A DNA stretch of 9,005 nt, from IMG/VR virus record IMGVR_UViG_2734482785_000011, positions 1-9,005 of that record, one strand, 5' to 3'. The translations under genes were made by a program, and so were the position numbers. Positions within the stretch are counted from its first letter, which is position 1; each line of letters begins with the position of its first letter. Source of the DNA: a virus (Duplodnaviria > Heunggongvirae > Uroviricota > Caudoviricetes). Shown in pieces: positions 1-9,005 of this stretch. The notes under the pieces were generated by a model, which made no database searches, had not been told where the DNA came from, and saw only the letters and a list, made by a program, of their open reading frames with translations.

Positions 1-473
1 CGATAGGTTGCAACACCAGTTGCACGTTGAGTCATGAACACGTCGGTTTGAGTCCAAGTGTCACCACCGAATTCTGGCAGGACGTCAGTCCACGCACCGA
101 TGTCGTATGCTACACCGTAGTTACGGCCGTAATCGATGGAGCCGTAGTCACCGAATTTCAGGCCAGCGAAGGCAAGACGGGTTTTGTCTTTGGAGGAACC
201 CTGAGATTCAGCGCGGTTGCCTTTGAATTCATATTCCCACTGACCGAAACCAGTCAGTTGATCGTTGATTTGGGTTTCACCTTTGAAGCCAAGACGAGCA
301 TAAGTTTTGTCACCATCGTGCTTATCGTTAGAGGAGAAGTAGTGCTCGGCATTAACTTTTCCATACAGATCCAGTTTGTTGCTGTCTTTGTTATAAATCT
401 CTGCTGCCTGAGCAGACATCGCCATTAATACTGACGCAGCTACAGCAGAGATTGCCACTGTTAATTTTTTCAT
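1..473 (-). CDS. nmpC: General porin of the OmpC/OmpF/PhoE family, N-terminal part only (start codon at 473-471, gene continues past position 1); NmpC/OmpD/Lc-type prophage porin
   Basis: Reverse-complement translation from the ATG at 473-471 gives [48 protein letters not shown]...[25 protein letters not shown]...[59 protein letters not shown]: signal peptide followed by the AEIYNKD mature N-terminus and conserved porin blocks. AGGA Shine-Dalgarno about 8 nt upstream on the minus strand. Symbol assigned from recalled similarity to NmpC, not from a search. Confidence 0.85.
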
Positions 474-716
474 CGTGAATCCTTAGTCCTTTTCGGAACT
501 ATTATTAAAAAATATTGTCACTGCGGCCTAAATATACATCTAATCGGTATGGCTATTTCAAGATACGGGGTTTATTTAATGATTTAGAGTGTGATCAAGA
601 TCTCGTTTATGCGTGGTAATAATTATTGGAGATGTTTTTGTAATGAGAGATGTGTTTCTGAAATGCAATGAAAAGTTATTATTTTTGTATTTTATAATGT
701 AAATTTTGCGTACTGG

Positions 717-730
717 TTTACGTACGTAAA
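717..730. promoter_or_regulatory. Perfect 14-bp palindrome TTTACGTACGTAAA in the divergent porin/small-ORF intergenic region; candidate operator for a dimeric regulator
   Basis: Sequence is its own reverse complement; it lies in a 450 bp AT-rich region between divergently oriented genes, next to a TATAAT hexamer at 693-698. Confidence 0.3.
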
Positions 731-923
731 AATTTAAATATGATGTTAAGAGTGGTCACTTTGCCACACAGCTTAAACCAGCCGCCAAGCGGGGTTTTTT
801 ATGCCCGAAAAGCGGCGCAGTACGTTAAACGCGCTGGTGGTTGCGAATACAGGTCTTTCAGCTTGATGGCTTTTTCGACAAGAGTTATTGGTATGTCACG
901 TTAACCAGAAAAGGGAAAAAGAC

Positions 924-1121
924 ATGCTAAAACAGCAGGATATGACCGAAACTGCCAGAGTGGTGTTTAATGAATTAAGCGTCACCGAACCGGCGACCGT
1001 CGGGGAAATTGCGCAGAATACTTACCTTTCACGCGAACGCTGCCAGTTAATACTGACCCAGCTTGTTATGGCGGGTCTGGCAGATTATCAGTTCGGTTGT
1101 TACAGACGCCTTCCTCAGTGA
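924..1121 (+). CDS. Small hypothetical protein (65 aa) with winged-helix/HTH-like character; alternative TTG start at 888
   Basis: ORF track 888..1121; the ATG at 924 is preceded by AGGGA about 7 nt upstream. Translation MLKQQDMTETARVVFNELSVTEPATVGEIAQNTYLSRERCQLILTQLVMAGLADY has an HTH-like segment (TVGEIAQNTYLSRERCQLIL). The stop codon sits inside a terminator hairpin. Confidence 0.5.
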   Translation: MLKQQDMTETARVVFNELSVTEPATVGEIAQNTYLSRERCQLILTQLVMAGLADYQFGCYRRLPQ

Positions 1122-1131
1122 AGGCTTTTTT
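1108..1131 (+). terminator. Rho-independent terminator (stem GCCTTC/GAAGGC, 6-nt loop, T6 tract) ending the small ORF transcript
   Basis: gccttc ctcagt gaaggc tttttt read directly; it overlaps the TGA stop at 1119-1121. Confidence 0.6.
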
Positions 1132-1271
1132 ATTTGTGGTAATGGGCGGCTGGTGGGTGTTAGCGGCACCTGCCAGCCATCTGCTCATGCGTTGGGGTCA
1201 CAAGCAAACCTCAGGCCCATCTGCTTTGCGCAAAAGCGGAATGAGCCTATCAGAGAAGTGCTTATTGATCT

Positions 1272-2318
1272 ATGGCTAATACTGTAAAAATATCCAGTTG
1301 TGAGTTAATCAACGCTGATTGCCTGGAATTTATCCAGACCTTACCGGAAAACTCTGTCGATCTGATAGTCACGGACCCGCCATACTTTAAAGTGAAGCCC
1401 GAGGGCTGGGATAACCAGTGGAAGGGCGACGATGATTATCTGAAATGGCTGGACCAGTGTCTGGCGCAGTTCTGGCGGGTACTGAAGCCTGCCGGAAGTC
1501 TCTACCTGTTCTGTGGTCATCGCCTGGCATCTGATATCGAAATCATGATGCGTGAGCGCTTTAATGTGCTGAACCACATTATCTGGGCGAAGCCGTCCGG
1601 ACGCTGGAACGGGTGCAACAAGGAAAGCCTTCGGGCGTATTTTCCGGCAACAGAACGCATTCTGTTTGCTGAACATTATCAGGGGCCATATCAGCCCAAA
1701 AATGACGGCTACGCGGCAAAGGGGCGCGAGCTTAAGCAGCACATCATGGCCCCGCTGATTTCTTACTTCCGTGATGCGCGTGAATCACTGGGGATAACGT
1801 CGAAACAGATAGCAGAAGCCACCGGAAAGAAAAACATGGCTTCGCACTGGTTTGGTACCAGTCAGTGGCAGTTACCGAACGAAGCTGATTACAGAAAACT
1901 GCAGGCGTTGTTTGCGCGTATTGCAGCAGAAAAACATCAACGCGGGGAACTGGAAAAGCCACACCACCAGCTGGTCAGCATATATAGTGAACTGAACCGG
2001 CAATATGCCAGCCTGCTGGATGAGTACAAATCTCTGCGGCGTTATTTTTCCGTATCGGCTGCCGTTCCGTATACGGATGTCTGGACGCACAAGCCTGTGC
2101 CGTATTACCCCGGCAAACATCCCTGTGAGAAACCGGCGGATATGTTGCGTCAGATAATTACCGCCAGCAGTCGTCCGGGAGATTTGGTGGCTGATTTTTT
2201 TATGGGGTCAGGCTCAACAATAAAAGCGGCACTTTCACTGGGACGCTGTGCGATTGGCGTGGAGCTGGAAGAAGAGAGATTTAATCAGACTGTGAACGAA
2301 ATAAAAAACTGCTGTTAA
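1272..2318 (+). CDS. DNA methyltransferase, beta-class amino-MTase (probably N6-adenine; N4-cytosine not excluded), 348 aa, no restriction partner in the window
   Basis: DPPY catalytic motif (motif IV) near the N-terminus (LIVTDPPYF) and an FxGxG AdoMet-binding motif (motif I) near the C-terminus (DFFMGSGST). The IV-before-I order defines the beta class. Single ATG start at 1272 (in-frame TGA stop at 1266-1268 just upstream); weak Shine-Dalgarno. Confidence 0.9.
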   Translation: MANTVKISSCELINADCLEFIQTLPENSVDLIVTDPPYFKVKPEGWDNQWKGDDDYLKWLDQCLAQFWRVLKPAGSLYLFCGHRLASDIEIMMRERFNVLNHIIWAKPSGRWNGCNKESLRAYFPATERILFAEHYQGPYQPKNDGYAAKGRELKQHIMAPLISYFRDARESLGITSKQIAEATGKKNMASHWFGTSQWQLPNEADYRKLQALFARIAAEKHQRGELEKPHHQLVSIYSELNRQYASLLDEYKSLRRYFSVSAAVPYTDVWTHKPVPYYPGKHPCEKPADMLRQIITASSRPGDLVADFFMGSGSTIKAALSLGRCAIGVELEEERFNQTVNEIKNCC

Positions 2319-2832
2319 TTTTTATGTTGGTGTTTTCTTTATTCTATAAAAACACAAAACATATACTTATATTTGCAGTAATTGACGCTATTTTTTGTTG
2401 AAAAAATATCCGGGCTTATTAATATCCATTCCCGGTTCCGAGGGAGAATAGGGAAATAATGCATACGTGGTCGTTTTGTTCCTCCTGAGGAACCACTGAC
2501 TAAGCTTTTTATCGTTGTGGCACTGGCGCATTGTTTTTGGCGAGGAAACAGGAGCACATGCTCATTCCGGGCTGTTATGGCCTCAGTGCTTATTTTTGGC
2601 CATCAGAATGGCGCATTGTCGAAAAGAAGTAGCAGGATTTAGCGTTGAGAGGCTGATGATGCGTCATTCTGATGCTGTTGCAGATATAATTTGAGGTGTA
2701 TCCCAGTGCGGGAGTGGCCGGGAATATTTTACGCCGAAGGTCACAACATATTGCTTATTGAGGCAGGTGATATGTTTCGGGAGGCACCCGACACCTCAAA
2801 CCTTATAATGATAGCGTGTTCTTTTAGTCATT

Positions 2833-2857
2833 AACCGCCGTGTCAGGCGGTTTTTTT
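2833..2857 (+). terminator. Strong rho-independent terminator (stem AACCGCC/GGCGGTT, loop GTGTCA, T7 tract); candidate late-operon terminator (tR'-like) or 3' end of an untranslated leader/sRNA
   Basis: aaccgcc gtgtca ggcggtt ttttt read directly. No plus-strand ORF of 60 aa or more in the 500 bp upstream. Confidence 0.6.
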
Positions 2858-3094
2858 ACGCAGCGGTATAAAAATATCATATTTAATAATTTCCAGAGAA
2901 ATAAAATTGTTTGTATATTGTCGGGCATGTGTTACTCGTGCGTGAAAAGTTCGCAAAAAATAAGAACAAAAAGATAAAGTTACATAACTTGACTTGATGC
3001 GTTATTGCTCCTGCATCATTTAACCGTATTATCAAAGGCGGTTCTGAGGGGGGGCACCTGTTCACCGATGATATTGATTCCCTGAAGAACCAAT

Positions 3095-3170
<76 letters not shown>

Positions 3171-3173
3171 TAT

Positions 3174-3248
<75 letters not shown>

Positions 3249-3609
3249 ACAGTAGACGAAATCTGGTTATATTAGGCACTGCACATTGATATGTGGGGCG
3301 TTTTCCTGATTCCTTACCGCGTCCTGTTCTGTAATATGTGATGCAGGTTACAGTCCAGTGCCATTTTTTTACAATAATGGCATGGTGCATTGTCGGTGGA
3401 GATTTTGTATTTCCTGGCAGGGGCCGATGATGCACTATCCCTGTGTTGTAAAATAATACCGCAGAGGTGTTCCTCAGTGCGAGGTGGAGGGAAGAGTCGG
3501 TTTAGCGAGAAAACACAGTACCTGTTATCAGGTCAGATATTTCGGGAGTCCTCCCCTGACACCTTTGTTTTATTACAATAAAAATACCCTATTTTCTGCA
3601 TTGACCAGC

Positions 3610-3630
3610 CGCCACCCAGGCGTTTTTTTT
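3610..3630 (+). terminator. Weak terminator-like hairpin (CGCC/GGCG, 5-nt loop) followed by a T8 tract
   Basis: cgcc accca ggcg tttttttt read directly; the short stem makes this the weakest of the stacked terminators. Confidence 0.35.
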
Positions 3631-3652
3631 ATTCACAATCCTGTTTCTTATG

Positions 3653-3673
3653 GCTCGCTACGGCGAGCTTTTT
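3653..3673 (+). terminator. Rho-independent terminator (stem GCTCGC/GCGAGC, loop TACG, T5 tract)
   Basis: gctcgc tacg gcgagc ttttt read directly. Confidence 0.5.
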
Positions 3674-3760
3674 CATATCTGCGTCACGTCCGGCGTACAT
3701 CGCATCAGATAACACCACACAAAAGGCATCTGCGGGTGTCTTTGACGGGGTGTTTTTTAC

Positions 3761-3782
3761 GGGCCGCTGGTGGCCCTTTTTT
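3761..3782 (+). terminator. Rho-independent terminator (stem GGGCC/GGCCC, loop GCTGGT, T6 tract) about 20 nt upstream of the holin-like gene start
   Basis: gggcc gctggt ggccc tttttt read directly; followed by AGGAG and the ATG at 3802. Confidence 0.6.
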
Positions 3783-3801
3783 ATTTACAGGAGAAAAAAG
3801 T

Positions 3802-4194
3802 ATGTCTGAACCCTTGTCCGGTTCCGGCACGGCTGCGGCGCTCGGCGGGGCGACGGTATTCGGGCTGTTTACCGGAACGGATTTCGGGATTGTGTTTGGT
3901 GCGTTCGCCGGAGCGTTATTTGTGGCAACGATGCCGCAGCAGCTTTCAGCCTGGCGTGTGGCGGCACATTTTCTGGTGTCGTTCATTGTCGGTGTGCTGG
4001 GCGCAGAGGTTCTGGCATCCTGGCTGGTAAAGCATACAGGGTTTGACGGTGCGCCTGTCGACGCACTGTGTGCAGTGCTGGTGTCAGTGGTGTCGGTGAA
4101 GATTCTCTCGTTCATCCACCAGCAGGATATTGCATCACTGGTGTCTGGCCTGTTCTCCCGCCTGCGGGGTGGAGGAGGCGGCAATGTTAAGTAA
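3802..4194 (+). CDS. Putative holin (130 aa, 3-4 predicted transmembrane helices), first gene of the lysis cassette
   Basis: ATG at 3802 preceded by AGGAG at an appropriate spacing. The ORF-track entry 3484..4194 is the same frame with a spurious N-terminal extension. Product MSEPLSGSGTAAALGGATVFGLFTG...VLGAEVLASWLV...ALCAVLVSVVSVKILSF is strongly hydrophobic with a short charged C-terminus, and sits immediately upstream of an endolysin. Confidence 0.6.
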   Translation: MSEPLSGSGTAAALGGATVFGLFTGTDFGIVFGAFAGALFVATMPQQLSAWRVAAHFLVSFIVGVLGAEVLASWLVKHTGFDGAPVDALCAVLVSVVSVKILSFIHQQDIASLVSGLFSRLRGGGGGNVK

Positions 4195-4462
4195 CCTTCC
4201 CGGATTACTGAATGTGGCGTTATGCACGGTTATCGTGCTGACGCTCTTTTTTTATCGTCGCCGTGATTCCAGACATAAACCGCTGATGTCATGGCTGGCC
4301 TGGCTGCTGATGCTGCTGTATGCCTTTGCGCCCCTCAGCTATCTGTGTGGTCGCCCGTTAGCAACGGGCTGGCTGGAAGTGTTTTTTAATCTGCTGTTCT
4401 GCGTGCTGGTGATACGCGCACGCGGGAACGTCACAAAAATCTTTCCATTGTTGAGGCACTGA
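4184..4462 (+). CDS. Small membrane protein (92 aa, 2-3 transmembrane helices); putative second holin, antiholin or lysis-associated protein
   Basis: ATG at 4184 preceded by GGAGGAGG; overlaps the stop of the upstream gene (4192-4194) and ends 1 nt before the endolysin ATG, indicating translational coupling. Product MLSNLPGLLNVALCTVIVLTLFFYRRRDSRHKPLMSWLAWLLMLLYAFAPLSYL... The ORF-track TTG start at 4130 is rejected in favour of the ATG. Confidence 0.55.
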   Translation: MLSNLPGLLNVALCTVIVLTLFFYRRRDSRHKPLMSWLAWLLMLLYAFAPLSYLCGRPLATGWLEVFFNLLFCVLVIRARGNVTKIFPLLRH

Positions 4463-4463
4463 G

Positions 4464-5009
4464 ATGAAATCAAAGGACGTCATTTTTGATGAAATCCTCG
4501 GAAAAGAGGGTGGCTACGTCAATCATCCGGATGATAAAGGCGGGCCGACAAAATGGGGTATTACGGAAAAAGTCGCTCGCGCTCACGGATATCGCGGCGA
4601 TATGCGCGACCTTACACGCGGTCAGGCGCTGGAAATACTCGAGGCGGATTACTGGTTCGGACCACGTTTTGACCAGGTCGCCGCATTATCCCCTGATATT
4701 GCTGCAGAGTTGTGTGATACCGGTGTGAATATGGGGCCGTCCGTAGCATCGAAAATGCTCCAGCGCTGGCTGAACGTTTTCAACCTGCAAGGCAAATTGT
4801 TCCCGGATATGGACGCAGACGGGCGTATCGGCCCCCGCACGATTAATGCACTACGGACTTATCTGCAAAAACGCGGCAAAGACGGCGAACTGGTGATGCT
4901 GAAGGCGCTGAATTGCACGCAGGGTGACCGCTATCTGGAGCTGGCAGAAAAACGCGAGGCCAACGAGTCGTTTGTCTACGGCTGGATGAAAGAGCGCGTA
5001 GCAGTTTAA
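4464..5009 (+). CDS. Endolysin, glycoside hydrolase family 108-type N-terminal domain with a C-terminal peptidoglycan-binding domain (181 aa), no signal peptide
   Basis: N-terminal motif ILGKEGGYVNHPDDKGGPTKWGIT matches the GH108 signature (EGGY catalytic region). C-terminal half (RIGPRTINALRTYLQ...) resembles PG_binding_3 domains. GAGG Shine-Dalgarno 7 nt upstream. Confidence 0.9.
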   Translation: MKSKDVIFDEILGKEGGYVNHPDDKGGPTKWGITEKVARAHGYRGDMRDLTRGQALEILEADYWFGPRFDQVAALSPDIAAELCDTGVNMGPSVASKMLQRWLNVFNLQGKLFPDMDADGRIGPRTINALRTYLQKRGKDGELVMLKALNCTQGDRYLELAEKREANESFVYGWMKERVAV

Positions 5010-5103
5010 AAACTGACGCTGAAGTGCTGAACACCCTCAACTCATGCTGGCTCTTTTCTGGGGCTACGATGAGCGAAAGTAAGGGGCATAGTATCAGATA
5101 GCA

Positions 5104-5141
5104 AAAACCCCGGCTGCGGTAACAGTCCGGGGTTTTCTGTT
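5104..5141 (+). terminator. Rho-independent terminator after the lysis cassette; perfect 10-bp inverted repeat AAAACCCCGG/CCGGGGTTTT flanked by A- and T-tracts (possibly bidirectional)
   Basis: aaaaccccgg (5104-5113) and ccggggtttt (5127-5136) are exact reverse complements; a T-rich tract follows. Confidence 0.6.
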
Positions 5142-5205
5142 TCTGGCCTTGGGTAAGGCAAAGGAGAACATGAGGAAGTATAAACTAATCCTGTTGAGGT
5201 TGACT

Positions 5206-5352
5206 ATGAAAAACGGCCTTGAATTGAAAGCGCCTGTAACTGATGACATCAGCAGAGCGGTGGCTTTTGCCATTAAGTGGGTGGCGGTTGGCATCGCCGT
5301 GTCTCCGATACTGTATGGGCTGGCAAAATTGATTGTTGCTCTGAAATCGTGA
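5206..5352 (+). CDS. Small single-TM peptide (48 aa), hypothetical; paralog of the 5533..5619 peptide
   Basis: ATG at 5206 with GAGG 6 nt upstream (alternative ATG 5170, TTG 5149). Product MKNGLELKAPVTDDISRAVAFAIKWVAVGIAVSPILYGLAKLIVALKS has a C-terminal hydrophobic helix. Confidence 0.4.
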   Translation: MKNGLELKAPVTDDISRAVAFAIKWVAVGIAVSPILYGLAKLIVALKS

Positions 5353-5532
5353 GTGGTGATGGGTGTCATGAGGGACATGGCAACTGATGATAAAAGCAGA
5401 AACAACTCCGCAGGGTGCTGACGATGCTGCAAAAATCATCGCGGTATGTCGGGGAATCAGGTACATACTGACGCCAGTTGCATGGATTATTTGTACCGCA
5501 CTGGTTGCATACACAACAATTTATTTAAACAG

Positions 5533-5619
5533 ATGAGTGCTGATTTTATTCGGGCGGTGGCTTTTGCCATTCGTCTTGTGGCGGTCGCTGTTCTGATTTG
5601 GGCTGTGCGTTGGTGGTGA
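5533..5619 (+). CDS. Small hydrophobic peptide (28 aa from ATG 5533; 57 aa if started at ATG 5446), paralog of the 5206..5352 peptide; possibly a decayed copy
   Basis: Product MSADFIRAVAFAIRLVAVAVLIWAVRWW shares the core RAVAFAI[KR].VAV with the upstream peptide. The 18-nt run gcggtggcttttgccatt is identical at 5257-5274 and 5554-5571. No clear Shine-Dalgarno. Stop TGA at 5617-5619 lies 1 nt before the next ATG. Confidence 0.3.
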   Translation: MSADFIRAVAFAIRLVAVAVLIWAVRWW

Positions 5620-5620
5620 T

Positions 5621-5803
5621 ATGACGCGAAAACACTGGACACACAGAATGCCGCGAACGGCGGCGAAATGGGCACTGGTAGCGATACTGGTGCCTTTTTT
5701 ATTGGTGGGATGCGTCAGTCTGGATAAGGCGCGCCAGCTTTTCGGTACAGCTTCTCAGGTCTGCGAAATTGTTGATAGTGTCCGGCAGTGTATGCAGAAC
5801 TGA
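5621..5803 (+). CDS. Small lipoprotein (60 aa precursor; lipobox LVGC; mature part about 30 aa with three cysteines); alternative start ATG 5648
   Basis: Product MTRKHWTHRMPRTAAKWALVAILVPFLLVGCVSLDKARQLFGTASQVCEIVDSVRQCMQN: positively charged n-region, hydrophobic core, L-V-G-C lipobox. Confidence 0.5.
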   Translation: MTRKHWTHRMPRTAAKWALVAILVPFLLVGCVSLDKARQLFGTASQVCEIVDSVRQCMQN

Positions 5804-5846
5804 CCGACGGTGAGAGCAGAATATTTTTTTAGAGGAGCGAAATTCT

Positions 5847-6197
5847 ATGCCATCACGAATCCCACACGCCTGCCGTAAGCGTGGATGTGCAGGTACAACC
5901 ACAGACAGTTCTGGTTACTGCGATAAACATCGTGGCGAAGGATGGGTACAGCATCAACGCGGACTGAGCCGCCACCAGCGTGGCTATGGCTCGAAATGGG
6001 ATGCCATACGTGCGCGCATACTGAAGCGTGATAATCATCTGTGTCAGAACTGCCTGCGCAATGGGATAGCCGTTGAAGCCAGAACTGTGGACCACATCAT
6101 CCCGAAAGCGCATGGTGGAACAGACGCAGACAGTAACCTGCAGAGTCTGTGCTGGCCCTGCCATAAAGCAAAAACAGCGCGCGAACGCATCAATTGA
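5847..6197 (+). CDS. HNH homing-type endonuclease (116 aa), the packaging-associated HNH protein of HK97-like phages
   Basis: GAGGAG Shine-Dalgarno 9 nt upstream of the ATG at 5847. HNH motif ...TVDHIIPKAHGGTDADSNLQSLCWPCHKAKT plus N-terminal Cys-rich segment CRKRGCAGTTTDSSGYCDKH. Sits immediately upstream of the terminase genes. Confidence 0.9.
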   Translation: MPSRIPHACRKRGCAGTTTDSSGYCDKHRGEGWVQHQRGLSRHQRGYGSKWDAIRARILKRDNHLCQNCLRNGIAVEARTVDHIIPKAHGGTDADSNLQSLCWPCHKAKTARERIN

Positions 6198-6343
6198 TAA
6201 CAGTTCCCATCTGTAGGGGAGGGGCGGGTCAAATCTCTGCAACCCTGGCTGCTCAGTACCGCCGCCTGACCTTTCCTCGCATCGCCGCAGGTTCGAAAAC
6301 TTTTTTTGGAATGTGATTGAATGATTGATAGGTAAAACCGATT
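6198..6343. other. Probable cos (cohesive end/packaging initiation) region between the HNH gene and the terminase small subunit
   Basis: Position only: in HK97-like phages cos lies between the HNH gene (right genome end) and TerS (left genome end). The 146 bp non-coding interval contains a G-rich segment gtaggggaggggcgggtc. The exact cosN cannot be defined from sequence alone. Confidence 0.3.
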
Positions 6344-6826
6344 ATGTCAGGACCCCCGAAAACCCCGCCACGCCTGCATTTGATACGAGGCAACCCCTCA
6401 AAGCGCCCCGTTAAAGACCCAAAAAAAACCGCTAAAAAGGATGAAAAAGGTCTCCCTAAAATTCCGCAACATTTAGGGTCGCAGGGGAAGTACTGGTTCA
6501 GGCGAATGGCGGAAGAACTGAATGCGGAAGGGATCATTTCTCAGCTTGATGCGCGTGCACTCGAGTTACTGGTGGAAGCCTACACCGAATACCGGCATCA
6601 CTGCGAAACACTTGATGCTGAGGGTTATACCTACCGCACGGAAACGCAGAACGGTGATGTGCTGATTAAGGCACACCCGGCTGCTGCGATGAAAGCGGAT
6701 GCCTGGAAGCGGATCCGGGCGATGCTTGCAGAGTTTGGTATGTCACCGGCAAGCCGGGCTAAAGTAAATACCGCCGGACCGGATGATGTTGATCCGCTGG
6801 CGGAGCTTTTAAAAGCGAGAGACTGA
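6344..6826 (+). CDS. Terminase small subunit, P27 family (160 aa)
   Basis: Product MSGPPKTPPRLHLIRGNPSKRP... with basic N-terminus and conserved LHLIRGNPSKR-type motif typical of P27-family TerS. Its stop overlaps the TerL start (TGATG). Confidence 0.85.
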   Translation: MSGPPKTPPRLHLIRGNPSKRPVKDPKKTAKKDEKGLPKIPQHLGSQGKYWFRRMAEELNAEGIISQLDARALELLVEAYTEYRHHCETLDAEGYTYRTETQNGDVLIKAHPAAAMKADAWKRIRAMLAEFGMSPASRAKVNTAGPDDVDPLAELLKARD

Positions 6827-8583
6827 TGGCAAAAGTGGCTGACGGGATCCGCTACGCCGAACGTGTTGTTGCAGGAGAAATTGTCGCTGGCGAATTTGTC
6901 CGTCTGGCCTGCCAGCGTTTTCTTGATGATCTGAAGTACGGCGAAGAGCGGGGGATTTATTTCAGTGAACCTCGTGCGCAGCACATCCTGAATTTCTACA
7001 AATTTGTGCCCCATGTGAAAGGGGCGCTGGCAGGCCAGCCCATTGAACTGATGGACTGGCATGTATTTATCCTCATTAATATTTTTGGTTTTGTCATTCC
7101 GCTGGTGAATGAAGAGACCGGGGAAGTTGTCATGCGCAGCGATGGCAGCGGACGCCCGGTGATGGTGCGCCGGTTCCGGACGGCGTACAACGAAGTCGCC
7201 CGTAAAAACGCAAAATCAACCCTGTCATCGGGTATCGGTCTGTATATGACGGGGGCAGATGGTGAAGGCGGGGCTGAGGTGTATTCAGCCGCAACCACGC
7301 GTGACCAGGCCAGAATCGTGTTTGAAGACGCCAAAAATATGGTCAGAAAAGCCCGGTCGACACTCGGGCGCTTGTTTGATTTCAACAAGCTGGCGATTTA
7401 CCAGGAGCAGAGCGCATCAAAATTTGAACCGCTTTCCTCGGATGCAAACAACCTGGACGGTCTGAACATCCACTGCGCCATTATTGATGAGCTGCATGCA
7501 CATAAAACCCGCGACGTGTGGGACGTTCTGGAAACGGCAACCGGTGCCCGTCTGCAGTCCCTGTTATTTGGTATCACCACGGCGGGCTTTAACAAGGAAG
7601 GGATTTGTTACGAGCAGCGCGATTACGCCATTAAGGTATTGCGAGGCTATAACAGCGACGTGGAGGGCGCGGTAAAAGACGACTCCTACTTTGCGATCAT
7701 TTACACGCTCGATGAGGGAGATGATCCGTTTGATGAAACGGTCTGGCAGAAAGCGAATCCGGGCCTGGGCATCTGTAAACGCTGGGATGATCTGCGTCGT
7801 CTGGCGAAAAAAGCGAAGGAGCAGGTCTCTGCGCGGGTGAATTTTTTCACAAAACACATGAATGTGTGGGTAACAGCAGAGTCTGCCTGGATGGACATGA
7901 TTAAGTGGGAGAAGTGCGAATACATTGCCCCACGACATGAGCTGAAAACGTATCCCATGTGGGTAGGCGTTGACCTTGCTCATAAGATTGATATCTGTGC
8001 GGCGGCAAAACTCTGGCGAACCGATAACGGGCATGTTCATGCCGATTTTAAATTCTGGCTTCCGGAAGGACGGCTGGAACGATGCTCGCGGCAGCAGGCA
8101 GAACTTTACCGGAAGTGGTCGGAGATGGATAAGCTGATTCTGACGGATGGTGATGTTATCGATCATGCTCAGATAAAAAGTGACTTACTGGAATGGATTG
8201 GCGGTGAAAACCTCAGGGAACTGGGATTTGACCCGTGGAGCGCGATGCAGTTCAGCCTGGCACTGGCTGAAGAAGGGATACCGCTGGTGGAGGTTCCGCA
8301 GACGGTCCGCAATCTGTCAGAGGCCATGAAGGAAACGGAATCACTGGTCTATGCCGGGCGTTTCCATCACAGCAATCATCCGGTCATGAACTGGATGATG
8401 TCTAACGTTACGGTAAAACCGGACAAAAACGACAACATCTTCCCGAATAAATCCACGCCTGAAGCCAAAATCGACGGCCCTGTTGCGATGTTTACAGCAA
8501 TGAGCCGGATGCTGGTCAATGGCGGTGAACCGGAGCCGGATCTGTCTGAACACCTGATCAGTGTTGGTATCCGCTCGCTTTAA
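6826..8583 (+). CDS. Terminase large subunit (585 aa), Terminase_1 / HK97-like family
   Basis: ATPase-domain blocks [18 protein letters not shown] and [21 protein letters not shown], and DELH (Walker B-like) in [18 protein letters not shown]; size and position between TerS and portal. Confidence 0.95.
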
Positions 8584-8594
8584 CCGAGGGCATT

Positions 8595-8777
8595 ATGTTT
8601 CTGATAATTCTCACGCCACTGGTGGGCGTGCTGGGGGCGCTTTTGCTGTCGTATGGCACATGGCTGATTTATCCCCCGGCAGGTTTTGTTGTTGCCGGGG
8701 CGCTGTGTCTGTGCTGGTCGTGGCTGGTTGCGCGTTATCTCGATCGCGGTCACCGGGTTGCCTCCGGAGGTGAGTAA
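8595..8777 (+). CDS. Small membrane protein (60 aa, two predicted TM helices) between TerL and portal; hypothetical
   Basis: ATG at 8595 with GAGGG 4-5 nt upstream; product [60 protein letters not shown]. Its TAA stop overlaps the portal ATG (TAATG at 8775-8779). Confidence 0.45.
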
Positions 8778-9005
8778 TGTTTTTCCTGGGGCTTTTTCAA
8801 CGCAAAAATAACACCCCCGTCACAACGCCCGGGATGCTTGCGGAAGAACTTGGATTGTCATACGACACCTATACCGGAAAGCGGATCAGCAGCCAGCGGG
8901 CCATGCGGCTGACGGCGGTGTATTCCTGCGTCAGGGTGCTGGCGGAGTCTGTTGGTATGCTGCCCTGCAGCCTCTACAAAATCACCGGCACCCTTAAAAC
9001 ACGGG
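8777..9005 (+). CDS. Portal protein, HK97 family, N-terminal part (gene continues beyond the window end)
   Basis: Translation [71 protein letters not shown]... matches the conserved N-terminal region of HK97-type portals (AMRLxAVYxCVRxLxESVxxLP). Confidence 0.85.
   Translation, partial: MFFLGLFQRKNNTPVTTPGMLAEELGLSYDTYTGKRISSQRAMRLTAVYSCVRVLAESVGMLPCSLYKITGTLKTR

Follow-up and report, generated by a model that had tools for sequence, protein, structure and literature searches.

A solitary M.EcoGII-type adenine methyltransferase gene in a putative phage late operon, preceded by a winged-helix gene and a conserved structured RNA leader

A methyltransferase gene that stands in phage DNA without an evident restriction partner raises the questions of which bases its product modifies, when it is made, and what role it has. 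We followed up such a gene, here called MTase, and the small winged-helix gene in front of it, here called wH, in the window, by which we mean the whole 9,005-nt stretch of Caudoviricetes DNA that was analysed (features in Table 1). We consider it likely that MTase is an orthologue of M.EcoGII and M.EcoGI, that wH and MTase form a cassette constituting the first cargo behind a late promoter and terminator of the pR'-tR' kind, that the enzyme is made late and protects progeny DNA, and that a leader in its transcript gates translation.

Table 1. Coordinates of the features discussed, as positions in the window
Feature	Position	Strand	Basis
Porin gene, 5' part, OmpC/NmpC-like; start codon at 473, truncated by the window edge	1-473	-	Porin_1/Porin_4; porin OmpC in relatives
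Late-promoter (pR')-like block	712-774	+	homology and position only
tR'-like hairpin and T-run	775-801	+	alignment to relatives' terminator; folding
wH 5' untranslated region, with Shine-Dalgarno AAGGGA (911-916)	802-923	+	nearly invariant, six different upstream contexts
wH, 65-aa winged-helix protein, phiP27 L23 homologue, PHROG 331	924-1121	+	ORF, profile, AlphaFold2
Hairpin (stem 1108-1113/1120-1125) and U-run, overlapping the wH stop codon	1108-1135	+	terminator scan
MTase leader core, structured RNA	1134-1271	+	alignments, RNAalifold, covariation, covariance model
Leader helix P0	1143-1147 with 1215-1219	+	RNAalifold, covariation
Leader helix P1, 12 bp	1148-1159 with 1167-1178	+	RNAalifold, covariation
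Leader helix P2	1182-1185 with 1203-1206	+	RNAalifold, covariation
Leader helix P3	1223-1227 with 1233-1237	+	RNAalifold, covariation
Leader alternative pairing	1142-1147 with 1183-1188	+	AUGGGC:GCUCAU
MTase, 348-aa beta-class N6-adenine DNA methyltransferase, M.EcoGII clade	1272-2318	+	ORF, motifs, profile, full-length identity

Family and predicted specificity of the methyltransferase

The MTase product, for which an exact protein match exists (WP_047628516.1), carries DPPY at residues 35-38 and FMGSG at residues 310-314, that is, motif IV ahead of motif I, and it matches PF01555 (N6_N4_Mtase) with E=2.8e-44 and 152 bits against a cut-off of 26.7; motifs and profile agree with an earlier note on this DNA, which had read the protein as a beta-class amino-methyltransferase. 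M.RsrI, M1.MboII, CcrM, DpnA and others align to both halves of the protein (E=1e-12 to 1e-25). The same note had placed roughly 190 residues between the two motifs, a figure that needs correcting, as the actual separation is 271 residues, the stretch without alignment to solved beta-class methyltransferases covers residues ~115-281, and the target-recognition domain in the published M.EcoGII model occupies residues 160-237 as a helical bundle interrupting the Rossmann catalytic core (PMC11551740). Our AlphaFold2 model is poor (mean pLDDT 65.9, and very low at 99-151 and 254-284), so that its helices at 146-173, 177-184, 189-193, 204-223 and 231-254, which would give a helical recognition region at about 146-254, make agreement at the level of the fold suggestive at most. 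Among defence-system models, PADLOC returned the generic 'MTase_II' and 'oMTase' alone for MTase and nothing meaningful for wH, and membership of a defence system was rejected on that ground; neither protein exceeded any family cut-off in NCBIfam.

Over its full length MTase is identical to M.EcoGII at 293/347 residues (84.4%), with two 1-residue gaps only, the reference being an approximate sequence taken from Supplementary Table S1 of PMC11551740, whose machine-read PDF contained obvious reading errors. Identity is 87.9% to the reconstructed ancestor Anc291 and 72.1% to SUPREM, while M.EcoGII and SUPREM share just 69.7%; both Anc291 and SUPREM are active enzymes (PMC11551740). At the DNA level the window matches phage 1720a-02 at 86%. 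M.EcoGII and M.EcoGI, from prophages of E. coli O104:H4 C227-11 (Murray et al. 2018, PMC5778455), resemble MTase in length (348-349 aa), motif order, prophage location and lack of a cognate endonuclease, and the identity to M.EcoGII includes the recognition region; MTase differs from M.EcoGII by ~54 substitutions and a divergent C-terminal tail, and its activity is here predicted from sequence. We accordingly place MTase, by sequence, as an ordinary member of the M.EcoGII family of prophage-borne enzymes methylating adenine in any sequence.

M.EcoGII has been shown to form m6A at adenines in any context and to act on RNA as well as on double- and single-stranded DNA (PMC5778455), and homologues in STEC are listed as 'nonspecific' (PMC6602927). 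By analogy with these homologues, MTase is predicted to methylate adenine irrespective of sequence context. Target sequence and base had previously been considered unreadable from the sequence; the 84% full-length identity to a characterised enzyme, recognition domain included, largely answers the question in favour of m6A in any context. Some context preference is possible, since ~15/80 residues of the recognition region differ from M.EcoGII.

It could instead be supposed that MTase is a sequence-specific orphan whose central region sets a defined target, and that it protects against particular enzymes or acts epigenetically. The NCBI cluster name, 'site-specific DNA-methyltransferase', would fit this reading, as would a central domain that is helical and HTH-like (in a low-confidence model; PMC11551740 Table S5) and the ~19% of recognition-region residues that differ. 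That name, however, is a generic automatic one, the recognition region aligns without indels, and M.EcoGII as well as the bracketing ancestors, whose assays used generic DNA and RNA, have been reported to lack site specificity (PMC5778455, PMC11551740). Among enzymes with a confirmed recognition site, the closest, M.PflMI, shares only ~27% identity with M.EcoGII (PMC11551740). We therefore regard a defined target as improbable and retain the prediction of context-independent adenine methylation.

The winged-helix gene and the structured leader

The 65-aa open reading frame noticed earlier upstream of MTase proved to be a real gene, with a match to PHROG 331 (E=1.4e-37), a Shine-Dalgarno sequence, and an AlphaFold2 model (pLDDT 91.2) of H1-H2-H3-beta-hairpin winged-helix topology. 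As modelled, the fold is a generic winged helix: the 50 PDB entries listed as Foldseek neighbours were generic IclR, MarR, O-methyltransferase N-terminal and SelB domains, the Pfam TrmB match stayed below threshold (18 bits against 25.6), and Pfam gave no Xre/HTH_3 match. A function as an m6A reader resembling the DpnI winged helix was considered and rejected, as no DpnI-type structure was among those 50 neighbours. The pairing of the two genes is conserved, wH being found directly upstream of MTase in 37/49 genome loci, ahead of it in all 67 viral loci having at least 3 kb of upstream sequence, and likewise in 111 of 115 pattern-selected occurrences that could be evaluated (2 of the 117 collected lay at contig edges).

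Between the two genes we found a conserved, apparently undescribed structured RNA that almost always abuts the MTase start codon and that, with its opening hairpin, comprises ~165 nt (1108-1271). A covariance model, R1, matches the window at 1134-1274 on the + strand only (127 bits), and across loci it scores 127-172 bits in sense against ≤18 bits in antisense. Its matches, again on the + strand only, end at the MTase ATG in 39/49 genome loci and 76/80 metagenome loci, and it also matches before an M.EcoGII-like gene (locus L132) that has the same wH gene in front. Viral contigs gave a comparable picture, the MTase start lying 128-134 nt downstream of a 20-nt leader core in 110 of 114 evaluable occurrences, with the remaining four being truncated remnants. 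Folding is stronger on the + strand (-76.3 kcal/mol, z=-4.2) than on the - strand (-60.1, z=-2.3); paired cells amount to 94-96%, against 26-51% with partners slid; and 11 pairs are altered on both sides, with none of 500 shuffles matching the observed values. G-U wobbles occur only on the + strand, in 10-12 and 30 sequences at three P1 pairs. Ten loci that lack a wH gene within 5 kb retain the leader, and eight others (Photorhabdus/Xenorhabdus) retain wH with only a short P1-like hairpin, so the two elements are separable.

Rfam 15 returned nothing at E≤1 for the whole window, and focused scans with the leader or a relative (to E=10) gave chance-level miRNA/CRISPR matches and a 14-bit, terminator-only piece of STnc100, with the SAM and SAH classes unmatched. 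Literature searches with 15-nt leader strings found no match and those for phiP27 L24 nothing relevant; wH and the leader are absent from the published descriptions of M.EcoGI and M.EcoGII that we examined. Several other explanations of the conservation were rejected. Small open reading frames in the leader (1097-1279(+), 1063-1287(+) and 1066-1188(-)) are interrupted by single-base indels in the alignment, and what looks like a conserved 'HQPP' is accounted for by the reverse complement of the P1 stem. As a promoter, the conserved TGTGGAAAT would put G at the critical -11 position, and a Q-utilisation site would not be expected to stay unchanged behind four different antiterminator families, as the leader does. 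A helix 1214-1220/1243-1250 around P3 is 94% paired but has uncompensated disruptions, and was kept only in an alternative fold.

The hairpin at the wH stop codon was previously taken as the gene's own terminator, dividing wH and MTase into separate transcription units. The hairpin itself is there (GCCTTC-CTCAGT-GAAGGC, 1108-1125, a 6-bp stem followed by TTTTTTATTT), but the division does not follow. Of 88 distinct upstream sequences, 77 have a hairpin 5-8 nt ahead of the leader core, with differing stem sequences and with loci devoid of wH among them; relatives keep the hairpin, but their tail is usually TTTCTGCTG, and the U-tract is poor in most. Because it is structurally conserved before the leader even where the small gene is missing, and because its U-tract is mostly poor, we interpret it from this comparison as the opening helix of the MTase leader and not as the boundary of a transcription unit. 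The poor U-tract in most relatives suggests that it may not terminate transcription, and it may act as an attenuator.

A competing view would treat 1134-1271 as a DNA-level site, such as a palindromic operator for wH, or as an independent or antisense small RNA. The geometry of P1, a 12-bp inverted repeat, would suit a dimeric operator, the wH gene usually adjoins the leader, and its Foldseek neighbours include the DNA-binding IclR and MarR domains. Against an operator, the leader persists in the ten loci mentioned above, the G-U wobbles of P1 would turn into A-C mismatches on the opposite strand or in palindromic DNA, and P0, P2 and P3 are non-palindromic yet covary too. An independent or antisense RNA is at odds with the strand preference of R1, with the lack of a good -10 element before the leader, and with the leader's almost invariable end at the MTase AUG. 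Both forms of this view appear unlikely to us, and a cis-acting leader remains our preferred reading.

How the leader might act is suggested by its layout. MTase has no recognisable Shine-Dalgarno sequence, the bases directly before its AUG (1266-1270, UGAUC) are complementary to a conserved loop, 1196-1200 (GGUCA), and two mutually exclusive partners (GCCCA and GCUCAU), conserved to the same degree, are available to the invariant AUGGGC; on these grounds we infer that the leader gates translation, which would keep a toxic enzyme under tight control. The start-codon-proximal pairing is conserved at 87% only and is lost in some divergent members. More tentatively, and as a possibility that we rate below even, the leader could be an undescribed class of cis-regulatory RNA for M.EcoGII-type genes, working as a three-way-junction switch. 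With AUGGGC:GCCCA formed, the junction would be closed and the start region free or pseudoknotted; with AUGGGC:GCUCAU formed, GGUCA-CAAGC would be freed to occlude the start site. Candidate effectors are a metabolite, for example SAM or SAH; the co-encoded wH protein, with RNA-hairpin-binding SelB domains among its fold neighbours; or, RNA being a known substrate of M.EcoGII, m6A placed on leader adenines by MTase itself, which would create an autoregulatory feedback loop. Translational riboswitches such as SAM-responsive leaders likewise combine a multi-helix junction, invariant joining bases, exclusive pairings and a sequestered initiation region, although the resemblance is one of layout, the leader matching no Rfam 15 family.

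Position behind a late-promoter-like block

The cassette lies between the reverse porin gene and the lysis genes. In a promoter scan, the sole sigma-70-like site upstream of the module was TTTACG (717-722) and TATGAT (739-744) with a 16-nt spacer, and promoter-like matches across 400-3900 were at chance level (7 found against 5.4 expected). This site falls in a block (712-799) that is homologous to the stretch before lysis genes or stx1 in other lambdoid phages. We found the pR'-like block in 85 phage records, among them ev017, in which it follows Q and a reverse porin and precedes the holin gene by 140 nt, and an Stx1a phage, in which it lies upstream of stx1A. The sequence at the pR' position varies with the Q family and matches lambda pR' where Q adjoins: in two loci (L338 and L342) the stretch from the Q stop codon to the terminator aligns with lambda pR' (GGTAAATTTG....AACGATGGG). 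Direct alignment downstream of Q between a 73-kb sister contig (L252) and phiP27 was uninformative; their Q alleles differ.

The terminator next to the block has the form CCCGCC-GCCT-GGCGGG-T7 in relatives, where it is a strong terminator and forms the 5' boundary of the module in all contexts examined. The window variant is weaker, folding at -15.5 kcal/mol (z=-0.7) against -24 kcal/mol (z=-2.9) in phiP27, and the terminator scan gave no call at this hairpin. In 10/10 contexts, the gene order is antiterminator, zero to three cargo genes, wH, MTase and lysis genes, and the antiterminators in those contexts belong to four Pfam families (PF06530, PF06323, PF03589 and DUF1133). Because the pR'-tR'-homologous block (712-801) is just upstream, wH and MTase are most likely the first two genes of a Q-dependent late operon; for the Q type of the window, the pR'-tR' assignment would follow from position and homology. 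The start of the cassette at a terminator behind a pR'-like promoter recalls lambda (pR'-qut-tR', 6S RNA) and the short pR' transcripts of Stx phages; the window differs from lambda in having a promoter block of the type paired with PF06530-type Q, with the reverse porin in between.

These observations bear on whether the prophage expresses the cassette as a true moron, with wH and perhaps a low level of MTase acting on host or prophage expression. Its location between Q and the lysis genes is a classical cargo region, and the weak tR' hairpin of the window makes it possible that wH is transcribed in the lysogen; read-through from pR' might yield wH alone, given its good Shine-Dalgarno sequence and the hairpin and U-run that follow. 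No independent promoter was found within 400-3900, however, the cassette stands behind pR'-tR' in every context, and M.EcoGI and M.EcoGII leave no methylation in lysogens and are deleterious when expressed constitutively (PMC5778455; PMC6602927). We judge expression as a moron to be quite improbable and favour the late-operon assignment. The earlier proposal of a moron position for the cassette stands as far as location is concerned, between Q/porin and the lysis genes, but is not supported in the sense of an autonomous unit, the only promoter-like site being within the late-promoter-homologous block. An effect of MTase on host gene expression, also raised there, is disfavoured by the silence of characterised homologues in lysogens (PMC5778455) and the lack of a methylome signal in STEC (PMC6602927). 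A transcriptome paper (PMC11125564) contained nothing on the MTase gene. The reverse porin itself is a moron between Q and the late promoter, and we treat it as context outside the wH-MTase module.

That MTase is a solitary phage-borne enzyme, as first read from the window, was upheld by wider searches. The window has no restriction endonuclease gene, and neither do the 10-kb flanks of this gene in the sister contig, whose order is Q, porin (-), wH, MTase, holins, endolysin, HNH and terminase, and no nuclease partner was found in ten other contexts. The HNH gene of the window (5847-6197) belongs to an HNH-TerS-TerL arrangement, which is typical of packaging rather than restriction, and phiP27 carries the same annotation adjoining the cos site. 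A GIY-YIG gene of phiP27, L22, has a homologue beside the cassette in 0/133 MTase-centred loci (L003-L135). MTase is not half of a restriction-modification (R-M) system: that it might be the M subunit of a classical system, with wH as its C protein and the endonuclease beyond the window, would be in line with a small DNA-binding-type gene directly before MTase and with L22 just upstream of L23-L24 in phiP27, but is scarcely credible given that the window is a complete contig, that in the sister contig Q and a porin gene flank the pair at one end and lysis genes at the other end, that neither L22 nor any other nuclease is a conserved neighbour, that wH is a winged helix and not the Xre-type HTH of C proteins, and that the cassette belongs to a probable late operon of the phage. 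The C proteins of type II R-M systems are similar in being small DNA-binding-fold proteins encoded before a modification gene and in that they could time expression; they are Xre-type proteins of about 80 aa, co-transcribed with an R gene that they regulate, and act on C-boxes, usually before the endonuclease gene, whereas here there is no endonuclease and the MTase leader is kept in ten loci without wH.

A model of late expression and related systems

We propose that wH and MTase are a conserved cassette at the head of the Q-antiterminated late transcript. In the lysogen, transcripts from pR' would halt at tR', and any leak would meet the second hairpin (1108-1135), so that the toxic MTase would stay off. 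After induction, Q-modified RNA polymerase would read through and MTase would be made late, placing heavy m6A on replicated phage DNA ahead of packaging; the progeny would therefore be protected in the next host from most adenine-sensitive restriction enzymes. Mrr-like m6A-dependent type IV enzymes should target fully m6A-modified DNA, a cost that the model does not address. The toxicity and lysogen silence assumed here are taken from the literature on homologues: M.EcoGII is harmful under constitutive expression and unexpressed in the lysogen, and close homologues occur in phage 1720a-02 and other enterobacterial phages (PMC5778455).

The enzyme itself adds little, as thousands of E. coli prophages carry homologues and M.EcoGII is already sold as a reagent. 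What is gained is an explicit position in the phage, as putative first cargo behind pR'-tR' in a cassette that recurs with four unrelated antiterminator families; this position would account for the silence of such enzymes in lysogens and is in keeping with the arming of progeny DNA. Further, an enzyme family widely used for chromatin footprinting and RNA-methylation tools is accompanied in nature by a partner gene and a strongly conserved structured leader. Should the leader control translation, it would illustrate how an indiscriminate nucleic-acid modifier that is toxic to cells is restrained; it could also represent a new regulatory RNA class and would be of practical use for controlling M.EcoGII expression.

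Solitary phage m6A methyltransferases such as T4 Dam, P1 Dmt and the Dam enzymes of VT2-Sa and 933W are thought to protect phage DNA from restriction. These Dam-type enzymes (M.EcoVT2Dam is listed in PMC6602927) are GATC-specific and of a different family, whereas the M.EcoGII clade has no sequence requirement. Phage-derived adenine methylation of very low specificity is likewise known for Hia5, Hin1523 and Nma1821 (Drozdz et al. 2012, cited in PMC5778455), which are alpha-class enzymes with FxGxG first, the motif order being reversed relative to MTase. The genes L23-L24 of the Stx2e phage phiP27 (NC_003356) share 93.6% DNA identity with the window over 803-2269, where homology stops at ~2269; the L23 and L24 proteins are 100% and 92% identical to their window counterparts, and spacing and leader are the same. 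The two phages differ on both sides of the cassette, the GIY-YIG gene lying between Q and the cassette in phiP27 where the window has the reverse porin, and tRNA-Ile/Arg and stx2e lying downstream where the window has tRNA-Thr/Gly, the only two tRNAs that ARAGORN detected in it (3095-3248).

A conserved structured leader ahead of the methyltransferase gene

Unexpectedly, a conserved structured leader of ~165 nt (1108–1271, + strand) was found to travel with the M.EcoGII-type methyltransferase family. The gap between the small winged-helix (wH) gene and the methyltransferase gene is nearly constant in length (~154–157 nt in most loci) and, over genera ranging from Escherichia to Gilliamella, better conserved than either of the two proteins; ten loci without the small ORF still carry the leader. 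Matches to a covariance model built on the 140-nt leader core were on the sense strand only and ended at the ATG (in 39 of the 49 loci from genomes and 76 of the 80 from metagenomes; 54–172 bits versus at most 18 bits antisense), and the model also matched 5' of an M.EcoGII-like gene in one comparison contig (L132). In viral contigs, a 20-nt core string occurs at least 117 times, with a methyltransferase start 128–134 nt downstream in 110 of the 114 evaluable occurrences; the other four are recombination remnants in which the leader is cut inside or just after helix P1. All that is present in relatives from Photorhabdus and Xenorhabdus is a short P1-like hairpin. The leader matches none of the Rfam 15 families, and a full-text literature search with 15-nt leader strings returned nothing; the leader may represent an undescribed cis-regulatory RNA.

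Features mapped in the window and the basis for their assignment
Feature	Position	Strand	Basis
Porin (OmpC/NmpC-like), N-terminal 157 codons, signal peptide	1–473, start codon at 473	-	translation
ORF, 65 aa (wH gene)	924–1121	+	
P0, closing helix UGGGC/GCCCA	1143–1147 with 1215–1219	+	covariation
P1, 12-bp hairpin, enclosed by P0	1148–1159 with 1167–1178	+	covariation
P2, short helix, enclosed by P0	1182–1185 with 1203–1206	+	covariation
P3, hairpin after P0	1223–1227 with 1233–1237	+	covariation
ORF, 348 aa (methyltransferase gene)	1272–2318	+	
tRNA-Thr(UGU) and tRNA-Gly(UCC)	3095–3248	+	
Two holins, GH108 endolysin, HNH gene, terminase small and large subunits	downstream of tRNAs		

A leader structure with four helices is supported by covariation, with 94%–96% of helix cells paired versus 26%–51% when partners were slid by 1–3 columns, and 0 of 500 shuffles matching the observed pairing values, although model-fitted alignments are biased toward the model concerned. 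Eleven pairs are altered on both sides, one P2 pair occurs as C-G, U-A, A-U, and U-G, and covariation within the divergent set is seen at 7 of the 12 P1 pairs; part of the overall covariation signal comes from a handful of divergent lineages. G-U wobbles in the helices, together with a much better fold on the + strand (z = -4.2) than on the - strand (z = -2.3), indicate RNA structure in the mRNA sense, not a palindrome in the DNA. The hairpin at 1108–1125 and its T-run, which the earlier note took for the wH gene's own terminator, are present but give no evidence that the two genes are separate transcription units. Hairpin structure is kept 5–8 nt 5' of the leader core in 77 of the 88 distinct upstream sequences, although the stem varies widely in sequence and the U-tract is usually poor, and the hairpin is thus treated here as the leader's first helix, possibly acting as an attenuator.

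The methyltransferase gene has no Shine-Dalgarno sequence. Just 5' of its AUG, UGAUC (1266–1270) is complementary to the conserved loop GGUCA (1196–1200); this pseudoknot-like pairing is found in 87% of cells and in the minimum-energy fold, and is missing in some divergent members. In addition, the invariant AUGGGC can pair with either GCCCA or GCUCAU, but not with both at once (99.5% and 98.6% compatible, respectively, across 38 distinct sequences). The layout resembles a switch, and these three features together suggest that the leader probably gates translation, limiting or timing methyltransferase synthesis.

Probable position in the late operon

Gene order is constant in ten diverse contexts: an antiterminator (from four different Pfam families), zero to three cargo genes, wH, methyltransferase, and lysis genes. 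Alignment of six of these contexts placed the 5' edge of the cassette at a hairpin followed by T7 (consensus CCCGCC-GCCT-GGCGGG-TTTTTTAT; 775–801 in the window), from which ~125 nearly invariant bases lead to the wH start codon, while the sequence upstream of this terminator varies with antiterminator type. In two loci where the late antiterminator Q is directly adjacent (L338 and L342), the 110 bases from the Q stop codon to the terminator align to lambda pR', and the match covers the TAAATT -10 element and the AACGAT element. The window block 712–799 holds the sole promoter-like match (717–744) and was found again in 85 phage records. In phage ev017 it lies 140 nt 5' of the holin gene, preceded by Q and a porin in reverse orientation; in an Stx1a phage it sits 5' of stx1A, preceded by three reverse-oriented genes. 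Based on this homology and position in other phages, 712–801 is probably the late promoter pR' (717–744) and its terminator tR' (775–801), the window variant of tR' being weak by fold.

Homology and position would accordingly place wH and the methyltransferase as the first genes of a Q-dependent late operon. The earlier note had put them in the moron position, but their reading as an autonomous moron is difficult to reconcile with both genes following a pR'-tR'-like block and with the same antiterminator-to-lysis order in ten contexts. If 712–801 is pR'-tR', it is instead the porin that would be a moron, placed between Q and pR' and not downstream of pR'. Nine terminator-like sites were found in 400–3900 versus 3.7 expected, and the presence of several between the methyltransferase and lysis genes is as expected if only antiterminated polymerase reads the region. 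With the pair in a Q-dependent operon, pR' transcripts would halt at tR' in the lysogen, and after induction Q-modified polymerase would pass both hairpins. The methyltransferase would then be produced late and could broadly methylate progeny DNA before packaging, potentially giving it wide protection in the next host against adenine-sensitive restriction.

The methyltransferase and its winged-helix neighbor

Judged by sequence, the methyltransferase is an ordinary M.EcoGII-family orphan. It matches PF01555 (E = 2.8e-44), and both halves align with solved beta-class enzymes (e.g., M.RsrI, M1.MboII, and CcrM), while residues ~115–281 are without a solved homologue; the AlphaFold2 model is weak (pLDDT 66) and shows a helical region at 146–254 and little else. 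The earlier note correctly placed motif IV before motif I (DPPY at residue 35, FMGSG at residue 310), although 271 residues, not ~190, separate them. The protein is 84% identical to M.EcoGII (293/347, two single-residue gaps), using an M.EcoGII sequence machine-read, with a few obvious errors, from Supplementary Table S1 of PMC11551740. Identity is 88% with Anc291, a reconstructed ancestor, and 72% with the active relative SUPREM, whereas M.EcoGII and SUPREM share only 70%, which places the window protein within the sequence space of enzymes active on generic substrates. Among enzymes whose site specificity is confirmed, the closest, M.PflMI, is ~27% identical to M.EcoGII (PMC11551740). Target and base, previously deemed unreadable from sequence, are therefore largely readable from these identities.

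M.EcoGII methylates adenine whatever its context, in double-stranded DNA, single-stranded DNA, and RNA; its constitutive expression is deleterious, it is unexpressed in the C227-11 lysogen, and its authors pointed out close homologues in enterobacterial phages, 1720a-02 among them (PMC5778455). We found that 1720a-02 matches window DNA at 86%. Such homologues were classed as 'nonspecific' in STEC methylomes and gave no signal in lysogens (PMC6602927). By analogy, the window enzyme would be expected to methylate adenine (m6A) non-specifically, to be toxic, and to be silent in the lysogen. The context is solitary, as first proposed: no restriction endonuclease was found in the window, in 10-kb flanks on the sister contig (L252), or in ten further contexts in which the wH protein is encoded. 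One prophage (L343, 3501–4301) carries the wH gene and leader but only the first 151 methyltransferase codons, and neighbors a C5-methyltransferase, a HEPN gene, and a GmrSD-type gene.

The small wHTH-like ORF was confirmed as a real gene, matching PHROG 331 (E = 1.4e-37), with hundreds of homologues in Enterobacterales and an AlphaFold2 model (pLDDT 91) comprising three helices and a beta-hairpin wing. Structural neighbors (IclR, MarR/OhrR, O-methyltransferase N-terminal domains, and SelB SECIS-RNA-binding domains; E ~1e-3) are generic winged-helix domains, and a Pfam TrmB match was below threshold. Exact copies of the 65-aa protein are extremely common, and wH accompanies the methyltransferase in 37 of the 49 loci from genomes and in essentially every E. 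coli phage locus. Its gene has a Shine-Dalgarno sequence, AAGGGA, at 911–916. M.EcoGII is active in vitro without the wH protein.

Prophage map and flanking genes

The window is the complete E. coli contig JUCF01000127.1 (9005 bases), and its content is the late region of a lambdoid prophage resembling phiP27. The closest phage, phiP27, shares 93.6% identity across 803–2269 and names the pair L23–L24. The 73-kb sister contig encodes an identical methyltransferase and lengthens the map, in the order CI-like repressor, replication genes, PF06530 antiterminator Q, reverse porin, the two ORFs, and lysis and head genes. DNA similarity to phiP27 and Stx phages ends ~50 nt before the methyltransferase stop codon, so the last ~16 codons (ending ...NEIKNCC) derive from a different source, putting a mosaic junction inside the gene (2270–2318).

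Reverse-oriented porin cargo also occurs in phage ev017 and ETEC prophages. The tRNA slot is occupied in phiP27 by tRNA-Ile and tRNA-Arg (ileZ, argO), ahead of stx2e; unlike in phiP27, no toxin gene follows the window tRNAs. A divergent copy of the STnc100 sRNA family lies at 2664–2863 (+; 38 bits versus a gathering score of 47, E = 1.4e-5), its 3' end forming a strong terminator (2833–2852), and in the related prophages L338 and L341, full-scoring STnc100 copies (132–135 bits; each locus has one or two) follow the methyltransferase and tRNAs. Terminator-like hairpins with T-runs are located at 3652–3669 and 3761–3776 (+), just before the first holin gene (3802). Outside the window, isrK and C4 antisense RNA family matches sit in the anti-repressor region of phiP27 (L001, 2921–3109) and the sister contig (L252, 3059–3247).

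Follow-up and report, generated by a model that had tools for sequence, protein, structure and literature searches.

A conserved structured RNA unit between the Q region and the lysis genes of a lambdoid prophage, probably a divergent variant of the STnc100/PasD sRNA family

The window, that is, the whole stretch of 9,005 nt analysed here (IMG/VR record IMGVR_UViG_2734482785_000011, a member of the Caudoviricetes), contains ~500 bp of seemingly empty DNA (2319–2860) between a methyltransferase gene and the genes for tRNA-Thr(UGU) and tRNA-Gly(UCC) (3095–3248). A previous sequence-only reading of this DNA had described these ~500 bp as non-coding, and indeed the plus strand has no ORF as long as 60 aa from position 2319 to the tRNAs, the longest being a 59-aa ORF with a TTG start (2515–2694). 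Since none of the ORFs within 2339–3065 has a match in Pfam or PHROG, a decayed protein gene was ruled out as the origin of the region. No Q-like gene is found among the ORFs of the window, as had also been stated, and the porin gene, the position of which had to be corrected, is encoded on the minus strand (start codon at 472). In the closest relative, locus L001, the gene order is Q, a hypothetical gene, the methyltransferase, the element described below, the tRNAs and the holins; together with the gene order of the window, this places the element in the section of a lambdoid prophage that runs from Q to the lysis genes. The two tRNA genes separate two copies of the same RNA unit, the element itself (copy A) and a paralogous copy just after the tRNAs (copy B). 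Elsewhere in the window, a promoter-plus-terminator unit at 717–803 is a possible candidate for the true late promoter and terminator, pR'/tR', but its homologue in L134 follows an ORF6N gene, not Q.

Table 1. Features of the RNA units and their surroundings (window coordinates)
Feature	Positions	Strand	Basis or remark
Sigma-70-type promoter: TTGAAA (2398–2403), 16-nt spacer, TAATAT (2420–2425)	2398–2425	+	Promoter scan
Leader hairpin closed by GGUUCC/GGAACC	2434–2494	+	Alignment A3, single-sequence fold
Module U, branched, closed by GGCACUG(G)/(C)CAGUGCU	2519–2590	+	RNAalifold, 14 subfamily sequences
P0, long hairpin, arms 2601–2621/2654–2674, 32-nt loop	2598–2676	+	Repeat search, alifold
TATAAT, -10 candidate of the sequence-only reading	2685–2690	+	In P0–P1 linker
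Five-helix cloverleaf, homologous to STnc100/PasD core	2690–2800	+	Rfam, alignment A2, folds
P1	2690–2699/2791–2800	+	
P2	2701–2704/2710–2713	+	
P3	2714–2719/2739–2744	+	
P4	2745–2756/2765–2776	+	
P5	2777–2781/2787–2791	+	
Invariant core UCGGGAGGCACCCGACACC: P5 hairpin, loop AGGCA, and start of P1 3' strand	2777–2795	+	
Single-stranded A/U-rich linker, cloverleaf to terminator	2801–2832	+	Folds
Intrinsic terminator AACCGCC-GUGUCA-GGCGGUU + U7	2833–2859	+	3' end of unit; scan and fold
tRNA-Thr(UGU)	3095–3170	+	ARAGORN, Rfam
tRNA-Gly(UCC)	3174–3248	+	ARAGORN, Rfam
Copy B, paralogous unit	3275–3635	+	Alignment with L001; repeats D1, D2, D4, I1
Copy B, module U		+	
Copy B, P0	3363–3457	+	
Copy B, cloverleaf	from ~3464	+	
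Copy B, terminator	~3605–3632	+	

Megablast and blastn searches with the region against phage genomes returned almost no matches. The element is too divergent for BLAST, and relatives were therefore collected by exact-core pattern scans. The core UCGGGAGGCACCCGACACC occurs once in the window against 0.01 expected, and exact matches to the general core come from more than 119 viral contigs, those to its GAGGUG variant from 59. A scan of genome contigs gave hits in only ten species, of which four are probably due to chance. The GAGGUG subfamily is also carried by ~8% of complete E. coli genomes, and none of the 12 records sampled from E. coli carriers has a non-coding RNA annotated under the match. 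When all core-containing elements were aligned globally with MAFFT, the variable middle aligned poorly, and the analysis was split between the canonical family and the GAGGUG subfamily. Within the latter, comparison revealed one conserved plus-strand RNA unit of ~345 nt (~2519–2859), which encodes, in this order, module U, the hairpin P0, a cloverleaf of helices P1–P5, an A/U-rich linker and a terminator. In alignment A2 (20 subfamily sequences), the 31 pairs of the cloverleaf are 98.3% paired and 12 of them have changed on both sides, compared with 40–51% paired and 0–3 compensatory pairs in the slid-partner control. A single-sequence fold reproduces the cloverleaf helices (-44.9 kcal/mol, z = -3.6), and that of the whole unit (2511–2860) has z = -4.35. 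Many of the pairs are G-U, which fixes the plus strand. The strong intrinsic terminator proposed earlier is also there: its stem (2833–2852) is followed by seven T and folds at -12.4 kcal/mol (z = -3.0), and the stem ACCGCC/GGCGGU is retained in most subfamily members, although the loops differ.

The 5' half of the unit is conserved at the level of structure as well. Across 14 subfamily sequences, module U and P0 taken together are 94.9% paired with 14 compensatory pairs, against 34–54% and 0–3 in the slid-partner control. Helix 1 of module U is paired in 100% of cases and the inner helices 2 and 3 have changed on both sides. The alifold helix of P0 comprises 28 pairs, many of them G-U, of which seven have changed on both sides (95.9% paired; -33.8 kcal/mol, z = -4.8). 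Part of P0 had been noticed before as a 10-bp inverted repeat. The repeat is real, but its second arm, CATTCTGATG, is located at 2665–2674, not 2664–2673, and the complementarity is longer than 10 bp, extending over 16 nt at 94% (2601–2616/2659–2674) or ~21 pairs with G-U. The proposal that it forms an RNA stem agrees with a conserved hairpin showing compensatory and G-U changes in paralogues, and P0 is a candidate RNase III-type processing stem. A short U run (2591–2597) directly follows module U and could stop some transcripts ahead of the cloverleaf.

The 3' 200 nt of the element match the STnc100/PasD family of prophage sRNAs, in line with the suggestion, made earlier as an alternative, that the region encodes an sRNA. 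STnc100 (RF02076), PasD1/PasD2 of enteropathogenic E. coli (EPEC) and EcOnc13/EcOnc27/sRNA103 of enterohaemorrhagic E. coli (EHEC) are known as one prophage sRNA family, and PasD and STnc100 have been united in one family located near Q and holin/lysozyme genes (Zhu, Shabalina, Storz, bioRxiv 10.64898/2026.05.13.724894). The full-length Rfam model of STnc100 (1–206) aligns with 2664–2863 at 38.1 bits (E = 1.4e-5), below the gathering score of 47 bits; PasD1, with coordinates taken from PMC8550237, obtains a similar 37.7 bits. With STnc100 and with EcOnc27/sRNA103 of Stx2 phages the element shares P1, the hairpin after P1 and the invariant hairpin CGGGAGGCACCCG (2777–2795), which runs directly into the P1 3' strand, followed by a linker and an intrinsic terminator with a U tail. 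Moreover, P1 (GAGGUG/CACCUC) has the form typical of the family, GGUG...CACC with covarying outer pairs, and the location between Q and the lysis genes, often beside tRNA genes, is also common to these RNAs.

The element differs from STnc100 and EcOnc27 in several respects besides its score under the gathering threshold. P1 and P5 carry compensatory substitutions, GUGGUG/CACCAC being replaced by GAGGUG/CACCUC and CCGGG/CCCGG by UCGGG/CCCGA; P1 reads GAGGCG/CGCCUC in L123 and L125, and AUGGUG/CACCAU and GCGGUG/CACCGC are found elsewhere. The pseudoknot between the segment after P2 and the P4 loop, present in 14 of the 15 testable canonical members and in PasD, is replaced here by the nested hairpin P3. 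PasD1 and canonical copies have a promoter of their own before P1 (TTGACx, 17–18 nt, TAAATT/TAAAAA, ~7 nt ahead of the closing helix), whereas in the element no such promoter precedes P1 and structure continues upstream, with ~170 nt of additional conserved folding (module U and P0) compared with STnc100. Finally, the element lacks a convergent partner of the AsxR/AgvB type: beside the terminator, no such anti-sRNA matches Rfam at E up to 1, and no minus-strand terminator was seen on reading the sequence.

A parallel in terms of divergence is provided by PasD1/PasD2 of EPEC E2348/69 (homologues of EcOnc13), which depart from the Rfam model to a similar degree. PasD is a ~172-nt RNA found with Hfq and validated by Northern blot and RIL-seq, the 5' end of which is the first base of P1, and, like the element, it comes after moron genes and before the holin. 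By contrast, PasD has its own TTGACT-18-TAAAAA promoter, keeps the pseudoknot (AUGAUC/GAUCAU) and has lost the P5 hairpin, and its linker with the seed UGUGAG is unrelated to the linker of the element. Within the family, expression and association with Hfq are known only for PasD and EcOnc27.

Upstream of the unit, the hexamers TTGAAA and TAATAT of the sigma-70-type promoter do not vary among five related loci, in contrast to the spacer; in L134 the promoter reads TTGAAA-16-TATTAT, although the surrounding sequence has otherwise diverged. In L122, L125 and L123, the homologue of this promoter is found directly upstream of a tRNA gene, namely, tRNA-Thr in the first two and an unannotated tRNA-Thr-like sequence before the annotated tRNA-Gly in the third. 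The leader hairpin likewise precedes tRNA-Thr in relatives. Indeed, the entire segment 2334–2498 corresponds to the leader that relatives have in front of their tRNAs; it adjoins tRNA-Thr directly in L122 and L125, and homology to the leaders of these two loci stops at ~2498. Judging from this conservation, the promoter at 2398–2425 is most likely the start of the primary transcript of the unit, with a predicted start site near 2430. A possible 5' remnant of tRNA-Thr is located at 2496–2506, but this assignment carries little weight, as L134 and L176 have a similar flank ahead of module U. The element can be likened to 3'ETS-leuZ of E. coli, a regulatory RNA that derives from a tRNA primary transcript or promoter and is released by processing. 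However, 3'ETS-leuZ is a short spacer fragment, whereas the element is a structured module in its own right, large and provided with a separate terminator.

Copy B has the same composition, and the arms of its P0 (repeat I1, 3363–3396/3424–3457) are paralogous to the P0 repeat of copy A (I2). Its core is intact in L001, where it scores 29.9 bits against STnc100, and the core of P5 is mutated in the window. A promoter-like sequence inside copy B (GTTACA-17-TACAAT, 3347–3375) was set aside because it is not conserved in other members. Elsewhere, units form tandem arrays of up to 5–6 copies, in some of which (e.g. L128 and L145) they abut without a promoter or terminator between them. The arrangement of copy A was found in one of 5426 E. 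coli genomes and in two viral contigs (L134 and L141). E. coli AH19B041 (CP196316) is a carrier of the unit.

Overall, we consider that 2398–2859 is probably a single transcription unit for a structured non-coding RNA, a divergent GAGGUG variant of the STnc100/PasD family. Transcription would start at the conserved sigma-70 promoter (2398–2425), not at TATAAT 2685, and yield a primary transcript of ~425 nt ending at the terminator, which an RNase III-type cut at P0 may trim to a mature RNA of ~170 nt resembling PasD. By analogy with PasD and EcOnc27, this RNA is expected to be made in the lysogen, to use both its U tail and its linker for contact with Hfq, and the linker for pairing with host or phage mRNAs. 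Since the seed of PasD occupies the equivalent linker, that of the element (2801–2832) is a candidate seed and Hfq-contact region. The terminator could shield the downstream lysis genes from the constitutive promoter, and during lytic growth Q-modified polymerase arriving from a late promoter further upstream would read through it.

Alternatively, copy A might be a non-functional relic, duplicated or recombined from a tRNA-linked copy of the B type, the helices of which are still there only owing to its young age. The region has a mosaic make-up, with 2334–2498 representing the tRNA leader of relatives and with the possible tRNA remnant behind it. The small hairpin between P0 and P1 of B-type copies has been lost in copy A, and copy B in the window has itself lost P5. 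Furthermore, the arrangement is so rare among E. coli genomes that copy A could be a recent duplicate under little selection. However, the cloverleaf helices, P0, module U, linker and terminator of copy A are all intact, and shuffled sequences fold far less stably. L001 differs from it at several paired positions without a broken pair (e.g. G-U to A-U in P3), and L134 has the same cloverleaf and P0 together with a different module U closed by the same helix. We therefore regard decay of this kind as unlikely.

A different function for the same RNA has also to be weighed, in which the unit belongs to tRNA operons and mimics a tRNA or binds a protein instead of acting as a seed-pairing sRNA, its core being the functional part. 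Such an RNA could serve as a processing or 'punctuation' element or, as a decoy, draw off a tRNA-binding factor. Conservation is highest in the structured core and its loops (GUGCG of P2, 2705–2709, and AGGCA of P5, 2782–2786), while the linker varies, and the order of helices and the lengths of the junctions resemble those of class II tRNA: P1, 2–3 nt, a 4-bp P2, P3, a long P4 and a 5-bp P5 leading directly into P1. The proximity of the units to tRNA genes and the tandem arrays, with units abutting one another in L128 and L145, point the same way. Nevertheless, the unit is recognised neither by ARAGORN nor by the Rfam tRNA model, the P5 loop is 5 nt long instead of 7, a CCA end is lacking, and no partner protein is known, whereas PasD and EcOnc27 were isolated together with Hfq and mRNA partners. 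This function is distinctly improbable. There is only a slim chance for a more specific form of it, namely, that the ~345-nt unit (module U, a 21–33-bp hairpin, the class II-like cloverleaf and the terminator) is a tRNA-mimicking RNA that is excised by nucleases of the tRNA/rRNA type and binds a specific partner. P0 would then be the site of the RNase III cut and P1 that of RNase P or RNase E, and the invariant loops GUGCG and AGGCA could pair like D and T loops and bind the partner, which might be a host tRNA-targeting defence nuclease, with the RNA as decoy, or else a factor that acts on the phage tRNAs next to it. In this case the RNA would not, or not solely, be an Hfq-dependent seed-pairing sRNA.

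The sequence-only reading had favoured a Q-dependent late leader: TATAAT at 2685 would be the -10 element of pR', a transcript of ~165 nt would end at tR' (2833–2859), and Q would load at the TATAAT site to express the lysis and head genes. A perfect -10 hexamer does lie ~145 nt upstream of a strong terminator and upstream of lysis genes, and the length resembles the 194-nt 6S RNA of phage lambda. As is predicted for the element, lambda pR'-6S-tR' and StxS of Stx phages give short terminated transcripts ahead of the lysis genes, the terminators of which must be read through by Q-modified polymerase; the same would hold for every terminator that stands between pR' and the genes for lysis. Yet, as had been conceded, the hexamer has no usable -35, and recognition of a Q-binding element would presuppose the type of Q. 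TATAAT occurs four times in the window against 3.24 expected and, being at chance frequency, carries no weight on its own. Moreover, it is absent from the equivalent position in other subfamily members, it lies inside the conserved RNA structure, between two conserved helices, and it pairs with 2803–2807 in the minimum-energy fold. The hexamer is 2 nt from P1, so that a start ~7 nt downstream would remove the P1 5' strand, and the early transcribed region would be this helix. The position relative to Q does not fit either. The 6S and StxS leaders start within a few tens of nt of the Q stop codon, and pR' lies within 45 nt of it in lambda and in prophage PP4 of E2348/69, where PasD1 follows 1.2 kb downstream of the lambda-like pR'. 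By contrast, the window contains no Q, and Q of L001 ends ~1.95 kb upstream of the element, with two genes between and with its own TAAATT and terminator directly after it. In Stx2 phages, family members likewise come after stx2B, which itself is downstream of pR', and thus well downstream of the late promoter (PMC12711010, PMC4104026, PMC7873438). On reading the sequence by eye, no similarity between the lambda 6S region and the element is evident. A late leader at this site is accordingly very improbable. Least probable of all, to the point of being barely credible, is an element acting as DNA, with the repeat as an operator pair for a repressor or the blocks as boundaries of mosaic recombination: conserved blocks do alternate with mosaic segments and the repeat flanks promoter-like hexamers, but the retained G-U pairs, which form only in plus-strand RNA and would turn into A-C mismatches in the opposite strand or in DNA half-sites, the compensatory changes along 28 pairs and the differing yet still complementary arms of the paralogues do not fit it.

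The STnc100/PasD/EcOnc27 RNAs belong to the most abundant RNAs made from prophages in EPEC and EHEC and flank Shiga-toxin genes. The GAGGUG subfamily, which falls below the Rfam threshold, has escaped annotation. It considerably exceeds the described sRNA in size and in extent of structure, and it appears to have its promoter in common with phage tRNAs. To genome annotation it offers the explanation of a recurrent 'empty' stretch located between the morons of the Q region and the lysis genes and also calls for caution, as a lone TATAAT and a terminator are not sufficient to call a late promoter. For the family as a whole, the subfamily suggests that the conserved core, rather than a seed, may be the functional part.

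The non-coding stretch between the methyltransferase and tRNA genes carries, at ~2519-2859 on the plus strand, a structured RNA element (copy A) that represents a variant of the known STnc100/PasD family of prophage sRNAs. In a permissive Rfam scan, 2664-2863 aligns to the entire STnc100 model (RF02076) with 38.1 bits (E = 1.4e-5), below the gathering score of 47. PasD1 itself scores 37.7 bits against this model, and thus a sub-threshold score is normal for diverged members of the family. STnc100 and PasD1/PasD2 of EPEC constitute one family (bioRxiv 10.64898/2026.05.13.724894). The Hfq-bound sRNA EcOnc27/sRNA103, located just 3' of stx2B, overlaps STnc100 (PMC12711010, PMC4104026, PMC7873438), and PasD1 is an abundant, Northern-validated RNA (estimated coordinates NC_011601:1060260-1060432; PMC8550237). 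The family core, CGGGAGGCACCCGNCACC, has one match in the window (0.01 expected) and is found in more than 119 viral contigs; family copies often form tandem arrays adjoining tRNA genes. Arrays of four to six STnc100 units lie beside tRNA genes in loci L011 (2265-3380) and L068 (4349-5513, 8357-8555). In its closing helix, invariant hairpin, terminator and genomic slot, the element agrees with STnc100/PasD. Its differences, besides the score below the Rfam threshold, are that it lacks a proximal promoter, that it has ~170 nt of extra conserved structure 5' of the cloverleaf and that a nested helix, P3, replaces the canonical pseudoknot.

In canonical STnc100 copies (L003, L007, L011, L039, L043, L055, L065, L071, L109 and others) and in PasD, a stretch of 6-10 nt that follows the first hairpin is complementary to, and pairs with, the hairpin loop preceding the invariant core, and this pseudoknot covaries (e.g. 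CCAGUC/GACUGG, AAUGACUG/UGGUCAUU, GUUCCAGCAG/UUGCUGGAGU). A simple search of 15 testable canonical members recovered it in 14, with quite different sequences; it is not marked in the consensus line of RF02076.

Features of the window, from the porin gene to the terminase genes
Feature	Position	Strand	Remarks
Porin gene	start codon 472, extends past left end	minus	divergent from late genes
PHROG_331 small gene	888-1121		
DNA methyltransferase gene	1272-2318		
Non-coding stretch	between methyltransferase and tRNA genes		
Promoter TTGAAA-16-TAATAT	2398-2425	plus	promoter scan
Module U	2519-2590	plus	branched, closed by GGCACUG/CAGUGCU; 14-sequence alignment
P0	2601-2621 / 2654-2674	plus	long hairpin, up to ~33 pairs in other members
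tRNA-Thr(UGU)	3095-3170		
tRNA-Gly(UCC)	3174-3248		
Copy B	3275-3635		directly after tRNA-Gly; module U, long hairpin, cloverleaf, terminator
Two holins, endolysin, HNH endonuclease, small and large terminase subunits	after the tRNAs, in this order		

A scan with the window's core variant retrieved 59 viral contigs, many of which group with the window's element in what we call the GAGGUG subfamily. Alignment of 20 distinct cloverleaf domains defines five helices, P1-P5, with 98.3% of cells paired and 12 pairs changed on both sides, compared with 40-51% and 0-3 pairs in the slid-partner control. Between subfamilies, both P1 (GUGGUG/CACCAC to GAGGUG/CACCUC; GAGGCG/CGCCUC in L123 and L125) and P5 (CCGGG/CCCGG to UCGGG/CCCGA) display compensatory changes. 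Furthermore, all five helices are recovered when the window's own sequence is folded alone (-44.9 kcal/mol, z = -3.6). The loops of P2 (GUGCG, 2705-2709) and P5 (AGGCA, 2782-2786) are both invariant. They could form a loop-loop contact of 3-4 bp, in which UGC would pair with GCA much as the D- and T-loops meet in tRNA.

Alignment of 14 upstream regions revealed two further conserved structures, the branched module U and the long hairpin P0. Together they comprise 47 pairs, with 94.9% of cells paired and 14 pairs changed on both sides (slid-partner control: 34-54% and 0-3 pairs). Many positions switch between G-C or A-U and G-U, an alternation workable only in plus-strand RNA, which sets the strand. 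The folding energy of P0 by itself is -33.8 kcal/mol (z = -4.8); for the whole of 2511-2860, the fold z is -4.35. P0 contains the 10-bp inverted repeat of the sequence-only reading; its second arm lies at 2665-2674, one base from where it had been placed, and the repeat is longer (16 nt at 94%, ~21 pairs counting G-U). Of the two roles proposed for it, operator or RNA stem, the conserved upstream pairing identifies the stem. Thus, conserved RNA structure covers nearly all of 2519-2859.

For the region, the same reading had proposed, as an alternative to an sRNA, a candidate Q-dependent late leader, with TATAAT at 2685-2690 as pR' and the terminator as tR'. Its component observations hold: the stretch has no plus-strand ORF of at least 60 aa, the terminator (stem 2833-2852, then seven T) ranks first in a terminator scan (-12.4 kcal/mol, z = -3.0 versus shuffles), and TATAAT is present without a -35. 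The late-leader identity is not supported, however. The window holds four TATAAT hexamers (3.24 expected); the one at 2685-2690 falls within the 16 nt that link P0 to P1, and other subfamily members in the 14-sequence upstream alignment do not have it. Since, moreover, a start ~7 nt 3' of it would cut off the 5' strand of P1, we do not regard this hexamer as the promoter; it may be a weak internal start. Elsewhere, pR' adjoins Q: in lambda its hexamers lie 43-72 nt past the Q stop codon, and prophage PP4 of E2348/69 has a clearly homologous sequence at the same position, with PasD1 1.2 kb further 3', behind two genes. The window is the entry to the late region of a lambdoid prophage. Among 5426 complete E. 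coli genomes, 2319-2860 recurs at high identity (97%) in a single one, the closest relative, CP196316 (L001), in the order Q, hypothetical gene, methyltransferase, element, tRNAs, holins. There, TAAATT lies within 20 nt 3' of Q (PF06323), ahead of a terminator that, with all downstream sequence, is collinear with the window from 778. In Stx2 phages, the family member follows stx, itself 3' of pR' (PMC12711010, PMC4104026, PMC7873438). These arrangements place the family member well 3' of the late promoter, and therefore the element within the late operon rather than at its beginning.

Downstream of the porin gene, TTTACG-16-TATGAT (717-744) resembles a promoter and precedes a terminator (778-803); the two would give a ~55-nt transcript, and this unit (717-803) is a candidate for pR'/tR'. 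A homologous unit follows an ORF6N gene in L134, and the shared terminator follows Q and TAAATT in L001. Before the holin genes, Q-modified polymerase must pass terminators at 1108-1125, 2833-2852, ~3605-3632, 3652-3669 and 3761-3776. In the lysogen, these terminators may in addition insulate the lysis genes against constitutive tRNA/sRNA promoters. The terminators at 3652-3669 and 3761-3776 fall within the N-terminal part of a 236-aa ORF (3484-4194). This ORF arises artefactually from an upstream GTG and its N-terminal part is spurious: the holin-family match is confined to residues 107-236, and holins of relatives are annotated from the equivalent of ~3806.

The TTGAAA-16-TAATAT promoter retains both hexamers in five relatives while its spacer drifts. 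Its segment runs straight into tRNA-Thr in L122 and L125, and in L123 into an unannotated tRNA-Thr-like sequence followed by an annotated tRNA-Gly; in L134 the promoter is kept as TTGAAA-16-TATTAT in diverged surroundings. The interval 2334-2498 corresponds to the tRNA leader of relatives. The linker and terminator of copy A resemble those of a B-type unit in L125. The 215 nt at 2881-3094 (70-74% conserved) immediately precede tRNA-Thr in a sizeable fraction of the 212 E. coli genomes that match and follow a DUF1133/Q-like gene in L124; this segment, which contains TTGACT (2990-2995), may hold the promoter for the tRNAs or a late promoter of another Q type. These mosaic segments suggest that copy A, as a unit, came to lie between a tRNA promoter and its tRNAs through insertion or duplication. 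At 2496-2506, exactly where the tRNA-leader homology stops, CTGACTAAGCT resembles the tRNA-Thr 5' end (GCCGACTTAGCT); a tRNA remnant is a weak reading, as a similar flank lies 5' of module U in L134 and L176.

Copy B has an inverted repeat paralogous to P0 (3363-3396/3424-3457), and its P5 core, mutated in the window (CGGGAGTCCTCCCCTGACACC), is intact in L001. Units of this B type were found in 419 of 5426 complete E. coli genomes, and in the 12 records listed no ncRNA feature underlies the match (nothing in 11, only a hypothetical protein in the twelfth). The 14-sequence upstream alignment revealed no conserved promoter of their own, and B-type units probably share a transcript with the tRNAs. 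Two family modules directly adjoin each other in contigs L128 and L145, separated by no promoter and no terminator, an arrangement suggestive of polycistronic synthesis followed by processing.

For copy A, the terminator scan found none between the 2398-2425 promoter and 2833, and the simplest reading would be a primary transcript of ~425 nt (~2430 to 2857). The length and shape of P0 suggest processing by an RNase III-type enzyme. By analogy with PasD and EcOnc27, the RNA would be Hfq-associated and pair with targets via its linker, although the fixed structured core and variable linker would also allow another function, one based on the core.

Follow-up and report, generated by a model that had tools for sequence, protein, structure and literature searches.

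The window analyzed here, a 9,005-nt stretch of a Caudoviricetes record (IMGVR_UViG_2734482785_000011, positions 1 to 9,005), has about 550 bp between its two tRNA genes and the first gene of the lysis cassette, and it is the content of this interval (3249–3801, hereafter the gap) that requires explanation. A sequence-only reading had taken it for an empty cargo slot, possibly a deletion scar, with three stacked terminators in front of the lysis genes. The explanation favored here, with a probability of about 0.7, is that the gap forms the downstream portion of a non-coding leader of 1.5 kb (2319–3801), which is composed of mobile modules and belongs to the late operon of a lambdoid prophage resembling phiP27. 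The gap itself appears to be mostly a worn second copy of a prophage small-RNA gene of a known type, followed by portable terminator pieces (Table 1). The architecture from the tRNA genes to the holin gene is an ordinary lambdoid-phage layout and represents known biology.

TABLE 1. Predicted features of the late-operon leader and the adjoining lysis gene (positions in the window).
Feature	Position	Strand	Description
Unit A promoter module	2382–2425	+	Promoter scan; upstream TTGACG 2382–2387; −35 TTGAAA 2398–2403; 16-nt spacer; −10 TAATAT 2420–2425
Unit A leader hairpin	2434–2506 (hairpin 2434–2494)	+	GGUUCC...GGAACC; fold −23.5 kcal/mol
Copy A, STnc100-like structured RNA	about 2598–2858	+	P1 2598–2676; multi-branch core 2691–2801; linker; terminator stem 2833–2852 and U7
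Unit B promoter module	2989–3032	+	Upstream TTGACT 2989–2994; −35 TTGCTC 3005–3010; 16-nt spacer; −10 TATTAT 3027–3032
Unit B leader hairpin	3040–3091	+	GGUUCU...AGAACC; fold −18 kcal/mol; ends 3 nt before tRNA-Thr
tRNA-Thr(UGU)	3095–3170	+	ARAGORN; Rfam tRNA 72.2 bits
tRNA-Gly(UCC)	3174–3248	+	ARAGORN; Rfam tRNA 62.9 bits
P1(B), long 5′ hairpin of copy B	3363–3457	+	95 nt; −40.7 kcal/mol, z −4.2
Copy B core	3462–3569	+	Divergent, structurally damaged STnc100-like multi-branch domain
Linker and terminator T1 of copy B	3570–3630	+	Stem 3610–3613/3619–3622; U8 3623–3630
M2, portable junction segment with terminator T2	3633–3708	+	Stem 3652–3658/3663–3669; U-run to 3673; small hairpin about 3681–3698
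Cargo insertion point, empty here	3701–3709		L007 alignment; context in L008, L097, and phiP27
M3, holin leader	3709–3801	+	T3a 3711–3752 and U6 3753–3758; T3b 3761–3776 and U6 3777–3782; Shine-Dalgarno AGGAG 3789–3793
Holin (Phage_holin_8), first gene of the lysis cassette	3802–4194	+	Pfam PF16931, E = 3.9e-23

Alignment to related prophages (designated by L numbers) revealed a small-RNA element, portable modules, and a cargo point in the tRNA-to-holin interval. The description of the gap as empty is not tenable, as positions 3343–3632 match the profile of a ~290-nt element from relatives (E = 7e-70). Matches to the gap are found in 560 of 5,426 complete E. coli genomes, none of which has a copy with more than about 89% identity, and the allele in the window is shared with only one other assembly. 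A terminator scan found eight terminator-like sites in 2300–3900, compared with 1.4 ± 1.3 in shuffled sequences. Such sites are also present on the + strand at 781–803 and 1108–1125, neither of which had been noted before.

Tandem units and their structured RNA

The leader contains two tandem units that are paralogous blocks: unit A (2382–2858), which has lost its tRNA genes, and unit B, which has them together with a damaged RNA core. In unit B, a predicted sigma-70 promoter (3005–3032), the leader hairpin, tRNA-Thr, tRNA-Gly, and the element designated copy B (3363–3632) form one block. The transcription start of this unit is predicted at about 3039–3040, and the −35 element, spacer, and −10 element are kept 5′ of tRNA-Thr in 37 distinct relatives, with diverging flanks. 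The promoter module of unit A is homologous to that of unit B and to the modules 5′ of tRNA-Thr in L007 and L009. The leader hairpin of unit B is likewise conserved and, compared with unit A and L007, differs by a compensatory change; in the alignment of unit A with unit B and relatives, this change converts GGUUCC/GGAACC to or from GGUUCU/AGAACC in the stem. Unit A may retain 9–12 nt of the tRNA-Thr 5′ end, as its sequence GACTAAGCT (2498–2506) can be read as such a remnant.

Two other placements of promoters were rejected. The tRNA promoter lies directly after a Q-like gene in L003 and L009 and was considered as a Q-dependent late promoter; it is not the late promoter, because in L052 and L086 a separate late-promoter/terminator module, homologous to window positions 745–830 and including a tR′-like terminator, is found immediately 5′ of it. 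Candidate promoters directly 5′ of P1 or the core (GTTACA-17-TACAAT at 3347–3375, and a −10-like TAAAAT) are not conserved in relatives.

The RNA element assigned to these units belongs to a group of 36 distinct elements that align over about 290 nt. Standard pairs occupy 96.6% of the pair cells in this alignment, compared with 37–56% when the partners are slid, and compensatory changes occur in 19 of 51 pairs, compared with 1–9 (slid) and 9.4 ± 1.8 (shuffled). The core architecture consists of a closing helix, internal hairpins, and a CGGGAGGCACCCG hairpin, and is homologous to canonical STnc100 (Rfam RF02076). A core model built without the window sequences (R1) recognizes the canonical STnc100 of L013 (32.7 bits, E = 3e-6), an element with an Rfam score of 84.6 bits that is likewise located between a tRNA and a holin. 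A Rho-independent terminator is found at the 3′ end of both window copies, that of copy B being weak; both copies score below the STnc100 gathering score of 47 bits. The Rfam model also gives sub-threshold scores for PasD2 and PasD1 (41.4 and 37.7 bits, respectively). The connection to PasD runs through this model only, because R1 does not detect PasD (5.3 bits). A direct match of PasD1 or PasD2 to the window copies was found with neither nhmmer nor R1, and the seed contexts of PasA and PasD (UGUGAG for the latter) are absent from the window; PasA in E2348/69 is on the opposite strand. Searches of phiP27 and an Actinobacillus phage record returned no STnc100-like element. Taken together, these findings indicate that the STnc100/PasD family includes a divergent subfamily below the Rfam threshold, with an extra covarying 5′ hairpin and a coupling to promoter and tRNA genes.

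Copy A, located 5′ of the tRNAs, is the intact copy. Its match to the Rfam STnc100 model (38.1 bits, E = 1.4e-5) covers model positions 1–206, and R1 scores it at 80.7 bits. The family consensus is recovered in its minimum-energy fold (z −4.3), P1 folds at −33.9 kcal/mol (z −4.6), and the terminator has a 7-bp stem followed by U7 (−12.4 kcal/mol) that folds better than shuffled sequences, in agreement with the terminator that the sequence-only reading had placed at 2833–2857.

Copy B is a second, divergent copy of this RNA, which is distantly related to STnc100/PasD. It has the order of long 5′ hairpin, multi-branch core, A/U-rich linker, and own intrinsic terminator; the linker corresponds in position to the seed-like region of PasD. 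Compensatory changes support 9 of the 22 pairs in P1(B) (alignment A2), and this hairpin is identical to that of L016B, the nearest relative. P1 also occurs without the core in L019, L029, L030, L032, L044, and L086. A smaller hairpin (TGCCATT...AATGGCA, about 3350–3386) had been proposed as an additional RNA element; it can be drawn, but its 3′ arm lies within P1(B), which replaces it in the fold. As a conserved or independent element it was discarded, since the small hairpins of relatives shift in register and overlap P1.

The core of copy B keeps the STnc100 architecture only partly. It scores 55.4 bits with R1, compared with about 111 bits in typical relatives, and in an Rfam scan of the gap alone STnc100 was not matched at E ≤ 10, the only hits being to Trp_leader, isrD, suhB, and RyhB at chance level; the L001 ortholog of copy B scores 29.9 bits on the same STnc100 model. 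The core and terminator of copy B have eight broken consensus pairs (one or two in the nearest relatives) as well as 11 private changes in columns with at least 90% conservation (one in the nearest relatives). Most other B-type elements have 0–2 broken pairs even at 25% divergence. The minimum-energy fold of copy B fails to reproduce the family core, unlike that of copy A. Structure-breaking changes are carried by the core and terminator, with the 5′ hairpin untouched. The divergence from L016B is unevenly spread: none of the first 124 positions differ, followed by 32 of 170, including 20 of 103 in the core. This pattern suggests that recombination brought in an unsampled allele, rather than that the copy simply decayed, and because the differences are clustered in this way, what appears damaged could instead be different.

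Terminator modules and the cargo point

The sites predicted as terminators, with a G+C-rich stem directly followed by a U-tract, are T2, T3a, T3b, and the copy A terminator, whereas T1 is marginal. At T1 (3610–3630), a hairpin plus T-tract is present as the sequence-only reading had described, but its 4-bp stem (CGCC/GGCG) is weak (−5.9 to −6.1 kcal/mol), an equally good fold is reached by 39 of 200 shuffles, and the terminator scan did not report it. The counterpart in relatives is an almost invariant 7-bp terminator (consensus AACCGCC-N6-GGCGGTT and U8; −11.7 kcal/mol in the L001 ortholog), and T1 is best seen as the damaged form of this structure, that is, a weakened terminator belonging to copy B. 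T2 was borne out, with a 7-bp stem that folds at −13.0 kcal/mol (z −2.85). For the third proposed site, T3b, a 6-bp stem followed by U6 is present, but the fold has five pairs (−10.8 to −11.0 kcal/mol) and is at shuffle level (z −0.85, 40 of 200). The thermodynamically strongest structure is T3a, a compound hairpin (−20.1 kcal/mol, z −4.6) that had been overlooked. T2, T3a, and the copy A terminator are better than shuffled sequences; T3b is not.

These terminators do not constitute one stacked design. Each is part of its own mobile module, and relatives have these modules in other combinations. In L034, L017, L026, and L012, M2 follows unrelated upstream units, and in L026 its stem shows one compensatory change. 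M3 directly precedes the holin in almost all of the roughly 90 relatives, and both of its hairpins are conserved in 38 distinct sequences with little covariation; these sequences are too conserved for covariation to support the hairpins.

M2 and M3 are separate terminator-bearing modules that flank a cargo point. In L007, 679 bp that include terB and a DUF3927 gene are located exactly between window positions 3701 and 3709, and in L008 and L097 terB-DUF3927 is immediately 5′ of the same holin leader. In phiP27, which has the same backbone of TrmB-like gene, methylase, tRNAs, and holin, stx2e (encoding Shiga toxin 2e) lies between the tRNAs and this holin. Homologous flanks with an extra self-contained cassette in relatives are thus present, and the earlier proposal of a cargo slot was correct in this respect; the slot is a point and not the 550 bp. 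Among 52 porcine STEC strains, stx2e was flanked upstream by a methylase in 71% and downstream by two holin CDSs in 73% (PMC12571312). Placing the cargo point between two portable terminator modules aids the reading of toxin-gene context in phiP27-like prophages.

Alternative readings of the gap

The cargo of relatives at 3701/3709, and that of phiP27 between its tRNAs and holin, would also fit the view that the gap is an empty slot or deletion scar without a function of its own, in which three stacked terminators make lysis dependent on Q or silence a prophage without Q; the enrichment of terminator-like sites and the lack of a conserved ORF agree with it. This view is unlikely, given that a conserved structured RNA with covariation takes up about 290 of the 553 bp, that the slot is not the whole interval, that each terminator is in a module found in other contexts and T1 is weak, and that Q is present in a sibling prophage. 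A protein-coding reading is extremely improbable. A 63-codon ORF with a TTG start (3390–3581, +) is uninterrupted in the window, L098 has a called gene of 63 aa at the corresponding position, and in phage vB_EcoS-683R6 the homologous region carries minus-strand annotations of "hypothetical proteins"; any of these might suggest a small protein. However, as the sequence-only reading had held, there is no convincing ORF: the three tested (3390–3581 and 3358–3456 on the + strand, and 3133–3435 on the − strand) are all unconserved, being interrupted by stops or frameshifts in the majority of the 35 homologous elements, and the 63-codon frame is broken even in the two closest. Pfam gave no match for 3390–3581 (+), 3133–3435 (−), or the in-frame 3484–3801 stretch 5′ of the holin start, and the substitutions preserve RNA pairing instead. 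On the broken frames and the Pfam result, the coding reading was rejected. The reading as RNA corrects the annotation where gene callers leave this region blank or add spurious small ORFs.

Among readings that accept the RNA, it is doubtful, although conceivable, that copy B is not decaying but is a functional, neo-functionalised small RNA with a remodelled core, whose short terminator with U8 still works when backed by T2. A private GGAGGG (3487–3492) is complementary, as read from the sequence, to a private UCCUCC (3549–3554); P1, the linker, and the U8 tract are kept, the R1 score is still 55.4 bits, and the clustered divergence suggests that a distinct allele was imported. The broken pairs and private changes at highly conserved columns, the loss of the family core from the fold, and the rarity of the allele among E. 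coli genomes argue in the other direction. A further, unlikely possibility is that the ~290-nt element is not simply another Hfq-dependent small RNA but a conserved 3′ trailer of a prophage tRNA operon, in which the long hairpin would direct RNase III processing of a tRNA-sRNA precursor and the conserved core would bind a protein or act in cis on late transcription or RNA stability. If so, tandem duplication with reciprocal loss (tRNAs in unit A, core in unit B) would represent subfunctionalisation of a non-coding transcription unit. Action purely in cis on the late transcript, through processing or stability of the tRNA and lysis RNA or through modulation of the elongating polymerase, is very unlikely for these elements. 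They are sense-oriented between Q and the lysis genes in every locus examined, conservation is much higher in their core than in the linker, an unusual pattern for base-pairing small RNAs, and P1 stands alone beside tRNAs in some relatives. Against such a role, each unit carries a conserved promoter and terminator of its own, PasD members are abundant and Hfq-dependent with many trans targets in RIL-seq (PMC8550237), and an RNA antiterminator is not needed because the phages have Q.

Proposed expression and comparison with known systems

The sibling prophage L098, on a longer contig, shares 99.2% identity with the window, rising to 100% over 2319–3801. It has a gene for a Q-family antiterminator (PF06530, 127 aa) that precedes the lysis cassette on the same strand and lies 5′ of a porin gene; Q itself is outside the window. 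Q is also present in the nearest complete E. coli relative. Silencing of the lysis genes for lack of Q, as had been suggested, is thus unlikely. The accompanying proposal that these genes depend on processive antitermination agrees with the standard expectation for a lambdoid late operon, and because a near-identical prophage encodes Q upstream, Q-dependent read-through is the expected mechanism here. In the window, a promoter-like site at 717–744 is a consensus match only, the site at 781–803 is a weak hairpin with U6 that is homologous to the post-Q terminator of L001, and a Q-binding site was not found.

The promoter, transcript ends, processing, and termination efficiencies at this locus are predictions. 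In a lysogen, the predicted promoter of unit B would produce a precursor containing tRNA-Thr, tRNA-Gly, and the small RNA. This precursor should end at T1; with T1 weakened here, it would probably end at T2, 40 nt further. Processing would free the tRNAs and a stable, probably Hfq-binding RNA, and the long hairpin may be an RNase III site. Upon induction, Q-modified RNA polymerase coming from the upstream late promoter would read through up to seven hairpin and U-tract sites (two of them weak), leading to expression of the holin, a second holin, and the endolysin. With such read-through, the terminators would insulate independently acquired modules, and silence of the lysis genes without Q would be a by-product of modular assembly rather than a designed stack. 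The understanding of lambdoid late gene control is unchanged by these results.

Short RNAs from late leaders have precedents. Lambda 6S RNA is a short late-promoter transcript ended at tR′. Similarly, late-promoter transcripts ended by a terminator constitute the small RNA StxS (PMC7547250). The window resembles both in that a late-leader terminator would make a short RNA in the lysogen and be read through with Q, but its RNA units have their own promoter apart from the late-promoter module and include tRNAs.

With the moron slot of Stx phages, as represented by stx2e in phiP27, the window shares the TrmB-like gene, DNA methylase, tRNAs, slot, and Phage_holin_8 holin, as well as the same 93-bp holin leader after the cargo. 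The slot is empty in the window, whereas phiP27 has tRNA-Ile and tRNA-Arg and lacks the STnc100-like element.

PasD1 and PasD2 of EPEC E2348/69 are Hfq-dependent, pathogenicity-associated small RNAs adjoining Q and holin genes (PMC8550237; bioRxiv 10.64898/2026.05.13.724894). They resemble the window elements in their similar sub-threshold STnc100 scores, their sense orientation between Q and the holin beside DUF3927 genes, and a seed in the linker before the terminator. They differ in the linker and seed sequence and lack both the 5′ hairpin and the tRNA linkage.

A known counterpart in structure is STnc100, a small RNA of gammaproteobacterial prophages, of which copies are transcribed in uninduced EDL933, one of them confirmed by Northern blot (PMC5331693). 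In both STnc100 and the window-type elements, a GAGGYG/CRCCUC-type helix closes the multi-branch core, the CGGGAGGCACCCG hairpin is nearly the same, and there is an A/U-rich linker as well as an intrinsic terminator; the models of the two match reciprocally. Both occur in lambdoid prophages, where they lie between Q and the lysis genes and in some cases directly 3′ of a tRNA, as in L013. The window subfamily is distinguished by an extra 5′ hairpin of 80–95 nt outside the Rfam model and by its coupling to a block of promoter, leader, and tRNA genes.

Locus layout and sibling prophages

The window corresponds to contig JUCF01000127.1 (assembly GCA_000798235.1). In a second assembly, a 73-kb contig (L098) with an apparently complete prophage matches the window at 99.2% identity and is 100% identical to it across 2319-3801. 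This sibling encodes a Q-family antiterminator (PF06530, 127 aa) directly upstream of the porin gene. The closest complete E. coli genome has 92.7% identity across 2300-3850 and preserves the gene order Q, small ORF, methylase, tRNAs, and holin. The opposite-strand porin gene (L098 7529-9202) separates Q from the late genes, an arrangement reminiscent of nmpC in DLP12 and lc in phage PA-2, and transcripts from a Q-adjacent late promoter would cross it antisense.

Features of the window (strand and remarks where available)
Feature	Position	Strand	Remark
Porin gene, 5' part	1-474	-	
TrmB-like ORF, 65 aa	924-1121	+	
N6/N4 DNA methylase	1272-2318	+	
Non-coding	2319-3094		
Copy A of the structured RNA	~2598-2858		
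Unit B promoter (predicted)	3005-3032	+	conserved in 37 relatives
tRNA-Thr(UGU)	3095-3170	+	
tRNA-Gly(UCC)	3174-3248	+	
Gap under review	3249-3801		
Copy B of the structured RNA	3363-3632		
Phage_holin_8 holin	3802-4194	+	
Second holin	4184-4462	+	
GH108 endolysin	4464-5009	+	
HNH endonuclease, P27-family small terminase, large terminase	downstream of endolysin	+	

About 40 nt beyond a promoter-like sequence (TTTACG-16-TATGAT, 717-744) comes a weak hairpin with U6 (781-803), and the sequence from 778 onward is homologous to the terminator immediately after Q in the related locus L001. The interval 717-803 is a candidate late promoter with tR', whose short transcript would be about 50 nt long. 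A 60-aa ORF 3' of the endolysin gene (5621-5803) has a lipobox-like LLVGC motif and may encode a spanin component; a terminator-like hairpin (5670-5695) falls within it. Segments 81-96% identical to the E. coli-type prophage region also occur in L097 (PP818812.1, titled as an Actinobacillus phage) and L010 (JAEWMQ010000075.1, binned as a Bacillota MAG), and these host and bin labels look doubtful.

An STnc100-like RNA in two tandem units

The gap between the tRNAs and the holin gene had been described from sequence alone as an empty cargo slot without a convincing ORF. That observation was confirmed in part, and its interpretation likewise found partial support. The lack of a convincing ORF was borne out. 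In most homologous sequences, stops or frameshifts break the three ORFs of the gap (3390-3581, 63 codons; 3358-3456, 32 codons; minus strand, 100 codons), and Pfam has no match to the two longer ones or to the in-frame stretch that precedes the holin start. The gap is not empty, as a repeat search identified 3380-3632 as a diverged direct repeat of 2600-2860 (copy A) at a spacing of about 771 bp, and 36 distinct elements align over about 290 nt with a covarying fold. Of the 86 related loci retrieved with the holin as query, most have a homolog of copy B upstream of that gene. The consensus fold comprises P1, which is a long 5' hairpin; a closing helix of six pairs that encloses several internal hairpins (one short helix and three of 3-6 pairs); an A/U-rich linker; and a terminator (AACCGCC-N6-GGCGGTT followed by U8). 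Standard pairs occupy 96.6% of the cells on this structure, compared with 37-56% when partners are slid, and compensatory changes occur at 19 of 51 pairs, compared with 1-9 (slid) and 9.4 +/- 1.8 (shuffled); these figures overstate independence among related sequences, yet the slid controls retain that relatedness and are far lower.

Copy A matches the full Rfam STnc100 model at 38.1 bits, under the gathering score of 47. Our own covariance model (R1), built from the core only and with the window sequences excluded, scores copy A at 80.7 bits, copy B at 55.4, and typical relatives at about 111. A canonical STnc100 copy, located between a tRNA and a holin gene in an Enterobacter genome, scores 32.7 bits with R1 (E 3e-6) and 84.6 bits in Rfam. 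PasD1 and PasD2 of EPEC E2348/69, placed by published coordinates, score 37.7 and 41.4 bits on the Rfam STnc100 model, and a 2026 preprint argues that PasD and STnc100 have a common ancestor and adjoin Q and holin genes (bioRxiv 10.64898/2026.05.13.724894). Because R1 does not detect PasD, we place the window elements in a divergent STnc100-like subfamily rather than with PasD. R1 also matches 199-308 of L006, the E2348/69 prophage PP5 (29.9 bits, E 1.7e-5), downstream of a DUF3927 gene and overlapping an annotated pseudogene; this is probably a further unannotated STnc100-like copy.

A promoter upstream of tRNA-Thr is common to 37 distinct relatives with diverging flanks, and its -35 (TTGCTC/TTGCGA/TTGAAA), 16-nt spacer, and -10 (TATTAT/TATCAT/TAATAT) are kept. 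A leader hairpin (3040-3091) extends from the predicted transcription start to 3 nt short of the tRNA. Upstream of copy A, a second allele of promoter and leader (2398-2494), with a compensatory change in the hairpin, is followed by what seems a 9-12 nt remnant of the 5' end of tRNA-Thr; the tRNA genes themselves are missing. With the same promoter and leader before both copies, the 1.5-kb non-coding region consists of two tandem units, each with promoter, leader, tRNAs (where kept), P1, core, and terminator. Unit A has lost its tRNAs but retains a good RNA, and unit B retains its tRNAs with an aberrant RNA. The tRNA promoter was also considered as a Q-dependent late promoter and rejected, because a separate module homologous to window 745-830, including the terminator at 781-803, precedes it in two relatives (L052 and L086).

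Six loci (L019, L029, L030, L032, L044, and L086, about 2445-2562) have P1 next to tRNAs but no core, and P1 is therefore an independent module. A different sequence of about 345 nt lies 3' of the core-less P1; in L009 and L019 this sequence contains repeated GGGACAAAGTCC motifs. Duplication of the unit is recurrent, since two full B-type elements are found in tandem upstream of a single holin in L087 (1349-1645 and 2370-2642) and L094 (993-1290 and 2363-2640). In phage SerU-LTIIb (L002), the entire tRNA/sRNA-like element/holin module is duplicated (1122-2456 and 3028-4127); the first holin copy is truncated, and the LT-IIb toxin genes occupy another slot, after the endolysin.

Copy B is an outlier within the family. 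In its core and terminator, eight consensus pairs are broken, and there are 11 private changes in columns with at least 90% conservation, compared with one or two broken pairs and one private change in its two nearest relatives, and mostly zero to two broken pairs in other B-type elements even when 25% divergent. Relative to the family terminator, a stem G is lost and AACCG is changed to AGCCG, resulting in a weak first "terminator" (T1). Copy B is unrecognized by Rfam, although its L001 ortholog is still found, and minimum-energy folding gives the family structure for copy A and P1 alone for copy B. Compared with its nearest relative (window 3340-3632 vs. L016 2541-2837), copy B has no differences in 124 positions to the end of P1 and the link, then 32 in 170, with a sharp mosaic boundary. 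No sampled element exceeds 81% identity to this 3' part, whereas all other elements have a neighbor at 93% or more. Such a distribution is consistent with a recombinant junction, the other partner being an unsampled allele on a long branch. We read the 3' part as being under relaxed constraint; alternatively, copy B could be a remodeled functional variant. The feature is a divergent and probably degenerating representative of a known family of prophage sRNAs, and it lies within a late-operon leader of standard modular make-up.

Terminator-like sites and the cargo junction

A terminator scan of 2300-3900 found eight terminator-like sites, compared with 1.4 +/- 1.3 in shuffles. Among the three hairpin and T-tract structures that the sequence-only reading had placed in the gap, two are clear, namely T2 (3652-3669; 7 bp, -13.0 kcal/mol, z -2.85, then U5) and T3b (3761-3776; 6 bp, then U6), although the fold of the latter (-10.8 to -11.0 kcal/mol, z -0.85) is not above shuffles. 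The remaining one, T1 (3610-3630), has only a 4-bp stem of about -6 kcal/mol, is equaled in 39 of 200 shuffles, and is absent from the scan output for 2300-3900. The sequence-only reading also overlooked the strongest hairpin in the gap (T3a, 3711-3752; -20.1 kcal/mol, z -4.6, then U6). With further plus-strand sites at 781-803 and 1108-1125, a transcript from upstream of 781 faces up to seven sites, two of them weak. The site at 1108-1131 is a clean terminator (GCCTTC-N6-GAAGGC and U6) that lies ahead of the methylase gene and overlaps the 3' end of the TrmB-like ORF.

The segment 3709-3801, which contains T3a, T3b, and the Shine-Dalgarno sequence, directly precedes the holin in almost every related locus (87-100% identity), and both hairpins are conserved with little covariation. 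This holin leader is 100% identical to that of a third lineage (L053 and L057). The segment 3633-3708, with T2, follows unrelated units, including a putative coding region (L034 and L017), a terminator (L026, with one compensatory change in the T2 stem), and an ORF in Citrobacter. L007 carries 679 bp, with terB and DUF3927 among them, precisely between its positions that align with window 3701 and 3709; L008 and a record titled Actinobacillus phage vB_Apl-pPE4 have these genes at the same site. Phage phiP27 has the TrmB-like, methylase, tRNA, and holin backbone in common with the window and carries stxA2e/stxB2e between the tRNAs and holin. A cargo slot thus exists, as the sequence-only reading proposed, but it is confined to the junction at 3701/3709 and does not span the whole interval. 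In a published set of 52 porcine STEC strains, the methylase is reported upstream of stx2e in 71% and two holin genes downstream of it in 73% (PMC12571312).

Proposed expression and known systems

Beyond the anatomy, homology, conserved structure and promoter, modularity, cargo of relatives, and sibling Q gene shown by these comparisons, a mechanism may be proposed from established lambdoid biology and published work on relatives. In the lysogen, each unit would be driven by its own promoter and ended by its own terminator, and, given the weakness of T1, the unit B transcript would probably end at T2. Once the prophage is induced, polymerase modified by Q would pass all sites and reach the lysis genes. 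P1 might be an RNase III processing site, an idea based on its length and near-perfect pairing.

In known systems, STnc100 copies are transcribed in uninduced EDL933, with one confirmed by Northern blot (PMC5331693), and PasD is abundant in EPEC, with Hfq-dependent stability by Northern blot (PMC8550237). A late promoter that is always on and terminated shortly downstream in lysogens gives rise to the sRNA StxS (PMC7547250). To these, the present locus adds modest new points: a covarying 5' hairpin, the coupling of the RNA element to a promoter and tRNA genes, an exact cargo junction, and a tandem duplication with reciprocal loss.

Follow-up and report, generated by a model that had tools for sequence, protein, structure and literature searches.

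It is a standing question in phage lysis how the outer membrane is breached by phages that have no recognisable spanin; to our knowledge disruptin is the only alternative to spanins demonstrated so far. The closest described systems to the locus reported here are phiP27 (NC_003356; L28-L30 plus an unannotated lipoprotein gene at 20679-20861), phiSTEC1575-Stx2k, and the LT-II prophages, all of which share its gene order. For phiP27, Kongari et al. 2018 (PMC6139136) entered a 'separated two-component spanin', with the i-spanin at 20348-20542 and the o-spanin at 20706-20861. The summed periplasmic length of this pair, 62 residues, is the extreme outlier of their survey, in which an identifiable spanin was missing in about 13% of phages of Gram-negative hosts. 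Disruptin, gp28 of phage phiKT, is an outer-membrane disruptor from a spanin-less coliphage and is described as cationic and antimicrobial-peptide-like (bioRxiv 10.1101/515445).

The window analyzed here, a stretch of 9,005 nt (positions 1 to 9,005 of IMG/VR record IMGVR_UViG_2734482785_000011), belongs to a temperate, phiP27-like phage of Enterobacteriaceae hosts and includes the lysis module of its late operon. The lysis genes at 3802-5009 are the known phiP27-type prophage module without an Rz/Rz1 spanin, and the arrangement is not new. Identities to phiP27 were 96% for holin1, 99% for holin2, and 90% for the lipoprotein (lipo60), and both genomes had an HNH gene and a P27-type terminase downstream. 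They differed in the endolysin, which is an M15 peptidase in phiP27 and a GH108 protein in the window, and in the DNA between endolysin and lipoprotein. Upstream of the holins phiP27 carries stx2e, whereas the window has only tRNA-Thr and tRNA-Gly, then an empty spacer.

The first-pass annotation had the gene identities in 3802-5009 right, and the four elements of its cassette lay where they had been placed (Table 1). Its two overlapping membrane-protein genes both matched holin families. The product of holin1, the first gene of the cassette and kept in all related loci, matched Pfam Phage_holin_8 (PF16931; E = 3.9e-23, 82.3 bits against a cut-off of 26.4) and PHROG 198 'holin'. That of holin2, which starts inside the end of holin1 with an 11 nt overlap, matched Phage_holin_3_7 (PF05449; E = 6.2e-22, 77.9 bits against a cut-off of 25.4) and PHROG 217 'holin'. 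Pfam labels both families 'putative' holins. Searches of the literature found no relevant experimental study of either family, of this cassette, or of orphan o-spanins. The endolysin gene begins 1 nt past the holin2 stop, and its product contained the predicted Glyco_hydro_108 (PF05838, E = 5e-26) and C-terminal PG_binding_3 (PF09374, E = 1e-25) domains, both above threshold, with the EGGY motif at residues 15-18. It had no hydrophobic segment and no signal or SAR sequence and is therefore predicted to be soluble and holin-dependent. Its termini were neither hydrophobic nor strongly cationic. An M15 peptidase takes the place of the GH108 endolysin in many sister cassettes. Endolysins of the GH108/PG_binding_3 type are common and unremarkable, and the published UE-M6 GH108 enzyme belongs to a different cassette that carries an Rz-like spanin.

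Table 1 Features of the lysis region, in window coordinates.
Feature	Description	Coordinates	Strand	Basis
holin1	130 aa, Phage_holin_8, 3-4 hydrophobic segments	3802..4194	+	Pfam, PHROG, position
holin2	92 aa, Phage_holin_3_7, three transmembrane segments	4184..4462	+	Pfam, PHROG, hydrophobic segments
endolysin	181 aa, soluble, GH108 muramidase + PG_binding_3	4464..5009	+	Pfam, motif, no hydrophobic segment
hairpin + U-run	intrinsic-terminator-like, 5' edge of inserted segment	5103..5145	+	folding energy
smallA	60 aa, C-terminal transmembrane segment	5170..5352	+	PHROG 1115/4493/3246 (function unknown), RBS
49-aa ORF	putative coding, one hydrophobic segment	5387..5536	+	ORF list
small TM-protein gene	partial second copy, 28 codons from ATG 5534	5534..5619	+	PHROG 4493
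lipo60	60-aa prolipoprotein, lipobox LVG|C, Cys31	5621..5803	+	lipobox scan, PHROG 7528, linkage, dN/dS
internal hairpin + U-run	conserved, within lipo60 signal-peptide codons	5669..5705	+	terminator scan

The absence of an Rz/Rz1 pair, also reported in the first-pass annotation, held under each search. None of the proteins in the window matched PF03245 or PF06085 at E <= 1, while the positive control, a related locus (L086), gave a strong match to both families. No ORF between 3700 and 6300 combined an N-terminal TMD with a periplasmic domain of useful length. We scanned the same interval for lipoboxes from every possible start codon on both strands and found no lipoprotein ORF within 3802-5141, and thus none embedded in 4184-5009, where an overlooked o-spanin had been considered conceivable. 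The sole plausible lipoprotein ORF was 5621/5648-5803 (lipo60); two minus-strand lipobox matches were dismissed as implausible. Holin1 and holin2 are nearly all transmembrane with short loops and have neither a lipobox nor a periplasmic domain. Lacking any extramembrane domain, both were ruled out as a periplasm-spanning spanin partner, and the 92-aa protein is a member of Phage_holin_3_7, not a unimolecular spanin.

The lipo60 gene lies 610 bp downstream of the endolysin gene in this window and is 183 bp long. The lipobox occupies residues 28-31, and the residue at +2 of the mature protein is V, A or T, not Asp, consistent with an outer-membrane lipoprotein signal. Hydrophobicity is confined to one segment, the signal peptide at residues 13-37; the 30-residue mature part has none, is predicted to be helical, and contains two conserved Cys. 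It has a net charge of 0 (3 K/R, 3 D/E) and moderate amphipathicity (muH about 0.3). An AlphaFold2 monomer gave a single long helix with modest confidence (pLDDT 70), which supports a helical mature part but not any particular mechanism. Across 73 alleles the gene showed purifying selection (dN/dS = 0.23; 0.19 for the mature part). The lipobox Cys is kept in 72/73 alleles, mature Cys48 in 73/73, and mature Cys57 in 72/73. Lipo60 matched PHROG 7528 (function unknown) and nothing in Pfam, NCBIfam, PADLOC, or the PDB sequences, and database names for the family were all 'hypothetical' or 'lipoprotein'. An exhaustive profile search of 1.84 billion representative proteins turned up no more than 25 clusters. 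The clearly significant full-length profile matches were all small prolipoproteins or family fragments and fusions, with no link to a spanin family.

To quantify linkage with the lysis genes we pooled 80 loci obtained by scanning viral contigs with holin2 as seed, 79 more from a scan seeded on lipo60, and contigs with divergent family members. This gave 146 non-redundant loci with a complete endolysin, for which counts were corrected by hand. An intact lipoprotein gene followed the endolysin in about 129 of the 146 (~90%); of the remainder about 9 had a damaged copy, 5 had none, and 1 had Rz/Rz1 instead. The lipo60-seeded loci revealed no other lysis-gene context: holin1-holin2-endolysin lay upstream as far as the contig reached, except in two short loci that begin at smallA. 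Numbers of carriers agreed closely, with holin2 in 288 and lipo60 in 286 IMG/VR stretches, and with holin2 in 361 (638 places) and lipo60 in 359 (556 places) of 5426 complete E. coli genomes. The endolysin upstream of lipo60 was of the GH108, M15_4, or probably the CHAP type. Lipo60 itself was always on the late strand, with at least four different packaging modules following it. The distance from the endolysin ranged from -4 nt to about 1 kb of varied inserts, and was 14 nt in 35 loci; the -4 nt arrangement (overlapping ATGA) was found in Yersinia, Salmonella, and one metagenome contig. In Yersinia the holins were 26-30% identical to those of the window and lipo60 77%. L086 carries a genuine Rz gene (PF03245, E = 3e-35) that has Rz1 (PF06085, E = 2e-20) embedded in it and starts 15 nt past the M15 stop. 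By gene order, then, the cassette has a conserved fourth gene, lipo60, and in rare sister cassettes a genuine Rz/Rz1 sits in its slot, which makes the two interchangeable in position. The earlier statement that the terminator closes the cassette does not survive this comparison.

Retention was not universal. In the widespread LT-II prophage lineage lipo60 is a pseudogene with an 8-nt deletion and, in some copies, a stop, alongside intact holins and endolysin. In five loci lipo60 was missing and no lipoprotein lay within 3 kb, so at least there lipo60 can be dispensed with. Phage GER2 carries a degenerate copy downstream of a complete S-R-Rz cassette.

The hairpin and U-run after the endolysin, likewise noted in the first-pass annotation, folded with dG = -27.3 kcal/mol (z = -5.1), and 0 of 200 shuffles gave an equally good fold. 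The 'lipoprotein cluster' that had been proposed downstream at 5149-5803 reduced to a single lipoprotein, lipo60; the other ORFs encode small proteins with a C-terminal TM segment. An AAGGAG ribosome-binding site precedes smallA, a gene that recurs in PhiR5_2, where it separates S-R from Rz, and in a Cronobacter locus (L091), where it separates GH108 from lipo60. The 49-aa ORF had no family match in Pfam or PHROG. The second small TM-protein copy matched PHROG 4493 over residues 30-57 only; its longer ORF begins at 5446, and its stop is 1 nt ahead of the lipo60 ATG, a junction found identically in phiSTEC1575-Stx2k and many further loci. Inserts of this kind occupy the R/Rz interval in PhiR5_2 and GER2 and the endolysin/lipo60 interval here and in Cronobacter. 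Judged from these comparisons, a mobile insert of ~610 bp, made up of the terminator and small TM-protein genes, displaced lipo60 downstream in this window. The small proteins at 5170-5352 and 5534-5619 were also considered as i-spanins and rejected: with the TMD at the extreme C-terminus they have no periplasmic domain, they are missing from compact cassettes, and they coexist with a genuine Rz in GER2 and PhiR5_2. A second hairpin, within the signal-peptide codons of lipo60, had dG = -22 kcal/mol (z = -4.0); its stem did not vary between genera or in the divergent subfamily, and synonymous diversity was lowered. We found no promoter-like site directly upstream of lipo60 in this window.

The gene that Kongari et al. 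2018 picked independently as the phiP27 'o-spanin' is orthologous to lipo60. The i-spanin half of their entry did not hold up. The published ORF is TTG-initiated, runs antisense to a well-formed 90-aa gene, and is not conserved, which marks it as a shadow ORF. In diverged relatives the 90-aa gene stayed full-length at 44-46% identity and the 'i-spanin' ORF shrank to 36 aa, and the corresponding DNA is missing from this window and from most loci. Since the phiP27 'i-spanin' is an unconserved antisense ORF, lipo60 is left without a recognisable partner. Apart from two short chance ORFs, the phiP27 genome as a whole offered a single further credible lipobox ORF, for a 275-aa early-region protein.

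We propose that lipo60, as a single outer-membrane lipopeptide of 30 residues, disrupts the outer membrane or helps to do so, a reading based on position, linkage, and selection to which we give an even chance. The downstream lipoprotein had rightly been named as one possible supplier of this function and is now the best candidate. Going by family membership, the two small holin-family proteins would permeabilise the inner membrane, one presumably as the holin and the other as a second holin or regulator, and would thereby release the soluble GH108/PG_binding_3 muramidase. In the compact versions, which are ancestral, lipo60 is translationally coupled to the endolysin; in the window its expression would still result from Q-antiterminated late transcription that passes through the terminators. 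Lipidation and Lol sorting, as predicted from Val/Ala/Thr rather than Asp at +2, would then place a helical lipopeptide in the inner leaflet of the outer membrane. There it may destabilise the membrane directly, like the small colicin-release lipoproteins, form a homotypic complex in which unprocessed precursor, still anchored in the inner membrane, joins the mature outer-membrane form, or act with an unrecognised partner. Each of these is more likely than canonical spanin bridging, which is unlikely given the lack of an encoded i-spanin partner and a mature part that, at 30 residues, is too short to cross the periplasm. Partner-free action we infer solely from the absence of a partner gene.

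Among known systems, two-component spanins (lambda Rz/Rz1 and the 'separated' class) have in common with lipo60 an outer-membrane lipoprotein signal, conserved Cys in the mature part, and a place as last lysis gene. Lipo60 differs in having no i-spanin gene and a mature part of 30 residues that is predicted to be helical rather than proline-rich, and it showed no sequence similarity to Rz1 families. The unimolecular spanin T1 gp11 likewise has an N-terminal lipoprotein signal and is a single gene ending its lysis cassette, but lipo60 is much too small and has no transmembrane domain at its C-terminus. Colicin lysis lipoproteins have precursors of about 45-60 aa and mature parts of about 28-35 aa, and permeabilise the outer membrane alone, without a membrane-spanning partner. 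These colicin lysis/BRP lipoproteins (Lysis_col, PF02402) resemble lipo60 in size, lipobox, and an unusually conserved signal peptide. Lipo60, however, sits in a phage late operon rather than a colicin operon, has a helical mature peptide with Cys, and did not match PF02402 at E <= 1 in the Pfam scan. Disruptin and lipo60 as proposed are both short single polypeptides standing in for spanins in cassettes without them; disruptin is cationic and lipo60 is a lipoprotein whose zero net charge and moderate muH make it unlike disruptin. A bolder version of our proposal, which we advance tentatively and think less likely than not, is that lipo60 could be a third kind of phage outer-membrane lysis factor beside spanins and disruptin: a stand-alone lipopeptide of ~30 residues, anchored in the outer membrane, that destabilises it after wall loss, either in the manner of colicin release or via precursor/mature complexes, with the signal-codon hairpin limiting expression to Q-antiterminated late transcription.

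Tight linkage would also be expected of a moron beside the lysis genes, such as lambda bor, which adjoins them. The cassette could be truly spanin-less and lipo60 a rider (a lysogenic-conversion, superinfection-exclusion, or lysis-timing factor, as with Bor/Cor), with outer-membrane rupture either passive, through shear or osmotic forces, or supplied by the host; we consider this improbable, yet a serious contender. The lysis/packaging interval is a classic moron site, and relatives carry stx2e, LT-II, and pertussis-like toxin genes as well as various small genes. The decay of lipo60 in LT-II prophages, its loss from five loci, and its remnant behind the complete cassette of GER2 all count against our proposal and fit a rider. 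The share of Gram-negative-host phages without an identifiable spanin in PMC6139136 also fits a rider. The strong terminator here and the internal hairpin, both of which precede the lipo60 coding body, likewise speak against a part in lysis, and the internal element suggests separate regulation. Against a rider, the start of lipo60 overlaps the endolysin stop in compact cassettes, as expected of co-translated partners rather than an independently regulated moron, and the gene is always on the late strand, in this window without a promoter-like site of its own. It has been kept while the endolysin varied among three types and the packaging module among at least four, L086 has Rz/Rz1 at the very nucleotide position of lipo60, and PADLOC yielded no match. 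If lipo60 is a moron after all, the cassette is truly spanin-less and the question becomes how such phages escape at all.

That lipo60 is a conventional o-spanin, paired with a conventional i-spanin as in the phiP27 entry and with an equivalent overlooked in the window, has the published catalogue, the outer-membrane lipoprotein signal, the spanin slot, and a conserved Cys recalling disulfide-linked Rz1 on its side. We nevertheless find it very unlikely. Beyond the antisense, unconserved nature of the phiP27 ORF, the absence of its DNA here, and the outlying summed length of 62 residues, lipo60 lies 14 nt past the endolysin in 35 loci and is closely followed by HNH (within about 45 nt in some, e.g. 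L012 and L017) or by other modules elsewhere, which leaves no room for a partner gene. The interval 3700-6300 offered no suitable ORF with a TMD and periplasmic domain, nor was there a Pfam Rz/Rz1 match. We think it very unlikely that lipo60 is irrelevant because one 'holin' or the endolysin disrupts the outer membrane, whether because the 92-aa protein has a role past the inner membrane or because the endolysin has an amphipathic tail. Two membrane proteins are indeed present where a single holin would suffice, the pair is co-conserved even at 26-30% identity, and membrane-active endolysins have been discussed for spanin-less phages (PMC6139136). However, neither membrane protein has a lipobox or periplasmic domain and the endolysin lacks a hydrophobic or strongly cationic terminus; moreover, one holin pair works with unrelated GH108 and M15 enzymes, so the outer-membrane function cannot lie in any one endolysin tail.

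The cassette occurred in about 360 of the 5426 complete E. coli genomes (~7%). It was present in Salmonella, Citrobacter, Yersinia, and Cronobacter as well, and serves toxin-converting phages (Stx2e, Stx2k, LT-II) as their lysis module; in these phages lysis governs toxin release. What had been a vague absence of a spanin is now narrowed to one small gene in a genetically easy host. The comparison also corrects the published phiP27 catalogue entry in its i-spanin half, as well as several genome annotations in which lipo60 was missed or called in the wrong frame.

The window, 9 kb long, is late-region DNA from a temperate phage or prophage resembling phiP27. The closest phage record was the Stx2e phage phiP27, with 91% nucleotide identity over half of window 3600–6300 and a remainder that was mosaic relative to phiP27, and among complete E. 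coli genomes none carried 3600–6300 above ~92% identity across 85% of its length. Within 3095–3801, the two tRNA genes were followed by ~550 bp of gene-free sequence with two terminator-like hairpins (3652–3669, 3761–3776). The slot directly 5′ of holin1, the first lysis gene, was empty in the window, held stx2e in phiP27, and held pertussis-toxin-like genes in Cronobacter, Raoultella, and LT-II prophages. At 8595–8777, between the large terminase and portal genes, lay an ORF (60 aa, two hydrophobic segments) that appeared to match the phiP27 L37 'membrane protein' in position and size.

Features of the window and the evidence by which they were assigned
Feature	Position	Evidence
DNA methyltransferase	1272–2318	ORF + Pfam
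tRNA-Thr, tRNA-Gly	3095–3170, 3174–3248	
Lysis genes	3802–5009	ORF + Pfam
Small-ORF cluster	5149–5803	ORF list
HNH endonuclease	5847–6197	ORF + Pfam
Small terminase, P27-type	6344–6826	ORF + Pfam
Large terminase	6826–8583	ORF list

The first-pass annotation accurately described two overlapping membrane proteins (130 aa and 92 aa; the overlap is 11 nt). Holin1 (3802–4194, 130 aa) scored 82 bits on Pfam Phage_holin_8 and holin2 (4184–4462, 92 aa) 78 bits on Phage_holin_3_7, and both are labelled holin in PHROGs. The endolysin (4464–5009) contained Glyco_hydro_108, PG_binding_3, and the EGGY motif, as expected from its description as GH108-like with a peptidoglycan-binding domain; it had no hydrophobic segment and is therefore a soluble enzyme dependent on a hole-forming holin. 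The terminator placed after it was recovered as a hairpin at ~5103–5145 (−27.3 kcal/mol, z = −5.1). No window protein matched Pfam Rz or Rz1, and the genuine Rz/Rz1 pair of a related locus, run through the same tool as a positive control, strongly matched both families, so the reported lack of a recognisable pair stands. We also scanned window 3700–6300 for lipoprotein signals from all start codons on both strands and found none inside the three lysis genes. With no embedded signal, no Rz/Rz1 match, and a positive control, neither hiding place allowed for in the first-pass annotation holds a recognisable spanin: 4184–5009, suggested for an embedded lipoprotein ORF with spanin features, was negative in the lipobox scan, and the 92-aa protein is a Phage_holin_3_7 member instead of a unimolecular spanin. 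The sole credible lipoprotein candidate in 3700–6300 was 5621/5648–5803, a prolipoprotein ORF we call lipo60. The missing outer-membrane function now has a specific conserved candidate, just beyond the cassette as first delimited (3802–5141).

We compared 80 viral-contig loci seeded with holin2, 79 further loci seeded with lipo60, and contigs with divergent members from Yersinia, Cronobacter, Salmonella, Raoultella, and metagenomes, which after de-duplication gave 146 loci with a complete endolysin. Intact lipo60 lay 3′ of the endolysin in about 129 of the 146 (116 with exactly 60 codons and about 13 with slightly altered C-termini) and a damaged copy in about nine; five had neither lipo60 nor any lipoprotein within 3 kb 3′ of the endolysin, and one had Rz/Rz1 in place of lipo60. 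No lipo60-seeded locus showed another lysis-gene context, and holin1-holin2-endolysin, or as many of these as the contig reached, lay upstream in all except two short loci that start at smallA, a 60-aa small-TM gene. Counts agreed at larger scale, with 288 holin2 vs 286 lipo60 in IMG/VR stretches, and holin2 in 361 complete E. coli genomes (638 places) vs lipo60 in 359 (556 places). The endolysin between holin2 and lipo60 was GH108 in some loci, an M15 peptidase in others, and CHAP-like in one contig-end fragment; packaging modules 3′ of lipo60 were of HK97/P27, lambda Nu1/A, Terminase_6, and Terminase_2 types; and Yersinia holins were only 26–30% identical to those of the window while lipo60 was 77% identical. 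The linkage thus survives mosaicism. The lipo60 ATG overlapped the endolysin stop (ATGA) in five loci and began 14 nt past it in 35, and the remaining loci had 200–1000 bp of varied DNA between the genes. The window belongs to this long-gap class, its insert opening with the terminator and bearing small TM-protein genes. The finding is real, the module is a known and common one, and lipo60 is its conserved fourth gene.

Lipo60 is positionally equivalent to Rz/Rz1. In locus L086, holin1-holin2-M15 preceded an Rz gene (PF03245, E = 3e-35) in which Rz1 (PF06085, E = 2e-20) was embedded; Rz began 15 nt past the M15 stop, vs 14 nt for lipo60 in the 35 loci, and the same M15-Rz junction occurred in two complete E. 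coli genomes. The small-TM insert that separates endolysin and lipo60 in the window separated GH108 and lipo60 in Cronobacter, and the endolysin (R) and Rz in the Stx-type phages PhiR5_2 and GER2. Because independent rearrangements place both there, lipo60 and Rz/Rz1 are alternative occupants of one position. The small C-terminal-TM proteins (PHROG 1115/4493/3246), with one full (5170–5352) and one partial (5534–5619) copy in the window, were also found at L006 2130–2282, L185 3043–3225, and L091 4662–4996; their genes look like a mobile insert targeting the endolysin/spanin junction, or a lysis accessory.

The small lipo60 family was limited to Enterobacteriaceae and comprised 151 clusters at 90% identity; a set of 1.84 billion representatives yielded only 25 clusters at 50% identity. 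A divergent subfamily kept the lipobox and two cysteines. The gene is under purifying selection (dN/dS = 0.23 over 73 distinct alleles, 0.19 for the mature part). Its window ORF (5621–5803) was 90% identical to the phiP27 o-spanin of Kongari et al. 2018 (PMC6139136), who did not count phiP27 among spanin-less phages and entered it as a singleton in the 'separated' class of two-component spanins, with the shortest summed periplasmic length of their survey, 62 residues. Their supplement gives an i-spanin at 20348–20542 (64 aa) and an o-spanin at 20706–20861 (51 aa, mature part 30 aa, 83% helix by Jpred). The internal ATG they used occurred in only 65/73 alleles, the first ATG was present in 73/73, and residues 2–9 were conserved, so the likely product is the 60-residue form, whose basic n-region is unusually long. 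We rejected the i-spanin, a TTG-initiated ORF antisense to a well-formed, conserved 90-aa gene; it shrinks to 36 aa in relatives in which this region has diverged to 44–46% protein identity, where the antisense gene keeps full length. The region is missing from the window and most related loci, and the two-component annotation published for this family is half wrong. In RefSeq phiP27 (NC_003356), gene L32 (20630–20785) overlaps the lipoprotein gene (20679–20861) but is called in the wrong frame.

Residue +2 of lipo60 was Val, Ala, or Thr, and outer-membrane sorting is therefore predicted. The 30-residue mature part had no net charge and was moderately amphipathic, with its hydrophobic residues in a heptad-like stripe; it was predicted to be helical with modest confidence. 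Cys48 did not vary and Cys57 hardly did; with a spacing of nine residues on a helix, the pair would seem to suit intermolecular disulfides better than intramolecular ones. Both holins lacked extramembrane domains, and in the small TM proteins the TMD sat at the extreme C-terminus; no i-spanin-like partner was found among these proteins. With no partner gene, and with a 30-residue mature part that as a helix would measure about 4.5 nm and so could not cross the periplasm, a canonical bridge is unlikely, and a stand-alone mode is more plausible. Functionally, the closest analogues are the colicin-release lipoproteins, which are similarly small and act alone. Family membership fails, as a Pfam scan gave no PF02402 (Lysis_col) match, and lipo60 fits no defined class of outer-membrane lysis protein.

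We infer that lipo60 acts in lysis, on the outer membrane, and give about an even chance to its being the outer-membrane factor of the cassette or an essential helper. The main rival, which we consider rather improbable, makes lipo60 an accessory lipoprotein in tight linkage with a genuinely spanin-less cassette. It is supported by the decayed lipo60 of the LT-II lineage of prophages (an 8-nt deletion, with a stop in some copies), the five loci without it, and a remnant 3′ of a complete S-R-Rz cassette in GER2, but prophage decay and the conditional role of spanins in the laboratory weaken these points without removing them.

A terminator-like hairpin followed by a U-run lies within the signal-peptide codons of lipo60 at 5669–5705, about codons 17–29 (−22 kcal/mol, z = −4.0). 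Its stem, GGCACTGGTA/TACTGGTGCC, did not differ among E. coli, Yersinia, Cronobacter, Salmonella, and the divergent subfamily; the variation fell in the loop. Synonymous diversity was 0.117 in the segment, half the 0.253 of the mature part, and the rare Ile codon ATA was fixed in 73/73 alleles, so the invariant signal peptide may reflect nucleotide-level constraint. Three related loci had frameshifts in the T-run. An attractive reading is that the hairpin would be an internal attenuator read through only by Q-modified polymerase.

Several records merit comment. In E. coli LT-II prophages (L093–L097, about 6730–6900), the enterotoxin genes separated the GH108 endolysin from the small TM gene, and holins and endolysin were intact although lipo60 carried the 8-nt deletion. 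The degenerate lipo60 of GER2 (MG710528.1) is unannotated, as is the gene in Actinobacillus phage vB_Apl-pPE4 (PP818812.1). The vB_Apl-pPE4 cassette matched E. coli versions at protein identities of 81% (holin1), 90% (holin2), 96% (M15 endolysin), and 92% (lipo60), surprisingly high values for a phage of Pasteurellaceae; its assigned host may merit a check. NZ_CP026085.1, labelled E. coli DH5alpha, carried holin2 at 98.9% identity, unexpected in a K-12 derivative; the assembly may be contaminated or bear the wrong label.

Follow-up and report, generated by a model that had tools for sequence, protein, structure and literature searches.

How phages without spanins breach the outer membrane is a question that was posed in a survey of spanins (PMC6139136). 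The window analysed here, a stretch of 9,005 nucleotides at positions 1 to 9,005 of the IMG/VR virus record IMGVR_UViG_2734482785_000011 (Caudoviricetes), raises this question for a concrete locus. No Rz/Rz1 genes lie between its endolysin and its HNH gene, in agreement with the initial annotation, and the interval holds genes for small membrane peptides and a lipoprotein. To our knowledge, disruptin is the sole alternative to spanins demonstrated so far. The interval is best read as the distal part of a late lysis cassette of the phiP27 type, in which a holin, a second holin and an endolysin precede the region under study:

3802..4194, plus strand: holin-like gene 1, 130 aa (PF16931, Phage_holin_8, E = 3.9e-23; phrog_198, holin, E = 1.8e-43).
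4184..4462, plus strand: holin-like gene 2, 92 aa, three predicted membrane spans (PF05449, Phage_holin_3_7, E = 6.2e-22; phrog_217, E = 6.1e-39).
4464..5009, plus strand: endolysin, 181 aa, glycoside hydrolase 108 and PG_binding_3 (PF05838, E = 5.4e-26; PF09374, E = 9.9e-26).

Holin-like gene 1 is the opening gene of the P27-type lysis cassette. Relatives from Yersinia and E. coli have the cassette genes in the same order as the window, and in phiP27 a Q antiterminator, a methylase and tRNAs lie upstream, also in matching order; an Rfam scan of the window found two tRNAs. The exact gene combination has no match in complete E. coli genomes or phage records, a scan of genome contigs with ORF1 gave no confirmed locus, and an accession-number search of the literature returned no match. 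For comparison we assembled 254 related loci, 191 with the lipoprotein and 51 with Rz; these were fetched with the proteins of this region as bait and are redundant, and the counts given below are therefore not frequencies.

Substitution patterns across the relatives delimit four coding units downstream of the endolysin, so that three membrane-peptide genes, not two, separate the endolysin from the lipoprotein:

5099..5145, plus strand: strong terminator-type hairpin with a T-rich run (core arms AAAACCCCGG at 5104-5113 and CCGGGGTTTT at 5127-5136).
5206..5352, plus strand: ORF1, small single-pass membrane peptide, 48-aa core (phrog_1115, E = 5e-44; substitution pattern).
5387..5536, plus strand: p49, gene of a 49-aa membrane peptide, in a frame other than that of the initial annotation (substitution pattern, 27 homolog clusters).
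5533..5619, plus strand: p28, 28-aa mini-paralog of ORF1, nearly a bare membrane span, MSADFIRAVAFAIRLVAVAVLIWAVRWW (substitution pattern; phrog_4493).
5554-5571, plus strand: gene-conversion patch, 18 nt equal to ORF1 5257-5274, an identity unique to this window.
5621..5803, plus strand: 60-aa lipoprotein precursor (phrog_7528, E = 1.4e-37 over residues 1-60 of 60; lipobox scan).

The ORF1 frame accumulated 25 synonymous and 14 non-synonymous changes (10:28 and 3:36 in the other two frames), the p28 frame 13 and 8 (4:17 and 2:19), and the lipoprotein frame 51 and 67 (20:98 and 29:89). Conservation as coding sequence, on which the earlier reading of these ORFs depended, is thus found for ORF1, p28 and the lipoprotein, and not for the frame that begins at 5359 and 5446. 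Over 5387-5532 the frame of ATG 5387 shows 15 synonymous versus 4 non-synonymous changes, against 2:17 in the frame chosen initially, and this pattern rules out both ORF 5359..5418 and a 57-aa ORF 5446..5619 as genes. The suggestion of a decayed longer gene, made up of 5359..5418, the TGA at 5419 and the ATGs at 5446 and 5482, fails on the same 2:17 ratio; as for variation of that TGA among relatives, the frame has stops in 9 of the 9 other variants. What the earlier gene map overlooked is p49, whose stop overlaps the p28 start at 5533 as ATGA. The ATG at 5533, the p28 stop (TGA, 5617-5619) and the lipoprotein ATG one base later, at 5621, lie where they had been placed, although the lipoprotein gene, which had been called overlapping, abuts the 28-aa ORF without overlap.

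Scans of ORF1, p49, p28 and the lipoprotein against Pfam, NCBIfam and PADLOC gave zero matches. ORF1, p28 and the lipoprotein each match PHROG families (phrog_1115, phrog_4493 and phrog_3246 for ORF1 and p28; phrog_4906 covers an alternative 44-aa peptide), all annotated "unknown function", and p49 falls in no PHROG family (best E = 0.066). The initial statement that the products belong to no recognised family therefore holds for their functions only: PHROG families exist, and the phiP27 lipoprotein had already been catalogued as a singleton o-spanin (PMC6139136).

The ORF1 product aligns with positions 2-67 of 67 in phrog_1115 (E = 5.1e-44). Its ATG at 5206 is present as described previously, and the corresponding Met is conserved in all ORF1 homologs and in a 47-aa Salmonella paralog; the part upstream of it varies non-conservatively. 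An optional in-frame ATG at 5170, preceded by AAGGAG, would add 12 aa and yield the 60-aa form called by PGAP; the segment 5170-5205 has few changes, 3 synonymous versus 6 non-synonymous. We initially favoured this longer form on the basis of a KYK/LRL similarity to the paralog, and downgraded it because the similarity is identical in DNA, includes GAGG, the ribosome-binding site of ATG 5206, and has disappeared from the Salmonella homologs. Holins and antiholins often have a dual-start motif, and ORF1 has two candidate in-frame starts, at 5170 and 5206. A relationship between ORF1 and the holin of the cassette was ruled out, as BLASTP finds no alignment.

The homologs of p49 form 27 clusters with invariant AETT, RG.R and LT..AW motifs. 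The gene is a 5'-shortened copy of a family of about 65 aa from E. coli and Salmonella; it lacks the conserved N-terminal part of about 16 aa, has stops just upstream, and starts without a good Shine-Dalgarno sequence. One variant (L019/L089) is broken by a +1 insertion. Given its truncated 5' end and poor ribosome-binding site, p49 could be a remnant. It is unannotated in the annotated relatives examined (L001, L002 and phiP27), and the L32 annotation of phiP27 is in the wrong frame. The p28 gene corresponds to the C-terminal half of a 37-57-aa relative and matches the C-terminal half of phrog_4493 (E = 7.4e-7). In three different contexts its own ATG is retained, together with a conserved N-terminus of the form MSA(D/E)(F/L)IR; in four loci (L200, L201, L203 and L204) this 28-aa ORF is found by itself between ORF1 and Rz, and PGAP annotates it in one relative.

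That ORF1 and p28 are paralogs, as had been proposed, is confirmed by a BLASTP match between ORF1 and a full-length relative of the second copy (E = 9e-13, 40% identity over 47 aa). The two genes share an identical 18-nt block, GCGGTGGCTTTTGCCATT, at 5257-5274 and 5554-5571, and an identical 8-nt block, GTGGCGGT, at 5281-5288 and 5578-5585. The initial annotation had reported both blocks, and the repeat gives two exact matches in the window, whereas 0 of 200 shuffles gave any. All other p28 alleles, which comprise 8 distinct sequences from about 30 loci, have GCAACGGCCTTTGCAAT(T/C) or GCTACAGCC... here and differ at 5 of the 18 bases, even in loci where ORF1 is present. Because the related loci differ in this way, the 18-nt identity is a recent short gene conversion between tandem paralogs that is confined to this window, which bears out the earlier suggestion of duplication or gene conversion. 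Hybrid genes with junctions inside the 18-nt block occur in other loci (L106, L092/L103).

Each of the three peptides has one hydrophobic stretch of 17-29 aa between an acidic N-tail and a basic C-tail. They lie in the lysis cassette and have no Pfam holin match. Their genes are optional and highly mosaic among the loci, occur with endolysins of both the soluble and the SAR type, and can be dispensed with, as many cassettes show. Lambdoid prophages have the same small membrane genes between endolysin and Rz/Rz1, and the peptides also precede complete Rz/Rz1 and DUF1353 genes, so that the notion of an obligatory set of three genes is not borne out. The same TGGTGGTGATATG junction ends the small membrane genes and leads onto either Rz or the lipoprotein. 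Genes of the ORF1 and p49 families are also found after tail-fibre genes at Salmonella prophage ends; therefore, their position is not lysis-specific. These genes define a recombining family of mini membrane proteins that travels with envelope-active genes.

The lipoprotein has a charged n-region, MTRKHWTHRMPRTAAKW, a hydrophobic region and the lipobox LVGC, with Cys31 encoded at 5711-5713. The mature part of 30 aa holds three Cys, is Pro-free with net charge 0 and is predicted to be helical; the earlier lipoprotein call, with three Cys in about 30 mature residues, is thereby upheld. G30, C31, C48 and C57 are conserved at 90% or more in the family alignment, the lipobox and Cys48 without variation and Cys57 with almost none. 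At +2, homologs have V, A, T, G, S or E and never D, and for this reason sorting to the outer membrane is predicted. Conservation is higher in the signal peptide than in the mature part. The conserved charged n-region runs for 17 aa from Met1, and Met10 is not conserved among homologs; this pattern indicates that translation begins at Met1 and that the inner Met of the PMC6139136 catalogue is not the start. AlphaFold, run on the family alignment, predicts one long helix at modest confidence (mean pLDDT 69). No Pfam family matches at E <= 0.1, and a profile search of the PDB gave spurious matches only, including a designed repeat protein. Mimicry of Braun's lipoprotein Lpp, for which a heptad register had been matched by eye, was abandoned, as Pfam LPP does not match and an Asp-Gly is conserved between the two Cys.

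In 191 of the 191 loci that hold it, the lipoprotein is encoded downstream of the endolysin, and in no locus does it occur together with Rz/Rz1 (191 versus 51 loci), the Rz loci having no intact lipoprotein. The lipoprotein gene directly adjoins or overlaps that of the endolysin in 27 distinct cassettes of E. coli; in Yersinia enterocolitica and Y. kristensenii the overlap takes the form ATGA. As last gene of the lysis cassette it is constant, and the modules downstream are variable. One locus (L001) has a GH24 endolysin followed by unidentified ORFs and a truncated lipoprotein. Within 900 nt downstream of the lipoprotein, 14 of the 27 direct cassettes contain no hydrophobic ORF, and in the rest such ORFs are antisense or out of frame. 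The whole phiP27 genome contains two lipobox ORFs only.

The hairpin upstream of ORF1 consists of a 10-nt inverted repeat (I2) that is 100% complementary (-27.3 kcal/mol, z = -5.1). It lies about 25-60 nt from the ORF1 starts, 33 nt from the first possible one, and an equivalent hairpin is found upstream of ORF1 and p49 homologs in lambdoid and Salmonella contexts. With this terminator upstream and no room for a promoter, ORF1, p49 and p28 should therefore be read only by antiterminated late transcription. Promoter-like sites occur at chance level (4 found versus 2.8 expected), and the lipoprotein gene has no detectable promoter of its own. Expression in the lysogen is unlikely because no promoter is detectable and a strong terminator lies immediately upstream.

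On balance we lean towards a partner-less outer-membrane lysis lipoprotein that is accompanied by accessory late membrane peptides. Sec would export the lipoprotein, Cys31 would receive the lipid, and sorting would take the protein to the outer membrane, where it would perform the outer-membrane step of the cassette in place of the Rz/Rz1 spanins: once the endolysin has removed the wall, the lipoprotein alone would weaken or rupture the outer membrane. We infer that it acts alone because no inner-membrane partner is conserved and the mature part has only 30 residues. The peptides, whose genes are chained start to stop into the lipoprotein gene and would be transcribed only late, may modulate lysis at the inner membrane, for example through holin timing or effector handling; this is the weakest step of the proposal. 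Noncanonical envelope disruption was the first of three hypotheses offered initially, and it is supported by a lipoprotein that occupies the exact position of Rz/Rz1 and whose gene, in many relatives, is fused to that of the endolysin. The functional reading is drawn from gene position and Rz exclusion. The bor gene of lambda provides an example of a non-lysis lipoprotein gene beside a lysis cassette.

Such genes could be cargo ("morons") for superinfection exclusion, receptor masking or host fitness, inserted at a permissive post-endolysin site in the manner of Cor, Llp, Bor or Imm. The gap between endolysin and spanin genes is a known insertion site, with antirepressor-like cargo in one locus (L218), and the extreme mosaicism of the region, the dispensable membrane peptides and the ORF1/p49-family genes behind Salmonella tail-fibre genes all fit. 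However, zero co-occurrence with Rz/Rz1 is not expected of independent cargo, linkage of the lipoprotein to holin-holin-endolysin genes holds across genera irrespective of what follows, the lipoprotein never stands beside tail genes, and neither a promoter behind the strong terminator nor a PADLOC match was detected. We regard cargo as rather unlikely, and the Cor-like receptor blocker proposed earlier is not borne out, given linkage to lysis rather than tail genes and no promoter of its own. The third early hypothesis, a small membrane toxin in a module resembling type I toxin-antitoxin systems, is highly improbable. The peptides are short, hydrophobic and of Hok/Ldr/Ibs-type size, and the minus strand of the region has two weak promoter-like sites; however, such sites are no more frequent than expected by chance, the genes share one orientation and are chained by translation in a late operon, and no Pfam toxin family, PADLOC match or Rfam antitoxin RNA above threshold was found (the best Rfam match, below threshold, is on the terminator hairpin).

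Alternatively, p49 and p28 of this window could be recombination debris, truncated stubs of longer genes that stay open only for want of time since the events, with only ORF1 and the lipoprotein functional. Consistent with this are the missing N-terminal part, the upstream stops and the poor Shine-Dalgarno of p49, the correspondence of p28 to the C-terminal half of a longer relative, the frameshifted p49 variant, the frequent hybrids, and the absence of the exact combination from complete E. coli genomes and phage records. Debris is nonetheless unlikely, as both frames keep a synonymous-dominated pattern even between truncated alleles, p28 retains its ATG and N-terminus in three contexts, and the ATGA and TGA-N-ATG couplings are preserved. 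A different kind of challenge comes from the spanin survey, in which the phiP27 lipoprotein is the o-spanin of a separated two-component system with 62 periplasmic residues in total, fewer than in any other system (Kongari et al. 2018, PMC6139136). The lipoprotein would then pair with a small peptide as i-spanin (in phiP27 a 64-aa ORF starting at TTG) to bridge and fuse the membranes. The tightly coupled genes, the conserved periplasmic Cys that are common in spanins, and the acidic and basic tails, which would allow an N-out topology with 16-40 periplasmic residues, are consistent with such a mini-spanin. However, the phiP27 "i-spanin" ORF is missing from every other locus, the 27 distinct cassettes and those of Yersinia have no membrane gene beside the lipoprotein, the same peptides precede DUF1353 genes and complete Rz/Rz1, where an i-spanin is already present, and 30 plus about 17 periplasmic residues are far below any validated spanin. 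We consider this pairing quite unlikely; the catalogued start of the phiP27 o-spanin is wrong, and its i-spanin partner is doubtful.

The partner-less lipoprotein is a concrete candidate for spanin-less outer-membrane opening in a genetically easy host. Among the prophages concerned are carriers of Shiga toxin 2e genes (phiP27) and, in Yersinia, of LT-II-like enterotoxin genes, and in these lysis governs toxin release. More tentatively, the lipoprotein might found a class of its own, the third among outer-membrane lysis proteins of phages beside spanins and disruptin, a partner-less, lipid-anchored helix of 30 residues with roles for the signal peptide and for adaptors. If this were the case, then the outer membrane would be broken without bridging to the inner membrane, and the users would be phiP27-type prophages of E. 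coli, Salmonella, Citrobacter and Yersinia, including those with Stx2e and enterotoxin genes. The charged signal peptide, with its unusual conservation, would have a share in timing or action, and ORF1, p28 and p49 would form a general adaptor family chained before Rz/Rz1, the lipoprotein and DUF1353 phospholipase-A2-like proteins.

Among known systems, ORF1, p49 and p28 can be likened by size, span and position to Lcc6, antiholins and gp25 of Mu, reportedly the releasin, which have about 30-65 aa and one membrane span and are encoded with lysis genes. In Shewanella phage LambdaSo, Lcc6 acts at the holin level in the inner membrane (bioRxiv 10.1101/2024.01.23.576932), and the Mu study offers a precedent for small single-span accessory lysis proteins (PMC9239132). 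The peptides differ from these proteins in being dispensable in many cassettes and in occurring beside tail-fibre and DUF1353 genes as well.

For the lipoprotein, the Cor and Llp-type exclusion lipoproteins differ in their expression in the lysogen and in their linkage to the receptor-binding or tail genes whose receptor they mask, whereas the studied gene is linked to holin and endolysin genes. It resembles Rz1-type o-spanins as a small, predicted outer-membrane lipoprotein encoded after the endolysin at the end of the lysis cassette, in the Rz/Rz1 slot, with a lipobox-containing signal peptide, no Asp at +2 and conserved periplasmic cysteines. However, no i-spanin gene is conserved beside it, the neighbouring peptides being essentially without a periplasmic domain, and its 30 mature residues fall short of a length that bridges the periplasm. 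Rz1 is Pro-rich and unstructured, whereas the lipoprotein is Pro-free and predicted to be helical, with no sequence match to any Rz1 family. Unimolecular spanins of the T1 gp11 type have a C-terminal transmembrane domain, which is absent here: the lipoprotein ends 29 residues after Cys31, with no hydrophobic segment in between.

Disruptin, gp28 of the spanin-less coliphage phiKT, is described as resembling a cationic antimicrobial peptide (bioRxiv 10.1101/515445). The lipoprotein is likewise a small single component with a predicted amphipathic helix, and it would likewise replace spanins for the outer-membrane step. Disruptin is cationic and is not known to have a lipid anchor, whereas the studied protein has a lipobox, the features of a Sec/Lsp-type lipoprotein and net charge 0. 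Colicin lysis and bacteriocin release lipoproteins have a mature part of about 28-33 aa, permeabilise the envelope and depend on a functionally important signal peptide. The studied lipoprotein is similar to the colicin lysis proteins (PF02402, Lysis_col) in size and lipobox only, with no profile match, and belongs to a phage late operon rather than a colicin operon. Acting alone on the outer membrane, the lipoprotein would be nearer to a lipid-anchored disruptin or a colicin-release lipoprotein than to a membrane-fusing spanin.

The interval at 5149-5803 lies in a segment of a phiP27-like enterobacterial prophage, whose gene order is the same as that of phage phiP27, where the antiterminator Q is found upstream. 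The genes are as follows.

1272-2318, DNA methylase gene
3095-3248, tRNA-Thr (TGT) and tRNA-Gly (TCC), between methylase and holins
3802-4194, holin-like gene (PF16931)
4184-4462, holin-like gene (PF05449)
4464-5009, GH108 endolysin gene
5206..5352, ORF1, membrane peptide
5387..5536, p49, 49 aa, frame of ATG 5387
5533..5619, p28, 28 aa, frame of ATG 5533
5621..5803, lipoprotein gene
5847-6197, HNH endonuclease gene
6344-8583, small and large terminase genes

Coverage of 5000-5900 stayed below 80% in every complete E. coli genome and every deposited phage, which makes this exact combination of genes a rare mosaic. At the position of the tRNA genes phiP27 carries tRNA-Ile and tRNA-Arg plus stx2e, and toxin genes are absent from the window. 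A Yersinia kristensenii prophage has heat-labile enterotoxin type II-like genes (Pfam domains Enterotoxin_a and LT-IIB; L250, 5488-6640) located about 1.8 kb downstream of its holin-holin-GH108-lipoprotein cassette, a placement that parallels the phiP27 stx2e genes just upstream of the cassette.

The best-supported reading, drawn like all functional statements here from gene position, exclusion and sequence features, is that the interval forms the end of the lysis cassette. A partner-less outer-membrane lipoprotein would take the place of the spanin, and the three genes ahead of it would encode accessory late membrane peptides. The lipoprotein is the constant element across loci: after an endolysin (GH108 or M15 peptidase) come zero to three small membrane genes, then the lipoprotein gene. 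In 27 distinct cassettes, as well as in Yersinia enterocolitica and Y. kristensenii, the lipoprotein gene stands right against the endolysin gene, abutting or overlapping it. Lambdoid prophages with a SAR-type lysozyme carry the same small membrane genes between endolysin and Rz/Rz1; there the last of their stops meets the Rz start through the junction that is also seen in the window. Counted by locus in this redundant set, where counts are not frequencies, 191 loci have only an intact lipoprotein, 51 only Rz, and none both. The whole phiP27 genome contains no second candidate lysis lipoprotein.

A main rival explanation is a mini two-component spanin. Kongari et al. 2018 (PMC6139136) entered phiP27 as a "separated" two-component spanin, with the o-spanin at 20706-20861 and a 64-aa ORF at 20348-20542 as i-spanin; both were singletons, and together they made the shortest system of the survey. 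The catalogued o-spanin is this lipoprotein read from an inner, non-conserved Met (20706), so that neither its sequence nor the suspicion of a lysis role is new; we found no later literature on it. The two-component reading is unsupported, as the i-spanin ORF occurs in none of the other fetched loci and many cassettes lack any membrane gene close to the lipoprotein. In the phiP27 GenBank record (20630-20861) the conserved lipoprotein, 20679-20861, is unannotated, and CDS L32 (20630-20785) differs from it in frame.

The lipoprotein belongs to phrog_7528 (annotated as unknown function), a narrow family: among 1.8 billion proteins searched it has 151 clusters at 90% identity and, at 50%, 25 representatives. 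Its named homologs are from E. coli, Salmonella, Citrobacter, Cronobacter and Yersinia. The invariant parts are Met1, the charged n-region (R3 H5 T7 H8 R9 P11), the hydrophobic region, G30, C31 and C48; C57 is nearly invariant, and Met10 is not conserved. The mature peptide (30 aa, Pro-free, net charge 0) is predicted with modest confidence to be helical. Across genera, the 17-aa positively charged n-region (M.RKHWTHR.PR; 5621-5671) is better conserved than the mature peptide. A terminator-like hairpin within the signal-peptide codons (5670-5695, T-run to 5705; -19 kcal/mol, z = -3.4) could be a chance product of Leu/Phe-rich coding or an attenuator. PP818812.1, named Actinobacillus phage vB_Apl-pPE4, carries an unannotated copy (20079-20258) whose protein is 92% identical to this E. 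coli-type sequence, and that host assignment looks odd.

The start and stop positions and the lipobox of the initial annotation agree with the sequence, and its ORF model for the middle of the interval is wrong, having overlooked p49 in another frame. About 250 related loci were fetched, and substitutions were counted per frame on distinct sequences only.

Synonymous : non-synonymous substitutions by frame
5206-5352: ORF1 frame 25 : 14; other two frames 10 : 28 and 3 : 36
5387-5532: frame of ATG 5387 (p49) 15 : 4; frame of the initial annotation 2 : 17
5537-5616: frame of ATG 5533 (p28) 13 : 8; other two frames 4 : 17 and 2 : 19
5621-5800: lipoprotein frame 51 : 67; other two frames 20 : 98 and 29 : 89

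The TGA at 5419, earlier read as a possible lesion in a decayed gene, is not a polymorphic lesion, because that frame has stops in every variant. The p49 stop and p28 start overlap as ATGA, and one base separates the p28 stop from the lipoprotein ATG. Every homolog of ORF1 keeps the Met at 5206, as does a Salmonella paralog of 47 aa; the segment that starts at ATG 5170 varies in Salmonella, with an ambiguous count of 3 : 6. We take the core of ORF1 to be 48 aa; a 60-aa isoform, as called by PGAP, is possible.

Another main rival is that p49 and p28 are recombination debris. The p49 homologs form 27 clusters in E. coli and Salmonella. The full-length p49 family form has about 65 aa, and the p49 of the window starts from an internal Met that has stops shortly before it. 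Against debris stand the frame counts for p49 and p28 and the existence of p28 elsewhere as a 28-aa ORF on its own.

The sequence GCGGTGGCTTTTGCCATT (18 nt) occurs at both 5257-5274 and 5554-5571, and an 8-nt block at both 5281-5288 and 5578-5585, as first noticed; there are two exact matches in the window, and none of 200 shuffles gave any. The proposed paralogy with conversion holds: ORF1 is homologous (E = 9e-13) to the full-length p28 relative, which is a phrog_4493-type ORF of 57 aa that many related cassettes carry, and the 18-nt identity is seen in the window alone. About 30 other p28 loci carry GCAACGGCCTTTGCAAT(T/C); this differs at five bases, also in loci with ORF1 next to it, and suggests that a short patch (13-18 nt) was copied from ORF1 by conversion. 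Hybrid genes (L106, L092/L103 and P0242) have joints inside the same block, which marks it as a recurrent recombination joint. The short ORF MRDMATDD... at 5359-5400 may be what is left of the 5' end of a further ORF1-like gene, with its junction to p49 at the microhomology ACTGATGA; repeat D3 pairs 5238-5256 with 5382-5400 (84%; by our own estimate about 0.03 such pairs are expected by chance).

The remaining main rival is non-lysis cargo. In one lambdoid prophage (L218, 857-1426) an antirepressor-like 189-aa gene lies between endolysin and ORF1, so the endolysin-to-spanin gap does take unrelated cargo. The peptide genes are optional and mosaic across loci, each time with a strong terminator-type hairpin shortly upstream (in the window -27.3 kcal/mol, z = -5.1, 33 nt from the first start; equivalents occur in lambdoid and Salmonella contexts). 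Together with promoter-like sites at chance level, this fits genes transcribed solely through late antitermination, not cargo expressed in the lysogen.

ORF1, p49 and p28 each have one hydrophobic stretch broken by Lys or Arg, with an N-tail that is acidic and a C-tail that is basic. Salmonella has ORF1-like and p49-like genes after tail-fibre genes, in tight coupling with a DUF1353 gene. Such genes lie at L245 2501-3009, L253 2356-3067 and L251 2501-2701 (Salmonella prophages), in one case as two genes in tandem (47 and 55 aa); the coupling in L245 and L253 is start-stop, and in L251 an 81-aa ORF follows the ORF1-like gene in place of DUF1353. DUF1353 is labeled "tail assembly chaperone" in PHROGs and is the family of TtaP, the typhoid-toxin-islet phospholipase A2 (PMC11525133). 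The peptides therefore precede three kinds of envelope-active genes: Rz/Rz1, the lipoprotein and DUF1353. We infer that they may act as accessory lysis proteins, by analogy with Lcc6.
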